The translations under genes and the position numbers were made by a program. Below the pieces are notes generated by a model, which saw only the letters and a program-made list of their open reading frames with translations, did no database searches and had not been told where the DNA came from. From Acidobacteriota bacterium (GTDB lineage: Bacteria; Acidobacteriota; Terriglobia; Terriglobales; SCQP01), in NCBI GenBank assembly GCA_004299485.1, contig SCQP01000002.1, positions 232,966 through 296,965 on the forward strand: 64,000 nucleotides of DNA. Reading direction: 5' to 3'. Of the stretch, positions 1 through 64,000 are shown one piece after another. Each line of letters starts with the position of its first letter. Position 1 is the first letter of the stretch.

Positions 1-1050
1 CGCTTGCAGAAGTTTTTGGGCACAAAAAACGACGTCATTCTGCTGACCGCATCCGGCAGCGGCGCGATGGAATCGGCGGTGACGAATCTGGTGTCTCCGG
101 GCGAGCGCGTGCTGGTGATGTCGGCGGGAAAGTTTGGCGAGCGCTGGCAGAAAATTGCCAAAGTCTACGGCTGCAACATCGACCTGGTGCAGTTGCCCTA
201 TGGCGAGAGCTTCGGCGCCGAGCACGTCAAGGGCCGGCTCAGCGGTGCGAACGCCGCGCAGGTGCTCATGGTGCAGGCGAGTGAGTCGTCCACCGGCTGT
301 AAGCACGACATTGCCGCGATCGCCCGGGCCGCACGCAAGGAGAATCCCAACGTGCTGCTGCTCATTGACGGCATCACCGGCGTGGGCACGCAGCCGCTCG
401 ACATCGACGCCTGGGATTTGGACATCGTGATCGGCGGCTCGCAAAAAGCCGTGATGATGGCGCCCGGCCTGGCCTATCTGAGCGTCAGCGAGCGGGCGTG
501 GAAGGCGATGGAGTCCTCGAAGACGCCACGCTTCTATTTCGATCTGCGCAACGAGCGCAAATCCCAGGTGAACGGCGAAACCTGCTTTACGCCGGCCATC
601 GGGCTCGTGGCCGCATTGAACGCCGCGCTGGAATACATCGAGAGCATCGGCGGCTGCGCGGCGCTGGTGGCGAATGCCGAGGCGCTGGGCGCGGCTACGC
701 GCGCAGCCTTGGAGGCGCTGGGGCTGAAGCGCTTTGGCAATGGCGCGCCCTCGGGCGCACTGACTGCAATCGCCATGCCAGAGGGATTCGATTCCGGGCT
801 GGTGATCAAGGCGCTGCGCGAGCAGTTTGGCACTGTGGTGGCGAACGGCCAGGGCGAGATGAAGGGCAAGATGATCCGCGTCGCCCATCTCGGCTATTAC
901 GATTTCCCTGAGTTGCTCTCGGTGGTGGCGCAGTTGGAGATCATCCTGGCGCAGCTCGGCCAGTTCGATCATGCTAAGCTGGGCGCCGGTGTGCGCGCGG
1001 CGCAAACCTACTACCTGGCCCAGCATAAAGCGGCAGGCGCAAAGGCGTAA
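1..1050 (+). CDS. Class V (AGXT/SPT-type) PLP-dependent aminotransferase, 5' end cut by window edge
   Basis: Reading frame is open to the window start. Class-V aminotransferase strings are present: SGSGAMESAV and GGSQKAVMMAPG (PLP-lysine context). A 6-nt gap separates it from the PGDH-like gene. Confidence 0.8.
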   Translation, partial: RLQKFLGTKNDVILLTASGSGAMESAVTNLVSPGERVLVMSAGKFGERWQKIAKVYGCNIDLVQLPYGESFGAEHVKGRLSGANAAQVLMVQASESSTGCKHDIAAIARAARKENPNVLLLIDGITGVGTQPLDIDAWDLDIVIGGSQKAVMMAPGLAYLSVSERAWKAMESSKTPRFYFDLRNERKSQVNGETCFTPAIGLVAALNAALEYIESIGGCAALVANAEALGAATRAALEALGLKRFGNGAPSGALTAIAMPEGFDSGLVIKALREQFGTVVANGQGEMKGKMIRVAHLGYYDFPELLSVVAQLEIILAQLGQFDHAKLGAGVRAAQTYYLAQHKAAGAKA

Positions 1051-1056
1051 CTTCAT

Positions 1057-2004
1057 ATGAAAGTCGTCGTTCCGGAGAAGATCTCTGCCCGTGGGCTGAA
1101 GGTGTTCGAAGACGCGGGTTTTCAAGTGGCGCAGTTGACGCCGGCCTCGGTGGCGAGCGGCGAGCTGGCGCGCGAGCTGGCCGACGCGGAGGCGCTGGTG
1201 GTGCGCTCGGCGGTGAAGGTGACGCCGGAAATTATCGCCGCCGCGCCCAAGCTGCGCGTCATCGGCCGCGCGGGCGTGGGCGTCGATAACGTCAACGTAC
1301 CCGCGGCTACGGCGCGAAAGATCGTGGTGATGAACACGCCGGGCGGCAGCTCGGTCGCGGTGGCGGAACTGGCGCTGGGGTTGATGCTGGCGCTGGCGCG
1401 GCACATTCCACGCGCGGACGCCACCATGCACGCCGGTCAGTGGGAAAAGAAATCGTTGCAGGGCACGGAACTGATGGATAAAACGCTCGGCCTGATCGGC
1501 TGCGGCCGCATTGCCCTAGAAGTCGCCAAGCGCGCGGCGGCGTTCGGGATGCGCGTGCTCGCCTATGATCCAGCGCAGCCCATGGAGGCGGCGCGGCAGG
1601 CGGGCATCAGTTTGGTGGACTGGGACCAGTTGCTGTCGCAATCGGACTACCTGAGCCTGCATCTCTCGCTCACCGAAAGCTCCCGCAACCTGCTCAACGA
1701 TGCCGCTTTCGCCAGGATGAAGCCGGGCGTGCGGATCATCAATTGCGCCCGCGGCGAGGTCATTGATGAAGACGCGCTGCTGCGCGCCCTGCAATCCGGC
1801 AAAGTGGCCGGCGCGGCGATTGACGTTTACCGCAAAGAGCCGCCTCCGCCCGACGCGCCGCTGCCGCATCATGAGCACGTGATTGCCCTGCCGCACATCG
1901 GCGCCTCTAGCGAAGAAGCGCAGGAACGCGTGGGCGTCGCCATCGCCGAGCAAATCCGCGACTACCTCGTTCAAGGCACCATAAGCAACGCCGTCAACGC
2001 CTAG
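1057..2004 (+). CDS. serA: D-3-phosphoglycerate dehydrogenase-like NAD-dependent 2-hydroxyacid dehydrogenase (short form, no ACT domain)
   Basis: Rossmann motif GLIGCGRIALEVAKRA. NTPGGSSVAVAELALGLMLALARHIP is typical of PGDH. It follows an aminotransferase gene. Confidence 0.65.
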   Translation: MKVVVPEKISARGLKVFEDAGFQVAQLTPASVASGELARELADAEALVVRSAVKVTPEIIAAAPKLRVIGRAGVGVDNVNVPAATARKIVVMNTPGGSSVAVAELALGLMLALARHIPRADATMHAGQWEKKSLQGTELMDKTLGLIGCGRIALEVAKRAAAFGMRVLAYDPAQPMEAARQAGISLVDWDQLLSQSDYLSLHLSLTESSRNLLNDAAFARMKPGVRIINCARGEVIDEDALLRALQSGKVAGAAIDVYRKEPPPPDAPLPHHEHVIALPHIGASSEEAQERVGVAIAEQIRDYLVQGTISNAVNA

Positions 2005-2117
2005 AGCGGTTTTAGCATCGCTGTAGCCAGGCGGACCGATCCGACTGCGGCTTCGACACCAGGAGAAGCCGCACGCACCTCGCCGGAGCGAGCCACACCT
2101 ACGCTAAAACCGCTCTA
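2002..2117. repeat. 116-nt element with perfect 15-bp terminal inverted repeat and inner 9-bp hairpin, between convergent genes
   Basis: TAGAGCGGTTTTAGC (2002-2016) is the exact reverse complement of GCTAAAACCGCTCTA (2103-2117). Inner stem TGCGGCTTC (2046-2054) pairs with GAAGCCGCA (2065-2073). The outermost TAG and CTA are the stop codons of the two flanking genes. Confidence 0.8.
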
Positions 2118-3257
2118 ACCTCCGCCTGGCGCCGCCGGGCCTGCACCCGGTGGCTGGAAGGCGACGGCGAAAAACTGGTTGAATGGATGCTCGACCGGCA
2201 GCTTGGAAAAGTTCTTCAGCCCCGCCGCGGCCGTCACCTTCGCGATGTTCCCGGCGCCCATACCAGCGCCATATCCGGCGCCGCCGGATGCCAGCGAGCA
2301 GGTCATGCACTGTAACATGCTCACCGAGTAAAACAACTTACCGATGGAATTGATGTTGTCCTCCACCCGGTCGGCCATATTCGGCTCGATGATGAACCAG
2401 GTTCCGTCGGCTTTGAGGGCGCCGGCGACGGCGCGTGCCGTGCCTTCCGGCGAATGCATATCGTGCAAGCTGTCGCAGGTCATGATCAGGTCGAACTCGT
2501 GCGTCTGCGGAAGCGCATCCGAGGCGCGCAGCTCGAACCGGAGGCGTTCGCCGAGACCCGCCGCCTGAGCTTGCTGGTTGGCATACTGCACGGCCGGTGG
2601 GTAGCTGTCGAAGCCCACAAAGCTGCTGCGCGGAAATGCGCGGGCCAGTTCCAGCAACGCCCGCCCGCGGCCGCAGCCCACGTCCGCCACTCTGGCGCCA
2701 ATCTGCAGTTTGCGGTGTACCTCGGGCATGGCGGGAATCCAGGCCTGGGTCATGAAGTTGGCGTAGCCGGGACCAAACAGCCGCTCCGTACCCTCGAACG
2801 TGTCCTGGCTGAAGTCGCTGTACGGAACGCCTCCACCCTGGTGCATGCACTCGCGCAGCTTGGGAAGAAGCCGGTAATGGTCGGGAATCATCTGCGACAT
2901 GCCGCCGACGAATGCCGGACTGGTTTCGTTGGCCAGCACCATGGCCCGTTCTGGCAGCAGCCAGAGCTTGCCGCTCGCCGGATCGTACGACAGATAGTCG
3001 GCGGCGACCATCGCCGCACTCCACTCCCGCAGGTAGCGCTCCTGCAGGCCGGTGGCCTTGGCCAGCTCGGCTACCGTCATCGGCCCCTGGCTGGCGATCG
3101 TTTTGAAAAGGCCCTCGCGGTCGCCGAGATAGAGCAGCGGCCCGGACATCGCCGCCGCCAGATCTCCCACCACCTTGAGGCAGAAATCATGAACTTTGTG
3201 TAGATCGGCGGGAGCCGCCGCCTTTCCGGCTGAAAGATCAACTGGGGACGTGGACAC
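2115..3257 (-). CDS. Class I SAM-dependent methyltransferase with N-terminal winged-helix-like domain
   Basis: Motif I VADVGCGRGRALLELA. I moved the start from ATG 3290 to GTG 3257 because AGGAGG (3265-3270, minus strand) lies 7 nt upstream. Confidence 0.75.
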   Translation of the reverse strand: MSTSPVDLSAGKAAAPADLHKVHDFCLKVVGDLAAAMSGPLLYLGDREGLFKTIASQGPMTVAELAKATGLQERYLREWSAAMVAADYLSYDPASGKLWLLPERAMVLANETSPAFVGGMSQMIPDHYRLLPKLRECMHQGGGVPYSDFSQDTFEGTERLFGPGYANFMTQAWIPAMPEVHRKLQIGARVADVGCGRGRALLELARAFPRSSFVGFDSYPPAVQYANQQAQAAGLGERLRFELRASDALPQTHEFDLIMTCDSLHDMHSPEGTARAVAGALKADGTWFIIEPNMADRVEDNINSIGKLFYSVSMLQCMTCSLASGGAGYGAGMGAGNIAKVTAAAGLKNFSKLPVEHPFNQFFAVAFQPPGAGPAAPGGG

Positions 3258-3395
3258 GCGTGCACCTCCTGGCAAACATATCCTTAGCATATATAACGGA
3301 TTGAGACCTGCGTCAAGCTCCTGCGCAGGCCGGAGTTGCCCCTCAGCCGAACTTACTGATTCTGCCCTCGCCGCGCCGCTCGCGGCTTCGGGGAG

Positions 3396-5489
3396 CTAGT
3401 GTATCGCGGCGGTGGTGACGGCGTGGGCGGCGGGGCCGGGGAGATCCTTTTGCATGGCAGCAATCACCGCGCCCGGTTCGGTGACCGGCGGGTTGTCGAG
3501 GTACTTGCCGAAAAAGACCAGATAACGGCGCCAGCGGTCCTGAATGTGGCGCGGCTCGACGAAGCCGTGATGCTCGCGCGGATAGGTGATGAACTCGACC
3601 GGTACGTGCCGGTCGCTGAGGGCACGGTAAAACTCCTGCTGCTGCGCAATGGGTACGCGATGATCCTGCAGGCCGACCATGATCATAGTCGGGGTGGTGA
3701 CGTTTTCAACGTACTTCATGGCGGAGTGGTCCCAATACTCGGCGCGATCGTCCCACGGATCTTTGTTGCCGAAAAACATTTTCAGGTAGTTGGGGATGTC
3801 AGTCTCGGAATAAAACGGATACAGATCAGGCAGGCCCGCGCCCGGCGAGATCGCCTTGAAGCGGTGCGTCTGGGTGTCGATCCAGTAGCTCATGTAGCCG
3901 CCGTAGGACCAGCCGAACTCGCCCATGCGGTTCGGATCCACCCCGCCTTTGGCGAGCAGTGCGTCGACGCCGCTCATGTCGTCGTGGTAGTCGCCGCCGC
4001 CCCAGTCGTGGAAGTTCAGCGTGGCGAACTTGAGGCCGCGCCCGCTGGAGCCGCGGAAGTTCGGCTGCAGCAGCAGGTAGCCGTTGGCGGCGAAAACCTG
4101 ATCCTGCGCGCTGAAGGCCAGCATCGAGGCGCCGGTGGGGCCGCCGTGCGGGTTTAGCAGGAACGGGTACTTGTGCCCGGCACGGAAGCCGGCCGGTTCG
4201 GTCACGATGCCGTCAATCTCAAGGCCGCCCACTGAGCTGGTCCACTTTACGACGGTGGTGTGGCTGAGGGCGTACTGCGCGAGCCAGGGATTCTGATCGG
4301 TGAGGTTCTGCAGCGTCGCGAAGTCGAGGCTGGAGCGGAAAACCTCGCCCGGATGCATCGGGTCGGTCCAGATGCCGATGGCGAAGTGGCCGTTTTTGCT
4401 GATGCCGCTGACGCGAACCACAGCCGCCTGGTGACTGAGGCGCTGCACCTGGCCGCTGGCAAGGTCCACGGAGAAGACCGCCATGTCTTCGCGATCGCCG
4501 GTATTGAAGTAGATAGTCTTGCCCCCCGGCGCCCAGATCGGCGTGTCCATGCCGAGCGCGAAATCGGCGGCAATCTGACGTGGTGCGCCGCCCGTGGCCG
4601 GCACCAGATACAGGCCCGGATGTACCTGCGCTTCGACTTCGTGGTCGCGCGGGGCGGCCAGGAATGCGATCGTGTTGCCGTCGGGCGAGAAGCGGGCGTT
4701 CTGGGTGATTTCATCCTTAGTCACCAGGCGGTGCACTTTGCCGGTGGCGACGTTGAGCACGCGCGCGGTGGGATTGCTGCCATCGTTCAGCGAGGGCGTG
4801 GGATGAGTAGTGAAGACAATTTGGCGGCCATTGGGCGACCAGTGCGGGTCACTCACCGTGTAGTTGCCATCGGTAAGCTGCCGGGCTTTGCCGCTGGCGA
4901 TATGCCACAGCCAGAGCTGGGAGAGCGGAAAATCGTGGTCGACCACGGCGGCATCGTTGTGCTCCTTCAGGTCGAGCACATGCGCCGGGTCCGGCTTCGG
5001 CCCGGCCACAAGCAGCAGTGATTTGCCATCCGGCGAGAACTCGAAGCCATGCACGCCTCCGGGCAAATCGGTGACCGCCCAGGCCGCGCCACCGTTGAGG
5101 TACATGAACCAGACCTGAGGTTTGGCCTGTTCGCCTGTGCCCGAGTTCCGGATAAAGGCCAGTTTGGTTCCGTCGGGCGACCAGCGAACTTGGGAGGCGC
5201 TTTGATCGCCGCGTGTGTACTGGCGCGTGGCGCTCGCCGGGCCGTCGGCCGGTGTCACCCAGATCTGCGAGACCGGCTTCCAGGGCTTGTCCTTCGGCTC
5301 GAGCGTGGTGCGGACCTCGTAGGCCACTTTCTCGCCATTGGGTGACAGTACGGGCGAGGAGACGCTCGCCAGCCGCAGCGCGGCTGCAGTGCCGAAGAGT
5401 AGCTTACCGTTGGCGGCGCGCGCGGGCATTTGCGCGGATGCGGCAACAGCAAAAACGGCGACAACGAGAGCGGTAGTGAGCGTGCGCAT
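3396..5489 (-). CDS. Secreted S9 family serine peptidase (prolyl oligopeptidase/acylaminoacyl peptidase type) with beta-propeller N-half
   Basis: Signal peptide MRTLTTALVVAVFAVAASAQ. Repeated propeller blades (SPDG/WSPDG). Nucleophile elbow GWSYGGYM. Confidence 0.85.
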   Translation of the reverse strand: MRTLTTALVVAVFAVAASAQMPARAANGKLLFGTAAALRLASVSSPVLSPNGEKVAYEVRTTLEPKDKPWKPVSQIWVTPADGPASATRQYTRGDQSASQVRWSPDGTKLAFIRNSGTGEQAKPQVWFMYLNGGAAWAVTDLPGGVHGFEFSPDGKSLLLVAGPKPDPAHVLDLKEHNDAAVVDHDFPLSQLWLWHIASGKARQLTDGNYTVSDPHWSPNGRQIVFTTHPTPSLNDGSNPTARVLNVATGKVHRLVTKDEITQNARFSPDGNTIAFLAAPRDHEVEAQVHPGLYLVPATGGAPRQIAADFALGMDTPIWAPGGKTIYFNTGDREDMAVFSVDLASGQVQRLSHQAAVVRVSGISKNGHFAIGIWTDPMHPGEVFRSSLDFATLQNLTDQNPWLAQYALSHTTVVKWTSSVGGLEIDGIVTEPAGFRAGHKYPFLLNPHGGPTGASMLAFSAQDQVFAANGYLLLQPNFRGSSGRGLKFATLNFHDWGGGDYHDDMSGVDALLAKGGVDPNRMGEFGWSYGGYMSYWIDTQTHRFKAISPGAGLPDLYPFYSETDIPNYLKMFFGNKDPWDDRAEYWDHSAMKYVENVTTPTMIMVGLQDHRVPIAQQQEFYRALSDRHVPVEFITYPREHHGFVEPRHIQDRWRRYLVFFGKYLDNPPVTEPGAVIAAMQKDLPGPAAHAVTTAAIH

Positions 5490-5498
5490 AGATCTTCC

Positions 5499-7007
5499 TT
5501 AAAAGCCCCGGCCGGGCGAGGGTTTATGGTGCGGGAAAGGCGTATCGAGTTGCGAAACGTTCCACAAAAACGCGGCCAGCACGGCTGCGCCCTGGTTAGC
5601 CTGCTTGGCGTCAACCATCTCGAAGGTATCGATCTGCGAATGGTGTTCCTCGCGGTAATGCGCTTCGGCCTGAACGGCAAGGAATGCCGGGATGCCCTGG
5701 CGCTGGAAGGCGACGTGATCGGAAGCGCCGAAGTACTCGGTGCTGATGGGCTGCAAGGCGAAGACCTCCTTTAGCGGTTGGTACACTTGCGAAAGCTCGG
5801 GCATGGCGTTGTAAAAGCCTTCGATGGGGATGGACTCGATGCAGCCGGTGCCCACGTCGTCAATCAGCACCGCATCGGTCTTGGGCATTTCCGCAAGGTG
5901 GTTTTTGACGAAGGTATCGACCCCGACGCCGCCTTCTTCTTCGCCGGTGAAGAGGATGAAGGTGAGCGTGCGCTTCGGTTTCCAGCCGAGCGCGCTCAAA
6001 ATGCGTGCGGCCTCGAGCGTAGCCATGGCGCCGGTGCCGTTGTCCACCGCACCCTGGCCGAGATACCAGGAGTCGAGATGGCCGCCCACGATGACCTGCT
6101 GGTCAGGCCACTCGGTGCCGGGAATTTGCGCGACGGTGATGGAGGCCGGCTCGGGCCCGGCGCTGAACGTGCCGCCGAGGTTCACCGTCATGCGCGGGTG
6201 GTTATGGTAGTTGTGGATCATGCGGTAGAGCAGGCTGTAGTCAGCGTGGCCAAGCGTGGCCGTGGGCACTTGCGAGGGCGCGTAACGGCCGGCGCCACCG
6301 ATGGAGAACAGACCCCAGGGTTTGCCGCTATCGCGGATAACGACTGCCGCGCCCGCCAGCGGATTCGGTCCGCCGCTCATCATGGCGCGGAACTCGGCCA
6401 TGCGGCGCTGCATGGCGGCGTAGTCGGGCACGCCCGTGGGCGGCATGATGACGGAATCGTAGGAATTGGGGAACTGCGCGTCCGGAGCGACATTGCGGCT
6501 GTTGGGCGGACCTTCGAGCACGATCGCGCCCTTGATGGCAGCGGGATCGACCGGATCGCCGGGGTTGTAGATTACGACCGGGCCCGTGACCGGGCCATCT
6601 GTTGATTTGCTCCAGCCTTCCGCGGCAATTGGGATGACTTTGTGCCAGGGGCTGAGGAGCACCGCCGTCGCGACGCCCGGTGTCCAGGAGTGCGCGACGT
6701 GGGTGGTTTCCAGATGCGCCTTTAAGCCGTATTTGCGGAACATCTCCAGCGTCCACTGACTGGCGTGCTGCATGTTCGCGCCGCCGGTGAGGCGCGGACC
6801 GATCTCGGTGGTGAGGTACTCTTCGTTCTGCATCAGTTGCGAATGGGTGTGGTTTTCGGCTTGAATCGCCAGATCGGCCTTTTCCATGGCATGTAGGTAC
6901 CGTTCCTGGGCAGGCGTCATCGCCGGGCGTCCAAATTGCGCGCTGGCGGCGACCGCGAACGCGGTGGCAAGGGCAGCGGTATAAAGGGTGCGCATGAGCA
7001 GCATCAT
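5499..7007 (-). CDS. Secreted M28 family metallo-aminopeptidase
   Basis: Signal peptide. M28 ligand strings GGHLDSW, AVDNGTG, FTGEEEGG and SDHVAF. It lies 9 nt downstream of the S9 peptidase gene start, so the two are tandem. Confidence 0.8.
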   Translation of the reverse strand: MMLLMRTLYTAALATAFAVAASAQFGRPAMTPAQERYLHAMEKADLAIQAENHTHSQLMQNEEYLTTEIGPRLTGGANMQHASQWTLEMFRKYGLKAHLETTHVAHSWTPGVATAVLLSPWHKVIPIAAEGWSKSTDGPVTGPVVIYNPGDPVDPAAIKGAIVLEGPPNSRNVAPDAQFPNSYDSVIMPPTGVPDYAAMQRRMAEFRAMMSGGPNPLAGAAVVIRDSGKPWGLFSIGGAGRYAPSQVPTATLGHADYSLLYRMIHNYHNHPRMTVNLGGTFSAGPEPASITVAQIPGTEWPDQQVIVGGHLDSWYLGQGAVDNGTGAMATLEAARILSALGWKPKRTLTFILFTGEEEGGVGVDTFVKNHLAEMPKTDAVLIDDVGTGCIESIPIEGFYNAMPELSQVYQPLKEVFALQPISTEYFGASDHVAFQRQGIPAFLAVQAEAHYREEHHSQIDTFEMVDAKQANQGAAVLAAFLWNVSQLDTPFPHHKPSPGRGF

Positions 7008-7030
7008 ACCTTTGGTCGCAACCGAAACGC

Positions 7031-7036
7031 TATAAT
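7031..7036 (+). promoter_or_regulatory. Candidate -10 box (TATAAT) for lysS
   Basis: Perfect TATAAT 13 nt before ATG 7050 in a 42-nt divergent intergenic region. No clear -35. Confidence 0.4.
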
Positions 7037-7049
7037 TGGGGATTCATTT

Positions 7050-8489
7050 ATGGCGCTCGATACCGAGATTTTTGAACAGCGGCAGGCCAAGCTGGCCGAG
7101 CTGGCGGCGCAGGGCGGGGAAGCCTATCCGCACCGCTTTGCCTTCAGCCATACCGTGCCGCAAGTGCTGGCAACGTATGGCGAAACCAGCGGCGAGGCGC
7201 TCGAGGGCGAGCGCCCGGAGGTCAAGATCTGCGGGCGCCTGATGACCTTCCGGCCGCACGGTAAGGCGGGATTTGGCCACCTGCAGCAGGACGGCACGCA
7301 ACTGCAGATCTATGTCCGCCAGGATGCCGTCGATGAAGCCTCGTTCACGCTCTGGAAGTCCCTCGATCTCGGCGATTTGATCGGTGTTGAGGGCTATTTG
7401 TTCCGCACGCGCACGGGCGAGCTGACCGTGCATGTCACCCGCGTCAAGTTGCTGGCCAAAGATCTGCTGCCGCTGCCGGAAAAATGGCACGGCCTCACCG
7501 ACGTGGAGGCGCGCTACCGCCAGCGCTACCTCGACCTGCTGGTGAACCCGGAGGTACGCGAGATCTTCTTGAAGCGCGCCAGGCTGGTGGCTAGCTTGAG
7601 GGATCTATTCCATCAGCGCGGATACATTGAAGTCGAAACCCCGATGATGCAACCGCTCGCGGGCGGCGCTACGGCGCGGCCCTTCAAGACGCACCATCAG
7701 GCGCTCGACATTCCGCTGTATCTGCGCATCGCCCCCGAGCTGTATCTGAAGCGGCTGGTGGTTGGCGGCATGGACCGGGTGTTTGAGATCAACCGCAACT
7801 TTCGCAACGAGGGCATCTCGACGCAGCACAACCCCGAGTTCACCATGCTGGAGTTCTATGAGGCCTACAGCGACTACAACGTGCTCATGGACTGGAGCGC
7901 GGAGTTGCTGGCGGAAGTGGCGCGCCAAGTGGCCGGCAGCGAGAGAGTCAGCTTCCGTGGTGCCGAGGTGGATTTCGGCAATTTCCGGCGCCTGAGCCTG
8001 CGGGATGCAGTTCTGGAGTTCTGGCCGGCCGAGCGTGGGCCCAAGCCGCGCCGCGAGGAGCTGGAGGGCGCGCAGGCGGTTGAGCTGTTCGAGCAGGTGG
8101 CCGAGCGGCATCTCGTGCAGCCCACGATCATTTACGATTTTCCAATCGAAGTCTCGCCGCTGGCCAAGAACAAGCCGGACGAGCCGGCCTGGGTCGAGCG
8201 TTTTGAGATTTATGCGGGCGGTATGGAGATTGCCAACGGCTACAGTGAGCTGAACGATCCGGAAGAGCAGCGTCGGCGCTTCGAGCAGCAATTGGCGGCG
8301 CGCGAACGGGGCGATGAAGAGGCTCATGTGCTGGACGAGGACTACGTCCGCGCCCTGCGCTACGGCATGCCGCCGACGGCAGGCGAAGGCATCGGCATTG
8401 ACCGGCTGACGATGCTGCTCACCGGCGCGCCTTCGATCCGTGACGTGATTCTGTTCCCGCTGCTGCGGCCGGAGAGCGAGCGTGCCTGA
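7050..8489 (+). CDS. lysS: Lysine--tRNA ligase (class II)
   Basis: OB-fold N-domain, FRNEGIS (motif 2) and GIGIDRLTML (motif 3). I chose ATG 7050 over the in-frame start at 6936, which would overlap the divergent peptidase gene. Confidence 0.93.
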   Translation: MALDTEIFEQRQAKLAELAAQGGEAYPHRFAFSHTVPQVLATYGETSGEALEGERPEVKICGRLMTFRPHGKAGFGHLQQDGTQLQIYVRQDAVDEASFTLWKSLDLGDLIGVEGYLFRTRTGELTVHVTRVKLLAKDLLPLPEKWHGLTDVEARYRQRYLDLLVNPEVREIFLKRARLVASLRDLFHQRGYIEVETPMMQPLAGGATARPFKTHHQALDIPLYLRIAPELYLKRLVVGGMDRVFEINRNFRNEGISTQHNPEFTMLEFYEAYSDYNVLMDWSAELLAEVARQVAGSERVSFRGAEVDFGNFRRLSLRDAVLEFWPAERGPKPRREELEGAQAVELFEQVAERHLVQPTIIYDFPIEVSPLAKNKPDEPAWVERFEIYAGGMEIANGYSELNDPEEQRRRFEQQLAARERGDEEAHVLDEDYVRALRYGMPPTAGEGIGIDRLTMLLTGAPSIRDVILFPLLRPESERA

Positions 8490-10326
8490 CGATTTTCTGC
8501 AGCAGGTCAGTGAACGCGTCCTGGTGAGCGACGGCGCCATGGGCACCATGCTCTACGCGCGCGGCGTCTTCATCAACCGCAGCTACGACGAGTTGAACCT
8601 GTCGCAGCCGGCGGTGGTGAAAGAGATCCATCTTGCCTACGCGCACGCAGGCGCGGAGATCATCGAAACCAACACCTTCGGCGCCAGTCCGATTGCGCTC
8701 GAAAAATACGGCCTGCGTGAGAAGGCCGCGGCCATCAATCGCGCCGGCGTCGCCCTGGCGCGCGAGTGCGCGGGCGATGCCTGGGTGGCGGGGGCCATTG
8801 GACCGCTGGGCGTGTATCTCGAGCCGCTCGGCAAGCTGAGTTTTGAGGAAGCGCGCGCGGCCTTCCGCGAGCAGGCCGCGGCGCTGGCGGAATCCGGCGC
8901 TGACCTGCTGATGCTGGAAACCTTCGGCCAGGTGAATGAACTACGCGAAGCGATTTTCGGAGCGCGCGACGCCTGCAATCTGCCCATCGCCGCGCAGATC
9001 ACCATTGACGACGAGGGTCGCGCGCTCGATGGCACCCCGGCGCAGGAAGCCGCACGGCGCATGCACGACTGGGGCGCCGACATCATCGGCATTAACTGTA
9101 GCGGCGGCCCGGTGGGCATGCTCGAAGCGCTCGAAGCCATGGCGCGCGCTACCACGCGCCCGCTGATTGCGCAGCCGAACGCGGGCAAGCCGCGCAACGT
9201 CGAGGGCCGCAACCTCTACATGGTGTCACCCGAGTATCTGGCCGATTACGCCCGGCAATTCATTACTGCCGGTGCCAAAATCGTCGGCGGCTGCTGTGGC
9301 ACCACGCCCGAACACATTAAATGGATTCGAAATTACGTGCGGTCGACCACCCCCGGCCGCCGCCGCGTGCAGGTGAATACGGTGGCCAAGCCGGACGCCG
9401 AAGAGCGCAAGGTCATTCCTGCGGCGGAACGCTCGGCGCTGGGACGCAGGCTGGCCGAGGGCAAATTCGTCACGCTGGTCGAGATTCTGCCGCCGCGCGG
9501 CAGCGACGCTACCAAGGAACTGGAGAGTGCAGCCTTTTTCGAGCAGCATGGCGCCGACGCCATCAACATTCCCGATGGCCCGCGCGCCAACGCCCGCATG
9601 AGCAATCAAGCGCTGGCGCTCATGCTGCGCTCGCGGCTGCAGATCGAGCCGGTGCTGCACTACTGCTGCCGCGACCGCAACGTCATTTCAATGCAGTCGG
9701 ACCTGCTCGGCGGCTATGCCCTTGGCCTGCGCAACCTGATTCTGATCACCGGCGATCCGCCCAAGCTCGGCAATTATCCCGATGCGACCGCGGTGTTCGA
9801 TGTGGATGCCATAGGGCTGGCGAACCTGGTGAGCAATCTGAACCGCGGCCTCGATCTCGGCGGTAATGCGGTCGGCGGGCAGACGTCGTTTTTGATTGGC
9901 GTCGGCGCCAATCCCGGCGCGCTGAATTACGAGGAAGAGCTGCGCCGCTATCGCTTCAAGGTGGAAGCTGGCGCCGACTACATCGTGACCCAGCCGGTCT
10001 TCGACCTCGAAGTCATGGAACGCTTTCTGCATGACACCGAGAGTCATCGCCGTCCCTTGCTCGCCGGCATCTGGCCGCTGACCAGCGCCCGCCAGGCCGA
10101 GTTCATGCAGAACGAGCTGCACGTGCAGATTCCGCCCGCGGTGCTGGAGCGCATGCGTGCCGCGCGCACCGCCGAAGCCGCCAAGGCCGAAGGGCTGGCG
10201 ATTGCACAGGAGATGGTGCGGGCGCTGCGCGGTAAAATCGCTGGTATCCAGATCAGCGTTCTCGGCCGCAATCAGGCCGGCGCGGTGCTGCTCGCCACCG
10301 CCCAGGAAAATACGGCCGCGGCATGA
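8482..10326 (+). CDS. Fusion protein: homocysteine S-methyltransferase (Hcy-binding) domain + methylenetetrahydrofolate reductase domain
   Basis: The N-half carries the Zn-ligand cysteines GINCSGGP and [11 protein letters not shown]. The C-half is MetF-like ([15 protein letters not shown]). The GTG start overlaps the lysS stop by 8 nt. Confidence 0.85.
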
Positions 10327-10799
10327 TTTACCCCGACTGGCGCGCCTTTCTGCCCCGGCGCGAGGAACTGCGCCGCGCCGGCCTGAAGCTGGTGTTCACC
10401 AACGGCTGCTACGATCTCCTGCATCCGGGCCACCTGCGCACCCTCGCCACGGCGCGCTCCTTCGGCGATGCGCTGCTGGTAGCGATCAACGCCGACGCCG
10501 AGGTGCGTGCGTCCAAGGGCCGCAGCCGCCCGATCATTCCTGGGCAGGAGCGTGCCGAAGTTCTCGATGCCCTTGAATTCGTTGACTTCGTCACCTTCTT
10601 CGACGACCCCACACCGCTGACGCTGATCACCGCCCTGCTGCCCGACGTGCTGGTCAAGGGCGCGGACTGGGGTCCGGGCGCCGTGGTGGGCGAACCCGAA
10701 GTCCTCGCCGCCGGCGGCCGCGTCGAGCGCATCCCCCTCGCCCCCGGCTACTCCACCACCGCCCTCATCGCCCGCGCCCGGCAGACCGCCGGACGCTAG
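10323..10799 (+). CDS. D-beta-D-heptose 1-phosphate adenylyltransferase-like (RfaE/HldE domain II) cytidylyltransferase-fold protein
   Basis: [17 protein letters not shown] (HxGH motif). 158 aa. ATGA overlap with the upstream gene. Confidence 0.75.
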
Positions 10800-11023
10800 C
10801 CGAGCCAGCCGGCAAGATCGGATTGTGTCGCGCGTGCATCGTGCAATATCTTCGCTACGATTCCGCGGCCAAGATCTTCACCGCGGTGCACCGGAACGGT
10901 TGCGGTTCGACCATCGGGATGCCGAAAGAACCTGTGGCTTCCCCGCTGGCGGGCCTGGCGGAAACCGAGGCTCTCCAGAAACGCGACCATTTCACTGGGA
11001 CGAACGGCCCGGAGGCGACTCAA
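10796..11023 (-). CDS. hicA: HicA-family (YcfA) mRNA interferase toxin
   Basis: [39 protein letters not shown] matches the HicA fold. TTG 11023 overlaps the hicB stop and gives the typical N-terminus [19 protein letters not shown] 10990 is an alternative start. Confidence 0.7.
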
Positions 11024-11253
11024 GCATTGACCTCGACCTGCTCTAGCGCGACAAACTTCATGGCGGGCGCGTCCTGTTCCGCCAGGCAGAGAGCGATCAC
11101 CTCGCGTATGCGCGGCGCCAGGGCGGATAGAGTCCGCGCCTGCGTATAGCAACTCGGGATCGACGGCACGCTGGCGACGAAGTAGCCATCTTCGTCCTGC
11201 TCGATGACAACGGTGAATTGCCGCGCCTTGCGCTTCGTTCCAACCTTGCCCAT
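11020..11253 (-). CDS. hicB: HicB-family (UPF0150) antitoxin
   Basis: FTVVIEQDEDGYFVASVPSIPSCYTQARTLSALAPRIREVIALCLAE is a typical HicB N-domain. It lies immediately upstream of hicA. Confidence 0.75.
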   Translation of the reverse strand: MGKVGTKRKARQFTVVIEQDEDGYFVASVPSIPSCYTQARTLSALAPRIREVIALCLAEQDAPAMKFVALEQVEVNA

Positions 11254-11393
11254 GGCGTGATTATAGCAATGGAATCCGACGTACCGGGGCCGGCATCAAG
11301 AGCTACATTGGTAGACACTCGGGTCGTGGTTTGCTTAAAATGAGCCGAGCACGCCTGCGCGCCGTAGCGACCGTGGTGCGTGTGTAGCACGCA

Positions 11394-11813
11394 ATGAACC
11401 GCGCACAGGCCACCCCCGGTACAAACGCTCGCGGTGCAAACCCGCTCGCCTGGGCATTGGGCAACCTCGTCCACCTCCCTGCCGCTAATGGCGTGAGGTT
11501 CGGCGGGGTCGCCGGTAAGGTCGCTTACATCGCTCTCGGATGCCTCGTAGCCGTCGCGGTCGTGGCTTGGAGGCGCGGTGTTGATTTGTACGTTTTTGGG
11601 ACGATTGTGGTCATCTTGATCTTCGGGTTTTTGGTGTGCAGTAAGATACTTGCGTTTGCCCAGGCGAACCCGGAGCTCGCTACGCTAGAGGGCGCGGAGA
11701 TTCTTCGCTGGCAAGAGCAGTCGATAGCTGCCAAGGGTCTCCCCCAGCCCCCTGCCTCCCTGCCAGTCGAGGGAAAGCTCTTGCAAGCGAGCTCGACCAA
11801 AGAAATCACGTAA
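11394..11813 (+). CDS. Hypothetical membrane protein (two predicted TM helices)
   Basis: ORF with hydrophobic stretches VAYIALGCLVAVAVVAW and VFGTIVVILIFGFLVCSKILAF. GC is visibly lower than the flanks. The start is uncertain (in-frame GTG near 11491 is possible). Confidence 0.45.
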   Translation: MNRAQATPGTNARGANPLAWALGNLVHLPAANGVRFGGVAGKVAYIALGCLVAVAVVAWRRGVDLYVFGTIVVILIFGFLVCSKILAFAQANPELATLEGAEILRWQEQSIAAKGLPQPPASLPVEGKLLQASSTKEIT

Positions 11814-12161
11814 ATGCCACGCTATTACCACATCAGCTACATCCTGCCGCCAACTGTGGACCCGAAGGCCGTCGAGTCAGCGATCAACCAGCAGTCGCTG
11901 GATTGGCTGCGGTACACAGGCAATTGTTACGTCGTGTGGACTGATGCAGACGCGAGCATGCTCGCCGGCGCTCTCATGACAGTTCCCGGAATGAGCGCGG
12001 GAAATTTTATGGTTTTCAAGATGGACATGAGGGCTGATAGCTTCGGGTATCTGCCGAACTGGATTTGGGAATGGCTCCAAAAGGATCGCACGGTTAATCC
12101 GTTTGAGTCTTGGAAGCTGCCACCGCCGCCCCCGTTTGTCGAGCAACCCCCACAAAAGTGA
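11814..12161 (+). CDS. Hypothetical soluble protein, no recognisable family
   Basis: Its ATG directly follows the TAA of the upstream ORF (taaATG). Composition looks coding. Lower GC. Trp-rich C-terminal segment LPNWIWEWLQ. Confidence 0.5.
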   Translation: MPRYYHISYILPPTVDPKAVESAINQQSLDWLRYTGNCYVVWTDADASMLAGALMTVPGMSAGNFMVFKMDMRADSFGYLPNWIWEWLQKDRTVNPFESWKLPPPPPFVEQPPQK

Positions 12162-12179
12162 GCCGATGCTGGCTGCGCG

Positions 12180-12645
12180 CTATTCCTGACGCAGGGCTTG
12201 CTGGGGGTCGAGGCGGGCGGCACGGAGGGCCGGAGCCAAGCAGGCCAGGATGGTCAGCGCCACAAGACCTGCGGCGGTGAGAGCGGCGAGCGCGGGCGAA
12301 AAGCCGCTGAGGCCGGAGACCTGATGGGCGAGGGCGCGCTGCAGCAGCCAGGCGGCGATGGCCCCCAACATGACGGCGGCGAGGGCGAGCCTCAGGCCTT
12401 CGCGCAACACGATGCCGAGCAGTTGGCCCTGCGAGGCGCCGAGCGCCATGCGCAGGCCAATTTCGCGGCGGCGCTCGGCCACGCCGTAGGACATCACGCC
12501 GTAAATGCCGACCGCGGCCAGCGCCAGCGACGACGCTGAAGATGGCGCTATTGGCGCCAATTCCCAGCGGCAGGGCGAGGATGGCGATGACGCTGACGAG
12601 CGGAGTTTTGCGCAGCACGCGCAGCGCGTAGACTACGTCCCTCAT
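12180..12645 (-). pseudogene. Internally deleted, frameshifted remnant of an ADOP-type (duplicated FtsX/MacB-like) ABC permease
   Basis: One frame has the N-terminus MRDVVYALRVLRKTPLVSVIAILALPLGIGANSAIFSVV. Another frame has the FtsX C-terminus LALAAVGIYGVMSYGVAERRREIGLRMALGAS...LRAARLDPQQALRQE. They join near 12527-12545. Intact family members are several hundred aa longer. Confidence 0.75.
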
Positions 12646-12799
12646 ATCCGTGGCCTACGCGCACGCCCGTCCCTTAGTTTCGTCTCAAGCGGAGCCGGGG
12701 CAGGGGGCCTCCGGCGCAGTGGGCTCCCGGCCTTAATAGGGAGCGGGCCGCGGCGGCAGCGTCGCGCTGGGTGCCCGCGATCAAGGCTATAGTCCCGAT

Positions 12800-13405
12800 T
12801 CAGCAGCTCCGGGCAGCGAGGGTCTCCGAGGCGCGCAGCAGCCGCTCACGATGCTGCGGCCCCAGCGCCGCCAGATACGGCAACAGGGCCTGGACGAAGG
12901 CGTCCTCAACGATGCGGACGTTGCCCAGATTTGGCTCCAGCAGGCGCGCCACGCTGGTCTCCATCGCCGTGGCCATGCGCTCCAGCGAGGTGAGCGTGGG
13001 CGTGGCCTTGTCGTTCTCGATCTTACTGACGTAGGTGCGGGGCACGTGCATGCGCTCGGCCAACTGGCGCTGGCTCAAGCCGCGGCGCTGGCGCCACAAC
13101 CGGATGGCTCGCGCCACGTCGGGTACGGGGATGCCGGTGGCCTCGGCGGTCTCGATGCCGGGCTCCAGCTCGTCATGAGCCTTGGAAATATGCGCCACGA
13201 CCGGCTCCGGTTCCGGGACCGCATCGAGCGATTCGTGGCAGCGGCGGCACAGGCTGTTTTGGGTGCGGAATTGCACCAATTGGCATTGGGGGCAACGCAA
13301 CACTTCGCGCGGGTCTGCGAATCGACCGGCACTAAAAGCCGAAGCAGACACCGATGTGTCTGTCTGTGGGGCGTTGTCCAGAACGGCAGCTAAATTGGTT
13401 CCCAT
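12800..13405 (-). CDS. XRE-family HTH transcriptional regulator with N-terminal zinc-ribbon
   Basis: CPQCQLVQFRTQNSLCRRCHESL (CxxC...CxxC) followed by the HTH_3 string LSQRQLAERMHVPRTYVSKIENDKATPTLTSLERMATAM. Confidence 0.75.
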   Translation of the reverse strand: MGTNLAAVLDNAPQTDTSVSASAFSAGRFADPREVLRCPQCQLVQFRTQNSLCRRCHESLDAVPEPEPVVAHISKAHDELEPGIETAEATGIPVPDVARAIRLWRQRRGLSQRQLAERMHVPRTYVSKIENDKATPTLTSLERMATAMETSVARLLEPNLGNVRIVEDAFVQALLPYLAALGPQHRERLLRASETLAARSC

Positions 13406-13476
13406 GCAAGGATGGGAGAACAGCCAGAGCGAGACTAGAATGTCGTGTTAGGCCGGCAGAGTCAAGAAGAAAGTGA

Positions 13477-16116
13477 TCAGTGGCCGGGGGCCAGGGTCCA
13501 GTTGGACTCGACGGCTTGAAAGACCCCTGACAGCGCTGAGTCCAATTGGGCGGGGTCGGCGCCGCCGGCTTCGGCGAGCTCGGGACGGCCTCCGCCCTTG
13601 ATGCCCGGGAGGGCCTTGAGAATCGCTCCCGCAGGCAGCCGGGGCGCTAAATCCGGCGTGACGGCTACGATCAGGGCGAATTTCTCGCCCTGCACACCGC
13701 CGAACGCGACCACGCCGCTGCCCAACTTCTGCCGCGCCTGGTCGGCCAGCACGCGCATTTCGGCGCGGTCGAGATCGTCTACGCGCTGGGTGACTACTTT
13801 GATTCCCTGAATCTCGCGCTGCTGGCGTGCCGCGCCGGCGCCGCCTGCTGCCGCTTGCATTTTCAGACGCCGAATCTCCGCCTGCGCCTGATGCAATTGG
13901 TCGAGCGAGCGTTCGGCCGCGGCAACCAGTTCCGGTTCGGTGGTGTGCAGCAGGGCCGTCAACTGGTGCACGCGTTGGCTCGCCGCCTGGGCCAGTTCAT
14001 ACGCGCCCAGGCCGGTGACGGCCTCAATACGGCGGATGCCGGCCGCGACGCTGGTCTCGTAAACAATCTTGAACAGGCCGATGTCGCCGGTGTGATGGGT
14101 GTGCGTGCCGCCGCAAAGCTCCTGACTGAAGCCGGGCACCGTGACCACGCGCACCTGCTGCTGATACTTTTCGCCAAACAGCGCCATCGCGCCGGTGGCC
14201 AGGGCTTCGTCGAGCGGCATGATCCGCGTCTCGACCGGCGCGTTTTTGAGGATCTCGGTGTTTACCAGCCGTTCGATCTCTTCAAGCTGTGCGGGCGAGA
14301 TCGGGGTGAAGTGGGTGAAATCAAACCGCAAGCGGCCCGGCTCAACCACCGATCCGGCCTGCTTCACGTGCGTTCCCAATACCTGCCGCAGCGCCGCGTG
14401 GAGCAGGTGCGTGGCCGTATGGTTGCGCCGGGTGGCGTCGCGGCGCTCGACGTCGACCATGGCCTCGACGTGCTCGCCGGGTTGCAGCGTCTGTTTGGCG
14501 CGAATGCGATGCACGTTCAATCCGCTGACGGGCGCATAGGTATCGAGTACCTCGGCCGCCAGGCCAGCGGCGGTGGTCCAGATGCCACGATCACCAATCT
14601 GGCCGCCGCTTGCGGCATAAAAGGGCGTGTGATCCAGTACGGCTTCGAGTTCCGCGCCCGGCTCGGCGCTCGCGACCGGCTGGCCGTCGCGCAGCAGCGC
14701 CCGAATGGTCGCGTCGGGGCTATCGGTCGATTCGTAGCCGTCAAAGCGGGTGCGCCCGGCGGCCACCAGCTCTTGGTACACGCCGCTGGCGCTCGCCTGT
14801 TGGCCACCTTTCCAGCTCGCCCGCGCGCGCTCGCGCTGTTCCGCCATGGCGGTTTCGAAACCGGCCTCGTCAATACAGAAGTGCCGCTCGCCGGCGATCT
14901 CGCGGATCACATCCAGCGGCAATCCGAAGGTGTCGTACAGCCGGAAGGCTTCGGCGCCTGCCAGCCGTTTCGGATCGGCGGCGAGCGATTTTTCCAGCTC
15001 GTTCAGCGCCAGCGCCAGCGTATGGGCGAAGCGGTCTTCTTCCGCCTTGAGCACTTCAGCCACGCGCGCGCGGCTGTCGTTCAGCTCGGGATAAGCCGGC
15101 GCCATTACATCCGTCACTGTGCCGGCCAGTGCATACAGAAACGCCTCTTCGAGCCCTATCGTCCGGCCGTGACGCAGCGCCCGGCGGATAATTTTCCGCA
15201 GCACATAGCCCCGCCCTTCATTCGCTGGCAGCACGCCATCGTGAATCAGGAACGTCGACGCGCGCGCATGATCGGCCAGAATGCGAAGCGCGATGTCGCT
15301 TTTTTCCCCGACGCCATAGCGCACGCCGGCGCGTTCGCCCGCGGCCGCGATAATTGGCTGGAACAAGTCGGTATCGTAGTTGCTGATCTTGCCCTGCAGC
15401 ACGGCAGCGAGGCGCTCCAGCCCTGCTCCGGTATCGATCGAGGGCCGCGGCAGCGGCGTCATCTTGCCACTGGCATCGCGCTCGAATTGCATGAAGACCA
15501 GGTTCCAGATCTCGACGTAGCGGCCGCAGTCGCAGGGAAAGCGGCAATCCTTGTGCCCCTGCTCGCTGGCCTCGGGACCCTGATCATAGTGCAGCTCCGA
15601 GCATGGCCCGCACGGCCCGGTATCGCCCATGGCCCAAAAGTTTTCCGTCGCGCCCAGCCGGAAGACTTTATCCGCTGGCAGGCCAATCTTCTGCCGCCAA
15701 ATCGCTTCGGCCTGGTCGTCGTCTTCGTATACGGTGGCGTACAAGAGTTTTTCGGGAAGGCCAAAGTCCTTGGTCAGCAGCTCCCAGGCAAAAGGAATCG
15801 CTTCATCTTTGAAGTAGTCGCCGAAGCTGAAATTGCCCAGCATCTCGAAAAACGTGTGGTGCCGATGCGTGAAGCCGACGTTCTCAAGATCGTTATGCTT
15901 GCCGCCGGCTCGCACGCACTTCTGCACCGAGACCGCACTCACGTAATCGCGCTTTTCCTGCCCCAGAAACACGTTCTTGAACTGGTTCATCCCGGCATTG
16001 GTGAACAGCAGCGTCGGATCGCCCTGCGGCACAAGGGATGAAGAGGGGACGGCGCGGTGTCCGCGTGCCTCGAAAAATTCCAGAAAGCGCCGCCGGATTT
16101 CGGTGCTGGAAGGCAT
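13477..16116 (-). CDS. alaS: Alanine--tRNA ligase
   Basis: 879 aa. FTNAGMNQFK, the editing-domain HTATHLLH...CGGTH, and a C-terminal DHHA1-like GGGRPELAEAGG. Confidence 0.95.
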   Translation of the reverse strand: MPSSTEIRRRFLEFFEARGHRAVPSSSLVPQGDPTLLFTNAGMNQFKNVFLGQEKRDYVSAVSVQKCVRAGGKHNDLENVGFTHRHHTFFEMLGNFSFGDYFKDEAIPFAWELLTKDFGLPEKLLYATVYEDDDQAEAIWRQKIGLPADKVFRLGATENFWAMGDTGPCGPCSELHYDQGPEASEQGHKDCRFPCDCGRYVEIWNLVFMQFERDASGKMTPLPRPSIDTGAGLERLAAVLQGKISNYDTDLFQPIIAAAGERAGVRYGVGEKSDIALRILADHARASTFLIHDGVLPANEGRGYVLRKIIRRALRHGRTIGLEEAFLYALAGTVTDVMAPAYPELNDSRARVAEVLKAEEDRFAHTLALALNELEKSLAADPKRLAGAEAFRLYDTFGLPLDVIREIAGERHFCIDEAGFETAMAEQRERARASWKGGQQASASGVYQELVAAGRTRFDGYESTDSPDATIRALLRDGQPVASAEPGAELEAVLDHTPFYAASGGQIGDRGIWTTAAGLAAEVLDTYAPVSGLNVHRIRAKQTLQPGEHVEAMVDVERRDATRRNHTATHLLHAALRQVLGTHVKQAGSVVEPGRLRFDFTHFTPISPAQLEEIERLVNTEILKNAPVETRIMPLDEALATGAMALFGEKYQQQVRVVTVPGFSQELCGGTHTHHTGDIGLFKIVYETSVAAGIRRIEAVTGLGAYELAQAASQRVHQLTALLHTTEPELVAAAERSLDQLHQAQAEIRRLKMQAAAGGAGAARQQREIQGIKVVTQRVDDLDRAEMRVLADQARQKLGSGVVAFGGVQGEKFALIVAVTPDLAPRLPAGAILKALPGIKGGGRPELAEAGGADPAQLDSALSGVFQAVESNWTLAPGH

Positions 16117-16119
16117 AAG

Positions 16120-16147
16120 TTAACAGTTTACAGTTTACAGTTCACAG
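16120..16147 (-). repeat. Four tandem heptamers CTGTGAA CTGTAAA CTGTAAA CTGTTAA ending 3 nt before the alaS ATG
   Basis: Read directly on the minus strand. No SD lies between the array and the start codon. Confidence 0.9.
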
Positions 16148-16195
16148 CAAAACGCCCCGATCTGCACAGGGACCGGGCCGTTGTCGCTGAATTGA

Positions 16196-16226
16196 GCGCC
16201 ACGCGGGTGGCGTGGCGCAGCCACGC
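16196..16226 (-). other. GC hairpin with alternative pairing partner, between the BNR gene stop and the alaS leader
   Basis: GCGCCACGC (16196-16204) pairs with GCGTGGCGC (16210-18) as a 9-bp stem. A third segment, CCACGC (16221-26), could pair with GCGTGG instead. Confidence 0.5.
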
Positions 16227-16248
16227 CAGGCTCCGCGCAGTCAAATGT

Positions 16249-19200
16249 TTACGGCTGTGAACTGACCGTCACCGGTGCCAGCTTGTTCTGCTGCAGCAGG
16301 GCGTTGAAAGCCACGATGTCCTTGGCCTGCAGCTCCCGCCAGGCGGCGAGCTGGGCATCGAGTTGGCTGCGCAGAAGGCTGTAGACCTCAATCGAACCTT
16401 GCTGCGGCGCGCAGGTGCATTCTTCGACGCGGCCGCCGAGAACAGCCAGCTTGTTGTCGAGCATGATGGGAAAGTTGAGCGGATCCTCCCCGCTCTTGTT
16501 ATCGAGATTGCTGATCTTGTAAATCGCCGTGTGCAGCTTGCCGTGCAGCAAGTTGCCCGCTGCCTGCACCGAAGCCGGCGCCGAGGTGTCGACCCGCGCG
16601 ATCTGAGTTTGCAGGGCCAGCATCTGCCGCACCGCGCCCCAGGCTTGGGTCAGGTCGTGGTTGATCTTTACCGCCAAATCCCACTGGGCGACCAGATCGG
16701 CATGCGTGGCATGCAGGCGGGGATCGAGCGTCACCGTCAGCGGTTGGCTGTACGATTGCCCGTCCACCGTCAGCTTCACCGTGTACTCGCCGGTCGGAAC
16801 AATAGGCGTGACGCCGCCGCGCGCGCCCCACAGCACTTCGCCCTTGATCGGCTCGGGCGCGGTCAGCGCCTCCAGGTTCCAGGTGAAGCGGTTGAAACCC
16901 TGCTTATTGGGTACGGTGACGCCGTGCCGGAAAAAGCGCGCGAAGCCGCCGCGTTCGCCGCCGCTATTGGCGCGCGGTTTGGGGTTGTTGGCGCTGCTGA
17001 AGCTCTTCATCACTTCGCCCTGCGCGTTGGTGACGGTGATTTCTACCGGCCCTTGCGGCGGCTGCGCGAGGTAGTAGTCAATCACGGCCGGTCCGGGAGG
17101 GTTCTGCGCCACGCTGCCGCCGCGCTCAAAGAAGTCGAAGCCGCCGCCAAAGGTGCGTCTGGCCGGCTCGGGCTTAAATAGCGTCGCCTGCGTTGAGGCA
17201 GTGGCCGGTTTCCATTGCCGCAGCGGCGTGATGTCGTCCAGGCTCCAGAAGGCGCGGCCGTGCGTAGCCAGCACCAGGTCGTTGTCATGCACCTCGAGAT
17301 CGCGTACGGAAACGTGCGGCAGGTTCAACTGCAGCGGCTGCCACTGCGCGCCGTTGTCGAAGCTGACGAAGACGCCGCGCTCGGTGCCGGCAAACAGCAG
17401 CCCTTTGCGCACCGTGTCGGGCGCAACTTTCTGCACGTAGTAGCCGTCGGGAATGCCGTTGGTGATCTTCGTCCAGGTCTGGCCGCAATCGTCGGTGCGG
17501 TAGGCGTAGGGCGCGAAGTCATCGAGCTTGTTGCGCCGCGCAGCCACGTAGGCTGTGCAGGCCGCAAAGGGTGACGCGGCGATGTTGCCGATTTTGGCCC
17601 ACTGGTGATCGGGCGCTTTGAGATCAGCCGGCGTCACGTCGCTCCAGTTCTTGCCGCCATCGCGCGTGATGTGGATCAGGCCGTCGTCGCTGCCCGCCCA
17701 GAGGATGCCTTTTTGCACCGGCGAGACGGCAACCGAGAAGATGACGTCATAATATTCGGCGCTGGTGTTGTCCTGCGTGATTGGCCCGCCGGAGGAGATC
17801 TGCTTCGATTTGTCGTTGCGGGTTAAATCCGGGCTGATGATCTGCCAGTGATCGCCCATGTCCGTGCTCTTGAACAGCATCTGCGCGCCATAGAAGACCA
17901 CATTGGGATTCCAGGGTGAAGTTGCAATCGGCGCCGTCCACTGGAAGCGATATTTCATGTCAATGTCGCCGTGGCCCATGGGGTTATCGGGCCAGGGGCC
18001 GATGGGCACCGACAAGCCCATCTTCACGTTGTAGCGCGACATGTCGCCGTCATAGGACTCGCCATAGACGATATTCGAGTCATTCGGTTTGGGTACCAGC
18101 CAACCGCTCTCGCCGCCGGAGGCGCCGTACTGATCCTGTGGGCCAATGAAGCCATGATTGGTGCGGCTGGCGATGACCACCGAGCCGGCATCCTGCTTCT
18201 CGCCGTAGAGGTGATAGTTCACGTCGTTGTCGGTGGCGATGGAATAGAACTGGCCGGTGGGCTGGTTCAGATTGGTCGACCAATTCTTGCCGTTGTCGAG
18301 TGAAATGAAAGCGCCTTCGTCCGAGCTGGTGATGAAGTGCGTCGGAGTTTCGGGATCAATCCAGAAGCCGTGGCTATCGCCGCCATGAATCGTCTTGAAT
18401 TTCACCCCGCCATCGGTCGAACGGTACAGGCCCGTGTTCTCGACATAGACCATATCGTTGCTCTTGGGATCAGCAAAAATATGCGTGAAGTACCAGGCGC
18501 GCTGCCGGTACTGGTCACTGTCATTCACCAGCTTCCAGGTGGCGCCAGCGTCGTTCGATACATACAAGCCGCCGTCCTTGGCCTCTATCAGCGCATAGAC
18601 GCGCTGACCGTTCGGCGCAGCGGCTACGCCGATTTTGCCCCACACGCCACCCGGCAAGCCATGGCCGGCGACCTGGGTCCAGGTGTTGCCTCCGTCAATC
18701 GACTTGTACAGGCCGCTGCCCGGGCCGCCGCTATCGGCGCGCCAGGGCAGGCGGACGAACTGGTACAGCGCGGCATAAAGAATCTGCGGATTCTGCGGAT
18801 CGAAGACAACATCCACGCCCCCGGTCTTGTCGTTCTTGTACAGGACCTTCTCCCAGGTTTTGCCACCGTCGGTGGTGCGGAAAATGCCGCGCTGGGCGTT
18901 CGGGCCGGAAGCGTGCCCCATCGCCGCCACGAACACGCGGTTCGGATCGTGTGGGTCGATGACGACGTGCGCGATGTGCTGGGTGTCGTCGAGGCCGATG
19001 TGCTCCCAGGTCTTGCCGCCATCGGTGGATTTGTACATGCCGTCGCCGTACGAGATGTCATTGCGCAGGCAGGCCTCGCCGGTGCCGACATAAATTGTGT
19101 TGGGGTCGGAGGGCGCGACTTCGAGCGCGCCAATCGACTGCACCGGCTCGCGGTCAAACAGCGGCTTCCAGCTCTTGCCGGCGTCGGTAGTCTTCCACAC

Positions 19201-19431
19201 TCCTCCATCCACCGAGCCGAAGTACCAGACGTCGGGGTTGCCGACCACCCCGCTGACCGCCTCGGTACGCGCGCCGTTATAGGGTCCGACCAGGCGATAA
19301 TGCAGGTTCGCCAGGACTTGATTGATGCCGCCGCCCGATTGGGCGTGAGCCGGTAAAGCCCGGGTTCCCATCCAGCCCGCAACCGCGAGTGCTGCTCCGG
19401 CCGCCACACCCATGACAATGTTTCGCTTCAT
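16249..19431 (-). CDS. Secreted sortilin/VPS10-like double beta-propeller protein with many BNR/Asp-box repeats
   Basis: More than 10 Asp-boxes (TTDAGKSWKPL, STDGGKTWEHI, TTDGGKTWEKV, SIDGGNTWTQV and others). I chose ATG 19431 (MKRNIVMGVAAGAALAVAG signal peptide) over 19539. Confidence 0.8.
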   Translation of the reverse strand: MKRNIVMGVAAGAALAVAGWMGTRALPAHAQSGGGINQVLANLHYRLVGPYNGARTEAVSGVVGNPDVWYFGSVDGGVWKTTDAGKSWKPLFDREPVQSIGALEVAPSDPNTIYVGTGEACLRNDISYGDGMYKSTDGGKTWEHIGLDDTQHIAHVVIDPHDPNRVFVAAMGHASGPNAQRGIFRTTDGGKTWEKVLYKNDKTGGVDVVFDPQNPQILYAALYQFVRLPWRADSGGPGSGLYKSIDGGNTWTQVAGHGLPGGVWGKIGVAAAPNGQRVYALIEAKDGGLYVSNDAGATWKLVNDSDQYRQRAWYFTHIFADPKSNDMVYVENTGLYRSTDGGVKFKTIHGGDSHGFWIDPETPTHFITSSDEGAFISLDNGKNWSTNLNQPTGQFYSIATDNDVNYHLYGEKQDAGSVVIASRTNHGFIGPQDQYGASGGESGWLVPKPNDSNIVYGESYDGDMSRYNVKMGLSVPIGPWPDNPMGHGDIDMKYRFQWTAPIATSPWNPNVVFYGAQMLFKSTDMGDHWQIISPDLTRNDKSKQISSGGPITQDNTSAEYYDVIFSVAVSPVQKGILWAGSDDGLIHITRDGGKNWSDVTPADLKAPDHQWAKIGNIAASPFAACTAYVAARRNKLDDFAPYAYRTDDCGQTWTKITNGIPDGYYVQKVAPDTVRKGLLFAGTERGVFVSFDNGAQWQPLQLNLPHVSVRDLEVHDNDLVLATHGRAFWSLDDITPLRQWKPATASTQATLFKPEPARRTFGGGFDFFERGGSVAQNPPGPAVIDYYLAQPPQGPVEITVTNAQGEVMKSFSSANNPKPRANSGGERGGFARFFRHGVTVPNKQGFNRFTWNLEALTAPEPIKGEVLWGARGGVTPIVPTGEYTVKLTVDGQSYSQPLTVTLDPRLHATHADLVAQWDLAVKINHDLTQAWGAVRQMLALQTQIARVDTSAPASVQAAGNLLHGKLHTAIYKISNLDNKSGEDPLNFPIMLDNKLAVLGGRVEECTCAPQQGSIEVYSLLRSQLDAQLAAWRELQAKDIVAFNALLQQNKLAPVTVSSQP

Positions 19432-19626
19432 GATCGACAGGTCCTCCTGGACAGAAACACCGCTCCAACATCCTATTCCAGACGCGGGATTCAGGAAACA
19501 GGATTTTACATCCAACGCCGTCCTCTTTCGAACGCACAAGGGGGAGCCGGCCAGCGGGAGGTGTGGGGCGCAGCCCCGCGTAAAGGCGGCGAGAGCCGCA
19601 AACAGGTTTTTGCATCCAAGGCGAAC

Positions 19627-20667
19627 ATGGCGAAATCAGCAAGTGTCATCGTAATTACCGGGGCCTCAGCCGGCGTGGGCCGTGCCACTGTACGTCACTT
19701 GGCCGGGCCCGGCGTCAAAATCGGCCTCATTGCGCGCGGCAAGCTGGGCCTCGAAGCCGCTCGCTCCGAAGTGGAAGCCGCTGGCGGAACCGGCATGGTC
19801 CTGCCCACGGATGTCGCCGAGGCCGCCCAGGTGGAAGCTGCCGCGCAGCGCGTGGAGGATCACTGGGGCCCTCCCGATGTCTGGATCAACGACGCCATGA
19901 CCTCGGTATTTTCGCCGGTGAAAGAGCTCCATCCCGACGAAATTCACCGCGTCACCGAGGTCACCTATTTGGGCACCGTCTACGGCACCATGGCAGCGTT
20001 GAAACGTATGTTGCCGCGCAATCGCGGCGTCATCATCCAAGTCGGCTCGGCGCTGGCCTATCGCGCCATCCCGCTCCAGGCAGCTTACTCCGGCGCCAAG
20101 CACGCCGTTCAGGGCTTTACCGAGTCGCTGCGCTGTGAGCTGCTGCACGACCATAGCCGCGTGCGCGTAACTATGGTGCAAATGCCGGGGCTGAACACGC
20201 CCCAGTTCGACTGGGTGAAAAGCCGCTTGCCTCATCGCGCGCAGCCGGTGCCTCCAATCTACCAGCCTGAAGTCGCCGCCCGTGCTATTGCGTTTGCCAT
20301 TCGTCATCCGCGCCGCGAAGTTCTGGTGGGCGGGTCCACCGTCAGTGCGGTTCAGGCCAACAAGCTCGCCGCCTGGTGGCTTGATAACTACCTGGCGCGC
20401 ACCAACTACCGGGCGCAGCAGACGAACGAACCCGAGGATCCCTCGCGCCCCAACAATCTCTGGCACCCAGTCGAGGGCGACCGCGGCGCCCATGGCCGTT
20501 TTGACGACCGTGCTCGTGACCACAGCCGCGAGCTCTGGGTCGCCCGTCACCGTCCCGCCGGCTGGGGCTGGTTGCTGGTCGGTGCCGGCGCTGCCGCCGT
20601 GGCCGGCGCCCCGTTGCTGCTGAAAGCGAGCAACAAGCTTCCCGAGCTCGTCCGCCGCGCCGCCTAA
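19627..20667 (+). CDS. Short-chain dehydrogenase/reductase (SDR) with C-terminal hydrophobic tail
   Basis: TGASAGVGRA cofactor motif, YSGAKHAV catalytic YxxxK. Start at ATG 19627 (MAKSASVIVITG). Confidence 0.8.
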   Translation: MAKSASVIVITGASAGVGRATVRHLAGPGVKIGLIARGKLGLEAARSEVEAAGGTGMVLPTDVAEAAQVEAAAQRVEDHWGPPDVWINDAMTSVFSPVKELHPDEIHRVTEVTYLGTVYGTMAALKRMLPRNRGVIIQVGSALAYRAIPLQAAYSGAKHAVQGFTESLRCELLHDHSRVRVTMVQMPGLNTPQFDWVKSRLPHRAQPVPPIYQPEVAARAIAFAIRHPRREVLVGGSTVSAVQANKLAAWWLDNYLARTNYRAQQTNEPEDPSRPNNLWHPVEGDRGAHGRFDDRARDHSRELWVARHRPAGWGWLLVGAGAAAVAGAPLLLKASNKLPELVRRAA

Positions 20668-20692
20668 GCAGATTCGGTTATATCCTAACGGC

Positions 20693-21376
20693 ATGGAAAC
20701 GAATTGGGTCGAGCTGCCTGTTAGCGATGAAACTGCTATGGCGGCATTTATAGCCAAGCCCGACGCCGCCTCGCGCCGCGGGGTTCTGGTTTTGCAGGAA
20801 GCCTTCGGCGTCAACGGCCACATTCAAGAGGTGGCGCAGCGGCTGGCGAAGCTGGGCTACTGGGCGATCGCGCCCGATTTGTTTCATCGCACCGCGCCGC
20901 GCTTTCAGGGTGACTATGGCGACTTCCGTCCTGCGATGCCGCACATGAAGGCGATGAAATACGAGGCGACCGCAGCCGACGTCCGCGCCTGCTATGACTG
21001 GCTGGTGCAGCAGAGCGCAACCGACGTGAGCTCGATCGGCTTCTGCATGGGCGGCCGCGTCTCAGTGCTCGCGGCTCAGGTTCTGCCCCTTAAAGCTGCG
21101 GTGTCGTTTTACGCCGGCAATATCCTGAGCCTGCGCGGTCACGTTGCCGAGACGCAAGCGCCGCTGCTCCTGGTATGGGGCGACCGCGACCAGCACATCC
21201 CGCGCGAGCAGCGCGACGAGTTCGCCGGTCTGCTGCGCGCCGCCCACAAGAGCTTCGTCGAATGCACCTTCGGCGACGCCGGCCACGCCTTCTCCAACGA
21301 TCAGCGCCCCAGCTACCACCCCGCCTCCGCCCGTCTCGCCTGGGCCCTGGCCACTGCCTTCCTGGCGCAGCCGTAG
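20693..21376 (+). CDS. Dienelactone hydrolase family protein
   Basis: GFCMGG nucleophile-cysteine elbow. The alpha/beta-hydrolase layout and the size are typical of DLH. Confidence 0.8.
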   Translation: METNWVELPVSDETAMAAFIAKPDAASRRGVLVLQEAFGVNGHIQEVAQRLAKLGYWAIAPDLFHRTAPRFQGDYGDFRPAMPHMKAMKYEATAADVRACYDWLVQQSATDVSSIGFCMGGRVSVLAAQVLPLKAAVSFYAGNILSLRGHVAETQAPLLLVWGDRDQHIPREQRDEFAGLLRAAHKSFVECTFGDAGHAFSNDQRPSYHPASARLAWALATAFLAQP

Positions 21377-21509
21377 ACGCTGGACTTAGACAAAAATGTG
21401 ACATTGTCGGCCTCGGCAGACGGATTTGCTGAGTTGTGCGCCAAAACACTCTGTCCCAGCGCGACATATACCTTGACAGACCTCATTTACGCGCTGATTC
21501 TTACCGCAT

Positions 21510-21534
21510 GGAACGCGAGGCCCTTCTTTCGTTC
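21510..21534 (+). promoter_or_regulatory. Candidate ECF-type promoter (GGAAC-N15-CGTTC) upstream of the AraC-HTH/PAP2/877-aa cluster
   Basis: GGAAC at 21510-14 and CGTTC at 21530-34, about 30 nt before ATG 21563. The spacing is 2 nt shorter than in the putative autoregulatory site at 30746-30771. Confidence 0.3.
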
Positions 21535-21562
21535 TTTCATAGCATTTCGCCGGAGAAAGATC

Positions 21563-21898
21563 ATGGCGTATTGCATTAAGCTGATCTACCAGGAGACCGT
21601 CGCAGTCCTTTCGGTTGCGCCGCGCGCGGCTGCGGACGAGGTTGCCGGGAAGTTAGGCGTTGATCGACACACCTTGCACAGGGCGGTGCGGGCGTGCGGT
21701 ACGAGCTTTCGGGAACTGCAGCGCGCAGCTACGCTCCGCGCACTCGAGCGGATCGCTGAGTCTGGGCCGCCGCGCTCGGCAAAGCTCATCGCCTTCGAGA
21801 TAGGGTTTCCTTCCGCCGCTGCTCTGGCGCACTATCGCGTGCGGAATGCGCCTCAAATGTCCGGTTTTGCGCCCAAACGTCATCTTGACACCTGCTGA
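21563..21898 (+). CDS. Small AraC-type helix-turn-helix DNA-binding protein (no sensor domain)
   Basis: VAGKLGVDRHTLHRAVRACGTSFRELQRAATLRALERI...IAFEIGFPSAAALAHYRVRN gives two HTH units. ATG 21563 is preceded by GGAGAAAGA. Confidence 0.6.
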   Translation: MAYCIKLIYQETVAVLSVAPRAAADEVAGKLGVDRHTLHRAVRACGTSFRELQRAATLRALERIAESGPPRSAKLIAFEIGFPSAAALAHYRVRNAPQMSGFAPKRHLDTC

Positions 21899-21922
21899 CC
21901 CGGGCGGACAATTGCAAGTATC

Positions 21923-23376
21923 GTGGCGTTAGATCATGCGGTGACACGGCGCGGTTTCCTTGGCGCGGCCGGAGCGGGGCTGGCCGCCGTTAGCCTGGCT
22001 GCGCAGCCGATGCTTGCTGGCGACGCGGGCGAAGATGCCCGCCGCGAGCACAGAAGCTTTGAGGTCCGCGAGCGCGCGGCGCGGAGCGAGCTGCGGGCAG
22101 ATGCTGAACCCCAGGTCAACAACGGAGATGAGGCGCTCTATCCAAATTTCATCGCCTCCTACTCCAAGGGGTTGCCGCATAACACGCTGGACGAGGTGGA
22201 CGCTGCGGCTTACCGCACCCTGCTCCGCGCCCTGAGGATGCTTCCGGACACCTCCGTGCTATCCGGACTGCGGCTCGGCGGCAGCGAAAAACTGATCAAC
22301 CCCATGGCGGGCGTGGCGTTTGATCTGGAGGGCATTGACATTCAAAAACTGGCGGCGCCGCCCGCGCACACGCTCGCCAGCGCCGCGCGGGCGGCGGAGA
22401 TGATCGAGCTTTACTGGATGGCGCTGTGCCGCGACGTGCCGTTTTGTCAATACAGCTCCCACCCGCTTGCGCTAACCGCTTGCCGCGCGCTTGGAGTCAC
22501 GTCCGGCGACCTCTTCCGCGGCAACCTGCCGGGCGACGTTATCGGCCCATACGTGTCGCAGCTCATGCTGACGCCGTTCAGTTACGGCCAGTACCAGCTC
22601 GACGGCCGGCTGACCACATTTCCGGCAGGAGCCGACTACCTCGCCGGGCCGGACGCGTGGCTCGCCTGCCGCAATGGTCAAGGCCCGTTCCCGGCGCCGC
22701 AGACCGATCCGGTTCCGCGCTACTTCCGCTGCGGCCGCGATCTCGCCGCCTACGTACACAGCGACAACGCCTGCGAAGGCTTCTACAACGCCGGCCTGCG
22801 CCTGTACGCGCTCCACGCGCCGCTAAATCCAGGCAATCCGTATCTGGCGCTGCGTGATCAGTCGCCGTTTGCGACCTTCGGCGTTCCATCTACCCGTTGC
22901 ACCCAAGCGTGCTCTCATCCGAAGCTGCGGCGCGCACCGCCGGGCGCTGGGGCTCGTGGCTGCTGCCGCAGGCATTCCCCGAGGGCTGCCCGCAGCACCC
23001 CTCTTACACGCAGGCGCACGGCGGGGTTGCGGGCGCCTGCGCCACGATCCTGAAGTGCGCCTTTGACGGTTCGACGCCTTGGGTGTCGCTGGCGCCGGCG
23101 TTGCTGCAGGCGAGCGCCGATGGCCTCAGTCTCGAAGCCTACGCTGGCGCCGATGCGGCCCAGGTCACCGTGAACGGCGAGATCGGGAAGCTGTGCGGCA
23201 ATATCGCGCTGGGCCGCAATTTCGCCGGCGTGCATTGGCACTCGGATTATTTTCAGGGCCTGCTGTTGGGCGAGGCCATGGCGCTGACGATTCTCGCCGA
23301 CCAGCGCCCTACCTTTGGCGAAGCGTTTTCTGGTTTTGTGATTACCAAATTTAACGGCACCACGGTCACCGTCTGA
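21923..23376 (+). pseudogene. Tat-signal PAP2/vanadium-haloperoxidase-like protein, reading frame broken near 22880-22900
   Basis: The N-part (frame of 21923) has the twin-arginine signal TRRGFLGAAGAGLAA. The C-part (frame of 22897) has FPEGCPQHPSYTQAHGG and GRNFAGVHWHSD (RX5HX3D). The two parts are in different frames. I found no KX6RP motif in any frame. Confidence 0.6.
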
Positions 23377-23394
23377 GTAGGAGGGTTGTCATCC

Positions 23395-26028
23395 ATGTCG
23401 CGTGAAAGCAGGAACGGGTTGGGGACCGCGGTCATTCTCGCGGCCGCGTTCTTTCTGGTGATGATGGTGGCCGCGCGCCGCGCGCCCACGCCGCCGCGGG
23501 CGCCAGAACCGCCGCAGCGGCCATCGCCGCCCAAGCCAGCGCAATATCCTCCCATGCCGCAGACGCTGGTGGGCGAGGCGTGGCGCACGGACGGGAATTT
23601 CGTAGCCAAAATCCACATACAGAACGTGCTTGCGGTGGCGGCGCTGGACGTTACCGTGACTCTCTACATGGCTGACGGTACACCCTACCAGCTCCCGGCG
23701 ATAACAATCCCGAAGTCGGGGGAAGCCGATGTCAACATCAGCCAGGCGCTGGCGGGCGCGCCTGGCTCCCTGCTCGGTCATACGTCCACTTTTGGCAGCG
23801 CGACGCTGAGTTACGTGTGGAATTCTCCCGGGCACCTCGCCGCGGTGATTGAGAACAAAGACGTGCCGGACAGCCTCATAATTACGAATTCCTTCGAGCC
23901 AGCGCCCATGGCGGCGCCCGAACAGAAGCTCGCAGCGTCCATGCGGCGGATGGAGCAGAGTGCACCCTTCCACCTGGCGATGCCTTCCGGGATGCCTTCC
24001 GGGATGACCACGGCCCCGTCCGGCACCGCGATGCCCCCGATGGCTTGGATCGAGCAGGGGTTGTGGTGGCGGCACGACAAAGGCGTACAGGCCACGCTGG
24101 CGCTCGCGAACGCCGGACCCGTGAGCACCTCGGGCCGCTGGCGTCTGAGCAGCGCAAAGGGCGCGGAGGGGCCATGGAATAACATCGAGCTTGGGCCCCA
24201 CTCCACAAGTGAGGTATCGCTGGACGCGGCCATCGACGCGCTGCCTCCCCGGCTGCGCCAGGCGGGCGGCGTCGAGGTGCAAGAACTCGAGGCGCCCGAT
24301 ATGCCCGCCTCCGGTAACTTGCTGGTCGCGGGCTGGTTGATCAACCCCGGCAACGGCTTTTCCGCCGACATGAACTTCACCATGACCATGAACTCCAAGC
24401 CGGCGCCAATGACCTTCGCCGCTCCGGGGATGATGCTGGGCGCGCCCATGGCCAGGGATCACTTCCCCGACGGCATACGTTTTCACCCCTATGGTTACCT
24501 GCGTAACGCGACCGCGCGACCCTTGGAGGTGACCTTGACGGCTGCGCTGGGCATGCCCATGGGCAGGAGCGCGGCGCCCGCGGCGGCCTCCCATGCCATT
24601 GAGCTGGGGCCGGGCGAAACCCGGCGCATCGGCCTGGCTGCCTGGGCACACCGCCTTCAGCGGGGCCCAGCTCCGCCGGGCGAGTCGCTGAATTGGTCGG
24701 CCAGTTTCGAGGGCGCTCCCGGCGATTTGGTGATGACTGCGGGCAGCGTAGACAGAAGCGGGAGCTACGTTTTTCAAGTGATGCCGCAGAAGGTGGGTGT
24801 CAGCGCGGGCGAGCAGTTGCCCTACTGGACGACCGTCGGCGGCAACAACACCATGTACTCGCTTTGGAACCCGACCGGCAGCGAGCAGGACTTGGTGCTC
24901 ATGCTCACGCCCGCAGACGGAACGAACGCCTACGAAATGGCCATCAGCCTTGCGCCAGGCGCCTCGACCATGGTGGACGTCGGAATGCTGCGGGCCGAGG
25001 GCATGCCCGACCGCAAGGGGAATCTGCTGCCAGCGGAGGCCAACTCCGGTAGCGCCATGCTCGAGCCGGCGGGCATTCCCGCGCCCAACCGCCAGGGCGT
25101 TATCATAATGCCGAAGAGCGGGATTCCGGTGATGACAGTGGCCGTTTCAACCGGGGTATTCAACGCGCAGGAGGCGACCTGCAGCGTGTACTGCGGGCGC
25201 TGCTGCGCCTACGGCAACCAGGTGGTCACGACGAGCGCTTCCACGATCAACCAGGGCCAGACCTTCAGCGCCGAATATTGGGCAGTCAATTGCGATGGCC
25301 ACAGCGTTGACCTCACCAACACGGCCAACTGGGGCGGCGCCCTCGGCGCCACGTTTGATGGCTACGACGCCTATGGCGACCCGCTGTTCACAGGCAGTAG
25401 CCCTGGGCAGGTGGAAGCCTGGGCCGACATCCCGAATGTCATCCAGAACCCTGGTTCGGGCTACCCTTGTAGCTGCGGCTGCTGGTCGTCGGACTTCTTC
25501 GGCTCCGCCGATGTCACCGTCGATCCCGTGATTACCGGCCCGACCGACTTCTGGTGGTTCGGCGGAGTCAACCCCAGCGGCTATGCTACTTCGGTCACGC
25601 TGAGTGCCTCGTCGGGTAGCGGCTATCAGTGGAGCGTTGACTCAAATCCGGGTGAGGTGGACACCTCCTCGCTGACCGGCAGCTCGCTAACGGTTACTGC
25701 CTCGGGAGGTCCGCTTACTGCGGCAACGGTCGCAGTCTCGGTGGTTGTGAACGGGGCGAGGTCCGGCGAGTTCTACCTTCAACCGCATGAGCCCTACAAG
25801 CTTAGCGCGCTTGGCCCGCTCGATTATGCGGACTCAACTTATGGCTACAGATCCTTCGTGCAGTACGACATCCTAGATCAAACAGGCGCTCCCATGCCTA
25901 GCCCGATCCCGCTTCACGAAGAGTGGTGCAGTAGCACAGTCGAGGATTACTCAGGGACAAATTGGGGCTGGGGGTTGGCCGGAGGCGCCACCACCGCCGC
26001 GACGACGCCCGATTATTTTACTGATTAA
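23395..26028 (+). CDS. 877-aa N-terminally anchored extracytoplasmic protein of unknown family (divergent internal repeats, Cys-rich segment)
   Basis: AGGAGG at 23379-23384 lies 10 nt before ATG 23395. TM anchor GLGTAVILAAAFFLVMMVAA followed by a Pro-rich linker. Cys clusters CSVYCGRCC and YPCSCGCW. No family recognised by eye. Confidence 0.7.
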   Translation: MSRESRNGLGTAVILAAAFFLVMMVAARRAPTPPRAPEPPQRPSPPKPAQYPPMPQTLVGEAWRTDGNFVAKIHIQNVLAVAALDVTVTLYMADGTPYQLPAITIPKSGEADVNISQALAGAPGSLLGHTSTFGSATLSYVWNSPGHLAAVIENKDVPDSLIITNSFEPAPMAAPEQKLAASMRRMEQSAPFHLAMPSGMPSGMTTAPSGTAMPPMAWIEQGLWWRHDKGVQATLALANAGPVSTSGRWRLSSAKGAEGPWNNIELGPHSTSEVSLDAAIDALPPRLRQAGGVEVQELEAPDMPASGNLLVAGWLINPGNGFSADMNFTMTMNSKPAPMTFAAPGMMLGAPMARDHFPDGIRFHPYGYLRNATARPLEVTLTAALGMPMGRSAAPAAASHAIELGPGETRRIGLAAWAHRLQRGPAPPGESLNWSASFEGAPGDLVMTAGSVDRSGSYVFQVMPQKVGVSAGEQLPYWTTVGGNNTMYSLWNPTGSEQDLVLMLTPADGTNAYEMAISLAPGASTMVDVGMLRAEGMPDRKGNLLPAEANSGSAMLEPAGIPAPNRQGVIIMPKSGIPVMTVAVSTGVFNAQEATCSVYCGRCCAYGNQVVTTSASTINQGQTFSAEYWAVNCDGHSVDLTNTANWGGALGATFDGYDAYGDPLFTGSSPGQVEAWADIPNVIQNPGSGYPCSCGCWSSDFFGSADVTVDPVITGPTDFWWFGGVNPSGYATSVTLSASSGSGYQWSVDSNPGEVDTSSLTGSSLTVTASGGPLTAATVAVSVVVNGARSGEFYLQPHEPYKLSALGPLDYADSTYGYRSFVQYDILDQTGAPMPSPIPLHEEWCSSTVEDYSGTNWGWGLAGGATTAATTPDYFTD
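24973..25114 (+). repeat. Copy 1 (inside the 877-aa CDS) of a 142-nt duplicated segment
   Basis: Manual alignment to 27306-27447 gives about 11 mismatches in 142 nt. It encodes VDVGMLRAEGMPDRKGNLLPAEANSGSAMLEPAGIPAPNRQGVIIMP. Confidence 0.9.
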
Positions 26029-26191
26029 ATTACGCCGCCGCCGCTTTCGGACGGATTAATTCCCGTCCCCGGGTACACCGGCGGCTCACCGGTCACCCCC
26101 GTGCAGCACACGTGCCAGACTTGGTGGATTGGCACACAGTCTGCCGGCGCGGGATTCGAAGTACAGCAGGACCAGCTTCAAAAGTACATCA

Positions 26192-27265
26192 ATGCAGGTC
26201 GCCACCTTTCTATCCAGACTCCATTCCCATAGCCGCGCTGCGATCCTTGCGCTGACTATCGCCGCTCCGGCACTCCTGTGCTCGGTCGCGCGCGCCCAGA
26301 ACTGCGGGGGGCCCAAGCCAGGGTTCTGGCTGCAGGACGCTGTTGCGAGATCGCAGGTGATCGTGAGCGGTGTATATCTCGGGACTACGGGCCGACCGAG
26401 GATAACTGGTAGCAACCTAAGCGGGCAGCTCGGCCATTTCCTAGCGCGGGAGGTCATAAAAGGCCGCGCGCCCCTAGGGCCGGTTGTCATCGAGCTAGGC
26501 CCCGCGAGCCATGGAACCGCCGGGCAGTACGAGGTCGCGTTGCTAACCCGGTCAGACGGCTCGTTGGTTCCGGTGACTCTCAATTTATTCTGCGGTCGCT
26601 TTTCGCTGCTTCCGGCCGATCCCCGTGATTTTTCTGCACAGCGGACGGCGCTGGAGGAGGTTGTTCACGAAATCGGCAATGTGATGCTTGACGACCACGC
26701 ACACCGGGCGACACGCCTCGAGGCGCTTCAGTACGTTTGTCTTGAGCCCTCGGCGGCACCGCAACTGATTGAGGCTAGCTCCGGCAAGGATTCGGAGGTC
26801 GAATACAGGGCGATGGGCTGTCGCATTGACCAGGGCGACGTCGGGCTCCTGGAGCGGCTTGCTGACAGCTTTGCGGCGGCGAACCCACCGCCCGCCGCGG
26901 TCCTTCTCGCACCGGCGATTGCCGGGATCTATTCCCACGGCAAATTCGGGGTACAGAAGCCGGGGCCGATCACCGCGCTGGCGAAGATGGCGCACGCGCG
27001 TCTCCCCGCGCTTCGATTGGCCGCCCTGCGCGCTCTGGGCCAGTGTGAATCGCTGCTCACGGTCCCGGCGCTGCGTCCGATTCTGCTGCATAGCCCAGAT
27101 CCAGAAGACCGTTTCATGGCAGCTTACGCGCTGTGGCAAACCGTCGGCGGCATTTGGCCAGCGCCGACCGAGGCGGATTTCCGGGCGGACCCGTCAGGGA
27201 TCACAAAGATTCTGCTCGACCGTGCAGCGTGCATGGAAAAGCACGAGGTTTGCGGGCCTGGATAG
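26192..27265 (+). CDS. Secreted HEAT/ARM-like repeat protein (hypothetical)
   Basis: ATG 26192 gives the signal peptide MQVATFLSRLHSHSRAAILALTIAAPALLCSVARAQ. The C-half carries HEAT-like strings (LPALRLAALRALGQCES..., DPEDRFMAAYALWQ). Confidence 0.55.
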   Translation: MQVATFLSRLHSHSRAAILALTIAAPALLCSVARAQNCGGPKPGFWLQDAVARSQVIVSGVYLGTTGRPRITGSNLSGQLGHFLAREVIKGRAPLGPVVIELGPASHGTAGQYEVALLTRSDGSLVPVTLNLFCGRFSLLPADPRDFSAQRTALEEVVHEIGNVMLDDHAHRATRLEALQYVCLEPSAAPQLIEASSGKDSEVEYRAMGCRIDQGDVGLLERLADSFAAANPPPAAVLLAPAIAGIYSHGKFGVQKPGPITALAKMAHARLPALRLAALRALGQCESLLTVPALRPILLHSPDPEDRFMAAYALWQTVGGIWPAPTEADFRADPSGITKILLDRAACMEKHEVCGPG

Positions 27266-27305
27266 GCAGTGCCGCTTCGCCAGCCCGCGGTCGGAGCGGC
27301 CAAGG

Positions 27306-27642
27306 GTGGACATTGGGATGCTACAGGCCGAGGGCATGCCCGACCGCAACGGGAATCTGCTGCCTCCGGAGGCCAACTCCGGCAGCGCCATGCTCGAGCC
27401 GGCGGGCATTCCCGCGCCCAACCGCAAGGGCGTTATCATCATGCCGATGGCGGCAGCTTGGAGGAGCCCTGAGCGCTAGCGGGCGGACCCTGCCGGGAAT
27501 CGGTGAAATCGGCACATCGCCGGCCGCGTCCAACCTGCGTGCCGCGCTCAAGACTGAACGGGACGCTTCAGTGCGCCACGCCATCGGCGCGTCGCTCAAC
27601 GAAATCCTGACGCGCCCGAAGCCGCACCCGGCGAACCATTAA
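27306..27642 (+). pseudogene. Composite remnant: 142-nt copy of an internal piece of the 877-aa gene followed, out of frame, by a HEAT-repeat C-terminal fragment
   Basis: 27306-27447 matches 24973-25114 with about 11 mismatches in 142 nt by manual alignment. 27490-27642 encodes IGEIGTSPAASNLRAALKTERDASVRHAIGASLNEIL, which resembles the C-terminus of the 27763 gene (IGNSAAADALRSAQPRERDADVRRAIVASLREIG). Confidence 0.6.
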
Positions 27643-27739
27643 ACTGAGGCGCCGCGGGATCCCGGGCGGCCGCCGCCACCCCTCCGGTGGGCGTGAACGG
27701 CATGTGCGCGCTCAAGGCGTACGCACTCAAATCGATTGA

Positions 27740-27745
27740 TAAAAT
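27740..27745 (+). promoter_or_regulatory. Candidate -10 box (TAAAAT) for the 27763 HEAT-repeat gene
   Basis: TAAAAT lies 17 nt upstream of the ATG in an AT-richer patch. The -35 is unclear. Confidence 0.35.
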
Positions 27746-27762
27746 AGCATCGAGCGCAGGTA

Positions 27763-28428
27763 ATGGCACGATCAGTACTAACTTTTAGGCGCCTTCTCTT
27801 GCTTATTCTGGCGTCGTCCGTTTGGTTCGCGGCAAACTTGTCTGCCCAGGCGCGCAGCGGCGCCCAGAACCGAAGTTCGATTTCTAAGCTGACCGCGGTT
27901 GCTCGACGCGAGGTCCGGCGCCTTGGATCGCAAAACCAAGCAACAGCAGGCTCCGCGCAGAAGCGGCTCATGCAGCTTGCGTGGGTATCACCCAAGGCAA
28001 GGGACAAGGTGATCGAACTGCTCATGCTGGCACTTGTCACGAGCATGGAAGACCAGGCGAAGTTCAGCAAGGTCGAGAGGATCACGCAGATTCTCGGTAA
28101 GCTCGAAGCCAAGCGCGCGGTGCCTGTCCTTGCCGTCAATATTGGATGGCACGGTTTAGTTTCGGACCTTTCACTTCGGCCATACCCATTCGCGCAGGCC
28201 TTGGTTGCGATAGGGCCGCCGGCGGTGGGCGCGGTGGGCGCGGTCCTAAGGGACGCAACGAGGCCAAGGGAGCGGGCCCTCGCGGCGGTCGTCCTCGGCC
28301 GGATCGGCAACAGCGCCGCCGCTGACGCTCTCCGCAGCGCTCAGCCCCGTGAGCGCGATGCCGACGTACGCCGCGCAATCGTCGCCTCGTTACGCGAGAT
28401 CGGTCGAGCACCGCACGAAGGGCAGTAA
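27763..28428 (+). CDS. Secreted HEAT-repeat protein (hypothetical)
   Basis: Signal-like N-terminus LLLLILASSVWFAANLSAQA. HEAT-like repeats (AVPVLAVNIG..., RERALAAVVLGRIGNSAAADALRSA...DADVRRAIVASLREIG). Confidence 0.6.
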   Translation: MARSVLTFRRLLLLILASSVWFAANLSAQARSGAQNRSSISKLTAVARREVRRLGSQNQATAGSAQKRLMQLAWVSPKARDKVIELLMLALVTSMEDQAKFSKVERITQILGKLEAKRAVPVLAVNIGWHGLVSDLSLRPYPFAQALVAIGPPAVGAVGAVLRDATRPRERALAAVVLGRIGNSAAADALRSAQPRERDADVRRAIVASLREIGRAPHEGQ

Positions 28429-28486
28429 CGCGCCGCCCGTAGGCCTGAGTGGCGAGAAAGCCGACCGCCTCGGGGTGGACGGGAGA

Positions 28487-28603
28487 CTAAAGCAGTTCCA
28501 GACCAGCTATAGCCCGGCAGACCGCGCGTTTGCGGCGTTGACATCAGGAAACACCGCTCGTTTTAACTCGGAGCGGGTGACACCAAGTCTGGAACTGCTT
28601 TAG
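28487..28603. repeat. 117-nt element with perfect 17-bp terminal inverted repeat and inner hairpin, between convergent genes
   Basis: CTAAAGCAGTTCCAGAC (28487-28503) is the exact reverse complement of GTCTGGAACTGCTTTAG (28587-28603). Inner stem CCGCTC (28554-59) pairs with GAGCGG (28571-76). Confidence 0.8.
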
Positions 28604-28729
28604 AACCGTGCCTCGTCACGGAGGCGCCGTAACCAGACTGAGCTGGGCTCGTCGCTCGGTTTCTGGCGCGCGCGGAGGGCGTCAACGCGGTTCAAAAAGT
28701 GGCGAGCCACTCAGCGGCTTGACCGGCTC

Positions 28730-29776
28730 CTAGCGCGGCACCCAGGTGCGCCCGGCATCGCTTGTGCTCCAGCTTTGGCCGTTGGCTGCGGTAATGAGGC
28801 CGTGCTGCGCGTCGAGGAAGACGATACTGCGCAGCAGCACGCGGTGCGGGGGAAGGCCGGGCAGGGAAACGCGCTGCCAGTGCTTACCGCGGTCGATCGA
28901 GGTGTACAGCTCGTTGGCGTCGCCGCCGGCCCAGACGTGGCCCTCACGCACGTAGATCACATGCACTTCGACACCAGGCACGAACGGCACGGTGTGCCAG
29001 AAACCGGCGGTTACGGCTTTGAGCAGAGCGCCACTGCGCGAGATCGCCCAGCCTAGCTCGGCGGCAAGCTGCGGCGAATCGGGCGCCGGCACGGCGGCGG
29101 AGCTGGAGCTCGCAAAGCTGGCCGCCAGTGGAAATGCGGATGCGGGACTCACGGAGGGCAGCGCAGCCTCCAGAGGCGGCACGACGGCCAGCGTCGCCTG
29201 CGTACCGGATAATATCGGTTGCGCTCCGGTGACGCCGCCCCAATCCACCAAACTGCTGGACGTGCGCGCAGGCACTGCCTGATCTCGGAACCCAGCGCGT
29301 AGTGAAGCAAAATCAAAGTCCGCAGCGGGCTGCGCGGCGGGAGCAGTGGGCTGCGCTGGCCGCGTTAGTGCGGGCGGAGGACCCGCAAGTTTGGCCCATA
29401 CCATGGGGGGCGCGGCGGGAACGGGCGCACCGGCCACCCTAGGCTGCGCAGGTGCAAGCTGGGGCGGATTCGTCTGCGAGACGGCTTGGGGCTCGGTGGC
29501 AGTGTGCCGGGCTGCCGGCGGCCGAACCCACCAGACGGCGCCCGCCACCAGAATGGCGCTGGCTGCCAGAGCCAATGGCGCCTGCCAGAGCCAATGGCCC
29601 GGCTCGCAGTGTGCGCGGGTCTGCGCCTGTAGCGCTACACCGGCGCAAGCCGCCAATTCGCGGCAGGGGGCGCAGGTGCTCAAGTGCGCTTCCAGGCCGC
29701 GCCGGTCGCGGGCGCTCAAGCCGCCCTCGAGGTAGGCGCCGACGGCGTCGGCATCGGGATGCGGGTTACAGAACAC
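28730..29776 (-). CDS. Anti-sigma factor: zf-HC2 domain, single TM, Pro/Ala-rich linker, C-terminal BNR/Ycf48-like sensor domain
   Basis: HLSTCAPCRELAACAG (Hx3Cx2C). TM segment WLWQAPLALAASAILVAGAVWWV. C-terminal Asp-boxes TSIDRGKHWQRV and STSDAGRTWVPR. The start overlaps the sigma gene stop by 11 nt. Confidence 0.75.
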   Translation of the reverse strand: MFCNPHPDADAVGAYLEGGLSARDRRGLEAHLSTCAPCRELAACAGVALQAQTRAHCEPGHWLWQAPLALAASAILVAGAVWWVRPPAARHTATEPQAVSQTNPPQLAPAQPRVAGAPVPAAPPMVWAKLAGPPPALTRPAQPTAPAAQPAADFDFASLRAGFRDQAVPARTSSSLVDWGGVTGAQPILSGTQATLAVVPPLEAALPSVSPASAFPLAASFASSSSAAVPAPDSPQLAAELGWAISRSGALLKAVTAGFWHTVPFVPGVEVHVIYVREGHVWAGGDANELYTSIDRGKHWQRVSLPGLPPHRVLLRSIVFLDAQHGLITAANGQSWSTSDAGRTWVPR

Positions 29777-30644
29777 GCGGCCCTTCCTGCGGCTGCGCGC
29801 GCAGCGAGCGGCTCACGTCGATCTGCAGCCAGCGCGGATCGATATGCAGCGCTGCCTCGGCGGCTGCGGGACGCAGGCCCAGCCCCGCCAGTTCGCGCCG
29901 CATCTGCCGCCGCAATTGCCGCAACACGCGATCGAGCCGCCGGCTGACGGTGGACTCATGCACCCGCAATACCGCTGCGATTTCCGCCAGCGTGCGGCTG
30001 TCGAGAAAGTACAGGCACAGCAGCAGCCGCGCCGGTGCCGCCGCGGCGCGCAGCACGCGCGCCAGCGCTACGTCTACCGCGTTCCGGGCCGCAGGCGAAC
30101 TGGCGGGCCAGCCGCTGTGCGGCGCTACCAGCAAAGCTTGCAGGCCCGCGCAATCTTCCAGCGCTACTTGCCGGCGCTCGCGCCGCCAGGCGTTGACGTG
30201 CGCCTGCGCCAGCAGCGTGCAGAGCCAGGCATCGAGGCTCCCCAGGCCGCTGTAGGCAAACAGTTTCGAGCGATGGCGCCCGTCGCCCTCCTGCGGCGCG
30301 TAAAGGTCGGTTAAAAGATTGTCCGCCAGCTCATCGGCACGCTCGGCGTTGTGGGTCAGTGTGCGCGCGGCGGCGCGCAAGCGCGGCTGACAGCGTCGCC
30401 ATAGTTCTTCCCACGCCGCTTCTTCTCCCAGCGCGCAGGTCCGCGCCAGCATGAGGTCCGCCAGGTGCAGCCGCTTGCGGAAGCGTTGCCGCTCGGCGGC
30501 CGAGCTGCGTGGCGGCAGATGACGTTCTTCCACCTGCTCGATCCAGGCGTTGGCTTGCACCGGGCCGATGCGGAAGCGTTCGGCGCCGCTGGCGCTATAC
30601 CAGTCCTGGCTCGTTCCACGCGATGACCGCACACGAGGCAGCAT
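29766..30644 (-). CDS. ECF-type RNA polymerase sigma-70 family factor with extended N-terminus
   Basis: Region 2-like string EELWRRCQPRLRAAARTLTHNAERADELADNLLTDLY. Region 4 string LYFLDSRTLAEIAAVLRVHESTVSRRLDRVLRQLRRQM. The start is uncertain because no SD precedes ATG 30644. Confidence 0.8.
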   Translation of the reverse strand: MLPRVRSSRGTSQDWYSASGAERFRIGPVQANAWIEQVEERHLPPRSSAAERQRFRKRLHLADLMLARTCALGEEAAWEELWRRCQPRLRAAARTLTHNAERADELADNLLTDLYAPQEGDGRHRSKLFAYSGLGSLDAWLCTLLAQAHVNAWRRERRQVALEDCAGLQALLVAPHSGWPASSPAARNAVDVALARVLRAAAAPARLLLCLYFLDSRTLAEIAAVLRVHESTVSRRLDRVLRQLRRQMRRELAGLGLRPAAAEAALHIDPRWLQIDVSRSLRAQPQEGPRVL

Positions 30645-30745
30645 AGGAGGTTGCCCTCATCCTAGCAGTTCTGCTGCGGCCGGAACCTCAAAATTAAGGC
30701 AAAAAATAGATTGCAAGAGCCAGAAAAATGGGCGTTCTTACACGA

Positions 30746-30771
30746 AACGGCGGAAAACTTTGACCGGTTCC
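30746..30771 (-). promoter_or_regulatory. Candidate autoregulatory ECF-type promoter (GGAAC-N17-CGTT) upstream of the sigma gene
   Basis: The minus strand reads GGGAACCGGTCAAAGTTTTCCGCCGTTTCG, about 100 nt upstream of ATG 30644. Confidence 0.4.
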
Positions 30772-30842
30772 CGCCCATATTGGCCAGAGAGAAGTAGCCC
30801 GCGGCACGGTAGGCAGGTGCCGCGGGTGCTGGCCGTTCCAGC

Positions 30843-31022
30843 ATGCCCATGCTAACGCGCCTTCCAACCCGCAGCCGAATCAGCGCCATCCTGGCCCTGG
30901 CGCTCCTTTTGGCAAGCTTGGCCGCCTTTTTTTACAGCCTGCGCCTACGGCGCCGGGACTGGAGCGCGGCGCCTCGCACCCGGCTGACGACGCTGATTCC
31001 CCCGCCCCCCGTCCGGCTCTAG
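30843..31022 (+). CDS. Possible 59-aa single-TM membrane peptide
   Basis: ATG 30843 encodes MPMLTRLPTRSRISAILALALLLASLAAFFYSLRLRRRDW... It falls below the ORF-track length cutoff. A 10-bp hairpin (30797-30825) lies just upstream. Weak support. Confidence 0.3.
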   Translation: MPMLTRLPTRSRISAILALALLLASLAAFFYSLRLRRRDWSAAPRTRLTTLIPPPPVRL

Positions 31023-31179
31023 TGGCGCGCCAGAGCAGCAGCTAAAATAAGGCTGCTGTGCCCCAAATATTTAACACATTGATGGAACGCGGGCGCCCAG
31101 CCGAGCTTCGCTCGGCGGCCCGCTTGTCGCGACCGCGGAGGTGGCGCCGGGGCCCCATTGGCCCCAGCGCCTCGGCCTG

Positions 31180-31701
31180 ATGCCGCAGATATTCAGCACA
31201 TCCCGCGCCGAAGCCGCCGTCTTTCGTTTTCCGGCGGTGTTTATTCCGCTGCTGGCGGTGGTGGCGCTGGTGCTGCAGACCTATCTGCCGGTGGTGTTCC
31301 ACGCCGCAGTCTATTTGGATCTCCCGCTGCTCGTGGTGATCTATTGGGCCATCACGTATCGCCGGCCGCGCGGAGCATCGCTCGTGGGTGCCGTGTTGGG
31401 TCTCGCTCAGGACAGCCTGTCGCACACGGCACTGGGCGTGAACGGTATCTCCAAGACCGTCATCGGCTTTCTCGATGCCTCGCTTGGCAGCCGCTTCGAT
31501 GCCGACCACCCCGGCGTACGGCTGCTGGTGGTGTTAGTTTGCTATGAGCTGAACCGCGCCATCCTTTATGCCCTGCAGCGTTTCCTGCTGGGCACCCCCG
31601 TCCTGTGGCATGGATGGATTACGCTGGTAGCAGCACTGGTAAATGGCCTCCTGGCGGTGATCCTGTTTCACGGTTTTGACCGCTTCCGGCACTGGGTGTA
31701 A
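31180..31701 (+). CDS. mreD: Rod shape-determining protein MreD
   Basis: Multi-TM protein of about 173 aa immediately upstream of mrdA-rodA, with an MreD-like hydrophobic pattern. ATG 31180 chosen. Confidence 0.7.
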   Translation: MPQIFSTSRAEAAVFRFPAVFIPLLAVVALVLQTYLPVVFHAAVYLDLPLLVVIYWAITYRRPRGASLVGAVLGLAQDSLSHTALGVNGISKTVIGFLDASLGSRFDADHPGVRLLVVLVCYELNRAILYALQRFLLGTPVLWHGWITLVAALVNGLLAVILFHGFDRFRHWV

Positions 31702-31709
31702 CGCAGACC

Positions 31710-33566
31710 ATGGCGGAGATTCTCGATCGTAAAGACAAGCTGCCAGAAGGCCGCATGCGGCTGGTGCAGGTCTGCATCCTGATCGGCTTCATCGCCCTGG
31801 CCGGCGGCCTGTGGCAACTGCAGATTTTAAACGGCGTCAAATATGCCGAACTGGCGCGCGAAAACCGGGTCCGCATCATTCCCGTTCCTGCTCCCCGGGG
31901 ACGACTCTACGACCGGCGCGGACGCCTGCTCGTGAGTAATTATCCTTCCTTCACCGCCTACCTGGTCCGGGAAGCGAATAAGCACTGGCGTGGCGATTTG
32001 CCCGCGATTGCCAAAGGGCTGTTTGTGCCTTTAAGCGATGTCGAAGCCGCCATGGACAAGTACGAATCCGCGCCTGCCTATCAACCGATTCCCATCAAGC
32101 AGGACATTACCATGGCCGACCAGGACTTCATCGCCGCGCATCGCGATCAGTTTCCGGAACTGGAGCCGGTGATGGCCAGTCGCCGTCTCTACCCGAAGAA
32201 TGGCTACGCCGCCAATCTCATCGGCTATGTCGGCGAGCCCACGCCCCGCCAGGTGCGCGCAGACAATTTGCGTCCGGGCGCAGTGGTCGGCCAGTCGGGT
32301 CTGGAGGCCTTCTATAACAAGCGGCTCACGGGCGTGGATGGCGAGCGGCGGGTGCTGGTAAACAGCCGTGGCCAGGTCATGGGCCAGCTTTCCGAGCAGC
32401 CCCCCATCTCCGGCCACGATCTGCGTCTGACAATAGACGAAGACGTGCAGACGGCTGCGGAAGAGGCGATGGGCAACCGTCCGGGCGCAGTAGTCGCGCT
32501 CGATCCACGCACTGGTGCGGTGCTGGCGCTGGTCAGCCGGCCGACGTTCGATCCCAATGCGTTTGTGCAGGGCGTCTCGCCCCAACAGTGGCAGCGGTGG
32601 ATTACCGACCCCGAGCATCCGCTCATGGATAAGGCCATCCAGGCGCAGCTCGCACCAGGCTCGGTTTTCAAGCTGGTGATGTCGGTCGCAGGGCTGCAGA
32701 CCGGCATTGCGGAGAATCTCAACGTCGACTGCACCGGCGTCTTCTACTACTACGGCCATCCCTATCGTTGCTATATCTACACCGAAACCCACCACGGTCA
32801 CGGCGTGCTCAACATTGCCCAGGCCATCACGCATTCGTGTGATTTCTATTTCTACACGCTCGGCAGCAAGCTCGGCATCCAGACCATTGATCAGTACGCC
32901 ACCGAACTCGGCCTGGGTCAGCATACCGGCATCGACTTGCCCCATGAAGCGGCCGGCCAGATTCCCTCACCGGCGTGGCAGATGAGGCGCTTTCATCGCG
33001 CCTGGTATCGCGGTGAAACCATCAATGTTTCCATCGGTCAGGGATCCGTGACCACAACTCCCATTCAATTGGCCCGTCTGGCCGGCGGCATCGCCAGTGG
33101 CGGCCACTTTGCCCGCCCGCACCTGGATGCGGACGCTCCCAACACCGCAGGATTCAACGTGCCACTCAGTCCGATTACGGTCAGTGACATCCTGACGGGC
33201 ATGCGCGGCGTGACCGAACCCGGCGGCACCGCCGCCAGCGCGCATCTCGTGGGCGTGAGTTGGGGGGGCAAAACCGGAACCGCGCAAACCATCTCCGATG
33301 CGGCCCTGCGCCGCCTCACCGGCAACACCAGCCGCTTCACACCCAATGTCTGGTTCGTGGGCGTCTCGCCCCTGCAAAATCCCCAAATCGCCGTCTGCGT
33401 CTTGTTCCAGCGCGGCTATGAAAGCTCCTATGCGGCCCGCATCGCCGCCCGCGTGGTCCAGGCTTACTGGCTGGCGGAAGCCAAAGAAGGGCTGCTGACG
33501 ACCGAGACCGCTTCCAATTCGACCGCGGCCCACACGGCCACGGCGCCCGGGCAATTACCGCAATGA
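31710..33566 (+). CDS. mrdA: Penicillin-binding protein 2 (elongasome transpeptidase)
   Basis: N-terminal anchor. Transpeptidase motifs SVFK (SxxK), HSCD and KTGTA. Confidence 0.9.
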   Translation: MAEILDRKDKLPEGRMRLVQVCILIGFIALAGGLWQLQILNGVKYAELARENRVRIIPVPAPRGRLYDRRGRLLVSNYPSFTAYLVREANKHWRGDLPAIAKGLFVPLSDVEAAMDKYESAPAYQPIPIKQDITMADQDFIAAHRDQFPELEPVMASRRLYPKNGYAANLIGYVGEPTPRQVRADNLRPGAVVGQSGLEAFYNKRLTGVDGERRVLVNSRGQVMGQLSEQPPISGHDLRLTIDEDVQTAAEEAMGNRPGAVVALDPRTGAVLALVSRPTFDPNAFVQGVSPQQWQRWITDPEHPLMDKAIQAQLAPGSVFKLVMSVAGLQTGIAENLNVDCTGVFYYYGHPYRCYIYTETHHGHGVLNIAQAITHSCDFYFYTLGSKLGIQTIDQYATELGLGQHTGIDLPHEAAGQIPSPAWQMRRFHRAWYRGETINVSIGQGSVTTTPIQLARLAGGIASGGHFARPHLDADAPNTAGFNVPLSPITVSDILTGMRGVTEPGGTAASAHLVGVSWGGKTGTAQTISDAALRRLTGNTSRFTPNVWFVGVSPLQNPQIAVCVLFQRGYESSYAARIAARVVQAYWLAEAKEGLLTTETASNSTAAHTATAPGQLPQ

Positions 33567-34639
33567 CCAAATGGCGGGATCTGGATTGGGTGCTGCTGGC
33601 GTTGCTGCTGGCCATTTCGCTGCTGGGCATCCTGGAAATTCACAACGCCACCATTGCCACCAGATTTGCCCCTCTCTGGATCAAGCAGGTCTATTACCTG
33701 ATTGCCGGCATCGGTTTGCTGCTGGTCTTCAGCCGGATTGATTACAAATTGATTCTGGAATCGAGCCCCTGGCTTTATTTGGCCTCCGTGGCGGCGTTGG
33801 GGCTGGTGCTGGTGGTCGGGCGGGCGATTTTCCATTCCCGCCGCTGGATCCCAGTGGCGGGAACGCACCTCCAGGTTTCCGAATTCGTCAAAATCGTTAT
33901 AATTGTGGTGGTTGCGCGGTACTGCGGGTCAGCCCGCCTTTCCCTCGCCTGGTCCGATGTGGTGAAGGTAGGTGGTCTGGTCGGCATTCCAGCGGCGCTG
34001 GTGCTGCTGGAGCCGGATTTGGGCACGGCCCTCACCTACATTCCCGTAGCCATTGTGGGCTTGCTGCTGGGAGGCTTGCGCTGGCGCCAGGTTCTGGTGC
34101 TGGGACTGGGTTTCCTGCTGATGTTGCCCATTGCCTGGCATGAGCTTCATCCCTACCAACGGGACCGTATCATCGGGTTTTTGCAACCCCAGGCGGATCC
34201 ATTAGGTAGCGGATACCAGGTTTTGCAGTCCAAGATTGCAGTAGGTGCAGGAGGAGTTTTGGGCCAGGGTATGGCCCAGGGTTCGCAGACGCGGGGCCAA
34301 TTTTTGCCGGTTCCGCAGGCCGATTTTATTTTTGCCGCCTTTGCCGAAGAGTACGGCTTTGCCGGCGCGCTGTTGCTGCTGGGTCTGTATCTGCTGCTGC
34401 TGTTGCGGCTGATGCAGAACGCGCACTTGGCGCCGGACCGATACGCCGGCATGGTGGTGATGGGCGTGGTGGCGATTTTGACTTTTCACGTCCTGGTCAA
34501 CGTGGGTATGGTGGTGGGCTTCATGCCGGTGACCGGCATCCCGCTGCCGCTGATGAGTTCCGGAGGATCGTCGTTGCTGTTCGTGTTCATTGCTATGGGC
34601 ATTGTGATGAATATCCGCATGGCCCGCTTTGTGAACTGA
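33563..34639 (+). CDS. rodA: Rod shape-determining protein RodA (SEDS family)
   Basis: FtsW/RodA/SpoVE pattern (QPSEFVKI-like VSEFVKIV, DFIFAAFAEEYGF, PLPLMSSGGSS). ATGA overlap with mrdA. Confidence 0.9.
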   Translation: MTKWRDLDWVLLALLLAISLLGILEIHNATIATRFAPLWIKQVYYLIAGIGLLLVFSRIDYKLILESSPWLYLASVAALGLVLVVGRAIFHSRRWIPVAGTHLQVSEFVKIVIIVVVARYCGSARLSLAWSDVVKVGGLVGIPAALVLLEPDLGTALTYIPVAIVGLLLGGLRWRQVLVLGLGFLLMLPIAWHELHPYQRDRIIGFLQPQADPLGSGYQVLQSKIAVGAGGVLGQGMAQGSQTRGQFLPVPQADFIFAAFAEEYGFAGALLLLGLYLLLLLRLMQNAHLAPDRYAGMVVMGVVAILTFHVLVNVGMVVGFMPVTGIPLPLMSSGGSSLLFVFIAMGIVMNIRMARFVN

Positions 34640-34720
34640 GCAGCGTTTCTGTATTTTTGACTTTTTGATCGCCTGCTGAGCGCTGGGAGCGCCGCGGTGC
34701 GATCCGCTCGAGAGGAGCGA

Positions 34721-37108
34721 ATGAACAAGGAATTGTATGTTTCGTCCACCCCCCATGAAACGCGTTTGGCCCTGGCGGAAGATGGGGAAATTGCCGAAGT
34801 CTATTACGAACGCGAAAAAGAGTATTCGCTAGCCGGTTCCATTTATAAGGGTCGCGTGACGCGGGTGCTGCCCGGCATGCAGTCTGCCTTTGTGGATATT
34901 GGCTTGGAGCGGGACGCGTTTCTCTACGTTTCCGACTTTTTTGAAGACAGCGAAGAGTACGACCGCGTCGTCAGCGAGGCCGAAAGCGCGGTGGCGCAAC
35001 TGGAGCGGCCGGCCGCCGGGCCGCCGGAACCCTCTGCTGCAGCCGAACCGCCGGAAGCGCCGGCAGGCGGCGAGTTGCGCGACGATCGCCGGGGTCGCCG
35101 CGGGCGCCATCGCGGCCGCCGGGGCCGCAGCGGTATTCCGGAAGAAAAATTCGCTCGCCCCTCCGATGCGGGTGCACCGGAGCCGGCTGCGCTGGAAGAG
35201 AACGCACCTGCGCCTGCGGCTCCTGCCGCGGCCGCGGCATTCGTGCTGCCGGGTGAGTCGCTGGCCAAATATCGCCATCCCTTGCCGCCACCGCAGGCGA
35301 AAGTTGAGCCAGCGCCTGCGCCCGCGCGCCCAGCGGAAAAACCTCCGGCGCCGGCGCCCGCATCCGCTGCGGCATTCGTGCTGCCGGGGGAATCGCTGGC
35401 CAAGTATCGCCACCGCCAACAAACACCTGAAGAACCCGCCATCGAGCCAGAAGCCGAGCCGGAAGTGGTAACGCCCCCGGTGCTGGCTGAGATCGAAGCC
35501 AACGGTGGCGAAGCCGAGCCTGACGATGCCATGGCTGCCGCGGTCGCCGGCATAGAGGCGGAAGAAGACCAGTTCCAGCCCGATGCTCCGCTGGCAGCCG
35601 GGAAAGGGGAAGAAGACGAAACCGAGGAGGTAGCCGAGGCTGGTGAAGAGTTCGAGGCGGAAGATCCCGGCCAGGAACCTGGGGACAGCGATGATGCCAG
35701 CGCCGCCGTCCGCGCGCCCGAGCCCGAAGCCCGCTTGCAGGCGCCCGCGCGCGGCGACGAGGAGCGGCGCCGCGAACGCCGTGGCGGACGTCGCCATCGC
35801 CGCCGCCGGGGCGAAGGTCCTGCCACCGGCGCTGCGGCTGCTCCGGCTGAGGCGTCGGCGCCCGCGCCGGTGACGCGCGAGCCGCGCGAAGGCAAAAATG
35901 AATCGTCCCGCCTGATCAGCGACCTGCTGCACGAAGGCCAGGAGATTCTGGTCCAGATCGCCAAGGAGCCCATCGGCAAAAAAGGCGCGCGCATCACCAG
36001 TCATCTGGCGCTGCCCGGCCGTTATCTCGTCTACATGCCGACGGTGCATCACATCGGCGTGTCCCGCCGCATCGCCTCCGACGAAGAACGCGCCCGCCTG
36101 AAGCGCATCATTCTCGAACATACGCAGGAGCTGCCCGGTGGTTTCATCGTCCGCACCGCCGGCGCCGGCGCCAGCGAGGAAGAGCTGCGGGCCGACATCC
36201 GGCTGCTGGCCAATCTCTGGAATGATCTGCGCACGCAGTTTGACAGTGTGCGCTCGCCCGCCCTGTTGCATCACGACCTCGATCTGGTGGAGCGCACCCT
36301 GCGCGACCAGCTCTCGAAAGACTTCACCCACATCTGGGTCGACGCGGACGAGCAGTTTCAGCGCGTGTCCAAATTCGTGAGCCTGTTCATGCCGCAGTTG
36401 GTCGACCGGCTGCGCCTGTACACGCGCGAGGAGCCGATGTTCGAGCACTTTGGCGTGCAGGAAGAGATCAACAAGGCCTTACACAGCAAGGTTTGGCTCA
36501 AATCCGGCGGCTACATCGTCATCAATCAGACCGAAGCATTGGTGGCGATTGACGTCAACACCGGCAAATACGTGGGCAAATCCAACCGCCTCGAAGACAC
36601 CATCGTCAAGACCAACGTCGAAGCGATCAGGGAGATTGTCCGCCAAATTCGACTGCGCGACCTGGGCGGCATTATCGTCATCGACTTCATCGACATGGAC
36701 GAGCGCAAGAACCGTCAGAAGGTGCTGCAGGCGCTCGATGAAGCCATGCGGGCCGACCGTGCGCCCTCCAAGGTCCTGGCCTTCAACGATTTCGGTCTGG
36801 TGGCGCTCACCCGTAAGCGCGTCAAGCAGTCCCTCGAACGCACCCTCGGCAGCCCCTGTCCCTATTGCGAAGGAGTCGGCCTGGTGAAGTCGCCGGTGAC
36901 GGTCTGCAATGAGATTTATTCCGAGGTCAAGCGCCTGGCGCCCTCCATCGAGCGCGACGATTTGGTGCTGCGCGTAAACCCGGAAATCGCCAAGCTGCTG
37001 AAAGCGCAGAGCGCCCAGCGCTTGCGCGAGATGGAAGATTTGGTGCGCAAGGCGATTTCGGTGCGCCCCGATCCGCAAGTCCACCAGGAGCGCTTCGAGA
37101 TTTACTGA
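34721..37108 (+). CDS. rne: Ribonuclease E/G family endoribonuclease with large low-complexity insertion in the S1 domain
   Basis: The S1 first half is GSIYKGRVTRVLPGMQSAFVDIGLERDAFLYVSD. About 310 aa later the sequence resumes with LHEGQEILVQIAKEPIGKKGARITSHLALPGRYLVYMP. Catalytic core AIDVNTG and Zn-link CPYCEGVG. GAGGAG precedes ATG 34721. Confidence 0.9.
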   Translation: MNKELYVSSTPHETRLALAEDGEIAEVYYEREKEYSLAGSIYKGRVTRVLPGMQSAFVDIGLERDAFLYVSDFFEDSEEYDRVVSEAESAVAQLERPAAGPPEPSAAAEPPEAPAGGELRDDRRGRRGRHRGRRGRSGIPEEKFARPSDAGAPEPAALEENAPAPAAPAAAAAFVLPGESLAKYRHPLPPPQAKVEPAPAPARPAEKPPAPAPASAAAFVLPGESLAKYRHRQQTPEEPAIEPEAEPEVVTPPVLAEIEANGGEAEPDDAMAAAVAGIEAEEDQFQPDAPLAAGKGEEDETEEVAEAGEEFEAEDPGQEPGDSDDASAAVRAPEPEARLQAPARGDEERRRERRGGRRHRRRRGEGPATGAAAAPAEASAPAPVTREPREGKNESSRLISDLLHEGQEILVQIAKEPIGKKGARITSHLALPGRYLVYMPTVHHIGVSRRIASDEERARLKRIILEHTQELPGGFIVRTAGAGASEEELRADIRLLANLWNDLRTQFDSVRSPALLHHDLDLVERTLRDQLSKDFTHIWVDADEQFQRVSKFVSLFMPQLVDRLRLYTREEPMFEHFGVQEEINKALHSKVWLKSGGYIVINQTEALVAIDVNTGKYVGKSNRLEDTIVKTNVEAIREIVRQIRLRDLGGIIVIDFIDMDERKNRQKVLQALDEAMRADRAPSKVLAFNDFGLVALTRKRVKQSLERTLGSPCPYCEGVGLVKSPVTVCNEIYSEVKRLAPSIERDDLVLRVNPEIAKLLKAQSAQRLREMEDLVRKAISVRPDPQVHQERFEIY
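35234..35412 (+). repeat. Two 44-nt direct repeats within the rne insertion, each encoding AAFVLPGESLAKYRH
   Basis: 35234-35277 versus 35369-35412 differ at 3 third-codon positions by eye (ggt/ggg, gag/gaa, aaa/aag). Confidence 0.85.
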
Positions 37109-37148
37109 TCCCGCGCCTCCCGATCCCTCTCCGTCTGCGAAAGCCAAA

Positions 37149-37176
37149 CTGTAAGCTGTAAACTGTAAACTGTAAG
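37149..37176 (+). repeat. Four tandem heptamers CTGTAAG CTGTAAA CTGTAAA CTGTAAG, 10 nt before ATG 37187
   Basis: Read directly. Followed by CTTTTTTCTT and then ATG. No SD. Confidence 0.9.
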
Positions 37177-37186
37177 CTTTTTTCTT

Positions 37187-37429
37187 ATGTTCATCGAGAA
37201 ACTGGAGCCTGTGGCGGCGCGCGCCGCGATTGCGGCCGGCCGTCAGGTGTACGAATGGAAAACTAAGGATCCGCATCAGTTGCCGATTGTGGGTCCCGCC
37301 TACGACGACCACCCCGGCCGTAACCGGGCCAAGCGCGAAGGCCGCTATGCGGAAACCCTCGAGCAGGCGCAGGCTGTGGCGCACACCATGAATACGGAGA
37401 TAGTGCAGGCCTTCTTTCTCTCGGAGTAG
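37187..37429 (+). CDS. Hypothetical 80-aa protein
   Basis: GC3-rich ORF between rne and pdxS. It is preceded by the same 4x CTGTAAA-type leader found upstream of alaS and queD. Confidence 0.45.
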
Positions 37430-37433
37430 AGCC

Positions 37434-38315
37434 GTGGAAACCACTAATTTACGTCTGAAAACCGGTCTGGCAGAGATGCTCAAAGGCGGCGTCATTATGG
37501 ACGTCACCGACGCCGCGCAGGCCAAAATCGCCGAAGCCGCCGGCGCAACCGCGGTGATGGCGCTGGAGCGCGTGCCCTCTGACATCCGCAAAGAGGGCGG
37601 TGTGGCACGCATGGCCTCGATCCGCAAGATCCGCGAGATCATGCAGACCGTCTCGATTCCGGTCATGGCCAAGTGCCGCATCGGCCATTTTGTCGAGGCG
37701 CAGATTCTGGAAGCCCTGGGTGTCGACTACATCGATGAAAGCGAAGTGCTCACGCCGGCCGACGAGCAACACCACGTCGACAAGCACGCCTTCACCGTGC
37801 CCTTTGTTTGCGGCGCCCGCAACCTGGGCGAAGCCCTGCGCCGTATCGCCGAAGGCGCGGCCATGATCCGCACCAAGGGCGAGGCCGGCACCGGCGATGT
37901 GGTGCACGCCGTCCGCCATATCCGCACCATCGTGCAGGAGATGAAGCAGCTCACCATCATGAGCGAGCAGGAACTGTTCGCCCGCGCCAAGGAATTGGCC
38001 GCGCCCTATGAGTTGGTACGGCTGGTGGCGCGGGAAGGGAAGCTGCCGGTTCCGAACTTCTCCGCCGGCGGCATCGCCACTCCCGCCGATGCGGCGCTGG
38101 TGATGCAGCTTGGCGCCGAGGCGGTGTTCGTCGGCTCCGGCATTTTTAAATCCGAGGATCCCGCTGCGCGTGCCCACGCCATCGTGCGCGCCGCCACGCA
38201 TTTCCGCGATCCCAAGGTACTGCTCGAAGTCTGCGAAGACCTCGGCGAACCCATGCGTGGCATCAACGCTGCCGCCATGCCCGTGGAGGAGCAGCTCCAG
38301 ACGCGGGGCTGGTAA
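37434..38315 (+). CDS. pdxS: Pyridoxal 5'-phosphate synthase lyase subunit PdxS
   Basis: [59 protein letters not shown] start. Confidence 0.95.
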
Positions 38316-38321
38316 GTCCCG

Positions 38322-38912
38322 GTGTCTCCGAAAATTGGCGTCCTGGCCCTGCAGGGCGATTTTGCCGCCCATGGCGATGCCTTGCGCCGCGAAGGCTGCG
38401 AAGTCGTGTGGGTGAAGCGCTCTGCGGATTTGAAGGACCTTGCCGGGCTGGTGCTGCCCGGCGGCGAGAGCACCACCATGCTGAACTTCCTCGCCGAGAA
38501 CGGTTTCGATCAGAAGCTGCGCGAGGCGGCCAGCCGCCTGCCCACCCTGGCGACCTGCGCGGGCGCCATTCTACTGGCTAAGCGCGTGCGTGCGCCCGAA
38601 CAGCCTTCCCTTGGCCTGCTGGACGTGACCGTGGTGCGCAATGCCTACGGCCGCCAGCGCGAAAGCTCCATTCGTACCGCCGAGGTCGATCCCGCGTTTC
38701 AGGAGACGCTCGGCGCGAAGCAACTCGAGGCAGTTCTGATCCGTGCTCCGCAGTTCGAGGAGCTGGGGCCTGCGGTCCAGGTGGTGGCGCGCGCCGAAGG
38801 CCTGCCAGTTCTGTTGCAGCAAGGCAATTGGATCGCCGCGAGCTTTCATCCGGAACTCTCGCCGCGATCGCAGGTGCATCGCTGGTTCTGTAAGCTGCTA
38901 AAATCCGCGTAA
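38322..38912 (+). CDS. pdxT: Pyridoxal 5'-phosphate synthase glutaminase subunit PdxT
   Basis: IGVLALQGDF, LVLPGGESTT, TCAGAILLA (catalytic Cys), FHPE. Confidence 0.92.
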   Translation: MSPKIGVLALQGDFAAHGDALRREGCEVVWVKRSADLKDLAGLVLPGGESTTMLNFLAENGFDQKLREAASRLPTLATCAGAILLAKRVRAPEQPSLGLLDVTVVRNAYGRQRESSIRTAEVDPAFQETLGAKQLEAVLIRAPQFEELGPAVQVVARAEGLPVLLQQGNWIAASFHPELSPRSQVHRWFCKLLKSA

Positions 38913-40186
38913 TGCCCCTGCACCCTCATCGCCGCGTCCTCGCTCTCGTGTTGGCGGGCGGACGGGGCGACCGGCTGCAGCCGCTCACGCGCTTCCGCTC
39001 CAAGCCCGCAGTGCCCTTCGGCGGGCGTTATCGCATTATTGATTTTGTCCTCAGCAACCTGGTCAATTCCGGCATCACCGCCATTTACATCCTGACGCAA
39101 TACAAGGCGCAGTCGCTCATCAGCCATGTGCAGCGGGCCTGGTGGTTTGTCGGTGGTGGCCAGGACTCGTTTGCCACCATCGTTCCGGCGCAGATGCAGC
39201 TTGGCAATCTCTGGTATCGTGGCACCGCCGACGCCATCTATCAGAACCTCAATCTCATCGAGCAATATGGCGCCGATGCCGTTGCCGTCTTTGGCGCCGA
39301 TCATATCTACAAGATGAATATCGGCCAGATGGTGGACTTCCATTTCGAGCACGGCGCCGAGGCCACCGTCGCCTGTATGCCGGTGGCCGCGGAGCAGGCG
39401 CCCGGTCTGGGCATCGCCGAAGCCGATACCGAGGGCCGCATCCGCGCCTTCGTCGAGAAGCCCGCGCCGGAAGCCGCGCCCCGCATTCCCGGCGACCGCG
39501 ACCGCGTCCTGGCCTCGATGGGCAACTATATTTTCGATACGCGGGTATTGGTCGATGTGCTGCTCGATGACGCCAGCCGCCCCGGTGCCCACGATTTTGG
39601 CCGCTCGATCCTGCCCGCCATGGCCACCTCGCGCCGCGTCTACGCCTACGATTTTTTCAGCAACCGTTTGCCGGTGCATCACGGTTTCGGCCACGAACGG
39701 CCGTACTGGCGCGACGTCGGCACCATCCCGGCCTACTTTGAAGCCAACATGGACCTGCGCAGCGTCACCCCGGAGTTGAACCTGTTCAACTGGTCCTGGC
39801 CCATCATGAGCGCCAATTTCAACCAGCCGCCGGCCAAATTTGTTTTTGACGAGGACGGCCGGCGCGGTCTGGCCCTGCAATCGCTGATTTCGGGCGGTTG
39901 CATCCTGGCCGGCGGCTTCGTGAAGGATTCCGTTCTGGGCCACAACGTCGTGGTGGACGAACGCGCCGAGGTTACCGAATGCGTGGTCATGGATAACGCC
40001 GTAATCGGCCGCGGCGCCCGTCTGCACCGCGCCATCGTCGACAAAAACGCGCACATCGCGCCTGGCGATACCGTCGGTGTCGATCCCCAGCACGATCAGG
40101 AATTGGGCTACACCCGCGACCCGAGCGGCATTACTATCGTGCCCAAGGCCCCGGAAACGCCAGAGAGCCGCGTCCGCTACCGCTAG
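38912..40186 (+). CDS. glgC: Glucose-1-phosphate adenylyltransferase
   Basis: LAGGRGDRLQPLTRFRSKPAVPFGGRYRIIDFVLSN. Left-handed beta-helix C-terminus. TAATG overlap with pdxT. Confidence 0.92.
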   Translation: MPLHPHRRVLALVLAGGRGDRLQPLTRFRSKPAVPFGGRYRIIDFVLSNLVNSGITAIYILTQYKAQSLISHVQRAWWFVGGGQDSFATIVPAQMQLGNLWYRGTADAIYQNLNLIEQYGADAVAVFGADHIYKMNIGQMVDFHFEHGAEATVACMPVAAEQAPGLGIAEADTEGRIRAFVEKPAPEAAPRIPGDRDRVLASMGNYIFDTRVLVDVLLDDASRPGAHDFGRSILPAMATSRRVYAYDFFSNRLPVHHGFGHERPYWRDVGTIPAYFEANMDLRSVTPELNLFNWSWPIMSANFNQPPAKFVFDEDGRRGLALQSLISGGCILAGGFVKDSVLGHNVVVDERAEVTECVVMDNAVIGRGARLHRAIVDKNAHIAPGDTVGVDPQHDQELGYTRDPSGITIVPKAPETPESRVRYR

Positions 40187-40192
40187 TGGCTG

Positions 40193-40249
40193 TCAGCGAT
40201 CAGCGTTCAGCCATGTCCGGCCGCCTCCGGCTGATGGCTGATGGCTGAT
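40193..40249. terminator. Inverted heptamer arrays (TCAGCGA TCAGCGT TCAGCCA / GGCTGAT x3) forming an imperfect long hairpin between convergent glgC and tlpA-like genes
   Basis: Left array 40193-40213, right array 40229-40249, 15-nt GC loop. A bidirectional terminator role is inferred from position only. Confidence 0.45.
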
Positions 40250-40266
40250 CGCCGACGAGCGCCTGG

Positions 40267-40794
40267 CTATTGGCGGGCGGTCTGCCGCTCCGACCGCGCC
40301 AGGCGCTGCAGGAAGGCAATCATATCCGGCGAGGTCCAGTTGGCCACGCTCACCAGTTTGCGCACTAACCGGCCATTGGGACCAATGATGTAGGTCTCGG
40401 GAATCTGCCGTGTTCCATAGCGGTGCATCACCTTCTGCGAAGGGTCGCGCGCAGTAGGATAGCGGATGTGGTAGCGCTCCAGAAAGGTGCGATAGGCCAC
40501 CGGATCTTCATCAATCGACACACCCAGCACAACGACTTGGCTCGAGGGGAGCTGCTGCGCCATGGTGTTCAGCGCCGGCGTCTCCTCAACGCAGGGCGGA
40601 CACCAGCTCGCCCAGAAATTCAGCACCAACACCCGGCCGCGATAGCTCGCCAGCGTAACTTCCTTGCCGTTCAGCAATCTAAGCTGAAAGCTGGGCACCG
40701 TTTGGCCCAGCCGCGCGCGCGAGCTGCAGCCACTCAGCCCAACCAGGCTCAGCAGTGCGGCTGTCGCGAGTGCCATTTGCAGAGTTCGTCGCAA
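40267..40794 (-). CDS. TlpA-like thioredoxin-fold thiol:disulfide oxidoreductase lipoprotein
   Basis: Lipobox LVGLSGC, active site [14 protein letters not shown] start at 40794; an in-frame ATG lies 6 codons downstream. Confidence 0.8.
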
Positions 40795-40803
40795 ATCTCA
40801 GAA

Positions 40804-40809
40804 TACAAT
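40804..40809 (+). promoter_or_regulatory. Candidate -10 box (TACAAT) 6 nt before the folE ATG (leaderless geometry)
   Basis: The sequence reads TACAAT agcgat ATG. The intergenic distance to the divergent gene is only 21 nt. Confidence 0.4.
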
Positions 40810-40815
40810 AGCGAT

Positions 40816-41403
40816 ATGCCTACCGAACTTGCGCCCAGGGCAAATACAGACTTGGTCCGCTCCCTGCTGGAGCAGTTGGGCGAAGATCCCAGTCGCGAAG
40901 GCCTGCAGCAGACCCCGGAGCGTTATGCCAAGGCCATGGCCTACCTGACCAGCGGTTACCGCACCGACCTGAACGCCATTCTCAGTAGTGCGCTGTTCAC
41001 GGTGGATTACGACGAGATGGTCATCGTGCGCGACATCGAGGTGTTCAGCCTCTGCGAGCACCACTTGCTGCCGTTTTTTGGCCGCTGCCATGTGGCGTAT
41101 CTGCCCAAGGGCAAGGTGCTGGGGCTGAGCAAAATCCCCCGTCTTGTGGACGCCTTTGCCCGCCGCCTGCAAGTGCAGGAGCGCCTCACCACCCAAATTG
41201 CCGAAACCTTGCAGGATTGGATTCAGCCGCGCGGCGTCGGGGTGGTGATCGAAGCCCGGCACCTGTGCATGATGATGCGCGGGGTGGAAAAGCAGCACTC
41301 CTCCGCAGTGACCAGCCACATGCTGGGCCTGTTTCGCACCTGCGCCGAGACCCGTAGCGAGTTCCTCTCGCTCATCCGCAATAACAGCCCAGAGCGGAAC
41401 TAG
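40816..41403 (+). CDS. folE: GTP cyclohydrolase I
   Basis: [29 protein letters not shown] chose ATG 40816 over the spurious upstream extension that overlaps tlpA. Confidence 0.93.
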
Positions 41404-41471
41404 CCCCCCGCATTTGTGGGATACCCGCCGCCCACCTGAATCTCTAATCTGGTCCCCATTCCGGAAGTCAT

Positions 41472-44420
41472 ATGCGGAATTGGGCTCTCGGCATCGGTGT
41501 CCTCGCACTGTTGGCGGTTGCAGCGCCGGCGCAGTCACCCACCTGGACTTGGGCTGGCCCGAAGCAGCTCAGCCGCACGAGCCCAGCGCAGACCATGCTG
41601 GGCGGTCCTCTGGACGCGGTTGCAGCCTCAACCAGCGCCGCGGGAACGCCGCTCATCTTTGCCGCAGGCGACGGAGGCATCTGGATCTTGCAGAGCGGTG
41701 TCTGGACGCCGACCCCTGAGGGCGCGCCCATCACCGCGCTGGCGGTGGGGGGCGCGCCGGGTGCCGTCTACGCCGGCACGCAAACCGGCATGATCGCCAG
41801 TAGTGATGGCGGCCAAACCTGGACTGCGCTCGTTGCGGCCGGCCTGGGCGGTTTCCCGATTCGTTCCCTCGCCTCCTATGGCAGCCAGTTGTTCGCTCTC
41901 ACTTCCTCCGGACTGTATGATTCGAGCGATGCGGGCGCCACCTGGAGCCTGGCGTTAGCCGGCAATTACGCCAGCATGGCCCAGCAGGGAAGCGCGATCC
42001 TGCTGATCGGCGCAGCGCCGGTGGAACTGCCGCTTCCGCTGGCTTCCGCACCGCTGCCGGTGACAGGCTTGCCGGCAAGCTGGGCGTATGCTGCCGCTGC
42101 GCCTGCACCCAGCGGCGGCTTCGCTCTGGTGCTGACCAATGCCGATAGCAGCAGCTCGCTGTGGACAGTGACCACGGCCGGCGCCGCAACCGAAGTTTCT
42201 TTGCTCCCGCCTTTACCCGGGGAACCGGCGCTGGCGCTGGCAGTCACCTCCGATGGCGTCCTCTGGATCGCAGTTAGCCAGGGCCTTTGGGCGTGGCAGC
42301 CTGCCACTGGTTTATCCGATGAAAATTCCGGCTTGGCCAATGCCGCGCCTCTGGGTCTCGTCCTGGACACGGCAGGTGTAATGGCTACCCTGGATGACGG
42401 CCAATTCGCCAGCGGCACCGCAACGGCATGGAATGAATCGAGCGAGAGTACGTCCAAACTGACGGCGTTGGTGCAGTCCGGCGGCGTCCTGACCGCCATC
42501 GGCGGCGGGGCGCTCTGGCAGTCGTCCAATGCCGGCGTCTCCTGGTCGCCGCTCGCTATAACCTTCAGTGGCGGCGCCACGCCCACGGCGCTGGCCGCCT
42601 CGGCGGGCCTCTGGATCGGAACCAGCAGCGGCAGCCTCGTCGCACCGGGCGGAACCAGCGATCAGGTTTGTGCCGGGCCGGTGACTGCTCTTGCAGTGCA
42701 AGGCACCTACCGCTGGGTTGTCTGCGGCGCCGCGATCTACCGCAGCGCCGATGCCGGTGCGAGCTGGCAGCAAACGGCAACCCTTGCATCGCCTGTCGTT
42801 GCCTTGGCCCTCGAAGCCTCCTGGCCGGGGTTAGTCGTGGCCGCCGGCGGTGCCGGCCTGCAATGGTCGGAAGATTACGGGACCACCTGGTCGAGCGCGG
42901 TCCGGCTGCCCGATGGCGGCGCGCCCGTCACCGCGCTGGCCTTTGATACGAGCCAGACGCTTTGGGTGGCGACCCTGGGCCGGGGCATCTGGACCGCGAG
43001 TTTCGTTCCGCCTCCGGCAGAAGTCGTTTCGATCTCCGCGCCCGCCAGCGCGGCTGCGGGCACAGCGGTGACGGTGCAGGCGACGGTGGAGTCGGGCGGT
43101 GCACCCGACTCCGGCGCAACCGTCAGGTTCGCCGCCAGCGAGAATAACCGCTCCCTTTGGTCTTCGACTGCTGTGACTAGCGCCAATGGCGTGGCACAAG
43201 CCAGCTTCACGCCCACCCAAGCCGGCGCGGTCACTGTCCTGGTATCGGATTCCGCCAACTCACAATACCAGGCGCAAGCGATGCTCTCCGTTTCGCCGGC
43301 GCCCGCAGAAAAGCTTATCCTCCTCAGCGGCGCCGGTCAGTCGGAAGTTGCTGGCGATCTGCTCACAACCCCGATCGTGACTGAGGCCGACGATGCCTAT
43401 GGCAATCCTGTTCCCGGTGTCAATGTCGCGTTTACCGGCGGGCAGTTCAATCCTGCGAGCGGCAATACCGGCTCCAACGGTCAAATCCAAACTCAAGTTA
43501 CGCTCCCTTCGGCGCCGGGCACCATCACGTTGACGGCGACGAGTTCCGGCCTGCCGCCACTGACCTGGACGGAAACGGCTCTCGTGCCGCCCGATTTTTC
43601 GCTTGCGATTTCGGCGCCCGTCAGTCCCGTGCCCCCGGGGCAGCTCGCCACTTTGACGGTCAGCGTCACCAGCCAAGGCGGCTTCAATCAGCCGGTTTCG
43701 CTTCTCTGTGAGCAACCCGCTACCGCGTGCTCGATTTCGCCGGCGACCATCTCGCCTGGGGGCGGCGCCAGCATCACCATCTCCGCTCCCGCCAACCAGG
43801 CTTCGCTGCTGGTCGAGGTGGTGGGCAGTTCGGCTGCGCTGGGCCGGCAGCATACCGTGTCCGCAACGCTCTCCCTCGAAGCCTTTAGTTTCGCTGCGCC
43901 CAACCCCACGCTCAGTGTCACTGCGGGAACAACCAGCGCGTCCATTCCGCTCAGCCTGATTCCGGAGAATGGCCTGAATGGCCCAGTTGCTTTTTCGGTT
44001 CGCCAGGCCGATGGGACCTCTTTGCCCGCGAGTCTTTCACCGCAGTTTCAACCCAGTTCCGTCGCCCTGGCCGCCAGCGGTGACCCCACCCAGGTTCAGT
44101 TTGCGATGGCGGCAGCGAGAGCTGCGGGCAGCCGTCTCCTCCTCCCGCAAGGCCGCCGCCCGCCGCCTTGGTTGCCATTCGCCTGGAGCCTGGTCTTGCT
44201 GATCCTGGCCGCCGTCTGCCTGCGCCGCCGGCGGCGCACGCTCGCCTTCGCGGTTCTGGCTCTAACGCTGGCCGGCTGTGGGGGCGCGCCCGCGGTCGCC
44301 CCACCGCCCAAACCGGTAGCGCCGCCTCCTCAGGTGAGCACTTACGATCTGGAAGTGACAGCCACCGTTGATAAGCTGACCGCCTCGGTACCAATCATAC
44401 TGACTCTGACCACCCCCTAG
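41472..44420 (+). CDS. Large secreted BNR/Asp-box beta-propeller + bacterial Ig-like (Big_1-type) domain protein with C-terminal double hydrophobic segment
   Basis: Signal peptide MRNWALGIGVLALLAVAAPAQ. Asp-boxes SSDGGQTWTAL, SSDAGATWSLA, SSNAGVSWSPL, SADAGASWQQT and SEDYGTTWSSA. Ig-like segments. C-terminus WLPFAWSLVLLILAAVCLRRRRRTLAFAVLALTLAGCGG. Confidence 0.75.
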   Translation: MRNWALGIGVLALLAVAAPAQSPTWTWAGPKQLSRTSPAQTMLGGPLDAVAASTSAAGTPLIFAAGDGGIWILQSGVWTPTPEGAPITALAVGGAPGAVYAGTQTGMIASSDGGQTWTALVAAGLGGFPIRSLASYGSQLFALTSSGLYDSSDAGATWSLALAGNYASMAQQGSAILLIGAAPVELPLPLASAPLPVTGLPASWAYAAAAPAPSGGFALVLTNADSSSSLWTVTTAGAATEVSLLPPLPGEPALALAVTSDGVLWIAVSQGLWAWQPATGLSDENSGLANAAPLGLVLDTAGVMATLDDGQFASGTATAWNESSESTSKLTALVQSGGVLTAIGGGALWQSSNAGVSWSPLAITFSGGATPTALAASAGLWIGTSSGSLVAPGGTSDQVCAGPVTALAVQGTYRWVVCGAAIYRSADAGASWQQTATLASPVVALALEASWPGLVVAAGGAGLQWSEDYGTTWSSAVRLPDGGAPVTALAFDTSQTLWVATLGRGIWTASFVPPPAEVVSISAPASAAAGTAVTVQATVESGGAPDSGATVRFAASENNRSLWSSTAVTSANGVAQASFTPTQAGAVTVLVSDSANSQYQAQAMLSVSPAPAEKLILLSGAGQSEVAGDLLTTPIVTEADDAYGNPVPGVNVAFTGGQFNPASGNTGSNGQIQTQVTLPSAPGTITLTATSSGLPPLTWTETALVPPDFSLAISAPVSPVPPGQLATLTVSVTSQGGFNQPVSLLCEQPATACSISPATISPGGGASITISAPANQASLLVEVVGSSAALGRQHTVSATLSLEAFSFAAPNPTLSVTAGTTSASIPLSLIPENGLNGPVAFSVRQADGTSLPASLSPQFQPSSVALAASGDPTQVQFAMAAARAAGSRLLLPQGRRPPPWLPFAWSLVLLILAAVCLRRRRRTLAFAVLALTLAGCGGAPAVAPPPKPVAPPPQVSTYDLEVTATVDKLTASVPIILTLTTP

Positions 44421-44717
44421 GAGTATGCGCGGAAGAATGAGTGGATAACGACAGAAGCGAGAACGTGCGACCGTCGCGAGCCGCGCCTCCCACGCCATAA
44501 CGGCCATCTTCTTCCGCATCCTCCCGCTGTGCCTGCCGCATCAGCGCAGCGATTTCGCCACGCGGTCGCCGCACCTGGTTCATCACCGCGTGCTTGCTCG
44601 CGTTCGCCGGGATAGCAGGCGAGATGCCTATCGGAGGCCTCCCGCGAATCCTGGGCTGGTCCACGAGCGCGGCAACGCGCCGCCGAGGGCACGGCATCCA
44701 TAAACGCGGGGGTATTT

Positions 44718-44927
44718 ATGACCGTGAATCCCGACCGCTTCATTACGGCGACTAGCGCCAAAATCACCTACTGCCTCGATCAAGTCTGCTACTACGAGAT
44801 CGAGAACGACCACAAGATCGAGCTGCACTTTTCCGACGGCAATTCGAAGGACATTGAGGGATCGGACGTTCGCGATTTCCTGTCCGCCATCGGCCGGGAG
44901 CCCATGGCACCAGGTCGCGCGGCGTAG
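44718..44927 (+). CDS. Hypothetical 69-aa protein
   Basis: Lower-GC ORF with a G-rich stretch (GGGGG) upstream of the ATG. Protein-like composition (ITYCLDQVCYYEIENDHKIELHFSDGNSKDIEGSDVRDFL). No family recognised. Confidence 0.4.
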   Translation: MTVNPDRFITATSAKITYCLDQVCYYEIENDHKIELHFSDGNSKDIEGSDVRDFLSAIGREPMAPGRAA

Positions 44928-44951
44928 CTCCGGTGGTCGGGGCGGCCCAAG

Positions 44952-44972
44952 TTGATCGCTGATTGCTGATCG
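44952..44972. repeat. Three tandem heptamers TTGATCG CTGATTG CTGATCG abutting the metB-like stop codon
   Basis: Read directly. The array ends 1 nt from the TTA (TAA on the minus strand) at 44974-44976. Confidence 0.85.
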
Positions 44973-44973
44973 C

Positions 44974-46116
44974 TTATGCGAGCGCCTGCGCGAGGTCGGC
45001 TTCGATGTCTTCGGCTTCTTCGATGCCGACCGATAGCCGCACCATGCCGTCGGTGATGCCAATGGCCGCGCGTCCTTCGGCACCGATGGCGGCGTGGGTC
45101 ATCGTTGCCGGGTGCGAAATCAGCGTTTCCACTCCGCCCAGACTCTCCGCTAGCGAGCACAGCCGCACCTTGCGCAGGATCTTCTGGGCGTTGTCAAACG
45201 AGCCGGTTTCGAGGGTGATCATCGATCCGAAGCCTGACATTTGCTTGCTGGCCAGCGCATGTTGCGGATGGCTTTCCAGTCCCGGATAGTAAACCGCCTT
45301 CACCTGCGGCTGCCGCGTCAGCCATGCCGCCAACCGCCGTCCATTGGCATCGTGCTGCCGCATGCGCACCGCCAGCGTCTTGACGCCCCGCAGTAGCAGG
45401 AAGCATTCGAACGGGCTCAGAATCGCGCCGCTGGCTTTCTGCAGAAAGCGGAAGTCCTCGGCCTGCTTCTCGTTTGACGCCATCACCACTCCGCCCAGCC
45501 CGTCGCTGTGGCCGTTCAGAAACTTTGTCGTCGAATGTACTTCCAGGTCCGCGCCTAGCGCCAGCGGCTGTTGAAAATACGGACTCATAAACGTGTTGTC
45601 GACCGCGAGTTCCGCGCCGTGCTTGTGCGCGATGGTGGCGCAGGCACGCAAATCGCACAGCTCCATCAGCGGATTCGTCGGCGTCTCGACAAACACCAGC
45701 CGTGTTTTCGCCTCAAATGCTTTTTCGATGCGTTCCGGCTCGCGCGTGTCCACGTAGCTGAAGCGCAGGCCAAACCGCGCCAGCACCTGATTGAACAGCC
45801 GGGGTGTACCGCCGTAGACGTTGCTGCCGCAGATCACATGGTCTCCGGCCGAAAGCCGCATCAGCACCGCGTGAATCGCCGCCATGCCGCTGGCAAATAC
45901 ATGCGCGCTGTGGCTGCCGGCGACCGCGGCCAGGTTCGTCTCCAGCGCGGTGCGCGTGGGATTGCTGACGCGCGAATACTCATAACCTTTGTTTTCGCCA
46001 ATTGCCGCCTGCACGTAGGTTGAGCTGGCAAAGATGGGCACGTTGACCGCGCCAGTCGAAGGATCAGGCGTTTGTCCTATATGAATGGCGCGTGAGGAAA
46101 ATCCAAGTGGGGTCAC
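44974..46116 (-). CDS. metB: Cys/Met-metabolism PLP enzyme (cystathionine gamma-synthase / beta-lyase family)
   Basis: SRAIHIGQTPDPSTGAVNVPIFASSTY. PLP-lysine motif HSTTKFLNGHSDGLGG. I chose GTG 46116 to give a family-typical N-terminus; the upstream extension to 46206 is unsupported. Confidence 0.85.
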   Translation of the reverse strand: MTPLGFSSRAIHIGQTPDPSTGAVNVPIFASSTYVQAAIGENKGYEYSRVSNPTRTALETNLAAVAGSHSAHVFASGMAAIHAVLMRLSAGDHVICGSNVYGGTPRLFNQVLARFGLRFSYVDTREPERIEKAFEAKTRLVFVETPTNPLMELCDLRACATIAHKHGAELAVDNTFMSPYFQQPLALGADLEVHSTTKFLNGHSDGLGGVVMASNEKQAEDFRFLQKASGAILSPFECFLLLRGVKTLAVRMRQHDANGRRLAAWLTRQPQVKAVYYPGLESHPQHALASKQMSGFGSMITLETGSFDNAQKILRKVRLCSLAESLGGVETLISHPATMTHAAIGAEGRAAIGITDGMVRLSVGIEEAEDIEADLAQALA

Positions 46117-46119
46117 GCC

Positions 46120-46129
46120 TATAATTGTA
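46120..46129. promoter_or_regulatory. Overlapping divergent -10-like boxes (TATAAT plus strand / TACAAT minus strand) in the 17-nt gap between metB-like and the TPR gene
   Basis: The near-palindrome is CTATAATTGTAG. TACAAT lies 7 nt before GTG 46116 (minus) and TATAAT lies 8 nt before TTG 46134 (plus). Confidence 0.35.
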
Positions 46130-46133
46130 GCTG

Positions 46134-47441
46134 TTGAAGCGCCTTTTACCCATATTCCTGGGATTGGCACTGGTGACCGCCGCGGCCCAGTCGCCAAAAC
46201 CCGCAAGCGACAGTGGCGCTGGCGCCCGCTGTCTGGTCATCCCCTTCCGCAACCGCTCCGGCGACACCAATCTCGGCTGGATGGGCGAAAGCTTTGTCGT
46301 CGCCTTCCGCCGCGCCCTGCGCGGCGCCGGCCTTATGGTGCTGACCCGCGCCGACCGCCTCCGCGCCCGGGCGATTCTGGGTGCTCCCGAAGGCGTCGAT
46401 CTCAGCCATGCCTCGCTCATGCGCCTGGCGCAGGACGCCGACGCACGCTGGCTAGTGTTGGGTTCGTTCGACTATGACGGCGAGCAGCTTTCCGCCACGG
46501 CCGCGCTTGTCGATCTGCAACGCGAGCACCTCGTGGACCTCGCGCCGGTAAAGGGGCCGCTGCGCTCCCTTCAGGCCTTGGAGGCAACCTTGGGTTGGTC
46601 CCTGCGCCAGCAAGTCGATCCGGTTGCGGTAACATTACCGAAGCCCGCGCCCGATCCGGCGATGCCCATCAGCGCCTACGAGGATTTCGTGCGCTCGGGC
46701 TTGGCCACCAAGCCCAGCGACCAGGTGCAACTGCTGCGCGTGGCCGAACAGTTGGCTCCCAACGACGACCGCATTCTGCTTGCCTTGGGCCAGGCCTATT
46801 TTCGCGCCGTAATGGATGCGCCCGCGGCTTCCGAGCTGGAAAAGATCCCGGCTTCTTCGCCCGATTATCCCCAAGCCGCTTTCACCGCCGGCCTCGCTGA
46901 ATATGGCCTGGGCCATTACGCTAAGGCCATGCAGCAGTGGCAGGAAGTCGAAAAAACCCTCCCTCTGCCCGCCGTTGTGCACAACCTCGCCATCACCAAA
47001 GCTGCCGCCCAGGGCAACCCCCATCCCGGCGCACTGGAAACCGAATTTCCCGCCGAGGAGTTCCTACAGCTTCAGCATGTGGTCACCCGTTTCGATGCCA
47101 ACAAGCTTGCCGGCATGTCCGCATCGGAACAGGTCCGCTACGAGCTGCAAACCGGCGAGCGTCTCCTCGATCAGGGTGGCTGGGCCGCCGCCGCCGATGC
47201 GTTTCAGAAAGTGATTGCCCTGGCAGCCGCCGGCGCGGCACCGCAGCCCCAGGCTCTCGGTACGGCCCATGCGGGCCTGGCCGCAATTTGGTATGCTCGC
47301 CACGATAGCGTACGAGCGGCCAAGGAGGCGGCGGCAGCTCTGGCCGCCGATCCGAAAAATGCGCAAGCGCAGCAACTCGAGCAGAAGCTTAAGGTCAGCG
47401 GTCAGGGGCCAGGGGCCAGGGGCCAGAAGCCGAACCGATAA
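46134..47441 (+). CDS. Secreted TPR-repeat protein with N-terminal TolB-N/CsgG-like module
   Basis: TTG start gives the signal peptide MKRLLPIFLGLALVTAAAQS. TPR-like helices fill the C-half. The last roughly 12 codons are encoded by a CAGGGGC heptamer array. Confidence 0.7.
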   Translation: MKRLLPIFLGLALVTAAAQSPKPASDSGAGARCLVIPFRNRSGDTNLGWMGESFVVAFRRALRGAGLMVLTRADRLRARAILGAPEGVDLSHASLMRLAQDADARWLVLGSFDYDGEQLSATAALVDLQREHLVDLAPVKGPLRSLQALEATLGWSLRQQVDPVAVTLPKPAPDPAMPISAYEDFVRSGLATKPSDQVQLLRVAEQLAPNDDRILLALGQAYFRAVMDAPAASELEKIPASSPDYPQAAFTAGLAEYGLGHYAKAMQQWQEVEKTLPLPAVVHNLAITKAAAQGNPHPGALETEFPAEEFLQLQHVVTRFDANKLAGMSASEQVRYELQTGERLLDQGGWAAAADAFQKVIALAAAGAAPQPQALGTAHAGLAAIWYARHDSVRAAKEAAAALAADPKNAQAQQLEQKLKVSGQGPGARGQKPNR

Positions 47442-48771
47442 CTACCTCTGGCTGCTCGGCGTCGTCGCGGGAATTCTCCTGGTCACGGTCGGTGCGCTCG
47501 GGGCGCTTGCTCCCTCCGCTCGGCTGGCATCCGAGCCTTCCCGGGCCCCTGACCCCTCGTCCCTGGACCCTGTAGTCATCATCGACCTGCATGACACCGT
47601 CAATACCATCAGCGCCGAGTACGTCGTCCGCGGCATTCACTCCGCCGCCCAGCGGCATGCCGCCGCGGTGGTTCTGGAGCTGGGCACGCCCGGCGGCCTC
47701 GGCACCGCAATGCGCAACATCATTCAGGCGATTCTGTCTTCGCCCGTGCCCGTCATTGGCTACGTAGCGCCCAGCGGCGCGCGCTCGGCTTCGGCCGGCT
47801 TTTATATCCTGCTGAGCTGTGATGTCGCTGCTATGGCGCCGGGCACCAACACCGGCGCGGCGCATCCGGTCGTGCTGGGCGCGACCGTCGGCAAAATCGA
47901 AGCCGAAAAAATGCAAAATGATGCCGCCGCCTACATCCGCAGCCTGGCCTCGCGCCGGCATCGCAACGTCGAGCTGGCCCAGAAGGGGGTGCTGCAAAGT
48001 CTCTCCTTCACCGATCAGGAGGCGCTGAAAGACAATCTAATCAATCTCATGGCGCCCGACCTGCCCCATCTGCTGGCGCAACTCAATCGCACCACCATCA
48101 CCCGCATCAATGGCCAGCAGCAAACCCTACAGCTCACCGGCCCGCAGGAGGCTTTCTCCATGAGTCTCCGTGAGCGCGTGCTCGATACCAGCGCCAGCCT
48201 GGCGTTTATCCTGCTGGCCATCGGCGCGCTGCTGATTTACATCGAGTTCACCCACCCCGGCGCCTTCGCCCCAGGCGTTATCGGCCTCATTTTGATCGTC
48301 TTCTCGCTCTTCGCGCTATCGTTGCTGCCTATCAACTGGTCCGGCGCTGGCTTGATCATCGTCGCTTTCGTCCTCTTTGTGCTCGAGGCCAGGTTCCCCA
48401 CCCACGGCATTCTCGCCGTCGGCGGCGTCATCGCCCTCGCCCTCGGCGGCGTCCTGCTGGTGAATTCTCCGATTCCGGCCATGCGTGTCGATCTCAGCGC
48501 CGCCCTCGGCGTCGCCATCGGCTTTGGAGTGGTTTCGCTCTTTCTGGTGCATTTAGTCGTCCAGGCGCAGCGTCGCCGTGTCGTCACCGGCGCGCAAGGC
48601 CTGCGGGGCGAACTCGGCCTCGCCTTGACCGCCCTGGCCCTCCAGGGAACCGTCCTGGTGCATGGCGAGCGCTGGACAGCCAGTGCCCGCACGCCCGTCG
48701 CCCCGGGCCAGCCCATCCGCGTTTTGGCGGTACACGGCTTGAAACTAGAGGTAGAAGCTGTAGCGGAGTAG
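47359..48771 (+). CDS. nfeD: NfeD-family membrane-bound ClpP-class serine protease
   Basis: VVLELGTPGGL, GARSASAGFYILLSCD, a multi-TM middle and a C-terminal OB-like NfeD domain. The start is uncertain. No ATG/GTG/TTG lies near the first TM, so I chose ATG 47359, which overlaps the TPR gene by 83 nt. Confidence 0.75.
   Translation: MRKRSNSSRSLRSAVRGQGPGARSRTDNYLWLLGVVAGILLVTVGALGALAPSARLASEPSRAPDPSSLDPVVIIDLHDTVNTISAEYVVRGIHSAAQRHAAAVVLELGTPGGLGTAMRNIIQAILSSPVPVIGYVAPSGARSASAGFYILLSCDVAAMAPGTNTGAAHPVVLGATVGKIEAEKMQNDAAAYIRSLASRRHRNVELAQKGVLQSLSFTDQEALKDNLINLMAPDLPHLLAQLNRTTITRINGQQQTLQLTGPQEAFSMSLRERVLDTSASLAFILLAIGALLIYIEFTHPGAFAPGVIGLILIVFSLFALSLLPINWSGAGLIIVAFVLFVLEARFPTHGILAVGGVIALALGGVLLVNSPIPAMRVDLSAALGVAIGFGVVSLFLVHLVVQAQRRRVVTGAQGLRGELGLALTALALQGTVLVHGERWTASARTPVAPGQPIRVLAVHGLKLEVEAVAE
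47403..47430 (+). repeat. Heptamer array CAGGGGC x3 plus degenerate CAGAAGC spanning the TPR-gene 3' end and the nfeD 5' region
   Basis: Read directly: gtCAGGGGCCAGGGGCCAGGGGCCAGAAGC. Confidence 0.9.
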
Positions 48772-48789
48772 AATCATCGAGAGGTCCTG

Positions 48790-49578
48790 ATGGCTGGAAT
48801 CATCGTTGTCATTATCATCGTTGTGCTCTTCCTGCTCTCCGCCATCAAGGTGCTGGCGGAGTATGAGCGCGGCGTCGTGTTCCGCTTGGGCCGGGTTCTG
48901 GGCGCGCCCAAAGGGCCCGGTGTGGTCCTGATTTTTCCCATCATCGATCGCCTCGTTCGCATCTCGCTGCAGATCGACACCCTCGATGTCCCGCCACAGG
49001 ACGTAATCACCCATGACAACGTCACCTGTACGGTCACCGCGGTCGTCTATTACAAGGTGATCGATCCGGAAAAGGCCGTCATCGAAGTCCGCAATTTCCG
49101 CTTCGCCAGTTCGCAGTTCGCGCAGACCACACTGCGCGCGGTTCTCGGCGAAGTGGAGTTCGACGACTTGCTCTCCAGCCGTGAAAAGCTGAATGCCCGC
49201 CTGCAAAGCATCCTCGACGAGCGCACCGAACCCTGGGGCGTGAAGGTTACCGACGTGGTCATCAAGGCCGTCGACCTGCCCGAGTCCATGCAGCGCGCCA
49301 TCGCCCGCCAGGCGGAAGCCGAGCGCGAAAAGCGCGCCAAGATTATCCACGCCGATGGCGAGTACGAAGCTGCCTCGCGGCTGTCGGAAGCTGCCGCCAT
49401 CATTGCCAGCGAGCCCATCGCCCTGCAGTTGCGCTATCTCCAGACTTTGCTCGAGATCGGTTCGGATAAAAATACGACCGTCGTGTTCCCCCTGCCCCTC
49501 GATTTGATCGATGTCTTCATGCAGGCGCGTCCGGGAACTAAGACCGTGCCAGGCGGGTCAGGGTCCTCCAATCCATGA
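48790..49578 (+). CDS. SPFH/Band 7 (stomatin-like) protein
   Basis: N-terminal anchor, [12 protein letters not shown], and the [16 protein letters not shown] coiled region. This is the canonical partner of nfeD. Confidence 0.9.
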
Positions 49579-50357
49579 AACCCGCCGCACAGCGCTACGA
49601 ACGCGAGCCCCACAAGCCGAAGCCGCAATATCAGTTTGAAATGGGCACCAAATCTTTACTGGCTGCGTTCTTCGCCTTGGCAATCGTCTGCGGCCTGTTC
49701 TTTGCCTTCGGCTACACCATCGGCGAGCACACCATTCCCGCAACGTTTACCCTGGGCGCCGCGAAGCCGCCCTCCGCTCGCGCTATGGCGAGTCCCATCG
49801 CTCCCGGTGTGCAACCACCCAACCCGCAACAACTGGGTGCGGCCGAAACCAATCAGACACCCGCCACCCTGACCAACGCTTCCTCCAGCACGGGCACGAT
49901 GGCCACCCCCACCGGCGTCGATGCCCCGGCTTCCGTCAGCCCCTCGAACTCCTCGGCATCGCAACCCACCCCAACGCCCACCGCTACGGCCACGGCCGCC
50001 AACTCAGCCCCCAATCTCGCCGCGACCCGTAACATTGCTCCTCCCGCCGCCGGCGGATTAACGAAGCTCCCCGCTCCCAAGACCATCTCTTCCACAACTC
50101 CCACGCCTGCAAATGCCAGCGGCTCTCAAGTTTTTGCGGTTCAGGTCTTTGCCGGCACGTCGAGCGACGCCGGCAGCCTGGCCTCGGCGCTGCAAACCCG
50201 CGGCTATCCGGCTTCGGTTATCTCACCCGCTTCCGGCAGCGGCAACAGTCTTTATCGCGTCGAAGTCGGCCCCTATCTCACCCGTGCCGAAGCCGAAGCC
50301 ATGCGCGCCCGCCTCCGTGCCGACGGCTACCAAGCCGTCCTCCGCATCGGACAGTGA
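49575..50357 (+). CDS. SPOR domain-containing membrane protein
   Basis: TM, Pro/Thr/Ala-rich linker, C-terminal SPOR string [27 protein letters not shown]...[25 protein letters not shown] overlap with the upstream gene. Confidence 0.85.
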
Positions 50358-50370
50358 AGCAGTAATCGGT

Positions 50371-50485
50371 TCTCAGTCATCAGTTTTCAGTTCGCAACCC
50401 GTAGGCCACCGGCTCAGCGCGGTGCACGGGGTTCGCCGCCGTGATGGATGACTGATTACTGATGACTAACGACTGAAAACTTTTT
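50371..50485 (+). terminator. Inverted ACTGAnn heptamer arrays flanking a GC-rich spacer, followed by a T-run; candidate terminator of the nfeD-SPFH-SPOR operon
   Basis: Left array TCTCAGT CATCAGT TTTCAGT (50371-91). Right array ACTGATT ACTGATG ACTAACG ACTGAAA (50451-78). Two alternative perfect 10-bp pairings exist: 50375-84 with 50458-67, or 50382-91 with 50472-81. The second is followed by TTTT (50482-85). Confidence 0.45.
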
Positions 50486-50789
50486 ACCGCAGCAACCTCA
50501 AAAGCGCTCCTGTCAACCCTCCCCACGCCGCCAGCTCGAGCGGCCGCGTGCCGCCCAGATTCGCTTCCAACCTGGCGATCCACGGAAGTTGAGCAAACGT
50601 AGCCCCGGATCGCGCCCCCCAGTGTTCTGGCGGTGTGAGCTGCGCATAGACAAACGCTACCCCGCCAGCCAGCAGACAGCGGCCGATACTCTCCATCCGC
50701 TTCCTTTTGGCGCCCGCCGCCGCCTCGATCAGGGCCGCGGCAACTACCCCCGTCGCCGCAATCAGCAAGTTCCTCTGCCAGCGCTCCAT
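50484..50789 (-). CDS. Hypothetical small membrane protein
   Basis: 101-aa ORF divergent from queD. Hydrophobic segments LLIAATGVVAAALIEAAAG and CLLAGGVAFVYA. No family recognised. Confidence 0.35.
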   Translation of the reverse strand: MERWQRNLLIAATGVVAAALIEAAAGAKRKRMESIGRCLLAGGVAFVYAQLTPPEHWGARSGATFAQLPWIARLEANLGGTRPLELAAWGGLTGALLRLLR

Positions 50790-50832
50790 CCTTGGCTGGA
50801 TGCGGCAACCGCGCGCGGCGTGGCCCGCCCAC

Positions 50833-50860
50833 CTGTAAACTGTAAACTGTTAACTGTAAA
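50833..50860 (+). repeat. Four tandem heptamers CTGTAAA CTGTAAA CTGTTAA CTGTAAA ending 5 nt before the queD ATG
   Basis: Read directly. Followed by CCTCC and then ATG 50866. No SD. Confidence 0.9.
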
Positions 50861-50865
50861 CCTCC

Positions 50866-51243
50866 ATGTTCTCCATCTCCGTCGAAGAGACCTTTTCCTC
50901 CGGTCATGCGCTGCGCGGCTATCGCGGCAAATGCGAGAATCCCCACGGCCACAACTATCGTGTACGCGTCCGGCTGCAAGGTCCGCGTCTGAACGGCATC
51001 GGCCTTTTGTATGACTTCAAAGACCTCAAGGGCTTCATCCGCCGCGAAACCGAGCAGTGGGACCACCAGTACCTGAACGACCTCGAACCCTTCCGCGAGC
51101 AAAACCCTTCCGCCGAAAATATGGCGCGTGAACTCTTTGAACGCCTGCAAAAGAGCCTCACCGGCAACGCCGAAGGTGTCGTGGTGGAATCTGTAACGGT
51201 GTTTGAAACCGATACCACGGCGGCCGTTTACAACGGCGAGTGA
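50866..51243 (+). CDS. queD: 6-carboxy-5,6,7,8-tetrahydropterin synthase
   Basis: SSGHALRGYRGKCENPHGHNYRV (Zn/His motif). 125 aa. Confidence 0.92.
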   Translation: MFSISVEETFSSGHALRGYRGKCENPHGHNYRVRVRLQGPRLNGIGLLYDFKDLKGFIRRETEQWDHQYLNDLEPFREQNPSAENMARELFERLQKSLTGNAEGVVVESVTVFETDTTAAVYNGE

Positions 51244-51926
51244 TGAACCTCCAAATCACTGAGATTTTTCATTCGCTGCAGGGCGAATCGAGCCATGCCG
51301 GGCTGCCCTGCGTTTTCGTCCGCCTTACCGGTTGCAATTTGCGCTGCACTTGGTGTGATACCGAATACAGCTTTCACGGCGGGCGGCGCATGGATCTGAC
51401 CGAAGTGCTCGAGGCCGTGCGCGCCTACCCCTGCCGCCGGGTCGAAATTACCGGTGGTGAGCCGCTACTGCAGGCGCCCGCTGTCAAAGCCTTGGCCGAG
51501 GCACTCTTGGCCGCTAGCTATACCGTCCTGATCGAAACCAGCGGCGAGCGCGATCTCAGCCCGGTTCCGCCCGCGGTCATCAAAATCGTCGACGTAAAGT
51601 GCCCGGCCAGCGGCGAAGCCGGTTCCTTCCGTGAGAGTAATCTCAAGCTGCTGCGACCGTGGGACGAACTCAAGTTTGTCCTCAGCGATGAAGCCGACTA
51701 CAATTTCGCTCGCGACTTCATCGCGCGCCATCAGCTCGTCTCTGGTCCTCCTGCGCTTCTGTTTTCGCCTGCCTTCCGCAAAGACGCTAGCGGCGCGCGC
51801 AGCAGCTCGCAGTGCGTGCTCGATCCGGAAACGCTGGCTGGCTGGATATTGCGCGATGGCCTGCCGGTGCGCCTGAGCCTGCAAATCCACAAGTTCATCT
51901 GGGACCCAGCGAGGCGCGGGGTATGA
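51243..51926 (+). CDS. queE: 7-carboxy-7-deazaguanine synthase (radical SAM)
   Basis: EIFHSLQGES and the CNLRCTWCDT cluster. TGATG overlap with queD (GTG 51240 is an alternative start). Confidence 0.92.
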   Translation: MNLQITEIFHSLQGESSHAGLPCVFVRLTGCNLRCTWCDTEYSFHGGRRMDLTEVLEAVRAYPCRRVEITGGEPLLQAPAVKALAEALLAASYTVLIETSGERDLSPVPPAVIKIVDVKCPASGEAGSFRESNLKLLRPWDELKFVLSDEADYNFARDFIARHQLVSGPPALLFSPAFRKDASGARSSSQCVLDPETLAGWILRDGLPVRLSLQIHKFIWDPARRGV

Positions 51927-52600
51927 AACCGGCCGCGGTGGTCTGTCTCAGTGGCGGCATGGATAGCTGCGTCTGCTTGGCGCTCGCCGTGCGCGATTAC
52001 GACCCCGCCGTGCTGCATTTTGATTATGGTCAGCGCACCCAGGCGCGCGAGCGCGAAGCCTTTATCGCCATGGCCGACTACTACGGCATCACGCGCCGCC
52101 TGATCGTCACCACCGAACTCTTTCGCCAAATTGGTGGTTCGGCTCTAACCGACGCGTCGCTGCCGGTGCCCGAAGCTGGAGTGGATCCATCGGTAATCCC
52201 GATTACCTATGTGCCCTTCCGCAACGCGCATTTCCTTGCTGCCGGCGTCTCCTGGGCTGAAACCCTGGGTGCCGGGATTGTGATCATCGGCGCCGTCGCG
52301 CCCGACAGTTCCGGCTACCCCGATTGCCGTCCCGAGTACTACGCCGCCTTCAATGAGCTTTTGCGCGTCGGCACGAAAAGCGGCGATATCCGCATCGCGA
52401 CGCCCTTGCTGCACATGGGCAAAGCCGACATCGTGCGCCTCGGACTTGAACTGCATGCCCCATTTCCATTATCTTGGTCCTGTTACCAGAATGCCGGCCG
52501 GGCTTGTGGGCGCTGTGATAGTTGCCGGTTGCGCCGCCGCGCGTTCCGCCAAGCTGGGGCAAGCGATCCGGCCGCCTACGCGGTCACCGTGGAGGAATGA
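51923..52600 (+). CDS. queC: 7-cyano-7-deazaguanine synthase
   Basis: PP-loop VCLSGGMDS. C-terminal Zn cysteines CGRCDSCRLR. ATGA overlap with queE. Confidence 0.92.
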   Translation: MKPAAVVCLSGGMDSCVCLALAVRDYDPAVLHFDYGQRTQAREREAFIAMADYYGITRRLIVTTELFRQIGGSALTDASLPVPEAGVDPSVIPITYVPFRNAHFLAAGVSWAETLGAGIVIIGAVAPDSSGYPDCRPEYYAAFNELLRVGTKSGDIRIATPLLHMGKADIVRLGLELHAPFPLSWSCYQNAGRACGRCDSCRLRRRAFRQAGASDPAAYAVTVEE

Positions 52601-52605
52601 CAATT

Positions 52606-53658
52606 ATGAAATATCTGCAACGTTTCAGCCTCATCACAGGCGTGGCGCTGCTGGGCGCGCTGATGACGCTGCCGCTCGCGGCGCAGCAGTTCGCCGGCTT
52701 CAAGGGCACCATTATCGGCCTCAACAACAAGCCCTTTCCCAACGCGAAGGTGACCTTCACCCGCGCCGACGCGAAGGGCACCATCAAGCTCACGACCGAC
52801 AAAAAAGGCCAGTTCGAAGATGACCGTGTGCCGGCCGGAACCTACAGCATGAGCGTGGTCGCCGAGACCGGCCAGGATATAAAAGTCCAGGATGATATCA
52901 AGGCGGTGGCCGGCAAAATGCTCAATGCTCACGTCAACCTTGCCGTGATTGCCGCAGCCATCAACGGCGGTCCGCCGCCGAAGGGCATGTCCACGGAAGA
53001 AGCGGCCGCCTTCGCCGCGCGCAAGAAAGAAGCCGAGGCCAAAAACGCCAAGATGGGCCAGCTCAACACCCTGCTGGCGCAGAACAAGCAGTTCTACGAG
53101 GCCAAGCAGTACGATCAGGCGATTGCGGTCATGCAGAAAGCTGTCGCCATCGATCAGAAGCACGACATTCTCTTCGCCAATTTGGCCGAAGATTATGCCG
53201 CCGCCAAGCAGTACAAAGAGGCCGCCGGCGCCTACCAAAAAGCCATCGCCCTCAAACCCACCGACGCCGGCTACCAGATCAACCTTGGTTCTGTCCTGGC
53301 TGAATCCGGCGACACCGCCGGCGCCAACGCGGCCTTCAACAAGGCTGCCCAAATGGACCCCACCCAGGCCAAGCTGGCGATCTACAACGAAGGCGTCGTG
53401 CTCATGAACAAGAACAACCTCGAAGGCGCGGCCGCCGCCTTCACCAAGGTCCTGAGCATGGATCCCAGCGACGTCAACGCCTGGTACTACAAGGGCATGA
53501 GCCTGCTTGGCCAAGCCAAGACCGATCCCAAAACCAACAAGATGATTCCTCTGCCCGGCACCAAAGAAGCCATGCAGAAGGTCATTTCCCTTGCTCCCAG
53601 CAGCCAGCAGGCGGCGACTGCCAAGGCCGTCCTCCAGCAAATCGGCGGCGGCGAGTAA
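52606..53658 (+). CDS. Secreted CarboxypepD_reg-like domain + TPR-repeat protein
   Basis: Signal peptide MKYLQRFSLITGVALLGALMTLPLAAQQ. Beta-sandwich string VTFTRADAKGTIKLTTDKKGQFEDDRVPAGTYSMSVV, then TPR repeats. GGAGGA lies 9 nt upstream of ATG 52606. Confidence 0.75.
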   Translation: MKYLQRFSLITGVALLGALMTLPLAAQQFAGFKGTIIGLNNKPFPNAKVTFTRADAKGTIKLTTDKKGQFEDDRVPAGTYSMSVVAETGQDIKVQDDIKAVAGKMLNAHVNLAVIAAAINGGPPPKGMSTEEAAAFAARKKEAEAKNAKMGQLNTLLAQNKQFYEAKQYDQAIAVMQKAVAIDQKHDILFANLAEDYAAAKQYKEAAGAYQKAIALKPTDAGYQINLGSVLAESGDTAGANAAFNKAAQMDPTQAKLAIYNEGVVLMNKNNLEGAAAAFTKVLSMDPSDVNAWYYKGMSLLGQAKTDPKTNKMIPLPGTKEAMQKVISLAPSSQQAATAKAVLQQIGGGE

Positions 53659-53676
53659 GCGGCTCAGCCGATCAGC

Positions 53677-53706
53677 AAAACGCCAGCCCTCGCGGGCTGG
53701 CGTTTT
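53677..53706. terminator. Rho-independent bidirectional terminator hairpin (copy 1)
   Basis: AAAA CGCCAGCCC TCGC GGGCTGGCG TTTT. 9-bp GC stem, 18 nt after the stop of the 52606 gene. Confidence 0.75.
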
Positions 53707-53887
53707 CCGTTTCTGTAAATCATCGCGAGCCCGATCACGCGGCGGGCTCGATGTCGAAGTCGGAGTCCGGACCGTGGTCCCCGCTGTGGCAGGCGGGGTC
53801 GCCGTTCGGCGGTGTCGAAACGCCGCATGCCCGAGTTGCTAGCAAGCCAAGAGTGCAGCCGCTGGCCAGCACCAGAATGGCGGGCAG

Positions 53888-53919
53888 AAAAAACGCCAGC
53901 CCTCACGGGCTGGCGTTTT
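53888..53919. terminator. Rho-independent bidirectional terminator hairpin (copy 2, same stem)
   Basis: AAAAAA CGCCAGCCC TCAC GGGCTGGCG TTTT. On the minus strand it follows the BON gene stop (53945) and ends in T6. Confidence 0.75.
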
Positions 53920-53948
53920 GCTCATCTGCTAAATTGCTGACCCGCTAG
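53920..53948. repeat. Period-8 array GCTCATCT GCTAAATT GCTGACCC GCTAG running into the BON gene stop
   Basis: Read directly. GCTGACCCGCT recurs at 57958-57968. Confidence 0.7.
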
Positions 53949-54868
53949 TTGCCGGCCGCCGGCACGACCTTCACCGGCGCCGAGAGCGTGAAGTCCAGCA
54001 CCGTCTCTGCCGCCAGGTTGACTTCCGGCGCGTTGGTGAACGCCTGCACTGCGGTTCCGGTGCCCGCGCCGGCGCCGGCACCAATGGCCGCGCCTTTGCC
54101 GCCGCCGGCGATGGCGCCGATCACGCCGCCGATCGCCGCGCCAATACCGACACGCTGCGCCGTCGTATTACCGCGCGAGGTCGTCTGAAAAACCCGTTCT
54201 CTGCTGGCCAGATCATAGCTTTCGCCGTTGAATTGCAGCTCGGTAAGCCGCAGCACCAATCGCGACCGTCCTTTGAAGTGGCCGGCCGAATCGGCAGCGA
54301 CAATCGTCCCGCTCACCGCCGCCCCCTGCGGAACCACTACCTGCCCATCCATGCGCACGGGCGCAGAAACCGTGCCTTGCCAGGTCTGCCCCGCCTGCGC
54401 CGTCTTCGAGCTGAGCGGTTGCCCCAGCCGCACCGCCAGCACGCGCCCCGCCGACAACTCCACCGTGGCCGGTGGCGCCGGAGCTGCCGGAGCCGCTGGC
54501 GGCTCACTTCCAGACGCGGCTCGCCGCCGGCTCGTGGACGGTTGATTGCCACTGGCGGCGGGCGTATTGCCCACCGCCGTGGTGGTGGCAATCTCGTTGC
54601 TTACTTCCGTCACGCCCTGCACCTGCGCGTCTTTGGCCGCGGCGGCGCGTGCAGCGTTGCTGCTCACGCTGCCCGTCAGCGTGACCACCCCATTTTCTGT
54701 CGATGCCTTAATGTTGTCGCCTTGCAGGCTCGGGTCGGCGTTGAGCTTGTTCTCAACCGCCTGTGTGATGGCTGCATCTTGCGTGCCCGCACTGCTCTTC
54801 GAGCAGGCTGCCAGTGCCATTGTCATCAGCACCGTAGCCCCAATTGCAACTAGGTTTCGTGACCTCAT
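53945..54868 (-). CDS. BON-domain lipoprotein with C-terminal glycine-zipper
   Basis: Lipobox MALAAC. BON string VENKLNADPSLQGDNIKASTENGVVTLTGSV. Glycine zipper GAAIGGVIGAIAGGGKGAAIGAGAGAGTG. Confidence 0.8.
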   Translation of the reverse strand: MRSRNLVAIGATVLMTMALAACSKSSAGTQDAAITQAVENKLNADPSLQGDNIKASTENGVVTLTGSVSSNAARAAAAKDAQVQGVTEVSNEIATTTAVGNTPAASGNQPSTSRRRAASGSEPPAAPAAPAPPATVELSAGRVLAVRLGQPLSSKTAQAGQTWQGTVSAPVRMDGQVVVPQGAAVSGTIVAADSAGHFKGRSRLVLRLTELQFNGESYDLASRERVFQTTSRGNTTAQRVGIGAAIGGVIGAIAGGGKGAAIGAGAGAGTGTAVQAFTNAPEVNLAAETVLDFTLSAPVKVVPAAGN

Positions 54869-54910
54869 TTCCCCTCCATACGGTAAAAACTACTCGGCCT
54901 ATCTTAGTCC

Positions 54911-54938
54911 GAACTGAACGCCGAGAACTGAAAACGGA
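54911..54938. repeat. Period-7/14 array GAACTGA ACGCCGA GAACTGA AAACGGA in the divergent intergenic region
   Basis: Read directly. It lies between the BON gene start (54868) and the hydrolase gene start (54988). Confidence 0.65.
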
Positions 54939-54987
54939 ACACTCCCTTGTACCCCCTGCATGTCACGTGCCAAACTGGCCTTATCCA

Positions 54988-56061
54988 ATGTCTGGACCTT
55001 ACGCTCACCTCATTTCCCGCTGGGAGCGCCGCCTGAACCGCGTCGACCAGAATCGCCGCGTCACCCCTTTTGCCTGGGGCGCAGAATGGCTCCGCCGCAC
55101 TCCCATGAACGGCCTCCCCGACTGGCCCGCCGACGCCTCTCCGGCCGAGGTCATCCCCCGGTTGCGTGCCTGGAATCAGCGCGTCCTCGCCGCCAGCGAC
55201 CAATTTTTCGCCTACGAACCGGTGCGTGATTACGCCCTGCAGGAGGGCGTGCTGCGTTTTCCTTCGCCGGTTGAAACTCCCTGGCCGGAAAACCGCGATG
55301 TGGTTGCCCACTGGTTTCCCGCCGCGGTCGCTGGAATGGCGCACCGCCGGAGCGCTGTGGTCGTAATTGCCCAATGGAACGCAGACGCTGGCAGTCACAT
55401 CGGTCTCAGCCGCATGTTTCAAAGAGCCGGGGTCAGCACCCTGCGTGTCAGCATGCCCTACCACGATGTCCGTATGCCCGCCGCAACCCGGCGTGCGGAG
55501 TACACCGTGGATGCCAATATCGGCCGCGTCATCCACGCGGCGCGCCAGGCGGTGGTCGACATCCGTGCCTCCCTGGACTGGCTCGAACAGCAAGGCTACG
55601 ACTCCCTCGGCGTCGTCGGCACCAGCCTCGGCTCCTGTTACGCCCTCCTCGCCAGCGCCCACGATCCGCGCCTGCGCGTCAACGGCTTCAACCACATCTC
55701 GCAGTATTTCGGCGATGTCGTCTGGACCGGCCTCGCCACCTATCACGTCCGCCAAAGTCTTGAGCCTTACATCGCGCAGCCTGAGTTGCGCGAAGCCTGG
55801 CGCGTCATTTCGCCCGCCAGCTATCTTGACCGCTTCGCTGCGACCAGCCGCCAGGCGCCCAAAAAAAGCCTCCTGCTCTGGACCCGCTACGACCCCTGCT
55901 TCCTGCCTGAATTTTCGCGCCAGGTGGTCGCCGATTTTCAGCGCCTCGGCCTCGACCATGAGGCCCATTGCCTGCCCTGCGGCCATTACACCATCGGCCG
56001 CGTTCCCTTCAAATTCGCCGATGGCTGGTTCCTCACCCGCTTCTTGCAGAAGCACATGTAG
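54988..56061 (+). CDS. Alpha/beta-hydrolase fold protein
   Basis: Nucleophile elbow GTSLGSCYA with alpha/beta-hydrolase topology. ATG 54988 chosen. Confidence 0.65.
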   Translation: MSGPYAHLISRWERRLNRVDQNRRVTPFAWGAEWLRRTPMNGLPDWPADASPAEVIPRLRAWNQRVLAASDQFFAYEPVRDYALQEGVLRFPSPVETPWPENRDVVAHWFPAAVAGMAHRRSAVVVIAQWNADAGSHIGLSRMFQRAGVSTLRVSMPYHDVRMPAATRRAEYTVDANIGRVIHAARQAVVDIRASLDWLEQQGYDSLGVVGTSLGSCYALLASAHDPRLRVNGFNHISQYFGDVVWTGLATYHVRQSLEPYIAQPELREAWRVISPASYLDRFAATSRQAPKKSLLLWTRYDPCFLPEFSRQVVADFQRLGLDHEAHCLPCGHYTIGRVPFKFADGWFLTRFLQKHM

Positions 56062-56078
56062 TGGGCTACTATTCGCAG

Positions 56079-56837
56079 ATGACGCCGGAAGCGCCGCTTG
56101 CCGCTGGCCAGGCCACTGCGCCTGCGCCCAAATCGACTTCGCTGTCGCGCTTGTTCTCCGTTTTCACCTCGCCTGGCGCCACCTTTGCCGAACTCGCCCG
56201 CGACCCGCACTTCATCCTCGCCTGGTGCGTCCAGATCGTGGCGGCCGAGATCTTCGGCTTCCTGATGATCCAGCGCGTCGGCGTGTATGCCATGGCCCGC
56301 CAGGCGATGATGCAAAATCCCGCTACCCAGGCCATGTCGCCCGCCGCGCAGCAGCACAGCCTGGCGATTGCGGCGGTGGGGCTGCGCGTCAGCTTTTATG
56401 CGGCCCCAGTCTGGTCCATCGTCGTCCTTCTGATTTTGGGTGGCATTTTCCTGGGTCTGGCCAACCTCCTGTTAGGCTACGAGGCCAGTTACAAACAGGC
56501 GCTGGCGATGGTGAGCTACGCGTTTCTCGTGATGACGTTGTATACCGTCGTCGCCATCATCGTGATTGCGTTAAGCGCGACGCCCTCCAGTTTGCAAATC
56601 AAAAATCTGGTGGGCACGAACATCGGGTATTTCTTCGACCCCAGCACGACGTCCAAGTTCCTATATGCCCTCGGTAGCCACATCGGCATATTCGGCATCT
56701 GGACCATGATTCTGCTCGGGATCGGGCTGGGGAAGCTGGGCGGCAAGAAGGGCAGGACCGGCAGTGGCCTGAGCGTGGTGGTGGTGCTCTGGCTGCTCTA
56801 TATTCTGGCGAGTTCCGGACTCGCCTCGCTGTTTTAG
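56079..56837 (+). CDS. Yip1-domain multi-pass membrane protein
   Basis: Five hydrophobic segments; the N-terminal LSRLFSVFTSPGATFAELARDPHF is typical of the Yip1/DUF1282 type. GTG 56061 is an alternative start. Confidence 0.6.
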   Translation: MTPEAPLAAGQATAPAPKSTSLSRLFSVFTSPGATFAELARDPHFILAWCVQIVAAEIFGFLMIQRVGVYAMARQAMMQNPATQAMSPAAQQHSLAIAAVGLRVSFYAAPVWSIVVLLILGGIFLGLANLLLGYEASYKQALAMVSYAFLVMTLYTVVAIIVIALSATPSSLQIKNLVGTNIGYFFDPSTTSKFLYALGSHIGIFGIWTMILLGIGLGKLGGKKGRTGSGLSVVVVLWLLYILASSGLASLF

Positions 56838-57982
<1,145 letters not shown>

Positions 57983-58110
57983 AAGCCCTCCAAGTCCTTG
58001 ACATCACTCGCCAACTCCGCCATGCTATCGACTTTGGGGAGATCCCTACCTAGTAGTAACAACCCGGCCGATTGGAGTCGAATCTAAGAGTGCTTTTTGC
58101 ATGGTGCAGT

Positions 58111-58467
58111 ATGGGCGTCCCTGCCCTTTTCCCGGCCTTCTGGGCGCAGGCCTCGTCGTCTGCCGCCGGCGGCGGCATCGGCCTGTTGATGATCCTGGTG
58201 GTCTTTGCCATCTTCTATTTCCTGCTCATCATGCCCGTGCAGCGGCGGCAGAAGAAGGTGCGGCAAATGCACCAGGCGCTCAAAACCGGCGATGAGGTCA
58301 TCACCTCCGGCGGCATTCGCGGCCGCATCATCAGCATCAAGGACGACAGCGTACAGTTGCGCTGCGCCCCCGATCAGATCAAGCTCGAATTCGTGCGCTC
58401 GGCCGTCGCTCAGGTAATTTCCGGCGAAAACGCCGGCAGCGGCCGCAGCAGTGGGGCCAAGCCGTAG
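58111..58467 (+). CDS. yajC: Preprotein translocase subunit YajC
   Basis: FAIFYFLLIMPVQRRQKKVRQMHQALKTGDEVITSGGIRGRI. Conserved position between tgt and secD. Confidence 0.88.
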   Translation: MGVPALFPAFWAQASSSAAGGGIGLLMILVVFAIFYFLLIMPVQRRQKKVRQMHQALKTGDEVITSGGIRGRIISIKDDSVQLRCAPDQIKLEFVRSAVAQVISGENAGSGRSSGAKP

Positions 58468-58474
58468 GACTTTC

Positions 58475-60103
58475 ATGAAGAAGATTCTGCTCTGGAAATC
58501 AGTGTTCATCGTGGTCGTGGTGGTGATCTGCATTCTCGCCGTCACCGGCATCCCCAATGGCCTCGGCTGGTCGGCCTGGAAGCAATCCATCGTCAGCCGC
58601 GTCCATCTCGGTCTCGACCTGCAGGGCGGCACCCACCTCATCCTCCAGGTGCATGCCGACGATGCGGTGCGCGCCGAAACCTCGCAGGCCATGCAGCGGC
58701 TGCGCTCCGACCTCACCAGTCACGGCATCGCCTTTGCGGCGCTCGTCCAGCCCGACCCGCAGGGCCAGCCCCAGCGTCTTCAGCTCACCGGTCTCGACGA
58801 GCGCCACGCCGGTGACTTCAACAACCTCGTCCAGACCGACCTCGGCTCCGACTACACCGTCACCCACGCCGGCAACGGTGCCTATACCATGGATCTCAAT
58901 TCTGCGGCTGCGGCGCAAATCCGCAGCCGTGCCCTCACCCAGTCGATTGAAACCATCAGCAACCGCATCGACGCGCTCGGCGTCACCCAACCGACCGTGC
59001 AGGCCCACGGCCTGGGCGCTTACCAGATCCTGGTCCAGCTACCCGGCATCACCGATTCAGCGCGCGTCAAGGAAGTCATGCAGGAGACCGCACAGTTGCA
59101 GTTCCGCCTCGGCATGGCCGGCCCCTTTCCCAGCGCCGCTGCCGCCCGCGCGCAGTACGGCGGCATTCTGCCCGAAGACAGCGTGATCCTGCCCGGCAAA
59201 AACATCGGCGGCGCTTCCAACTCCACCAGCGGGGAATGGTATGTGGTCTCCCGTTCTTCCCCGGTGAGTGGCAGCGATTTGCGCGACGCTCAACCCGGCG
59301 TGGATCAGTCTGGCCGCATCGACGTCAACTTCACCCTCACTACCGCCGCTGGCAGACGTTTTGGCAACTTCACCGCTGCCCATATCAACCAGCCCCTTGC
59401 GGTGGTGCTCGACAACAAGGTGCAGGAATACGCCACCATTCAGCAGCGGATCGACGATCAGGGGCAGATTACCGGCAGCTTCAGCCAGCAGCAAGCGAAC
59501 GATCTGGCGCTCATTTTGCGCTCCGGCGCTTTGCCTGCCAGCATCAGCTACATTGACGATGAGTCCGTCGGGCCGTCCTTGGGTGCCGATTCCATTCGCG
59601 AAGGCGTGCTCGCGGCCCTGGTGGGCTTCTTGCTCGTCGCCGGCTTCATGCTGGTCTACTATCACGGCGCCGGCATCAACGCTGTCGTCGCGCTGGTGTT
59701 GAACCTGGTCATCCTGATGGCCTTCATGGCCGTCACCAACGCCACACTCACATTACCCGGCATTGCCGGCATCATCTTGACCATCGGTATGGCCGTCGAC
59801 GCCAACGTCCTCATCTTCGAACGAATACGTGAGGAGATGCGCCATGGCAAAAGTGTGCCTGCTTCCGTCGACATTGGCTTCCGCCAGGCCTTCATCACGA
59901 TTCTGGATACCCACGTCACCACCATCGTGAGCGCCGTCTTCTTGTTTTTGTTTGGTACCGGACCCATTAAGGGATTTGCCGTCACCCTGATTGCCGGTCT
60001 GCTCGCCAACCTGTTCACCGCTGTTTACATTTCGCGCGTGATCTTCGATTACGTGCTCATGCGCCAGCAAGGGGTGCGAGGAGCGAAATTGAGTATCGGA
60101 TAA
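58475..60103 (+). CDS. secD: Protein translocase subunit SecD
   Basis: LGLDLQGGTHLILQV, a periplasmic domain, and the C-terminal 6-TM bundle ending IGMAVDANVLIFERIREE. Confidence 0.93.
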   Translation: MKKILLWKSVFIVVVVVICILAVTGIPNGLGWSAWKQSIVSRVHLGLDLQGGTHLILQVHADDAVRAETSQAMQRLRSDLTSHGIAFAALVQPDPQGQPQRLQLTGLDERHAGDFNNLVQTDLGSDYTVTHAGNGAYTMDLNSAAAAQIRSRALTQSIETISNRIDALGVTQPTVQAHGLGAYQILVQLPGITDSARVKEVMQETAQLQFRLGMAGPFPSAAAARAQYGGILPEDSVILPGKNIGGASNSTSGEWYVVSRSSPVSGSDLRDAQPGVDQSGRIDVNFTLTTAAGRRFGNFTAAHINQPLAVVLDNKVQEYATIQQRIDDQGQITGSFSQQQANDLALILRSGALPASISYIDDESVGPSLGADSIREGVLAALVGFLLVAGFMLVYYHGAGINAVVALVLNLVILMAFMAVTNATLTLPGIAGIILTIGMAVDANVLIFERIREEMRHGKSVPASVDIGFRQAFITILDTHVTTIVSAVFLFLFGTGPIKGFAVTLIAGLLANLFTAVYISRVIFDYVLMRQQGVRGAKLSIG

Positions 60104-60105
60104 AG

Positions 60106-60176
60106 CCCAGCGGCTCTCAGCGGTCAGCAATGCAGCCGGCACAGGGCTGCAGCAAGCTGATCGCTGATGGCTGATC
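60106..60176 (+). repeat. Imperfect long hairpin built from inverted CAGC/GCTGAT units in the secD-secF intergenic region
   Basis: The left half carries CAGCG-type units. The central perfect stem is GCAGCC (60132-37) with GGCTGC (60144-49). The right half is GCTGATC GCTGATG GCTGATC (60156-76). Confidence 0.7.
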
Positions 60177-60296
60177 GCCTTGGTACGCAGAGGCAGGGAA
60201 CAAATTACACCCGCTCGGGGTCAGAAGGTGGTGAGGGCAACTCACCAGCCCACTCCGGGCGAGCGCGCTAGCGCTTGGAATATTTAAGGGCTGGAA

Positions 60297-61544
60297 ATGG
60301 AATTTTTTCGCGAAACTGACATCGATTTTCTGGGGAAGAAGTGGTATTTCCTCACCGTAACCATGGTTCTGTTCGTGATTGGCATGGTTGCGCTGGCGAT
60401 CCACCACGGACCGGTTATGGGGACCGATTTTACAGGCGGCACGGAAATGGACATCAAGTTCAGCCAAACTGTGCCCACTGCCAAAATTCGTAGCGCCTTG
60501 GGCGCCGCCAAGCTCGGCCAGGTGACCATCGAGCCCGTCGGTCGCGCCGGTTCGGATGAAATCCTGATCTCTTCACCGCTCTCTTCGCTCAACCAGGCTG
60601 ACCTGGAAAAAAGCAAGGACGATATCCTCGGCATTCTCTACGGGGTCCTGGACGTCAACGCCCAGGGCAAGCAGGACTTGAACAACGTCGGCGTGTCTTC
60701 CTTCACCGCCTGGCTTATGCAGAAGGACCCCTACGGCTATATCGGCCTCGGCGAGCAAGCCGCGCAGACCCGCTATCAGGCGCTGGCTACCGAGCTGCTC
60801 TCGACCCGCCGCGATAAGCAGTACGGCGGCCTGCTGCCCAGCTTCAACGCGCTGGCCGTCGCGCCCGGCAGTCCGCAAATCGCGCAGCAGGCCAGCCAGA
60901 GTTTCTTCCTCGCGCCCTTTTCCGTGCGCTCCACCAGCATCATCGGTCCGCAGGTGGGCTCGCAGTTGCGCGGCCAGGCGCTGCGCGCCGTGCTCTATTC
61001 TCTGGCGGCGATGCTGATTTATATTGCATTCCGCTTCGAGTTCATTTATGGTTTGGCGGCAGTGGTAGCCGTATTTCATGATGTGCTGATCACGCTTGGC
61101 ATGTTTGCGCTGGTCCGGCTACCCATTGACTTGACGGTTGTGGCGGCATTTTTGACCTTGATCGGCTACTCCATGAACGACACCATCGTCGTCTTCGACC
61201 GCGTGCGGGAGAACCTGCCCATCATGCGGCGTGACAGGTTGCCGAATATCGTCAATCGCAGTATTAATCAGACCTTGAGCCGGACCGTGCTGACCTCCGG
61301 TTTGACCTTCCTGTCCGTGCTGGCATTGCTGGTCCTGGGCGGTCAGGCGTTGCGCGGTTTTAGTTTCTGTATGACGTTCGGTATTTTAGTGGGTACGTAT
61401 TCTTCGATTGCGGTGGCGGCGCCGATGATGGTGGCTTACATCGAATGGCGCAATCGCCGGCAGCGTCCGCTGCGTGCCGCTGCCTTGAGTGGCTCGCGCA
61501 GCGCTGCGCCTGTGGGCCGCAAGCTGGAAAAAGTGGGGCGTTAA
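60297..61544 (+). CDS. secF: Protein translocase subunit SecF
   Basis: IDFLGKKWYFLTVTMVL, GTDFTGGTEM, GYSMNDTIVVFDRVREN. Confidence 0.93.
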   Translation: MEFFRETDIDFLGKKWYFLTVTMVLFVIGMVALAIHHGPVMGTDFTGGTEMDIKFSQTVPTAKIRSALGAAKLGQVTIEPVGRAGSDEILISSPLSSLNQADLEKSKDDILGILYGVLDVNAQGKQDLNNVGVSSFTAWLMQKDPYGYIGLGEQAAQTRYQALATELLSTRRDKQYGGLLPSFNALAVAPGSPQIAQQASQSFFLAPFSVRSTSIIGPQVGSQLRGQALRAVLYSLAAMLIYIAFRFEFIYGLAAVVAVFHDVLITLGMFALVRLPIDLTVVAAFLTLIGYSMNDTIVVFDRVRENLPIMRRDRLPNIVNRSINQTLSRTVLTSGLTFLSVLALLVLGGQALRGFSFCMTFGILVGTYSSIAVAAPMMVAYIEWRNRRQRPLRAAALSGSRSAAPVGRKLEKVGR

Positions 61545-61571
61545 CCGCGGCAGGGGCCGCAGGGGGAACTC

Positions 61572-62285
61572 ATGTTCGAACAAAGTTTGGTCGAGACCAC
61601 GCGCAAGGCCAGCACCAAAAAGACGCTGACCATGTTGGCCACCCTGGTGGTCGAGGTGGTCGTCCTGGCGATTGTGGCGATCGTTCCACTGATCTACTAC
61701 AACGTGCTGCCGGCCTCCTCCATGACGGCCTTTCTCAACGCGCCGCCGCCTCCTCCTCCTCCCCCTCCTCCTCCTCCTCCCATGCCGAAAATCGTAGTGC
61801 ACCGGCTGGTCAGCGTAGTCAACACCAACAATCAGCTCATCGCGCCACGCAAAATTCCCGAGAACATCGCCCACATCGTCGACCAAGGCGCGCCCCCGCC
61901 GGTCACCTCGGCCGAGCTGTCCGGCCCGCCCAGCTCCGTCCTTAGCGGCTTGATCCACACCGCGGCCGCGCCGCCGCCACCGCCTCCACCGTCCAAACCG
62001 ATTCCCGTCGGCGGTGACGTACAGGCCGCGCTTTGTATAAGCTGTCCCACGCCGCAGTATCCGCCCATTGCCCGTCAAGCTCACATTCAAGGTTCGGTGG
62101 TCCTGCAGGCCCTCATCGGCAAGGACGGACGGGTGAAATCGTTGCAAGTCCTCAGTGGCAACGCCATGCTCGTGGGCGCGGCCAAAGATGCGGTGCTGCA
62201 GTGGCGCTACCACCCTCTGACTCTGAACGGCCAGGCGATGGAAGTGACTACGACCATTACCGTGAACTTTAACCTCGGTGGTTAG
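61572..62285 (+). CDS. tonB: Energy transducer TonB
   Basis: N-terminal anchor, poly-Pro spacer (13 consecutive P), and the C-terminal TonB_C string YPPIARQAHIQGSVVLQALIGKDGRV. Confidence 0.88.
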   Translation: MFEQSLVETTRKASTKKTLTMLATLVVEVVVLAIVAIVPLIYYNVLPASSMTAFLNAPPPPPPPPPPPPPMPKIVVHRLVSVVNTNNQLIAPRKIPENIAHIVDQGAPPPVTSAELSGPPSSVLSGLIHTAAAPPPPPPPSKPIPVGGDVQAALCISCPTPQYPPIARQAHIQGSVVLQALIGKDGRVKSLQVLSGNAMLVGAAKDAVLQWRYHPLTLNGQAMEVTTTITVNFNLGG

Positions 62286-62288
62286 CGT

Positions 62289-62320
62289 CTGACAGACCGA
62301 CAGACCGTAAGACCGACAGA
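62289..62320 (+). repeat. Period-8 array CTGACAGA CCGACAGA CCGTAAGA CCGACAGA between tonB and exbB
   Basis: Read directly. It begins 4 nt after the tonB stop and lies 36 nt upstream of the exbB ATG. Confidence 0.85.
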
Positions 62321-62356
62321 CTTTAATTTCAAACGTCCGAAAGGAAACTGACCCTC

Positions 62357-63079
62357 ATGCTTTACGCAATGTTCATGTGGCTGCAAAGCGGCGAAATGCA
62401 ATCCGGCGCCCTCGGCATGTGGCGCACTATGGGCTGGCCGGCCCGCGCCGTCGTCATCGTGCTCTTCATCATGTCGGTGCTCTCCATCGCCGTCATGGTC
62501 GACCGCTATCTGCGCTATCAAAGCGCCAAAAAGGAATCCCGCGTCTTCGCCCCCAAGGTGGCCGGCGCCCTCAAGCAGGGCCGCCTCGATGAAGCCATCA
62601 AGGTCGCCGAAGTCCACAAGAAGAGTCACTTGGCCAAGGTGGTCAGTGCTGGCTTGGGTGAATTCCAGGCGCATCAGGGCACCACGGAAATCAGCGGTGA
62701 CGAAATCGAAGCCTCCCAGCGCGCCCTGTCTCGCGCCCAGGCGATTGAGCACAACGAGCTCAAACGCGGCCTCGGCATGCTGGCCACGGTGGGTGCGACG
62801 GCTCCGTTCGTCGGACTGTTCGGCACCGTGCTCGGTATTATCGACGCCTTTACCAGCATCAGCGTCGAGAAGACCACCGGTCTGAGCGCCGTCGCCGGCG
62901 GTATTTCCGAAGCTCTGGTCACCACCGCTATCGGTCTGATCGTCGCCATCCCCGCCGTCTGGGCCTACAACTACTTCAGCGGCAAGGTGGATGCGTTCGA
63001 TATCGAGATGGACAACTCCGGCAGCGAGCTGCTCGATTACTTCCTCAAGCAGATGGGCCGCACCACGGCACGCAAGTAA
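62357..63079 (+). CDS. exbB: MotA/TolQ/ExbB proton-channel protein
   Basis: LATVGATAPFVGLFGTVLGIIDAF and ISEALVTTAIGLIVAIPAV. Confidence 0.9.
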   Translation: MLYAMFMWLQSGEMQSGALGMWRTMGWPARAVVIVLFIMSVLSIAVMVDRYLRYQSAKKESRVFAPKVAGALKQGRLDEAIKVAEVHKKSHLAKVVSAGLGEFQAHQGTTEISGDEIEASQRALSRAQAIEHNELKRGLGMLATVGATAPFVGLFGTVLGIIDAFTSISVEKTTGLSAVAGGISEALVTTAIGLIVAIPAVWAYNYFSGKVDAFDIEMDNSGSELLDYFLKQMGRTTARK

Positions 63080-63145
63080 CACGCCGGCCAGCGGACGGAC
63101 GTTCCGTTCGCTGGCCGACGCGCCTAGAGCAAAGGAGGAAACCCA

Positions 63146-63592
<447 letters not shown>

Positions 63593-63606
63593 GAGAGGAG
63601 TTCGCT

Positions 63607-64000
63607 ATGTCAATGTCCGTGGGGGGCAGCAAGGGCGGCCCCAGTAAAGACATCAATATCACCCCGCTGATCGACGTCATGCTGGTGCTGATCATCATCT
63701 TCATGGTGATTCAGCCGTTGCATCCGAGCGGCTTGCATGCGCTCGTGCCGCAACCCAACAAGTCGAAGCAACCCAAGACCAGCCAGCGCACCATCGTGGT
63801 GCAGGTGCTCGATCACGGCTTGGTCAAAATCAATCAAACTCCAGTCACCTGGGACACGCTCGGGCCCGAGCTATCGGCTATTTACAAAACCCGCGCGGAG
63901 AAGGTGCTCTTCGTCAAGGGGGACAACGACATTCCCTTTGCCCTGATCGCCCACGTCATTGACATCACCAAGGGCGTGGATCCCTCGATCACCGTCGGAA
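63607..64000 (+). CDS. exbD: Second ExbD/TolR paralogue, 3' end cut by window edge
   Basis: Not in the ORF track because there is no stop before the window end. ATG 63607 gives MSMSVGGSKGGPSKDINITPLIDVMLVLIIIFMVIQP...VLFVKGDNDIPFALIAHVID. Confidence 0.85.
   Translation, partial: MSMSVGGSKGGPSKDINITPLIDVMLVLIIIFMVIQPLHPSGLHALVPQPNKSKQPKTSQRTIVVQVLDHGLVKINQTPVTWDTLGPELSAIYKTRAEKVLFVKGDNDIPFALIAHVIDITKGVDPSITVG

Follow-up and report, generated by a model that had tools for sequence, protein, structure and literature searches.

The alaS gene occupies positions 13477-16116 on the minus strand of the window (the whole 64-kb stretch of DNA from a GC-rich soil acidobacterium that we analyzed) and encodes an alanine--tRNA ligase of 879 aa. 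A database alanine--tRNA ligase of an Acidobacteria metagenome-assembled genome (MAG) matches its product at 100% identity, and the Pfam domains tRNA-synt_2c, tRNA_SAD and DHHA1 were found in the ORF. The start codon is the ATG at 16116-16114: an in-frame TAA stands one codon upstream, so this ATG is the first possible start, and in an alignment the N-terminus of AlaS matches the annotated starts of orthologues. On the coding strand before it lie four heptads, CTGTGAA (16147-16141), CTGTAAA (16140-16134), CTGTAAA (16133-16127) and CTGTTAA (16126-16120), which were recognized in the sequence, by a pattern search and by Tandem Repeats Finder (16118-16147, period 7, 4.3 copies). This array (16120-16147) directly follows ggggcgttttg and is separated from the start codon by the pyrimidine spacer CTT (16117-16119); pyrimidine tracts between array and start are also present at the other array-led genes described below. 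None of the motifs GGAG, GAGG or AGGA occurs within 20 nt upstream of the ATG. The original prediction, which had described four heptads and CTT before an alaS start at 16116 that lacks a Shine-Dalgarno (SD) sequence, was correct in every detail.

Immediately upstream of the array, a terminator scan called a terminator-like hairpin (16148-16177, minus strand), CCCGGTC...GATCGGG (16177-16156) followed by GCGTTTTG, the T-run of which stops at the first base of the array. The next gene upstream, of the BNR/Sortilin-Vps10 type (16249-19431, minus strand), keeps its adjacency to alaS in relatives. In its 3' region, at about 16196-16227 on the minus strand, there is a GC-rich hairpin with two mutually exclusive pairings, GGCGTGG/CCACGCC versus GCGCCACGC/GCGTGGCGC, so that the hairpin with an alternative pairing partner predicted at 16196-16226 does exist. 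We rejected it as an alaS attenuator: the terminator-like hairpin sits between it and the array, and it is not conserved, the upstream regions of relatives failing to align beyond the −10 hexamer and the ATG. By appearance it belongs to the 3' end of the upstream gene rather than to an alaS regulatory leader. Covariance models of Rfam matched nothing, whether the whole window was searched at gathering thresholds or the interval 16000-16350 at E ≤ 1.

We then searched all 64 kb for the two-unit pattern CTGTWAACTGTWAA, allowing at most one mismatch. It matched at three sites only, 16120-16147 (minus strand), 37149-37176 (plus strand) and 50833-50860 (plus strand), and in none of 100 dinucleotide-preserving shuffles. 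All three arrays consist of four units, lie on the coding strand of the next gene and end 3, 10 and 5 nt, respectively, before its ATG, and none of the three starts has an SD-like motif. That the leaders at queD and at the ORF at 37187 share unit number and family with that of alaS had been proposed before, and the pattern search bears this out. The array at 37149-37176 reads CTGTAAG CTGTAAA CTGTAAA CTGTAAG and is followed by the spacer CTTTTTTCTT (37177-37186) and by ORF80 (37187-37429, plus strand), which encodes a conserved clade-specific protein of 80 aa and is the first gene in ORF80-pdxS-pdxT(-glgC). The array at 50833-50860 reads CTGTAAA CTGTAAA CTGTTAA CTGTAAA, then CCTCC, and precedes queD (50866-51243, plus strand; Pfam PTPS), which heads queD-queE-queC. 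On the other side of it, ORF101 (50484-50789, minus strand) is divergent from queD; in all relatives, conservation of this 101-aa gene begins at the first residue (66-100% identity). In addition, a degenerate two-unit remnant, CTGTAAG CTGCTAA (38888-38904, plus strand), overlaps a TAAAAT (38899-38904) that ends 7 nt before the ATG of glgC (38912). Arrays of the CTGTAAA type have stop codons in all three forward frames.

The family is non-random, with three of three arrays on the coding strand and at most 10 nt from an SD-less start; it is real and statistically solid, and it probably has a function. Independent assemblies from further samples contain the queD and ORF80 arrays as well, which are thus not assembly artefacts; the alaS array was seen in this window only. 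The lineage or close relatives of it are present in the DNA samples SRR8426591, SRR25508661, SRR23961931 and SRR32826134. The flanking sequences of the three arrays have nothing in common, and we rejected a shared mobile element on these grounds. The view that the alaS array is functional and not junk holds up to this extent: plain junk is unlikely given the non-random family, the essential or housekeeping nature of the genes and the retention of the queD and ORF80 sites in relatives.

The expectation that the alaS array would be conserved in related Acidobacteriota did not hold. A protein search, with the contigs traced, gave the closest AlaS orthologues at 83, 79, 79 and 76% identity, all in Terriglobales MAGs (seven loci from four genomes), and a CTGTAAA array is absent from all seven. 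These loci instead carry a canonical −10 hexamer (TAGAAT, TAAGAT or TAGACT) 6-7 nt before the ATG, in the layouts TATAGAAT-atagaa-ATG, TTAGAAT-gatggg-ATG, TAAGAT-aaaagg-ATG and TTAGACT-aatcaga-ATG; the upstream sequences are ggacTATAGAATatagaaATG (L201), gtctTAGAATgatgggATG (L202/L203), ggTAAGATaaaaggATG (L204) and ctTTAGACTaatcagaATG (L205-207). Judged by sequence, a −10 hexamer at this distance from the ATG is the signature of a leaderless mRNA. L205-207 additionally contain a different heptad array, CCTAGCC CCTGATC CCTAACC CCTGACC, between the terminator and the −10 box, and the order of elements at L205 (terminator, heptad array, −10, ATG) is the same as at the alaS gene of the window. In a more distant set, 67 acidobacterial alaS loci among the matches listed in a metagenome scan (the best of them 69% identical), TANNNT occurred 5-10 nt before the start at 16 of the 67 listed loci versus 4 in a control interval. 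The modal gap among these listed loci was 9 nt, as in cattTAGAAT-N9-ATG with the N9 pyrimidine-rich at its end; an SD-like motif was present at 23 of the 67, and both SD-like motif and TANNNT at one. At about 10% of the alaS loci listed, a heptad array lies no more than 100 nt upstream, and its unit differs from locus to locus. The heptads at other Acidobacteriota alaS genes are thus unrelated units at about the general intergenic density, and an element specific to alaS was rejected.

Leaderless-type starts are common in this clade. The promoters of leaderless genes in Actinobacteria, Deinococcus and Acidobacteria carry TANNNT about 6-7 nt before the start codon (Zheng 2011, PMC3160421), and an in-silico estimate puts leaderless genes at 9.7-19.4% in Acidobacteria (PMC3160421). 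In the window together with ten loci of the closest relatives, TANNNT before the candidate starts of long coding-like ORFs peaked at gaps of 6 nt (15 cases) and 7 nt (8 cases) over a background of 3-4 per gap, which agrees with the published estimate (PMC3160421). Within the window itself, starts of this type are TATAAT-6-ATG at 11253 (minus strand), TACAAT-6-ATG at 40816 (plus strand), TACAAT-7-GTG at 46116 (minus strand) and TAAAAT-7-ATG at glgC; SD sequences are used at many window genes. The three array-led starts resemble leaderless promoters in having a −10-like hexamer a few nucleotides before an SD-less ATG (TAAACT at alaS and TAAGCT at ORF80, both with an 8-nt gap), and differ from them in that the hexamer is one of several phased copies in a tandem repeat and in that the gap is 8-10 instead of 6-7 nt.

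In all three intergenic regions, TANNNT hexamers are located inside the arrays only, and the non-array parts are GC-rich. At alaS, TAAACT occurs twice, 15 and 8 nt before the ATG, and TAACTT directly abuts the start codon (gap 0); the nearer TAAACT (16125-16130, minus strand) spans units 3 and 4 and is a candidate −10. It is followed by GTTAACTT, in which positions 6-8 after the hexamer, the usual place for a transcription start, are all pyrimidines; the first purine beyond them is the A of the start codon (position 9). At ORF80, TAAGCT or TAAACT occurs at gaps of 29, 22, 15 and 8 nt, and the geometry of the start (TAAGCT, then TTTTTCTT, then ATG) is the same as at alaS. At queD, TAAACT lies 24 and 17 nt and a non-strict TTAACT 10 nt before the ATG. 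As queD is divergent from the conserved ORF101, its promoter must lie within the 76 nt between them, of which 43 nt are GC-rich and lack any TA dinucleotide. A six-unit array before secA in the relative L082 is in a divergent situation like that of queD, and its start also has no SD-like motif; the 10-nt gap is found at queD, at this secA and at an array-less queD orthologue. A scan for E. coli-type −35/−10 promoters called none at any array and none at array-less controls with a perfect −10 (e.g. TAGAAT), and is uninformative for this clade.

The region upstream of queD was compared among relatives. Three other assemblies of the same species (QueD 100% identical) have the identical four-unit array, eight samples of a lineage with QueD at 96% have three units (ACTGTAAACTGTAAACTGTAAACTTCC ATG), contigs encoding one identical QueD at 88% have six or seven degenerate units, and at 85% (L222-224) the array is absent (cgcggTAGAATaaggtctccgATG). 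The unit number predicted to be conserved therefore is not: it is 4, 3, 6, 7 or 0 among queD relatives. Within a lineage it is fixed, with four units in four of four assemblies of the species and three in eight of eight of the 96% lineage, and six versus seven is the sole difference within one QueD sequence. We rejected a phase-variation locus on account of this stability. The array-less 85% lineage has TAGAAT at −16 to −11, exactly where the three-unit lineage has TAAACT and the window has TTAACT. In L219-221 the three queD-proximal units contain no TANNNT. TAACTGA-like units (CTGATAA, CTGATAG) are present in the arrays of relatives (L150, L219).

ORF80 and glgC provided similar comparisons. 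In relatives with ORF80 at 98% identity the array still has four units, altered by point changes; its last unit is CTGTAGA, which creates TAGACT 5 nt before the start codon. The array is missing from an 88% relative, and in 81% relatives only 11 nt separate rne from ORF80 and include the Shine-Dalgarno sequence GAGGG. Relatives of glgC carry TGnTACAAT 7-8 nt before the ATG, where the window has the degenerate remnant and TAAAAT; an 8-nt gap thus occurs with canonical boxes too. The anatomy of the arrays, the pattern among orthologues and the wide occurrence of leaderless-type starts in the clade are direct observations.

Based on this evidence we suggest, with about even confidence, that alaS, queD and ORF80/pdxST are transcribed into leaderless or near-leaderless mRNAs from −10-like hexamers that an AT-rich heptad microsatellite contributes to the core promoter. 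Every junction of the type CTGTAAA|CT spells TAAACT (or TAAGCT) and so conforms to the minimal −10 element TANNNT. We propose that RNA polymerase uses the gene-nearest hexamer, which for alaS would be the one 8 nt before the ATG, and that transcription starts at the A of the start codon or no more than a few bases from it. RNA polymerase prefers to start at a purine 7-9 nt after the −10. The mRNA leader would then be 0-4 nt long, or a few nucleotides at queD and at secA of L082, with about 10 nt possible for queD. The units farther upstream would fill the spacer and the −35 region. Slippage would shift the copy number on the upstream side, while the 3' edge of the array, and hence the distance from −10 to ATG, would stay fixed; whole-unit changes upstream of a fixed 3' edge are as expected from slippage under selection for the position of the −10. 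A leaderless or near-leaderless mRNA needs no SD sequence, so the missing SD would be explained without a special leader, and the term "leader" used in the original prediction is probably wrong, as the anatomy would put most of the array in untranscribed core-promoter DNA.

Several observations temper this promoter interpretation. Whatever the register, a period of 7 nt will almost always place some hexamer 5-10 nt before the ATG, so the agreement in phase carries little weight; the weight comes from the orthologues, the divergent queD and secA genes, the abutting terminator and the lack of another −10 candidate. With 8, 8 and 10 nt, the array-led genes have wider gaps than the 6-7 nt at the main peak of the clade, which counts against it. 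In the window, TTAACT at −16 to −11 of queD is a weaker hexamer without the conserved A at position 2, and if the nearest strict TANNNT (17-nt gap) were used instead, the leader would be about 10 nt long. Because the proximal units in L219-221 have no TANNNT, part of that array would be transcribed. As a single −10 box would suffice, the interpretation accounts neither for the repetition nor for the recurrence of one unit at four promoters. It is this recurrence that speaks most strongly against pure neutrality, and it leaves room for a sequence-specific binder (a protein or a sigma factor).

The layout of the arrays could also be explained by a transcribed, SD-independent leader: transcription would start upstream, and the array, an AU-rich unstructured 5' UTR, would recruit ribosomes directly or via an S1 or cold-shock-type protein and could define a co-regulated gene set. 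All arrays lie on the coding strand 3-13 nt from SD-less starts with a pyrimidine tract after them, a layout equal to that of the TAACTGA repeats of Beggiatoaceae, for which such a role was proposed (PMC4679880). Stop codons in three forward frames would suit an intercistronic element, and the queD-proximal units of L219-221 without −10-like hexamers would be transcribed. Moreover, alaS and ORF80 share the strand with their upstream genes, so that read-through or co-transcription is possible for these two. Yet there is no −10-like hexamer 5' of the array in any of the three intergenic regions, although queD needs a promoter of its own; the terminator-like hairpin adjoins the alaS array; the array-less orthologues are of the leaderless type and not of a long-leader type; and neither a structure nor a known RNA family was found at the array. 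We know of no protein that binds the array as leader RNA, and we regard this explanation as unlikely.

Quite unlikely, in our view, is that the arrays are tolerated slippage products, near-neutral expansions of AT-rich promoter DNA in which neither the repetition nor the number of units would matter in itself. Heptad microsatellites would then form readily and vary in length in this phylum, and the arrays would persist for the reason that they leave the promoter intact. Among tandem arrays of at least three copies in about 596 kb of acidobacterial loci, period 7 dominates (33 arrays, versus 14, 6 and 12 for periods 6, 8 and 9), and many different heptad units occur in these loci, in line with the unrelated heptads, at roughly the general intergenic density, at about 10% of the alaS loci listed. 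Among relatives with 80-90% protein identity, arrays are also gained and lost, and they have 3, 4, 6 or 7 copies. Neutral slippage, however, does not predict one unit in one orientation and in a start-proximal position at alaS, ORF80 and queD and at secA in a relative, nor is it favored by the queD array being kept in place down to 88% QueD identity or by the ORF80 array staying at four units despite point substitutions. A protein that coats the contiguous 7-bp repeats might, on the other hand, co-regulate alaS, queDEC, pdxST and other array promoters. The omega (ribbon-helix-helix) repressor of inc18 plasmids has operators of this kind, contiguous 7-bp repeats, direct or inverted, that overlap promoters, have the consensus WATCACW and are bound by a known cognate protein. 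By analogy, the contiguous heptads that would overlap core promoters here, direct and, elsewhere, inverted (in L010 and at 50360-50476 of the window), match omega operators, and one unit at several promoters fits sequence-specific recognition; experiments on Nostoc recO hint that heptamer repeats modulate the action of NtcA or LexA (bioRxiv 10.1101/2022.06.06.494920). The unit does not match the omega consensus, though, many unrelated heptad units occur in the same genomes and the array genes have no obvious common regulation, which makes an operator very unlikely.

The arrays belong to a described but mechanistically unexplained class, that of the TAACTGA repeats and the cyanobacterial heptamers. 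In Beggiatoaceae, TAACTGA repeats occur in 2-6 copies, mostly intergenic and in forward orientation, a few nucleotides before starts without a ribosome-binding site, also at essential genes, with about 170 sets in the genome of the Guaymas Basin 'Maribeggiatoa' (BOGUAY); a translational role was favored, with no experimental test of function (MacGregor 2015, PMC4679880). The arrays described here are likewise tandem direct heptamers (four units at each of three window sites, 3-7 in relatives) in forward orientation 3, 10 and 5 nt before SD-less starts (three of three in the window, and secA of L082 too), and both units yield stop codons in three forward frames. They differ in the unit, (T/A)AACTGT, which is identical at six of seven positions and differs at the last base, so that the arrays are not TAACTGA repeats in the strict sense. 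Another difference is the host, a Terriglobales acidobacterium with a GC-rich genome (64%). The 64 kb read here hold three arrays and one degenerate remnant. TAAACT fits TANNNT, whereas the Beggiatoaceae hexamers TAACTG and ATAACT fit it less well, and the comparative evidence here, unlike there, points to a leaderless-type −10 region. Phase-variable 7-bp repeats with slipping copy number reportedly lie between promoter and start of Haemophilus influenzae hmw1A and hmw2A; these are said to be surface-adhesin contingency loci with longer, hypervariable repeats, whereas our arrays have 3-7 units at housekeeping genes and copy numbers identical in four of four and eight of eight assemblies of a lineage.

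We found no report of start-proximal heptamer arrays for Acidobacteriota in the literature searched. Earlier proposals for heptamer arrays before SD-less genes, in Beggiatoaceae and cyanobacteria, were translational, and no mechanism has been established; what is new here is comparative evidence suggesting that the arrays occupy the −10 position of leaderless-type promoters. The lineage offers a comparative series at three genes, with array-bearing and array-less orthologues and 3, 4, 6 or 7 units, which turns a vague question about function into a specific one, whether transcription begins within the array, at the start codon. A positive answer would mean that essential genes of a GC-rich bacterium can have a microsatellite as the −10 region of their promoters, and the earlier cases would have to be re-read. 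If the promoter interpretation is false, the array would be a real SD-independent leader, equally informative on translation initiation in Acidobacteriota. A bolder extension, which we consider rather unlikely, is that CTGTAAA arrays are a portable, self-expanding promoter module, in which one unit would provide phased −10 boxes on both strands (TAAACT forward, TACAGT reverse). Such a module might seed new, possibly bidirectional leaderless promoters, spread between loci and tune expression by slippage, and the TAACTGA and STRR arrays of Beggiatoaceae, cyanobacteria and Bacteroidota would be the same device and not translational signals.

Finally, we compared the arrays with those of other phyla. 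The cyanobacterial arrays, which we take to be the STRR (short tandemly repeated heptanucleotides) in name and units, share with ours the period of 7, the unit type and the intergenic position; they differ in host and are often much longer. In Nostoc, contiguous heptamers of 3-8 units lie within 30-100 nt of starts or −10 boxes and have modest regulatory effects (bioRxiv 10.1101/2022.06.06.494920). A collection-wide scan with three units of CTGTWAA gave a list of matches that were mostly from cyanobacteria and Bacteroidales, plus Poribacteria, Kiritimatiellae and a few Acidobacteriota (L010, L035 and L082 among the matches listed); among the listed matches, CTGTTAA and CTGTTGA arrays are abundant in filamentous cyanobacteria. 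In the 133 arrays listed, from many phyla and mostly cyanobacterial, an ATG-led ORF lay within 40 nt in the forward direction at 17 and in the reverse direction at 9, so that proximity to starts is not supported as a general property of CTGTWAA arrays. This weak start-proximity across phyla among the arrays listed indicates that the start-proximal habit is lineage-specific.

Each CTGTAAA junction in the four-unit arrays of the window (16120-16147 on the minus strand before alaS, and 37149-37176 and 50833-50860 on the plus strand before ORF80 and queD) reads TACAGT on the reverse strand. Because TACAGT also matches TANNNT, the minimal -10 pattern, the arrays could act as bidirectional sources of -10 elements, for example for ORF101, the 101-aa gene that lies opposite queD. 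Stop codons were present in all three forward-strand frames of these arrays, and none was found on the reverse strand.

The sequence upstream of glgC (38888-38911; ATG at 38912) suggests an internal leaderless promoter that is conserved across the clade. TAAAAT lies 7 nt before the ATG, within the 3' end of pdxT, and overlaps a degenerate two-unit remnant, CTGTAAG CTGCTAA, and in relatives an extended -10 element, TGnTACAAT, occupies the matching position. Clean leaderless-type starts, with a -10-like hexamer a few nt before an SD-less start codon, also occur in the window at 11253 on the minus strand (TATAAT, 6 nt, ATG), at 40816 on the plus strand (TACAAT, 6 nt, ATG) and at 46116 on the minus strand (TACAAT, 7 nt, GTG); the start at 40816 and the gene starting at 40776 on the minus strand diverge from each other.

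Among the matches listed, a fourth start-proximal array of the CTGTAAA family, after those of alaS, ORF80 and queD, was found before secA in a related Terriglobales MAG (L082, 5140-5258). Placed between divergent genes, it consists of six CTGTWAA units, ends in TGcTAACTT and precedes the secA ATG by 10 nt. In another acidobacterial MAG (L010, 7444-7489), four CTGTNAA units adjoin three inverted TTTACAG units to give a perfect heptad palindrome enclosed by longer inverted flanks. Several acidobacterial alaS loci with a cattTAGAAT -10 box, among the matches listed, carry a 10-nt repeat: in L125, L128, L143 and L156 three tandem YCCTCTGTGK-type units adjoin the 5' side of the box, and they may represent an operator or a -35-region element.

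Heptad microsatellites are favoured phylum-wide in Acidobacteriota. Period 7 was the commonest short period (33 arrays versus 6-14 for periods 6, 8 and 9) in the acidobacterial loci L121-L200, the window and nine loci from relatives (L201, L202, L204, L205, L211, L219, L222, L233 and L234), and the units of these arrays were highly diverse.

Heptads also form inverted pairs at gene 3' ends. Between the convergent SPOR-domain gene (end 50357) and ORF101 (end 50484), CAGTNNT x4.7 (50360-50392) and its complement x4.3 (50447-50476) pair imperfectly into a long hairpin with an energy of -53.3 kcal/mol (z = -3.4); a T-run follows, and the structure looks like a terminator made of heptads (50360-50476). 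Two further pairs belong to another unit family: TCAGCG/ATCAGCG/TTCAGCC with GGCTGAT x3 (~40195-40249), past the glgC stop with convergent genes on either side, and CTCAGCG GTCAGCA with GCTGATC x3.3 (~60115-60178).

ORF80 (37187-37429) encodes a conserved 80-aa protein without a match in Pfam. It was present in 43 clusters, where all source names given were Terriglobales or Acidobacteria MAG, and was flanked by rne and pdxS in all fetched loci that span both neighbours.
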